Shown: positions 1 to 48,109 of the stretch, piece after piece
Layout of the letters: each line of letters begins with the position of its first letter
How positions within the stretch are numbered: the first letter of the stretch is position 1
DNA from: Sphaeroforma arctica JP610
Taxonomy: Eukaryota
Direction: 5' to 3'
Assembly (NCBI RefSeq): GCF_001186125.1
Contig: NW_014040043.1
Span: forward strand, 14,414 to 62,522
Length of the DNA: 48,109 nt
Program-made: the position numbers and the translations under genes
The notes under the pieces: generated by a model
What the model was told of the DNA's origin: nothing
Database searches by the model: none
Seen by the model: the letters and a program-made list of their open reading frames with translations, nothing else

Positions 1-218
1 ATGATGTATGTATGTATGTATGTATGTATGTTATGTATGTATGTATGTATGTATGTATGTATGTATGTATGTATGTATGTATGTATGTATGTATGTATGT
101 ATGTATGTATGTATGTATGTATGTACGTATGTATGTATGTATGTGTGTGTATGTATATAATATATATATATATACATATATATATACGCATTCGCTCACT
201 CGCACACATACACACACT
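1..218. repeat. (TATG)n microsatellite followed by (TG)/(TA)/(CA) tracts
   Basis: Directly visible; explains the MYVC-repeat ORFs 1..309 and 12..260. Confidence 0.97.
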
Positions 219-903
219 GTCGTTCTGGCACGAGCGGGTCAAGAACATAAGTGTAGCTGACAGTTACACTAGGGGACACACAGTGAATGTAATCAGAGTT
301 CTTGTGTAGTATGAGCCTCTTCAGAATCTTTTACAAGTATGTACTTCTTCAGAACCTTTGTATAGTATTCGACTCTTTCCCCTTGTGTGATCTTGGCATA
401 GACGCACAACTGCAGCCTTCGGGATTATTCTGACACCACTTGCGTGAGTTGACCAACAAGAAGGTCCTACATTGTTCGCATCAGAATCATTTAATTTGTT
501 CAGTACTACAAGCAGCACACCGGTGAATTGATATCTCGGTGAGAACTCTGATACCATTGTTGCGTACGTAGTATGGTACGCACCAACCGTTTCAGAATTA
601 TAGTGCACGCGTCCGTTTGCTATAGTCTTTCAAACAGGGAGTATCCTGCTTTTCAAGTAGCAGTTGTGTGCCCGACTCGAGTTGCTGGATGTATATGACG
701 CGCTTGTCATAGCTAAATTAGCAATAGTCCTCAATCGTAATCAATATGCCGTGTGGTAGATTACTTGCACCGTGAATCCTATCTTTTATAATCTCCATAC
801 CGCCGTCAAGTACAGACAAGTGGCCGATGATACATGAAAGTATATAAACTATGTAGTAGATTATTGGCATCCTTTGACCTTTTCTGAGCTCATGTACTAA
901 GCT

Positions 904-1113
904 TCAATACTCGTGTACTTCACTCGTGTTGCCGATGGTGTATATTCCGTGTATCAGAGCCGACCCCACAGCTAGGCCAAAGACCCGTGTCCTCAGTGTT
1001 GGATGATCTCTCAGACCGATTCGAATTAATGGCAGCACAGGTGCCCATATAAGCGGTGCTAAGAGCCCATAGTTAGGTTTACGTACACCTGGGCGGCGAA
1101 TGGTGTCGTCCAT
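904..1113 (-). CDS. Small (69 aa) single-exon putative membrane protein
   Basis: ATG at 1113 to TGA at 906-904: MDDTIRRPGVRKPNYGLLAPLIWAPVLPLIRIGLRDHPTLRTRVFGLAVGSALIHGIYTIGNTSEVHEY. Two hydrophobic segments. PLIxAPxLPLIRIxLRxxPxxRxxxF...AxxHG resembles, from memory, a small uncharacterised protein family in plants and protists. Confidence 0.65.
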   Translation of the reverse strand: MDDTIRRPGVRKPNYGLLAPLIWAPVLPLIRIGLRDHPTLRTRVFGLAVGSALIHGIYTIGNTSEVHEY

Positions 1114-1570
1114 GTTTTTGGGCCAATTTTGTTGGTAAATAGTATCCAAATAGAGTATGTAGTGATATGTAGTTCCCTGTATGTACTACAGTCTACAGTC
1201 TACAGTCTACAGTCTATACACTCTACACTCTACGCATAACTCACCCTGTATAACTTTTATCATAACTTTCTGAAAATTGAACAAGAAGGCACTTTGGCGT
1301 AACACTGTAAAATGTAAAAATGTAAAACCAAAAGTACAATATAGCGGCAACGAATCAAATGCCACCTTCTTTGCACGCCACTGTATACATATTCAATATG
1401 AATAAATAGAGGCGAAAGCTGCGAAACAGGTGTTGCCACAAGTATTGCAAGTTAAAAACGTCGTCACTTGGCTCCATAGCAACATCACAGGTGATTGTAT
1501 ATCTAGTAGAAAACTTCAGAGCCGGACATTGTACTTCCACAGCAGTTTTGATATACGTACGGAACAAATA

Positions 1571-2090
1571 ATGACTACATCGAGTGACGAAGACGTTGGG
1601 CCTTTGCCACCAGGCATGGATAATAGGAAACGGCCAAACCCCAGTTCAAGCAAAGGTAAAGGTAACGATAGTGATTCAGATAGTGATGTAGGCCCGATGT
1701 TTCCCCCTAAGTCGAAGTCAAAGATAAGTGGAAATGACTCTGACAACGACGATGATGTTGTGGGTCCTCTGCCGCCGGGCGTCGGTGCTCCCTCAGAAGC
1801 TGGGAAGAAAAAGGGTAGGTGCTTTAAATGAAGCTACTGTAGGTATAGCGATATATTATACTAGTCTAGAGCTATATTGGCATATGCGCTACGTTAGAAT
1901 AAGAATGTATTTCTTGTCGTCTAAGTGGTTCTATTACTAGCAAGATTGTATATGTACACGCATGCGCATGCGCATTGGGTTGGGTTCAGCGTGATTTTCT
2001 CTTCGCTACATTACATTTGACAGTGTGATTCCTCAGCCAGATTTCATCGTAGGCATGGTTGCATCATTTGAGATAGCCTGTCAATGCATG

Positions 2091-2131
<41 letters not shown>

Positions 2132-5100
2132 TGCTGTGTGTGTGTCGTGTTATATATATTTATGTGTGTGTGTGTGTGTAGTGTTTAACTATATATATAT
2201 ATATGTCTGTGTCTCTGTGTCTCTGTGTGTGTATATAAATATATATTTATGTCTGTGTGTGTGTATGTATTTACGCGATGAAGTGCTGCGTATAATCTAC
2301 TATTCAACGCCTATTAACTAGGTTGTTCAAAACTTGTTGAAGTTTTACTTGCACGTGCTAATAGAAACTACCTTTTTACTACAGCTCTCAAATATCAACA
2401 CGTGTACTTGGAGAATTTGCCATCGGCGGAGATGTACGAACGGAGCTACATGCATCGAGATATCGTCAACGATGTAGTAGTAACTAACAAGTATGGAGTG
2501 TTTTCGTGCGCAGATGCACTCTATCTCGTGCATGTTTTACAAGTAGTGCGTCGCGGTAGTATAGCGATTGTCGAGTGTTACGAAAGTATCTGTCATATAG
2601 TGAATATTGGGGTGTCTGAAAATAATGGAAGAGGTAGACCACATACTTGCCTAGGCCTTGCTTTTGTGTTTCCTTGCACCGCCCCTTCAGCACGCTATGA
2701 ATGTCAGCTAGCACTGTTTTGTTTTGTTTTTTCGTGATATATCTCACCGTGAGCGTATGTCTCGTTTGGCTTGAACAGTATTCCACACCATTATGTGCCA
2801 TTTGGGCTAGTCGCTAAAGTTATTACTTTTGAGCTGTCACTTGTTGCTGGTGAGATAGCAGGCTCAAGTCGTCTTTGCTTCATATCAATCAGAACGAACT
2901 TCATCGTCACAACCAGTGCTGATGGGCACCTCAAGTTTTGGAAGAAGGGACCGCAGGGCATTGAATTTGTAAAGCACTTCAGAGCTCATATGGGTATGTT
3001 ATCCGCGTGACATCTCATACGGGTTATCTTGTGTTTTTGTATCGAGAATTTGGCAGCTCAGCCCTACTAAGACATCTCAGGGGATCGAATGTGTAACCGA
3101 TACTGGGCTCAGTGTCTGTCCATCTAGAATACTTGCACATATCATTTAGATTAGATACTTGAAGTTTGCGATGCAAGCATCAAATACACTGCAGTATATG
3201 TTCGGTCGTTGTGTAGGTTGTTTGTCTCTGGATCGTGATTGATGTAATTAGCATATATTTTGTAGCATGTGCATCAGTTGGTAGCTATTTCAAAACTTAA
3301 GTATTCCATGCAGCAGGTATGTTACATCATGTATCTCCTGTACTATTCGCTCATTCGATACCGGACAATCCACTGTTTCCACCTCAGGTTCGATTGTAGA
3401 TGCAACAGCAAGCAATGATGGATTAATGCTTGCCAGTATAAGTGATGATAAAACCGTCAAAATCTTTGATGTAATCAATTTTGATATGATCAACCAGATA
3501 AAGCTAGACTATATTCCCCTAGCTTGTTGTTGGGTACATACTGACGGAGCAGCCAAAGCTGTGCTGGCGATATCGGACGCAGCGGGTCCCACGATACGAC
3601 TGTACGACGCAAACATTGGAGAGGAAGGGGACCCCATCAAGGAGATCAACGTACACACACAGCCGGTATGAGAACTGAATGTCTCGCTGTGATGTCTGTT
3701 AACGATCGTATGAGAAGCAACATCTTGTTAGTCTTCTATAAAATCTTTATATGTCTTGTAGTTTTTTATAATGTGCGTTTTCTGCACAATAAATAGGCTC
3801 TTGTGAGTTGTTGCAGAGCGTGGTGGCGTTGGAGTTTCGAAATGGGGGGTACTCCTTTGATGCTTTAATCATCAATCTGACTCCTTTGATACTTTAATCA
3901 TCAATCTGACTCCTTTGTGCTTACGCGCTCGCAGGTACATCTTATGGCGTTGAACCAACGGTTAGGAGTAGTTGTCTCAGTAGACAGAGCCGGTATGGTT
4001 GAATATTGGAGCAACAGCGGAGCCTACACATTCCCTGAAAAAGCCGTCAGTTTCGATTCGAAAATGGATACTGACCTCTACGAGTTCATCAAGTGCAAAA
4101 CAATGCCCACATCACTGGCCATCAATGAATCGGGCGAACTTATGGCTCTTGTGGCTAAGGACAGGAAAGTCCGCATATATAAGGTATGTAGTTAACCAGC
4201 TGGATCTTTCCGCCTTTTTTCTTTGGGGGGAGGGGGGGGTAGTTGTCACGGATGTGTATTCAGGCATCACGTGTTATCTTCTCCCATGTAAGGGACGCAT
4301 TCAAGTATGTTGCTATATGCTGTATCAGCGTAGGGGTTTCATGTTTGACTCCGGTGGCTTACATGGCTGCTGTACTATATATTTGGCTGACCTGGTTAAA
4401 ATTTGGGCACCATACCCTATATTCGCTTATAATGGCCATAGCGTTTATAGTATTTTAGGCGCCATTCCGTGGCTGCTTGATTTCAAACCCCCTTTCGCTC
4501 TTCAGATCAAAACAGGAAAATTATATCGCGTGTACGACGAGAGCTTATCAGTATATTCTGAGAATCAGAAAACCAACCCCCAACTAGACAGCGTGGATTT
4601 CGGGCGTCGCATGGCTCAGGTAGTATGCATGTTCATATAAATATGCTAATTGAATATGTAGTGCTTTTACCTGACTGCTTGAGAGCGTATGTGTCCGCTT
4701 TCGTCTGAATTTTGTCCCGAAACAATGTTCTACCGTGCGTTTGTTTGCGTGTGTATTGTAAATTAGGATTTACGACCACTGTTGAAACCTAAATCACGAT
4801 AGTTGTGTTTTGTTTGCAAGAATGCTGCGAGTGATGTACTGATCTTCATTACAAATGTCCTGAGTGACGTACTGAGCTTTGTTGTATGTGTCCAGGACAC
4901 GCATATCATGACCTGTCGATATAGCGGGACTGTCTGCTCATTTTAGGCGCTCAGGTCCAGATGAGTTGATGTCTTATATTATATCTGCTACGCTTCACAC
5001 AGGAGAAAGAAATTGAAAACTCACCGGCTTTCGAACGAATCAATGCCGTCTTCGATGAATCAGGGCAATTTTTACTATACCCCACCATGTTAGGCGTGAA

Positions 5101-7294
5101 GGTTATTGGAATCAAAACAAACACAGTGGTGCGCGTTATGGGCAAGCATGAGAGCACCGTGCGGATACTGCGTATAAGTTTGTATCAAGGCAAACCTGTA
5201 CAGGCGGCTGCAACTCTTTCGCTGGTGTGTTGTCGTGTACGGCACGAGCGATGTGTTGAGCTCAATGAGCATTTTGCGCATGCGTTGTTCATCCTTGATA
5301 AACTCCGATTCGTGCAGAGACTGTAAAGTTTTCATGTGGAAATCTCATGATGCTTGTAGGGATGCGTGATCGATATAAGAACAATCAGTGATATTTCACT
5401 TGCATTTGCATAGGCACTTGTACACAGGTTATGTCTCGATTTTGCAACTTCGCGGTAATTGCATAGTTGTGCGACACGAGAGGTATTGTGAGATGGTAAA
5501 ACATGGCTTGACTCTATTCTCACTTGGATTTTGGCTTATCTCTGATTTGTATTTGTAGGAAATGCAAACATCCGAAAATCCGGGTTTGGAGGCGTTGTCG
5601 ACGCATGACCCGACTATGTTTTGCACTGGCTACAACAAAAATAGATTCTTTCTTTTCTCACGAAGAGACAGAGAAGAGACCGAAGGGTATGTGCGAACAC
5701 AGTCAACAGACATGCGTATACATGCAGCATTTTTTTATGGATTGTTTGTCTAGTGTTGCTCACTGTGCGTTCTCTTTGGCCTTTTGTTTGCTAGGACCAC
5801 TCCAGTATGTTTATTCCACTTTCAGATTTGAGCCCTTGCAGAATGCTTTTGGTGATCAGTCATGCGAATGGTAGCTAAGATATTTTTCCCTGCGAGTTAG
5901 ATAAAAATTGATTCAGACAGATATGTCTCCCAATCTTAAGCTACGTTATCAACTCATTTGCTGGTACTGGAACTGTAGCTCAAAAGACTACCTGAAGGTT
6001 TACGAGAAACTTTCCAAATTTACTTTTTGCTGATTTGCACCTTGTTCTATGCTGCGATCCTGTGTGATCTGTGCAGAGAACATGGTCGAGATGTGTACAA
6101 CGAGAAGCCCTCGCGCGAAGACATGATAGCCGCTACAGACAGCCAGGTGAAGGCTTCGTGGCCTTCACAAGCCATCATCCATACATCGTACGGGGATGTA
6201 CACGTATCACTCTTCCCGGACGAATGCCCGAAGACCGTAGAGAACTTTGTAACGCACAGGTATGGCCTCGATCGACTCAATTTGCAATGTATTGTAAGTT
6301 TCTCCTATAACTTGCTTAACAACACTTTGATCCATCTTGGGAGAGATTGAAGTTCACTACTACATTCTTAAAGTTACGAGGAGATTTGTTAGGTGTGGGT
6401 TCGTACTACTATGCGAATTCCAGTATCAGTGGAGATGCTTCACACTCTAAATATCAGTAGGCAAGAAAATACTTATCATGATATGCTTACAATCTGTGTT
6501 GCATCTTTACTCACAGCCGGAACGGCTACTATGACAACCTCATCTTCCACCGAGTTATAAAAAGTTTTATGATTCAAACGGGCGATCCCGAGGGCGACGG
6601 CACAGGCGGCGAATCGATATGGGGTGCTGAATTTGAAGATGAAATCTCACCCAAATTAAGGTAGCTAATGAGTTTGTTGCACTTTCGTGTGCTCATTTAT
6701 CAGTCTTCGTATGCAACTGTGTTCTGTCGTGCCTGTATAGTGCGATTGTGTGCTTAAAATTTCCAGCAGTAGTTGTACTCTTTTTAGTTGCGGCTGTGTA
6801 TGGCTTCCGTTATCCTCAGATGTGTGGAATGTACCCAGGTGTCGTCGCAATGTAGAATGGACGGTAGTTGTTGTCTCTCTGACTTTGCTTGGATTTTGTG
6901 TCCTTAGAAATCTGTTCGGTGCGCTTTTTTGTGTGCTTCGCCATTAGCATTACGTCCACCGACTGAACTCATTACATTCGATCATAACTCGACTACCGGT
7001 ACTACAAAACCATCCTATCCCGCACACATCCTGAAGCCTGTCTAAACTCTCAAATCTCTATAAATCAGGCACGACCGACCATTCACTCTGAGCATGGCAA
7101 ACGCAGGCCCTGGCACTAACGGGAGTCAGTTTTTCATCACTGTGGTACCCACGCCTTGGCTCGATGATAAACATACAGTCTTCGGAAGGGTGACACGTGG
7201 CATGGACATAACTATGAAAATCAGCAATGTGCCGTGTGACAAATTTGCTAGACCAAACGAAACAATAAGGATCCTCAATATCTCATTCGATTAA
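1571..7294 (+). CDS. PPWD1: Peptidylprolyl isomerase domain and WD repeat-containing protein 1 (spliceosomal cyclophilin), 11 exons
   Basis: Phase-compatible GT-AG exons: 1571-1814, 2385-2490, 2893-2993, 3388-3665, 3935-4183, 4506-4619, 5003-5224, 5559-5686, 6077-6259, 6517-6660, 7069-7294. Motifs [76 protein letters not shown]; cyclophilin [15 protein letters not shown] and [34 protein letters not shown]. Confidence 0.96.
2087..2268. repeat. Compound (TA)n/(TG)n microsatellite in PPWD1 intron 1
   Basis: Directly visible. Confidence 0.9.
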
Positions 7295-7311
7295 AGGCTA
7301 CCCTTCTAAAA

Positions 7312-7418
7312 TTATCAAGAGGTGGTCGATTTATCTCATCACCACCACCCTTTAATCCGATAAAACGGTATCCGTCTAGTTATTAAGAGGTGGCCTATTA
7401 ATCTCATCACCACCGCCT
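7312..7418 (+). repeat. Two diverged ~39-bp direct repeats, each with a GGTGG...CCACC stem-loop, just 3' of the PPWD1 stop
   Basis: ttatcaagaggtggtcgatttatctcatcaccaccaccc (7312) vs ttattaagaggtggcctattaatctcatcaccaccgcct (7380). Confidence 0.6.
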
Positions 7419-8412
7419 ATTTTTATTCAAGTCCACTCCAGGCTCACTCCAGGCTCCCCTTCGATATTTATCGGCGAAAGCCCGCCACAATTTTTTAAAC
7501 AGCTCTTCAAACAATCCGCGCCAACAGGGAAGCATCCAGTCAAATCCATTACAAAGAATATCAGTAAATTTCTCAAATAGGTTTCGGCTATGCTTTAAAT
7601 ACGAGCCATACGATGTCAATGGATTGTGTATCCACGTTTTCTATTGGTTCTAGCCAAAAATTATTGTTGAGAATCCATGGGCCCGATTTGGTTTCTCGAG
7701 AGATGAAAGAGTTTACAATTCGAACACTCTCCACTAATTGTACTATTCCTGTGTAGTTTAATAAAAAACATATATTTTCAAATTTTCACGAAGCACTGGT
7801 CATCTGTAGTTTGAGGTATACAATTGGTCAATTATGCACACTATTTTGAAACGAATATATTTTACGATAATTTTGTATTTTCTACACGCGTATTATACAG
7901 TATACGACATGTCACAGGATGAATATAGCACATCCGCCATTTGTCGACATATTTTATCACTCCGTACAGAAATATCCTCCAACAATCATTCCTTAGAGTT
8001 TATTGGAATTAACTAAATATAATCATCTAAGAGCCCAAATGTCTCTTACGGCTGTCATATATCTATCGGTGTCGATACGTTTCGTAGCAACATTATTATA
8101 CAAGTGTCAGTTGCGCACACTACACTATATAATCTGATTATTGCAAAACATACCTGAGTGACTACATATCTCGTTCATCGCGTCTTTACAATTTGGGTGT
8201 TTTTTTTTAATAGCAAACTTTGTGTGACCTGCAGGATATGCGCAAGCTGATCTCAGTATATAGCACGTGTAGATGTATTCCCTTCCTCTCACTTCTCACT
8301 TCAGCAAGATAAATCGATACTTACGGGTGCTACACATATAGTCCTTAGTACAAATTTCCTATTACTAAACATTAGCACATCATAACTCGCGAAGCTCCTT
8401 TTAAACATTGCA

Positions 8413-9573
8413 ATGAGAAATACAAACGTGACTATTACGGACCTCATGGGGTACGATTACTTTCCCAATATCAATGTGAGTGCTACGACTAAACAGCCAC
8501 TTGTGCAGCCACCAGCACACTCCTCCTTACATGGGGATACTTACACAGCTGAGTGCGTCAGTGATACACAAAATGGAAGTGTTAAATTAGCGGAGACGGA
8601 TGCATCGTGTCAATCGACGACACAAGCGCCCTTCCAAGACGTAGATGAAGTGATACGCACCATGGATAAAAACTACGGCACTAAGTTCTACGATTGGATA
8701 CGCTCGGAGGCCAATTTGGAGTGTACGGCTATGCATATACGTAAAAACACGCATGATACCGACCTAAAGCGTCTAGCAAACGGTATCCGTTGGATAGTGG
8801 CGAATTGGACCATCGACAATATTGCACACCTGCTTCGTATGGTCACAAAGGGTTGGGTGGCTGAGGAAGAAGCCGAACTCGCGTCGATTGTGTCTAACGA
8901 CTGGCCGTTAAAGCCATATACATCTCGCTTGGTTATGTGCATAACGTATGACATGAATCTGGAGGATATGGTGCGCTATTTCGGAGTGGTAACGGCAACG
9001 TGGTCGACCGACAGTACGCTGGAGCTGGTGACGGAGATTGCCGACAAGGCTGGGTGGAGCCTCGATCAGCTCGGGCACTTCAATATACGGCTGGCGTGGT
9101 ATTTAAAGGAGCATAGAAGCCTGGATGACTACGATTTGAATAGAATCTCACTGTTTTGCACGGGAGCCCTTGATGGCGCAAGTGGCAGTCCACAGCACGG
9201 TCAGGAAATGGCGTGTTCGGCGGCGCTTCCTTCATATGCTCCTGAGGGTGATAATACGATTTGCCTATTGAACGCCAGTAACAACACAGACCACGATACA
9301 GAGATTTCCAACAGTGAAAGTTTTTGTGATGACAACATGGACGTGTGCAACAGTAATAATAGTATTAACGGCTTCGCACATCAAGCGAACAACGGCCACA
9401 ACAACGACTTGTTAATGCCGCAGAGAACACTGCAACACTACACGAGTACGGAGAGCATCATGAATGCTATGGAAAATCAACGGGCAACAGTGGCGGATAC
9501 GGAGAACGCTGGAAAGGACGCCACGTACACAGCTCACGCAGCAACGAAGGACTGTGACATGATGCAGTCATAG
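8413..9573 (+). CDS. Intronless 386-aa hypothetical protein with a central Trp-spaced helical region and low-complexity termini
   Basis: Uninterrupted 1161-nt ORF with an ATG start, GC-richer than its flanks. Central region WIVANWTIDNIAHLLRMVTKGWVAEEEAELASIVSNDW...VVTATWSTDSTLELVTEIADKAGW. Confidence 0.8.
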   Translation: MRNTNVTITDLMGYDYFPNINVSATTKQPLVQPPAHSSLHGDTYTAECVSDTQNGSVKLAETDASCQSTTQAPFQDVDEVIRTMDKNYGTKFYDWIRSEANLECTAMHIRKNTHDTDLKRLANGIRWIVANWTIDNIAHLLRMVTKGWVAEEEAELASIVSNDWPLKPYTSRLVMCITYDMNLEDMVRYFGVVTATWSTDSTLELVTEIADKAGWSLDQLGHFNIRLAWYLKEHRSLDDYDLNRISLFCTGALDGASGSPQHGQEMACSAALPSYAPEGDNTICLLNASNNTDHDTEISNSESFCDDNMDVCNSNNSINGFAHQANNGHNNDLLMPQRTLQHYTSTESIMNAMENQRATVADTENAGKDATYTAHAATKDCDMMQS

Positions 9574-10337
9574 GCCAGTGGATGGTGGTGATGTCGTCAT
9601 GTATATATTGAAGCATTGGGAAACGACAAAACTTGTGCATAATGCAAGTACATATATTGTATATATGTATGCACACTCTTATACCAAATATAAATATTAC
9701 TTCTACCTGTTCGTGAACAAGTATTTGGTATCGATGCATATCGCGCTGGATTTCAAGGTGGGGTGATAGAAGATGGCGGAAGTGGAGTGCTTCGGTATGG
9801 CCATGTCTGTGACAAGGTTCGAAGTGATATTATTTTTATATAAGAGCTCTGTAAATAATAAACCTAACTCGTGTGTTTGTAGTCGATCCTCGATAATGGA
9901 TATTTCTGTACTTAAATTTAAATAATAGACATTTTAGTATGGATGTCCTGATTGCCAACTGTGCCTGTCGGTCCAAACTACTTTGTGATCAAGCCGGTAG
10001 TCTCAAAATTGAGCCCTACGGTTTGTCTTGACTTCAATTAGACACCACAACTACAGATTCTGCTCATCGAGGTCAGTAATGTCCATTACCTCAATTTTAC
10101 TCATTATCAGGTCAAATAGGATCATGCTGCTTAGAAAACTTATGTTGTATTGTTTTAACTGAAGAACGGTGTATCTCTCTTCTGGAAAGGTGAGAGTATA
10201 TCTTGATCACCTGTGTACCTTTAAATAGTGCTTCGTTTGCAACTGGACAGAATACATCGAATTCAAAATTGATAATTCTGCGTTGATATCATCAGCCGCC
10301 AAAGAAAAATACCTCAGTTATTAACTTTAGACATTAT

Positions 10338-12327
10338 TCAAGCATTTATTCGGTCTAGTGTATTGAAGTACATGTACCGACTGAATACGATATACAGTTT
10401 TCTGAACCATACAAGTTGGCTTGTATGCTCGTTCATCGCTGTCTGAGCGGTCCAAACATCAGAGGGAGACCCAACCGCTAGGAAAGAGTGACTGTGGAAT
10501 GAGAATGAGAATGAGAAAATGAGAACGACTCAGTCAGCGTACTATTGATCGAACATACCCTGTACACATACTCCTATTCAAGAGACCGACGCTCAATATA
10601 GCATCAATAAGTACTCAGGGACGATATACTGTAATTTCGGATACTTAGTTAAGATCGAACATCAGATGTTCACGGTAATTAAAAATCGACCAAGCACCAA
10701 TCAAGAGTGGTTTGGTATCCTTTGTACTGCGGGTGTACCCTGATGTAGAAGAAACGATCACGTCCAAGCATCCAGAGTACTTGCGCCATAGTGAGATGGA
10801 TTGAAGCGAGTATGCTTTGATATTAGTATCCAATTTTCCCGTGTCAGCGAGGTGCCTGTCGTGGAAGAGAGTTTTGCGAGGAGAACGAATGAGTTTTGAT
10901 ACATATGCACCTTCATCTTATCCTTTACAAAACACAGAGCACGCCTCTTGTACAATGTGCGTTATCATTATGTAGCGAAACACCGAGCTCAGTGAAGTAT
11001 GTAATCACATATGCCATAAAACAAATAAGGCCAAATGATGTGGCGCATGAGCAGCCTAATACATACCTTACGCCATCATAGCAGGATACATGATTTGGAT
11101 GCTCAGAGACACCCCCAGAATCGAATGTAATGACCTGAGGTCGAAGTGTTGAAATCATGTAGGATACCATCATATTAGTAACCAAAATATGAAATTGTGT
11201 ATGTATCTCGTAATTATGCTAATATATGTACAAGAAAGTATGCACTGGATAATTTAGGCCAAATCTCGTCAATCGAAATTCTCAGGTGAATGATTTACAT
11301 CCACAACAAAGAAAGTATCTCTTTGCGACCAAGCAAATTGTGGATTTGTTCATGACGCATGCCGGAAACTCGCCCGCACGCTTCTCAGATTCCTTACAAT
11401 TCGAATACCATTCTCCTTGATATAGTGTGCTACCACGCTGGCCACCTCTTGAGCGTTCCATTTTTTGGGTCCGTCCGGGAAGCGCCTGCCAATTTGATGA
11501 CGATACAAGTCGGATGTAAAATAAAATCAGCACCTATACAAATCTTTGTGTGCGATCCTTGCATGAAGCAGTTTATAATGCATGTGCGTGCAAACACATC
11601 ATAAATCGGATAATAAATTCTTCAAATAACGAATCCCTTTATCTGTTTGTTTTGAGAAAAAATATTCGTATTGATTGCTCGGGCAAAGTTCTTGTTTTAT
11701 ATAGAGCGCGTCCCAACAGCTATTAACGGTGCGCATTGTCGAGGATATAGCTTACAGTGCTATCTCAATTTGCAACTAGACTATGGAACATGAGATGTAC
11801 TGGATGTCACAATATATAAATGCTATACATACTTGTCATCCAGAGCTTCACAGTCAGTCTGCCTAACACCCAATATTTTACAACTGGCTTCCAACTCTCT
11901 TGAACGTATTGCACCTAGTCCATTATAGTTCCCTGCATAGGCAACGACAATTCAGAAAAGCACAGTGTTTGCGTTGGTTGAATGCCCAAGCAGGAAATCA
12001 GAGTCAAGCACTTCCAGTGTCGCGAATATGTCGCAGACTTGACTGTAATGACCTGAATAAACTATGGCCGGCACAATCAAGTGCAATGGCGAAAGGCATG
12101 CGGGTAAATATCAGTGAGGAATATGAAGCACAATACAAAGATACTGTCTTAAGAGAGGTAGAATTACCTGTAGACAGGCAGAGTATATGGACTGGCCGTC
12201 CTTGTTTCCGCAGTGATATAATAGTGGGGGCGAAGAACATACACTCGTCATCCGGATGTGCGATGACTATGAGGGCCGGTGGTTCCAAGTCCGACTCATT
12301 CTCAGTACTTTGAGCTTTATTACCGTT
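10338..12327 (-). CDS. PIGL: N-acetylglucosaminyl-phosphatidylinositol de-N-acetylase (PIG-L/Gpi12), at least 6 exons; start codon unresolved
   Basis: Exons 12327-12168 (LIVIAHPDDECMFFAPTI..HILCLSTG), 11932-11833 (NYNGLGAIRSRELEASC), 11485-11398 (FPDGPKKW), 11134-11067 (VITFDSGGVSEHPNH), 10855-~10698 (SLQSISLWRKYSG; donor uncertain), 10477-10338 (AMNEHTSQLVWFRKLYIVFSRYMYFNTL*). The HPDDE and HxNH metal-binding motifs are diagnostic. Confidence 0.93.
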
Positions 12328-13050
12328 CTATTCTTATTAAAGGTGGAGCAATAGGCATAGAGATATGAGAAGCATACAATATCTTAATAAATGTGATGGG
12401 CCTGTTTTCACCACCTTATATATGCAATGGAGAGAAAAATTCACATTCATCCTAGGGCCAATGACGGGCTCGAGATCCATACGATAGTTGTAAGAATGCG
12501 AGAATGACTATCTTAGCCTTTGAACGATATTGAAGCCACGATATCAAATAAGATTACAATATATACATACTAAGCAAACGGTAAAACGCATATAACAACA
12601 CGAATAGTAAGAATTTGAACACCCAAATTATATCTATTAAATTTATTCTGGGTTACGCACCTTATATCCTGCTCTTTGTTTTTGCAGTAGTATATACCAT
12701 AATATGAGAGCAGTATACCAGAGTACTAGAACGTAGGCCAACAGTATCGTAACTGGGTCAGTTAATGAATCTTGTATCATATTTATATAGACTACAATAG
12801 TCTGCTTAAATATTGTATTTTTAATATCAGTCGTCTGCTATAAATGCAGACTAAATAAATATATCAAAAGTGCACATAAAAATATATATATTTATATTCA
12901 TGCTGACGTCCATAATTATGCATAGCAACTAGGTCATCGCAGCTTTCATTCCCGCCAAAATTAATCGAACATATCACATCTGCTATGGTGTCTGTTTTTT
13001 TTTTTTTAAATATTTAGTCTTTTTATATTTATGCTTTGTTTTTTGGCAAC

Positions 13051-13219
13051 TATTGCACTGAAAGTGCATTCATAAGAAGCCTATACTTTATGACCTCTTG
13101 CACTCTTCGGCCGCGTACCTCGGTTGCTCCAGCCTACTCCGGACCTAACCTCGGCCCTAAAATATAATTAGGACAATTAGATTTTAGGCGCATAATAATC
13201 TGCATAACAAAACTCAATA
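13051..13219 (+). repeat. 5' LTR (TATTG...CAATA)
   Basis: Aligns end to end with 19653-19824, roughly 85% identical by eye; 5-bp terminal inverted repeat. The 3' boundary may extend a few bases. Confidence 0.88.
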
Positions 13220-13262
13220 AATTTAAGTTCTATGGGCTTTTTTTTAGTTCTATGGGCATTTT

Positions 13263-14310
13263 TAAGTCTTCTAAATAACATTATGAACGACTCATCCTCC
13301 TCAAGCGAAAGCTCCACTTCCAGAATCAAGTGGGCCTGGCTCAAACCCGACGATTCCAACTACGACAAATGGCTCACCCACCTCTCCGTGGCAGCTACCA
13401 TGGACTTCAGCGAGGACCTCGAAAGTGTCCTCTCGTACTAACATGTACGTCGCCACATGCTCGATGTCACCGCTAATACCCCACTAAATCAGCGCACTCC
13501 GCAGACTGACAGAATTCGTCTACATGAACTTGACGAATACATCAAGGAACCCCGGGCTAATGGGACTTACCAATAAGCTCGTCTTCTCCTCCTTCGATCT
13601 CTCAACGATGAAATCATCGACTCCATGTCCGCCATCGAACTCGTCGAAGATCCATGGGCGATGCTGTTTTACCTCAAAGACATGTCCCGCCACATGTCCA
13701 CCAAGTACAACGGTTCTATCACTCTTAATTTCCTCGTCAATTTTCAGCGATCTGACCAGGATACACTCCGCATATGGTGGCATCGCTGTAGTCCTATTCA
13801 ACACGCTACCCAGGAACAAGGCACGGCGTTTAGCAACACATTCATGCAAAGCATCTACCTCTCTGGCCTCAGTGACGCAGATAAAGACATCATCCGCAGC
13901 TTTTTGGTAGCATCCCACGATCGCAACCAAGTAAATACCTCCGTCATCTGTGAACATCTTGAACGTTGGGAACGTGTCACTCCTGACATCAAAGACCTCA
14001 CCGTTGAATAATGCACACCTCGTGCCGCGACATTCTCCAAGACAAAAGGTTTTACGCCAACACCCCAACCAGCAAATTCCGATGCCCTCCTCAACGCTTT
14101 AGTTCAGCGCATGGAGAAGTTGGAAACTGGCCGAGAACGTCCCAAAACACCATGCTTTGTTTGCTACGCCGACAACCATCGCTCTGCTGCATGTAAGAAG
14201 GCTTGTGGAAAATGTGCCAAGACTGGCCACTTGGGCTCCGTCTTGCACTGACACCCAACCTCAAATGTGCCATCTGCAGCCGTACCAGTCATCTAAAAGA
14301 AGTGTACAAT
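13263..14310 (+). pseudogene. gag: copia gag (disrupted) with three tandem CCHC-type zinc knuckles
   Basis: N-terminal LKPDDSNYDKW (copia gag L..NY..W pattern). Knuckles CFVCYADNHRSAAC (14153), CGKCAKTGHLGSV(C, frameshifted) and CAICSRTSHLKEVY (14266). Confidence 0.8.
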
Positions 14311-14398
14311 ATACGTGACAATAAAAAGAACTTCCAGTATTCTCCTGTTCCTAGAATTGTAGGTGTTCACGCATCACGTGTATCTGACATAGCTAGAA

Positions 14399-15040
14399 CT
14401 TCTCATTCACGGCGGTGCTGCAGTTAATCTTATATATACGAAATCTAAGCACCTCCTTAGAAACGTACAACAGGGTAAATTCCCTTTATTTATGGCAGAC
14501 GAACACGAATATATCATCCGAGAAACAAGTACACTCCCGCAAGTAGGTAATGCCTACCTTTGTCCTACTCTTCGGCAACAACTGGCCTCTCAATATCAGC
14601 TCCAGGATGGAGGCTATAGCATCTCATTTCCAGCTAATACCACCACCTGCATACTTCAATATGGTGCCAACTTAACCACCCTACATCGAACTCAAGGGGG
14701 GTACCGTATCTCCTACGCAGACATCACTCGGCTATCCAAGCCACCGGCAATCGCCCAAAATGCTACACCGGCATTCTCCTGTCCTGCTCCGCCAGCTGTA
14801 GGCACACCCCACGCTGTCAGCGGACCATCTCAGCCTGTGTCGACTAGCCCTACCACTCCACCATCGGTACCGACCAACGACGCCACTCCCAACGACAATA
14901 CTCACTTTGCTCCTCCCAAAGTGATGCACTACGACGAATTTCACTGCACACACGGCCACAGAAACCCAATCATCACCCACAAAATGGCAAAGAAGCGTGG
15001 TATTGCCCTCATCGAGAATCCGCCCTTAGGCGTAATGTGA
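14399..15040 (+). pseudogene. Degenerate aspartic protease and N-terminal half of the integrase zinc finger (GAG-pre-integrase)
   Basis: LLIHGGAAVNL at 14399, with His (CAC 14408) where the D[ST]GA Asp is expected; NAYLCPTLRQQLASQYQLQDGGYSISF (copia NV.YVP.L..NL.S..QL...G..V.F); FHCTHGH (H-x4-H, 14942-14959). Confidence 0.7.
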
Positions 15041-15983
15041 CGACATCAGAAAGAACTCAACAAAACGTTGGTCCAACAAAGAGATCGCGGCAATGGCCCG
15101 GCGCCAATACTACTACCAACTGGTTATGGGTAAACCGCCAACCTCAAACCGAGACACAGCCAGACACGACAGTTTCAATCGCTGCTTCGAGTATACACCA
15201 ATCCGGCTCTGTGCTATGATTGTAACGAATACGTACATGTTCACATTGCTCGACTACCGCACCGACGGCTGTTTCTGTCCTGTCAGCCCCGGTAGCCACA
15301 AGTTCACTGCCAGCCACTTTACCTGCATCCAACAACTGATTCGGCGCATCCTGGTAGGCCCGAAACTGCCGCCCATTGGCCCTGACCTCCTTCAGCAATT
15401 ACAGGAGTGCCACGACTTCCACGGTATCTGGACCCTCCACGAACACCTTGGATCTTTTCTCCAGCATGTTGAAGAACCACCGTACCCTCACCCGTCCCTG
15501 ACACATCAACAGATGTTCCCTATACCCCGGCTAATCACGCTGTTGAAGTACTACTTCCAAATATCGGTTCAAACCAAATCATCGCGCTTGTTGGTTCCGA
15601 CTATGATACTTCAGATCCAGGCCAGCCAACACATACCGAATTCATCCGTGGTCTGGTGCGGCATTGGCTTACCCCCATCCTTGCTTCTCGACCGGATTAT
15701 GACGGATAACCTGGTCCTTCTCGGTATTTCGTACTCTGTACTAACCCATTCCGCGGCACTACACGGCGCAGACCCGATCCGTACCACAGAGGTGGGTACT
15801 CTACTTAGTAGGTCAGCAAGCGAATATATGGAACATTCGATAGTAACAGTATTTTGTCAACACCGGCCCGAATTGACTCAGCACATATTTTCCATTGTCG
15901 ACTCACTTGGCCCAAGCTTCAAACGGGAATTTACTGACCACTTCTTCCCATCAATCTTTCCTGAACCACTACAGCGACTATGA
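15036..15983 (+). CDS. Unknown ~300-aa cargo region inside copia pol
   Basis: Longest open frame in the element (ORF 15093-15983, open from at least 15036). No copia motif recognised. Confidence 0.5.
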   Translation, partial: CDDIRKNSTKRWSNKEIAAMARRQYYYQLVMGKPPTSNRDTARHDSFNRCFEYTPIRLCAMIVTNTYMFTLLDYRTDGCFCPVSPGSHKFTASHFTCIQQLIRRILVGPKLPPIGPDLLQQLQECHDFHGIWTLHEHLGSFLQHVEEPPYPHPSLTHQQMFPIPRLITLLKYYFQISVQTKSSRLLVPTMILQIQASQHIPNSSVVWCGIGLPPSLLLDRIMTDNLVLLGISYSVLTHSAALHGADPIRTTEVGTLLSRSASEYMEHSIVTVFCQHRPELTQHIFSIVDSLGPSFKREFTDHFFPSIFPEPLQRL

Positions 15984-16050
15984 GAGCCATACCATATGTT
16001 CATACATTGTATCATACATACTTGCCATTTTTGAAATAAATAATATTATC

Positions 16051-16470
16051 CCTACGGAAGAATGAATGATCAACCGCAAGGATTTGCCCAAGGCATGACT
16101 CACATTGATTTCCAACCTATTGTTGACTTATTTGCCTCCGCCCATACCAACATGCTTCCCAATTTTGCTGGCCCTGGGGGTACTATCGCCTCCTGTAGGA
16201 CTAAGGTGTATCTCCTCAAGCACAAGTGCTATGTCAACTCTCGATGGTCCGACATTCCGGTATTACTCGACACCGTTATCACCACTGGCGCCACCATAGC
16301 GTTGCTCGTCCCTTTTCGTTCTAAGGCCACTTGGTGGCACAAATTATTACCTCCTCCAAACTCAGCCGTACATCATCCACAACAATAAGCACACGTTCCT
16401 GCGTCACGGTACGGACGCCGTTGGCCGAACCATCTTGGACATTCTCTCTCATTGGCAAGATCGGTCCCAT
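16051..16470 (+). pseudogene. Dam-like N6-adenine DNA methyltransferase domain (phage-Dam / DIRS-MT type), frameshifted
   Basis: Reconstructed over three frameshifts: PTEE[W=TGA 16063]MINRKD/FAQGMTHIDFQPIVDLFASAHTNMLPNF...CYVNSRWSDIPVLLDTVITTGATIALLVPFRSKATWWHKL/LQTQPYIIHNNKHTFLRHGTDAVG/PSWTFSL. VDLFAS (16122) fits the SAM-binding motif; YVNSRW (16230-16247) occupies the YxNPP[WF] catalytic position; LLVP..WW follows at the expected spacing. Confidence 0.78.
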
Positions 16471-16552
16471 CAGTTCAGGAGTTGCCCCAGGCGACGATCT
16501 CAAGGCCGCAATTACCTACGCGATGTCAGCTCATCTAAAATTCGCAAAACAC

Positions 16553-17330
16553 ACCTGTCTCGAAGCAAAAATCAAGGCGAAACCTGTCCAGCACTCCAAC
16601 TCTACTAAGGTTTACGGACCCGGCGAACAACTCCGCATGGATTTTCAAGGCCCATTTCCTGCCGACCGTTACGGCAACCGTTACGCTCTCGTTCTATTCG
16701 ACAGCGGTAGCCGGTACGGCCTACATGAGGCCCTCAAGGACAAACAAGACATGCACAACAAGGTTGAAAAATTGAACCTAAAGATAATTAATCCCTGGCA
16801 TGCTAAACAGATTGTCGCCGACGGTGACTCTACATTTGTCTGTCAAAATACTGTCGACATACTCCAGTCTCACAAGATCGACTTCAACACAACGCCACCT
16901 CGCACACAACAAATGAACGGAAAAGTCGAAAGTACCCATCGCGTCATAAGCGAACTTGCTATCATCAATTTACTCCAAGCTGGCATGCCATGGCAACTCT
17001 AGAGCGACGCTCGCCGATGGGCTTGCATGCTCCAAAATGAACCCCTTTCACACAAGGCTGACATCCAACCCCCTAGTGATATATGGTACCAGAAGGAAAT
17101 TAATTTTCCGCCTGACGTCTGATTTGGCTGCCTAAGTCTCTTCAGATTGGAAAGCAAACCCCGCGCTGACAAACATAAATGCGAATCAAAAGCTGGCTAC
17201 GGTGTCCTCCTAGGAAGATTACCTAACTCCACACACGACACATGGCTAATTCAGAGCCTGCGTACACAACGTAGACATTATACACGCAGCGTAAAATTCT
17301 TCCTACTCGAGCGCCCCGAATTGTCCTCCG
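16553..17330 (+). pseudogene. copia integrase (last zinc-finger Cys, DDE core, C-terminal region)
   Basis: TCLEAKIKAKP; EQLRMDFQGPF..YALVLFDSGSRY; IVADGDSTF; TPPRTQQMNGKVESTHR; WQL*SDA (TAG where Trp is expected); FGC; KCESKAGYGVLLG. Confidence 0.92.
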
Positions 17331-17999
17331 ACGGTCGACGCGCAACACGCTCTAGTACCCCATGTACTTATACTATCTCAAAGGATTGGATGACACAGGA
17401 GGCACCAATATCCGTTGCCATCCCATTTGTCCCCACTACACCGCCACAAGTTGCCACCCCACCAAACTCTTCCTCTTCCCCGGTATCCTCACCCATCACC
17501 GCTCCTCTCCAGCAGACACCACCTCTCCCCACAGCCTCTCCCTCACCGAATAAGCGCGCAACTTTTCGCCCCGGCAACGATCTCGGTTTTGATAGCAACT
17601 TGACGATGGACACTGAAAATACATAGACGACCTCAGCTCCAACTCTAGTTCGGATTTTGTATCTATACATGACTATCGCAAAGCCCTCCCCATACGTGTA
17701 GCACCGGATCCACTCTTACAGTCGCCTACCACCTCGACTCTCGATATATCCCCAGCTCACACAACCCTCACTGACCGCGCTCGCACAACCACCACATAAT
17801 CCCGTATTCACGTGGATTCCGATGAATCTCTCCTCGACGTTGTTGCCGAATGTGGCCCCAACCAATCCACATTGCCTAAGGGTCCCTCCTCACTCTCTGA
17901 GCACTCAGCTATCGCGCAGGCTCTCATACCTCACGTGCTAGCGGTGCAACCCTCGCAACGGCACGAGATTGCCCTGTTCGAGACAATGTCTCTTCTGGA

Positions 18000-19632
18000 C
18001 CCTACGGTGCCGAAGAGCATCGCCAAGGCGCAAGCTGCTCCTGACTGGCCCCTGTGGAAGGAGGCCATAGACATCGAACATAAGGCACAGATTAGAAACG
18101 AACTCGCGGATATCGTCCCTATTTCGGATGTTCCAAAGGATGCAAAAAATAATACATTCCAAGTATGTCCTGGCACGTAAACACGATGAAAAAGGAAACC
18201 TCACAATTTTTAAAGCCCGTATGGTCGCACGAGGCGACCAACAGGAACAAGGTGACTCTTATTACGAAACTTACGCCCCCGCCGCCTCATCTGTCACTCT
18301 CAGGGCATTCTTAGCGCGCGCAGCATTTGAGAAATATCAGGTACATCACTTTGATATATCCACCGCTTACTTATACGCAGAACTCAATACAATTGTCTAC
18401 ATGCACCCTCCTAAGGGTACAGTAGAACTCGGTTTCTGTCCTAAGAACACAGTCCTAAAACTCAAACGAAGATTATACGGCCTTAGACAATCTGGCCGAT
18501 TGTGGAACTTCGATATTGCCGACAAACTCAACAACTAGGTTTTAAACAGACGGAAGCTGACAAATGTATATGGACACACACCACGAAGGACATCATCGTA
18601 GTACTTTATGTCGACGAAATTTGCCCTGCAATCCCCCCCGGTATATCACATGCAAAGTGGCTATACGACAAACCCGGCGCTCACTTTAAACTCAAGGATT
18701 TAGGACCTGCAAAACATCTCGTTGGGCTAAAAATCACACAGCACAAAGATGGCAGCATATCCATCGGGCAACAAGCATACATAGAAAAAATGCTAGCCAA
18801 GTTCAACCTAGCTGATCGTCCCCTCAAGTTTATACCAGGCAACCCGAACAAGCACCTATCTGCTCTCACAGGTGACTCGTGCACCGAGAAACACCGTTCA
18901 CTACTGGGCGCACTTGGTTTTGCTTCAACATGACCAGAGTCGACATCTTGTGCACACTCAACCAATTGGCATCATACAGCAACCAACCCCTCATAGAGCA
19001 CTGGACTGCTTTACAACACATACTCCTCTATCTAGCACGTACCAAAGACTTCGTCCTCACATACCGTCCAAATTCGACCAACAGAACAGTCGACACAGCT
19101 CTCGAAGCATTCTCAGATTCCGACTGGGGAAATTGCCTTACCACTCGCCGATCACAGTCGGGCTCGCTCATTACATTTAACGGCACTCCCATCCCCCTGG
19201 CGATCCGCAAAGCAACAAATCTGTGCAGATAGTAGCGGTGAGGCTGAATACGTAGCTGCAGCAGAAACAGCACAGAATTTGGCATGGATCCGTAACATCC
19301 TTGAATCATTCGGATACACATTTTCCATTCCTACCAAATACTCTATTGACAATCAATCCGCCATCAAAATAGCATTAGGCACAGGTACCCCTAAAGGGTT
19401 GAAACACGTCGAGATTAAGCACCACTACATCCGAAAATGTGCACAAGACGGCAAAATCGATCTTCAATACGTCCACACTCATGCCAATCTAGCGGATTTA
19501 CTCACAAAAAGCTTACCTCGCCCAAAGCACGAGCATTTCTGCGAACAACTCCTCACAGCTTCTGTAGATTATTTCCGTCGTACACCAGTCGCAGGCTACT
19601 TCCTTCAATGCTCACTCCCAAGAAGCACATAA
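18000..19632 (+). pseudogene. copia reverse transcriptase and RNase H (several frameshifts and stops)
   Basis: WKEAIDIE; KARMVARGDQQEQGDSYYETYAP; HFDISTAYLYAEL; LKRRLYGLRQSGRLW; LYVDE (for YVDD); RH motifs FSDSDWG..RRSQSG, SSGEAEYVAA, DNQSAI, KHVEIKHHYIR, NLADLLTKSL. Confidence 0.95.
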
Positions 19633-19643
19633 GGCTTGGCTTC

Positions 19644-19824
19644 AAGGGGGGGTATTGCACTGAAAGTGCACTCCTAAGTAGCCTATGCTTTATGGCCTTC
19701 TTGCGCTCTTCGGCCACGTGCCTCGGCTACTCCAGCCTGCTCCGATCCTAACCTCGGTCCTAAAATACAATTAGGTCAATTAGATTTTAGGTGCATATAA
19801 ATATGTACAACACAAAACTCAATA
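19644..19824 (+). repeat. Polypurine tract (AAGGGGGGG, 19644-19652) and 3' LTR (19653-19824)
   Basis: The purine run directly abuts TATTG; the LTR ends in CAATA. Confidence 0.9.
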
Positions 19825-20789
19825 AATTGGTTATTCAGTTAATATCAATTTATTAGGCTCTATAGAAACCCATAAAATATTTAGGTCTCTACATAGTGAT
19901 TCTAGACATATATGTTTATTTGATTGGGGTTTAAGGAAAGCGGACGTAACAGGCTGTAGTAATGCAGGCAGTTTTACAAGGCAGTCGTAATGCAAGAAGT
20001 CTTAAGCATTCTCATGGTTTATTGTGCACATACACAAGAGTCGTCTAGCCTCATTTTTCATGACTTATAAGCTCGAACCTGACTTTATTTTGGATGCGTC
20101 TACTATATTTCAGCCCGAACTATTGTACCAACAATTGTCCTTTCCAGTGACTGCCGGATGTATACACGGAAGAGAAAACTCCATTCGATTTGGAGGAAAC
20201 GGTTTACTCGGGGTTTTATCAGTTTGTAGATTGGCAATTTTGTTTTGTTTTGTTTGGAACCTTCAGGATTCAACTTTCGAGTCGCTGATCTTCGTATGTA
20301 TGGATGAGGAGTCGTCGCCTGTCACTGGTCCTCAAAATTGACGGGCTAACCTCGTAAATGATAGACTTTCCCTTTCGTAATCCCGCTGAGATGTAGTTAC
20401 TAGATACTGTATGTATTTATATGAAATAAAAATACATAAAAGTCAACAGTTCATTATTGACTAATTTTTTTCCTGGACGCGGAAATCTATTTCTCACATC
20501 TGCTCCGACTCCATAGTGCCATATGAGCCGAACTCAATTAATCCATCAACCACCACAAAGCTAGTGGGTTGAGTGCGTGTGTTCGTAGTCCAATCCTTGA
20601 ACTGAAGTCTACACTGTAACGGGTGACTCTTCAATTTTGAAACTTTCCCTATGCCATCTATCTCCTGTGCCAGAAAACAAAAACAATAAAACACACACTT
20701 AAAGTTGAATAGTCTCCGGTACATGTTCGGGCTATTCTATTAAATATATATTGCTCGTTTCTCAAAAATGTAGTGAATAACCATAATTC

Positions 20790-21150
20790 TGGGAACTCAC
20801 TTGCACCCCAGTAGTAGTAGGCATTCGAGAGTTTATTTTGTATTCCCTGGAATATGAAGTAGTACTCATATGTTTACGGACAGTGTCAGTGCGTATGTAT
20901 TTTTGGTATGTTCTGGAAACCCACTAACAAATCAGTAGTAGTGAAACAATGTTTGACAGTTTATGTAGTATCTTTTGGACCATATGTGCTACATATGTTT
21001 ACGGACAATGTCGGCGATATATATTGTGGTAGGTTTTAGAAACCCGCTAGCAAGCCAGTAGTAGTGAATGTTCGACAGTGTATGTGATATCCAATGTAAG
21101 TGGCACCCAGTGTGTTCATGGACAACGTCGGTAAGTATATATTTTTGATA
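20790..21150. repeat. Degenerate ~125-bp tandem repeat (two full copies plus partials)
   Basis: catatgtttacggaca..gtc at 20867 and 20992, each followed by gaaaccc.cta.caa..cagtagtagtgaa. Confidence 0.7.
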
Positions 21151-21549
21151 ATAAAACGTGTCAGTATCGAGCATCTGGTATAGCCAATTTCATGTATATG
21201 TTGTTCTGCGTTCAGTACACTTGTCAATCTCTCATCTAAAGAAATCACCTTCGATCAATGTTACATACATCATCTGACACTAGGCTATAGATTTAGGTAA
21301 AATGTCTTGTATGCGATAACTTTCTGGGATACTGTAATTAGTTGCGCTATTGAAATCCACAACATACCTACAACGAGAAATGAAACGGTTGTGCGTTCTC
21401 TAGTGTACATATGACACATAACCCGTCTGTTCCGAAAATTTTAAAATTGAATAGTTAATTAAATTTATTAAGTGTTTGTCCCATTAGGATCACTCCACAG
21501 CCTTCGCTGAAAATAGAAGTTGTGAGTTGTATTTGGAGTAGTATTTGTA

Positions 21550-22250
21550 TTTCTGTATATGGCTACACGCTCGAATGATTTATGTTCTATATTAAATAGA
21601 TAATTGGTGAATACTGGCTGGTGTGTAATGTAATATGGGTATTAAATTGGGTGTGTGTGTGCTTACGATTGATACAATAGTGAATTTTACACAGAATCCT
21701 ATGAGCTGATGTGGATGGTTTACAATGCCATTATATTGTACAGTATACGTGTTTGTATACCTAGCTTTGTAGCTTATGTGGGGACTATTTCCACTTTGGC
21801 TGTGAACTGGTTTTTCTATTTCCAAACCGAAATGTGTGGACCCATCTACCGGTAAAGGTATGTAAGCTATTAATGCGCTGAAGCAGACGTTACAACACCT
21901 TATTGGTAGACGACACACTTTTGATACGAAATGTCAACAAGTATTACAACGTATCGTCACTCATAGTTAAACCATACTTGCTACCTCCGATGGTTTACAC
22001 ATAAGAACCGTTGATGTCGCTTAATAAAACAGAGTATTCACTGACAAGTGTGTGGATTCCTCCCTTTCATACTTATTTGTTTATTCGATTTATAATCACT
22101 GGCATGACTGGCAACTTTGTACATTGTTTTGTAATTGCGGAACATACGATTTTGTTCGAAGTTTGATGGAATGACTTCGTGGCTTGTGTCCTGTTACTGA
22201 CATTGGTATAATATTTCATGTATGTCAAAATGATAGTGAGCCTTCTTCCA
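21550..22250 (-). pseudogene. Decayed gypsy-type integrase remnant
   Basis: VQSCQSCQ (22122-22099), then HFGLEIEKPVHSQSG (~FG.P..hSD.G) and YTNTYTVQYNGIV (~T.Y.PQ.NG..E), in the expected order. Confidence 0.55.
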
Positions 22251-23199
22251 CTGATGATCATTTCCCGAGGGCGTATATGTGGGTGATTTCTTGGCGTTCC
22301 AGGATCGAAATACGGAGTGTGACGGTAAACTGTGAGTCAAAATAGGACAGTAACGATATCATGCAGATCATCGATTTACCGTGGCACCCAAACTAAACCT
22401 CGAGGAAGGCAATATGGTATTGATGATTCTGTTATGTGATATTGATACACAATTGTTGACTAGTATTTGTAGTATTGTTGATGCACCTCTGCGCTGATTA
22501 CACTGTATTTGCACAGGCACAGTGTATTGGTTTTGGTGCAGGAAGCATTTTGTTTTGTTTCTATTTTTAAATTGTTTTTTAGACTTTACATTGTTCAAAA
22601 CTACTCATGATTTGTAAATACTTGCGTATACGATGATATTTTTATCGTTGAGCACGTGGTTCTACATGAGAGAGTATGTACATTAATATGTGCTATCTTA
22701 TTGTGTATATTGGCACAAAGTCAACTCACTTACGTCATACTTTGGATTGTGATCAATCCATACTTCAAAATGACGGTCATATATGGATCGGTGACACACA
22801 TCTGTACACGCCTCCACGGTGGAGTGTATTTCTTACAATGTATACATTCTTCGGATATATGCGATAGAAGTTTATCTTTTTTTGAAAACGCGTGAGCAAG
22901 AATCTCCCTTTTTAATAACGTATTCTGGTTGTTTCAAAGCCAAATTAAGAAGATAAACGGTATTTAGTATCTGATTCTCGTAACTTGATATATTCTTAGA
23001 AATCAGGGGACTGGCTTCTCGTTCCCACTTTGAAGGCAGTTGAAATATATAGAGGTTGCGACTATTACAGCGTATCGGACTTAAACCCCCACTGTTGTAT
23101 TTGATATTTATAAAGAGGACCGCAAATTTTAGTCTGTAGTACTATTAATATCAAAAGTATCAAACTGTAAGAGCGTAGCCACAATATTACAGATTGACT

Positions 23200-23760
23200 A
23201 CAGACTATCATCCACGTGGATGATCGTGCGACTGCCCATACTGCATTTTTGGAACGTATAGCAAACCCAGAAATCTCTATATCACTATCAAATTTTGGTG
23301 TATTACTCAAAGATATGGAGACTAATGTGGGAGAAAATCAATCAGAGATGGTAGGTTATCAATTTGACAACATCGATGATATGTTGGTCCCCGATCATCG
23401 ATACCAACACATGCCCCGAAGGTCTACGCCTACACATACTAAGAAACTGAGGCAGTTCCTAGGTCTTTACAGTTGTTTATGAATACATACCCCCAGCTAT
23501 GCGTGAATTATACACTTTCTGTATCAAAAGATCGATAGGAAACTCAGCGCCCACAATAAATTGTTAGGCCCATTAAATATAATCGATTTATATAATACGA
23601 GCATTTCAAGAAGTAAAAAATTAGATTATTCACTTCCGTCATATCGTTCCCAGACTATTATGCGGACACAGAGCAAAAGTATACAACTGCAATGTACGCG
23701 AATGGCCAATTGGACATTTGCTTAGGCGGTCCCAAATCGCATTTTGTTTCTTCTAAGTAC
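23200..23760 (+). pseudogene. Decayed gypsy-type RT/connection remnant
   Basis: IIHVDD (~YxDD), GVLL, MVGYQF, PTHTKKLRQFLGL...PSYA*II. Confidence 0.65.
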
Positions 23761-23789
23761 GAGGCAGGACTCTGATCTCTATCCTATAT

Positions 23790-48109: not shown

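What the first reader, a model, noticed from the sequence alone, without database searches (positions are those of the whole stretch)
16051..16470. Ty1/copia retrotransposon carrying a Dam-like N6-adenine DNA methyltransferase domain fused to its integrase
Seen: inside a copia pol, the ordered motifs E[W]MIN..F, PIVDLFAS..N, CYVNSRW, LLVP..ATWW, QPYII...TFLR.G...G and PSWTF. The last motif lies in the same open frame (16331-17002) as the integrase DDE core. Established: this motif order matches the phage-Dam-like MT domain typical of DIRS1-like tyrosine-recombinase retrotransposons, where it follows RT/RH; it is not part of the standard copia gag-PR-INT-RT-RH set. Inference: a copia lineage captured an adenine MTase into its polyprotein, and could mark its own cDNA or insertion site, or read adenine methylation for targeting. 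This copy is dead (TGA at the Trp, three frameshifts). YVNSRW could derive from Y[AV]NPPW by 2-3 substitutions, or the domain may be non-catalytic.
Basis: partly seen in the sequence, partly recalled or inferred. Interest (0 to 1): 0.9.

Follow-up and report, generated by a model that had tools for sequence, protein, structure and literature searches.

The report
Methylase domain inside a copia integrase
A dead copy of a copia-type jumping gene carries an adenine-methyltransferase-like domain, shared with related copies and apparently wedged into the zinc finger of its integrase, which likely let active ancestors put the host's "active gene" adenine mark on their own new DNA copies.

Summary
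A decayed Ty1/copia element (LTRs 13051/19653, integrase before RVT_2) carries a Dam/DIRS-type N6-adenine-methyltransferase domain at 16057-16480, broken by one stop and three frameshifts.

It is not a one-off nested piece. A Sphaeroforma arctica protein (SARC_09551) has protease-HH-Dam-CxxC in one frame, about 42% identical in protease and Dam alike. A closer sister contig has the segment at the same place. The relative's model has an amino-methyltransferase fold (PCIF1 Z 10.8).

Two points are new. The domain sits between the His and Cys halves of the integrase zinc finger. The 1,019 bp just upstream is an unrelated high-copy insertion.

A 2026 preprint describes Dam-bearing LTR elements, all Ty3/gypsy-like, and never mentions copia. 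The scan's earlier notes show gypsy+Dam and copia+cytosine-methyltransferase on other DNA, but not this pairing.

Function is untested. Both readable copies depart from NPPW (NSRW, NPIW), no intact copy was seen, and the preprint's enzyme assay was negative. Verdict: new variant of a known kind; architecture about 0.9, self-methylation about 0.45.

The parts
13051..13222 (+). 5' LTR (alignable core; exact 3' end, primer site and target duplication not resolved)
   Evidence: direct repeat of 19653-19827, 172 paired columns, 87% identical, K2P 0.14
13284..14296 (+). gag with a zinc-knuckle-like Cys/His region, broken by stops and frameshifts
   Evidence: translation; no Pfam hit; the label rests on position and recalled motifs; two sister contigs match parts of it at about 81-84%
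14393..14728 (+). protease region (the usual catalytic Asp reads His in this copy)
   Evidence: 42% identical to the N-terminus of P0001; label from position and recalled motif, no Pfam hit
14927..15035 (+). His half of the integrase zinc finger, H-x4-H at 14942-14959, with the following helix
   Evidence: 47% identical to P0001 149-181; same H-x3-G-H pattern as three Dam-less copia records; motif-level match only, no significant BLAST or Pfam gag_pre-integrs hit
15036..16054 (+). unrelated, very abundant repeat inserted into the element; 5'-truncated, fixed 3' end, 315-codon open frame of unknown family
   Evidence: summed contig depth hundreds to thousands of times the flanks in 4 of 4 runs, many loose ends at 16054, and a sister contig skips it; no Pfam, NCBIfam, PHROG or Atlas hit
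16057..16480 (+). Dam/DIRS-type N6-adenine-methyltransferase-fold domain; DLFA at 16125, NSRW at 16236-16247; one stop and three frameshifts
   Evidence: fold shown on the relative P0001
16481..16600 (+). linker helix and Cys half of the zinc finger; only one Cys here (16556), a full CxxC in P0001
   Evidence: 53% identical to P0001 328-371; P0001's CxxC-xEGKM aligns with the CxxC of Dam-less copia (E 0.013-0.025)
16616..17002 (+). DDE integrase core, in one open frame with the end of the Dam domain
   Evidence: Pfam rve E 3.8e-5; BLASTP to copia integrases E 1e-7 to 8e-4
18143..18837 (+). copia-type reverse transcriptase, in two frameshifted pieces
   Evidence: Pfam RVT_2 E 3.2e-26 and 7.9e-12, both above the cut-off
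19100..19560 (+). RNase H region (approximate), frameshifted
   Evidence: recalled copia RNase H motifs seen; no Pfam hit
19643..19652 (+). polypurine tract directly before the 3' LTR
   Evidence: sequence
19653..19827 (+). 3' LTR (alignable core)

Best explanation
This is a dead copy of a small Ty1/copia family whose polyprotein carries a Dam/DIRS-type adenine-methyltransferase domain, apparently inserted between the histidine and cysteine halves of the integrase zinc finger, where in active ancestors it likely methylated adenines on the element's own new DNA. Shown: the element is copia; the domain has the Dam/DIRS sequence profile; a relative's model has the amino-methyltransferase fold; the domain is shared with a distant and a close relative at the same position. 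Inferred from motif spacing: it splits the HHCC finger, so the protease could not cut it out without breaking the finger, and it would travel as part of integrase in the particle and the integration complex. Inferred from the preprint's model, untested here: it would use SAM to put 6mA on the cDNA or the RNA:DNA intermediate; host AMT1 would then maintain the mark after integration, and the new copy would start in transcription-friendly chromatin. Confidence is about 0.9 for the architecture and about 0.45 for this mechanism.
For: Heritable fusion: P0001 (SARC_09551, Sphaeroforma arctica) runs protease-HH-Dam-CxxC in one frame and maps colinearly on the window. Identity is 42% in protease, 47% in the HH part, 41.5% in Dam and 53% in linker+CC, so the domain diverged along with its neighbours. 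A 2,948-base contig at single-copy depth in 2 of the 4 runs laid (X6, X8) matches gag, protease, 16129-16230 (20 differences in 102) and integrase, skips the high-copy insert, and has 359 letters where the window has 358 between Dam and integrase; by my arithmetic on those coordinates that keeps both in one frame. Window and P0001 form a clade, 100/100. Position: P0001 has H155-x4-H160-x26-C187, then the domain, then C355-x2-C358-xEGKM; two Dam-less copia records have H-x4-H-x25-CxxC-xEGKM and a third H-x4-H-x32-CxxC. Fold: Atlas TM 0.82-0.88 to clusters that include RT/RNaseH/Dam proteins; AlphaFold pLDDT above 90 over residues 191-290; PCIF1 E 2.6e-4 and Z 10.8, rmsd 2.9 over 135 residues, T4 Dam Z 8.6. 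Catalysis: P0001 keeps DLFA, the Asp found in 87% of the family ahead of the catalytic strand, and N-P-x-W despite a stem branch of 2.2 changes per column. Context: S. arctica has gene-associated 6mA, and its gypsy DAM-LTR copies are more often methylated and more expressed than other LTRs (preprint 10.64898/2026.05.21.726589).
Against: Neither readable copy has NPP: the second Pro, 99% conserved in 69 family rows, is Arg here and Ile in P0001; here the first Pro is Ser and the 87% Asp is absent. Identity between window and P0001 is not enriched at family-conserved columns (16 of 38 against 32 of 84, p 0.41). The window has one Cys where CxxC is expected. The His-half assignment is by motif and spacing, with no significant alignment or Pfam hit. 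No intact copy was seen: the close sister has a net frameshift between protease and Dam (388 letters, arithmetic), and P0001 ends soon after CxxC, so its integrase core and RT are not visible. The preprint found no 6mA gain from eukaryotic DAMs in dam-minus E. coli. Iyer et al. judged DIRS methyltransferase domains likely inactive (PMC4738411). The host is inferred, not shown.
Confidence: 0.45

Rival explanations
1. Non-catalytic reader or tether: the same heritable fusion, but the domain only binds adenine-containing or 6mA-marked nucleic acid and helps integrase hold its cDNA or choose a target site, as proposed for the methyl-CpG-binding domain of CopiaMBD.
For: The catalytic tetrad is altered in 2 of 2 readable copies (NSRW, NPIW). 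No enrichment at family-conserved columns. Long stem branch. The position inside integrase suits targeting. Negative heterologous assay and the inactive-domain view of PMC4738411.
Against: P0001 keeps the SAM-side residues and the catalytic Asn and aromatic residue. The window's LTRs imply about 7% decay per copy since insertion, so a single P-to-S change has about a 14% chance of being mere decay.
Confidence: 0.27
2. RNA writer: the domain is active, but its substrate is the element's RNA (genome, cap region or primer) inside the particle, in the manner of PCIF1.
For: The nearest solved structures are RNA adenine methyltransferases (PCIF1, DIMT1/KsgA, Erm, METTL5), ranked above T4 and E. coli Dam. 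PMC4738411 places DIRS domains in the PCIF1 clade. The preprint notes the lack of part of the Dam target-recognition region.
Against: The Z-scores lie within about 2 units, and a shared fold shows no substrate. Embedding in integrase points to DNA. The preprint's 6mA enrichment is on DNA.
Confidence: 0.13
3. Trapped relic: an old insertion of a Dam domain into the zinc finger was tolerated and kept only because deleting it cleanly is hard; it has no function of its own.
For: Degenerate motifs and no enrichment at conserved columns. The family is small and no relative was found outside this genus.
Against: The domain's length, secondary-structure pattern and DLFA/N/W residues persist in two lineages only about 42% alike, at the same identity as the protease, while the Pro-rich linker beside it differs in length by about 24 residues.
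Confidence: 0.1
4. One-off nested fragment of a DIRS or gypsy element in this copy only.
For: A nested insertion does lie right beside the domain (15036-16054).
Against: That insertion ends at 16054, before the domain, and the domain's depth is single-copy-like. Two other copies carry the domain at the same place. The neighbours are a copia HH motif and CxxC, not RNase H or an integrase tail.
Confidence: 0.05

Closest known systems
DAM-LTR retrotransposons (Fernandez-Moreno et al., bioRxiv 10.64898/2026.05.21.726589; whole main text read, figures and supplements not seen)
   Same: An LTR retrotransposon with a DIRS-type Dam domain in pol; one of the five lineages is ichthyosporean and includes Sphaeroforma arctica; the proposed 6mA-seeding model carries over.
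   Different: All described lineages are Ty3/gypsy-like and were classified with RVT_1; the text has 0 occurrences of copia, Ty1, RVT2 or PF07727. Here the carrier is copia (RVT_2, integrase before RT) and the domain lies within the integrase zinc finger. Gypsy proteins fetched here hold it after protease, between RNase H and integrase, or after the integrase tail. NPP is not intact.
DIRS1-group tyrosine-recombinase retrotransposons with the MT (Dam, PF05869) domain (PMC3783388, passages read)
   Same: Same domain family; a profile of 54 DIRS-like domains scores the read-through 48.9 bits.
   Different: In DIRS it follows RT-RNase H, and the element has a tyrosine recombinase and no protease or DDE integrase. 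Here it sits between protease and a DDE integrase core.
CopiaMBD (de Mendoza et al. 2019, PMC6673714; passages and the first part of Results read)
   Same: A copia family that captured a DNA-methylation-related domain into its ORF and kept it under selection.
   Different: MBD is a 5mC reader of host origin in arthropods; this is an adenine-methyltransferase fold of retroelement origin in a probable ichthyosporean.
PCIF1/CAPAM cap adenosine N6-methyltransferase
   Same: Best solved-structure match to the relative's model (E 2.6e-4; Z 10.8).
   Different: A cellular RNA enzyme, 13-14% identical, with extra domains; the match shows fold, not substrate.
Retrotransposon-borne cytosine methyltransferases (de Mendoza et al. 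2018, PMC5890265; passages read)
   Same: Methyltransferase captured into a retrotransposon ORF, with proposed cDNA self-marking.
   Different: C5-cytosine enzymes in LINE, DIRS and gypsy carriers; a different enzyme class.

Membership tests
Ty1/copia LTR retrotransposon | Two direct LTRs with a polypurine tract before the 3' LTR | tested here: met
Ty1/copia LTR retrotransposon | Integrase upstream of reverse transcriptase | tested here: met
   rve at 16616-16903, RVT_2 at 18143-18837
Ty1/copia LTR retrotransposon | Reverse transcriptase of the RVT_2 family | tested here: met
   E 3.2e-26 and 7.9e-12, above the Pfam cut-off
Ty1/copia LTR retrotransposon | HHCC zinc finger ahead of the DDE core | tested here: inconclusive
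   Both halves are present by motif in P0001 but about 195 residues apart; the window has one Cys; no gag_pre-integrs hit
Ty1/copia LTR retrotransposon | TG...CA termini, primer-binding site, target-site duplication | tested here: inconclusive
   LTR similarity begins TATTG; the 3' ends align poorly; no duplication recognised
Eukaryotic retrotransposon Dam (DIRS-MT, PF05869-like) domain | Profile match to the family | tested here: met
   Custom profiles score 48.9-56.4 bits against a shuffle maximum of 5.8. Pfam Dam: P0001 E 1.2e-5, 25.5 bits, under the 28.1 cut-off; window frame no hit
Eukaryotic retrotransposon Dam (DIRS-MT, PF05869-like) domain | Rossmann-type amino-methyltransferase fold | tested here: met
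   on the relative P0001, residues 185-329; the window's own copy was not folded
Eukaryotic retrotransposon Dam (DIRS-MT, PF05869-like) domain | DLFA motif (SAM side; role recalled) | tested here: met
   DLFA in both copies
Eukaryotic retrotransposon Dam (DIRS-MT, PF05869-like) domain | Asn-Pro-Pro catalytic triplet | tested here: not met
   NSRW (window) and NPIW (P0001), each 1 of 74 rows; NPPW 41 and FPPF 15 of 74. This lowers 'active Dam', not homology.
Eukaryotic retrotransposon Dam (DIRS-MT, PF05869-like) domain | Adenine methyl transfer | not testable with these tools
   needs an assay; also unshown for the family
DAM-LTR lineages of the 2026 preprint | Ty3/gypsy-like organisation with RVT_1 | tested here: not met
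   RVT_2 and copia order, so it is not filed in those lineages
DAM-LTR lineages of the 2026 preprint | Dam domain grouping with the ichthyosporean DAM-LTR clade | not tested
   The preprint's sequences were not at hand; in my tree the copia pair stands on its own long stem between gypsy-borne and DIRS-like rows
DAM-LTR lineages of the 2026 preprint | Host with AMT1-type 6mA, and 6mA excess over copies | not testable with these tools
   no genome held; host inferred from the nearest named relative
DIRS element (nested fragment) | MT domain preceded by RT-RNase H, with a tyrosine recombinase | tested here: not met
   The flanks are copia HH and CxxC/DDE parts; Pfam found no RVT_1 or recombinase in the frames scanned

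The most novel reading that the evidence does not exclude
The first Ty1/copia retrotransposon with its own adenine methyltransferase, built into the integrase zinc finger so that it cannot be cut away: an integrase that writes the host's active-chromatin mark (6mA) onto the cDNA it is about to insert, acquired independently of the gypsy DAM-LTRs living in the same genome.
Probability: 0.38. Interest if true: 0.8.

Novelty: new variant of a known kind. Interest (0 to 1): 0.57.

Why it matters
Dam capture by LTR elements was reported only in May 2026 and, in the text I read, only for Ty3/gypsy-like carriers, with a pipeline described around RVT_1. A copia case would be a further independent capture, in the other main LTR superfamily and probably in the same host, which strengthens the argument that 6mA-marking genomes select for this cargo. 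The position is informative in itself. A domain inside the integrase zinc finger is tied to the integration complex, which narrows where and when it can act and shows that this finger tolerates an insert of about 170 residues. The claim is testable now: nanopore 6mA data for S. arctica exist (GSE331346, named in the preprint), and these copia copies may have been counted among its 'Dam-lacking' controls or its orphan Dam sequences. The limits are that the family is small and decayed, and that no enzyme activity is shown for any retrotransposon Dam.

Tried and rejected
No genome is held for the window, so copies could not be counted or assembled.

Searches that found nothing useful:
- The word-index search with the window frame found 0 of 178 candidates. 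P0001 as query found only itself among 3,690 candidates.
- The five-sequence profile found 67 longer proteins among 7,996 scored candidates; 16 of 67 carry a precomputed PF05869 and 0 of 67 carry RVT_2 or gag_pre-integrs. That is weak evidence of rarity.
- Scans of viral contigs and metagenome contigs confirmed no locus; they find close relatives only.
- A sequence search of the PDB gave no methyltransferase (26 matches, best E 0.12), and nothing useful for the integrase frame.
- NCBIfam and PHROGs gave only weak hits for P0001 (TIGR01712 E 0.036; phrog_111 E 0.0021) and none for the window frame.
- The Atlas feature scores (0.80-0.81) are leads only; I relied on its structure rows.
- The single-sequence fold was useless (pLDDT 30.7).
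- No RNA holder was listed.

Questions left open:
- The catalytic motif of the close sister contig was not read, so whether NSRW is private to this copy remains open.
- The tree did not name a donor: the copia pair sits on a long stem and the root is only a midpoint (3 near-duplicates and 1 short row left out of 73 proteins; DIRS and gypsy labels assigned by me from flanking domains).
- The test for selection at family-conserved columns was not significant.

Rejected: reading the 315-codon frame at 15036-15983 as part of the copia polyprotein.

Paper searches for a copia with Dam: searches returned 0 papers; searches listed none by title or abstract start. The library lacks most subscription papers, and the preprint's supplements were not seen.

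Full report
**1. The element.** Direct repeats at 13051 and 19653 align over 172 columns at 87% identity (K2P 0.14), with a purine run directly before the second. Between them, an integrase core (Pfam rve, E 3.8e-5, below the cut-off) precedes two RVT_2 pieces (E 3.2e-26 and 7.9e-12). That is the Ty1/copia order. The gag, protease and RNase H labels rest on position and recalled motifs; Pfam gave no hit for them. The copy is dead, with stops and frameshifts in every region. No genome is held. The only named close relative is from the ichthyosporean Sphaeroforma arctica, so I take the host to be that species or a close one; this is inferred.

**2. The observation.** Pfam does not see the domain in the window. 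A full HMMER pass over 1.84 billion representatives returned 4 proteins. P0001 came first (E 6.6e-9) and hits Pfam Dam at E 1.2e-5, 25.5 bits against a cut-off of 28.1. Two others hit Dam more weakly and the fourth not at all, but all three have NPPW. A profile of 69 such domains without P0001 or the window scores the unbroken frame 41.4 bits and the read-through 56.4 bits, against a maximum of 5.8 for 500 shuffles; separate gypsy (13 rows) and DIRS-like (54 rows) profiles give 53.2 and 48.9. The members were found with queries that included these sequences, so the test is not fully independent, but 16 of the 67 hits carry PF05869 on record.

**3. The neighbouring kilobase is something else.** Laying contigs from 4 runs on 12500-20400 shows depth rising from about 140 to 59,000-241,000 (run X6) and from about 38 to 19,000-132,000 (X8) over 14876-16195, with dozens of loose ends at 16054 and a shared upstream continuation at 15036. 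Summed depth is no copy number, but the contrast is plain: 15036-16054 is the 3' end of an abundant repeat. Without it, the frame holding H-x4-H at 14942-14959 runs straight into E-E-stop-M-I-N.

**4. The domain belongs to the family.** P0001 (SARC_09551, 394 aa) has protease region, linker, H-x4-H, Dam and CxxC in one frame and maps colinearly on the window. Identities are 42% (protease), 47% (HH), 41.5% (Dam) and 53% (linker+CC), so the domain has diverged in step with its neighbours. A second, closer relative is a 2,948-base contig at single-copy depth, seen in runs X6 and X8 (2 of 4 laid). It matches 13614-14359, 14529-14772, 16129-16230 and 16589-16753 at about 80-84%, and skips from 15009 to 16129. 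My arithmetic on its coordinates: 360 letters from 16230 to 16589 keep Dam and integrase in one frame, whereas 388 letters from 14772 to 16129 imply a frameshift upstream, so that copy is probably broken too. Its catalytic motif lies just outside the aligned piece and was not read. In a 70-row tree the window and P0001 are sisters (100/100) on a stem of 2.2 changes per column, between gypsy-borne and DIRS-like rows; the donor is unresolved.

**5. Where it sits.** Three plasmid-labelled records that hold ordinary copia frames serve as Dam-less comparators; the Dam profile scores them at most 1.1 bits. Two read H-x4-H-x25-CxxC-xEGKM and one H-x4-H-x32-CxxC. P0001 reads H155-x4-H160-x26-C187, then the Dam domain and a linker, then C355-x2-C358-xEGKM, which aligns with the comparators' CxxC (E 0.013-0.025). 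The insert therefore appears to have landed at the cysteine pair and leaves about 195 residues between the His pair and the complete Cys pair. The His half is assigned by motif and spacing only, and the window keeps one Cys. If the assignment is right, the domain cannot be cut out without breaking the finger and would be a permanent part of integrase (inference). The gypsy proteins fetched here hold the domain after protease, between RNase H and integrase, or after the integrase tail.

**6. Fold and active site.** The Atlas model of P0001 183-330 matches 10 listed clusters at TM 0.82-0.88, several of them RT/RNaseH/Dam proteins. A 49-row AlphaFold model has pLDDT above 90 over residues 191-290. 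Foldseek ranks PCIF1 first (E 2.6e-4), then KsgA/Erm. The wide structural search gives PCIF1 Z 10.8 (rmsd 2.9, 135 residues), with T4 Dam at 8.6 and E. coli Dam at 8.5. Both copies keep DLFA, Asn and Trp, but the tetrad is NPIW in P0001 and NSRW here, each unique among 74 rows, of which 41 are NPPW. Both lack the second Pro (99% conserved); the window also lacks the first Pro and an Asp that is 87% conserved. With about 7% decay per copy since insertion, loss of one Pro by chance is about 14% likely and loss of both about 2%, so the active ancestor probably already departed from NPP at the second position. Identity between the two copies is not enriched at family-conserved columns (16 of 38 against 32 of 84; p 0.41), which counts against strong selection for canonical catalysis.

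**7. Mechanism.** I commit, at about 0.45, to a writer: the integrase-bound domain would methylate adenines on the cDNA or RNA:DNA intermediate, and host AMT1 would maintain the mark after insertion. The reasons are that SAM-side and catalytic residues survive a very long branch in P0001, and that the preprint finds more 6mA and more expression over gypsy DAM-LTRs in S. arctica. Against it stand the altered tetrads, the preprint's negative assay in E. coli and the view in PMC4738411 that DIRS domains are inactive PCIF1 relatives. Rivals: non-catalytic reader or tether (0.27), RNA writer (0.13), trapped relic (0.10), one-off nested fragment (0.05).

**8. What is known.** DIRS elements carry this domain after RT-RNase H (PMC3783388, passages). 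The preprint 10.64898/2026.05.21.726589 (whole main text; figures and supplements not seen) claims the first Dam domains in non-DIRS LTR elements, defines five lineages, calls the ichthyosporean one Ty3/gypsy-like, and classifies by RVT_1. Copia, Ty1, RVT2 and PF07727 occur 0 times in its text. Its unseen supplements could still list SARC_09551 as an orphan Dam. Copia elements have captured an MBD (PMC6673714, passages and first part of Results). PMC5890265 (passages) covers cytosine methyltransferases in other carriers, and PMC3248453 (passages) gave nothing on Dam. Searches for copia with Dam returned 0 papers, and six wider searches listed none. The scan's own notes show gypsy+Dam, copia+C5-methyltransferase and one LINE+Dam, but no copia+Dam by words, sequence or place. 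Those notes are unchecked leads.

**9. Verdict.** A real, heritable Dam-type domain in a copia family, in an unusual place within integrase. It is a new variant of a recently described kind. Interest is 0.57: a specialist would be surprised by the carrier and the position, and existing 6mA data can test it, but only decayed copies were seen and function is unproven.

Noticed in passing
window 15036-16054: 3' end of a very abundant repeat with a fixed 3' terminus, an AT-rich tail and a 315-codon open frame holding a Cys/His cluster; no hit in Pfam, NCBIfam, PHROGs, the Atlas or viral contigs. It looks like a 5'-truncated non-LTR retroelement, but the class is not shown.
   Followed up: partly
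window 13280-14043: A further contig (2,888 bases, single-copy depth, about 81% alike over gag) points to another relative of this copia family; whether it carries the Dam domain is unknown.
   Followed up: no
L001, L002, L003 (NZ_CP115302.1, NC_015657.1, NZ_CP115454.1): Three records filed as actinomycete plasmids consist largely of Ty1/copia polyprotein frames (RVT_2 E 1e-73, gag_pre-integrs and rve for L001); they are probably eukaryotic contaminants in those assemblies.
   Followed up: partly
proteins P0003, P0007-P0018, P0059: Environmental Ty3/gypsy proteins hold the Dam domain in at least three positions (after protease, between RNase H and integrase, after the integrase tail), mostly with intact NPPW and often below Pfam's cut-off.
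   Followed up: partly
window 12004-12327 (-) and 5979-6350 (+): Host gene pieces: a PIG-L-type de-N-acetylase lies about 0.7 kb from the 5' LTR, pointing away from it, and a cyclophilin domain lies further left.
   Followed up: no
window 8413-9573 (+): A single-exon 386-aa ORF with no Pfam hit and a cluster of one.
   Followed up: no
window 27372-27980 and 40965-47990: A 300-nt tandem duplication (95% alike) and several minisatellite arrays (periods 12, 29, 36, 51, 128-130 and 59/70 nt).
   Followed up: no
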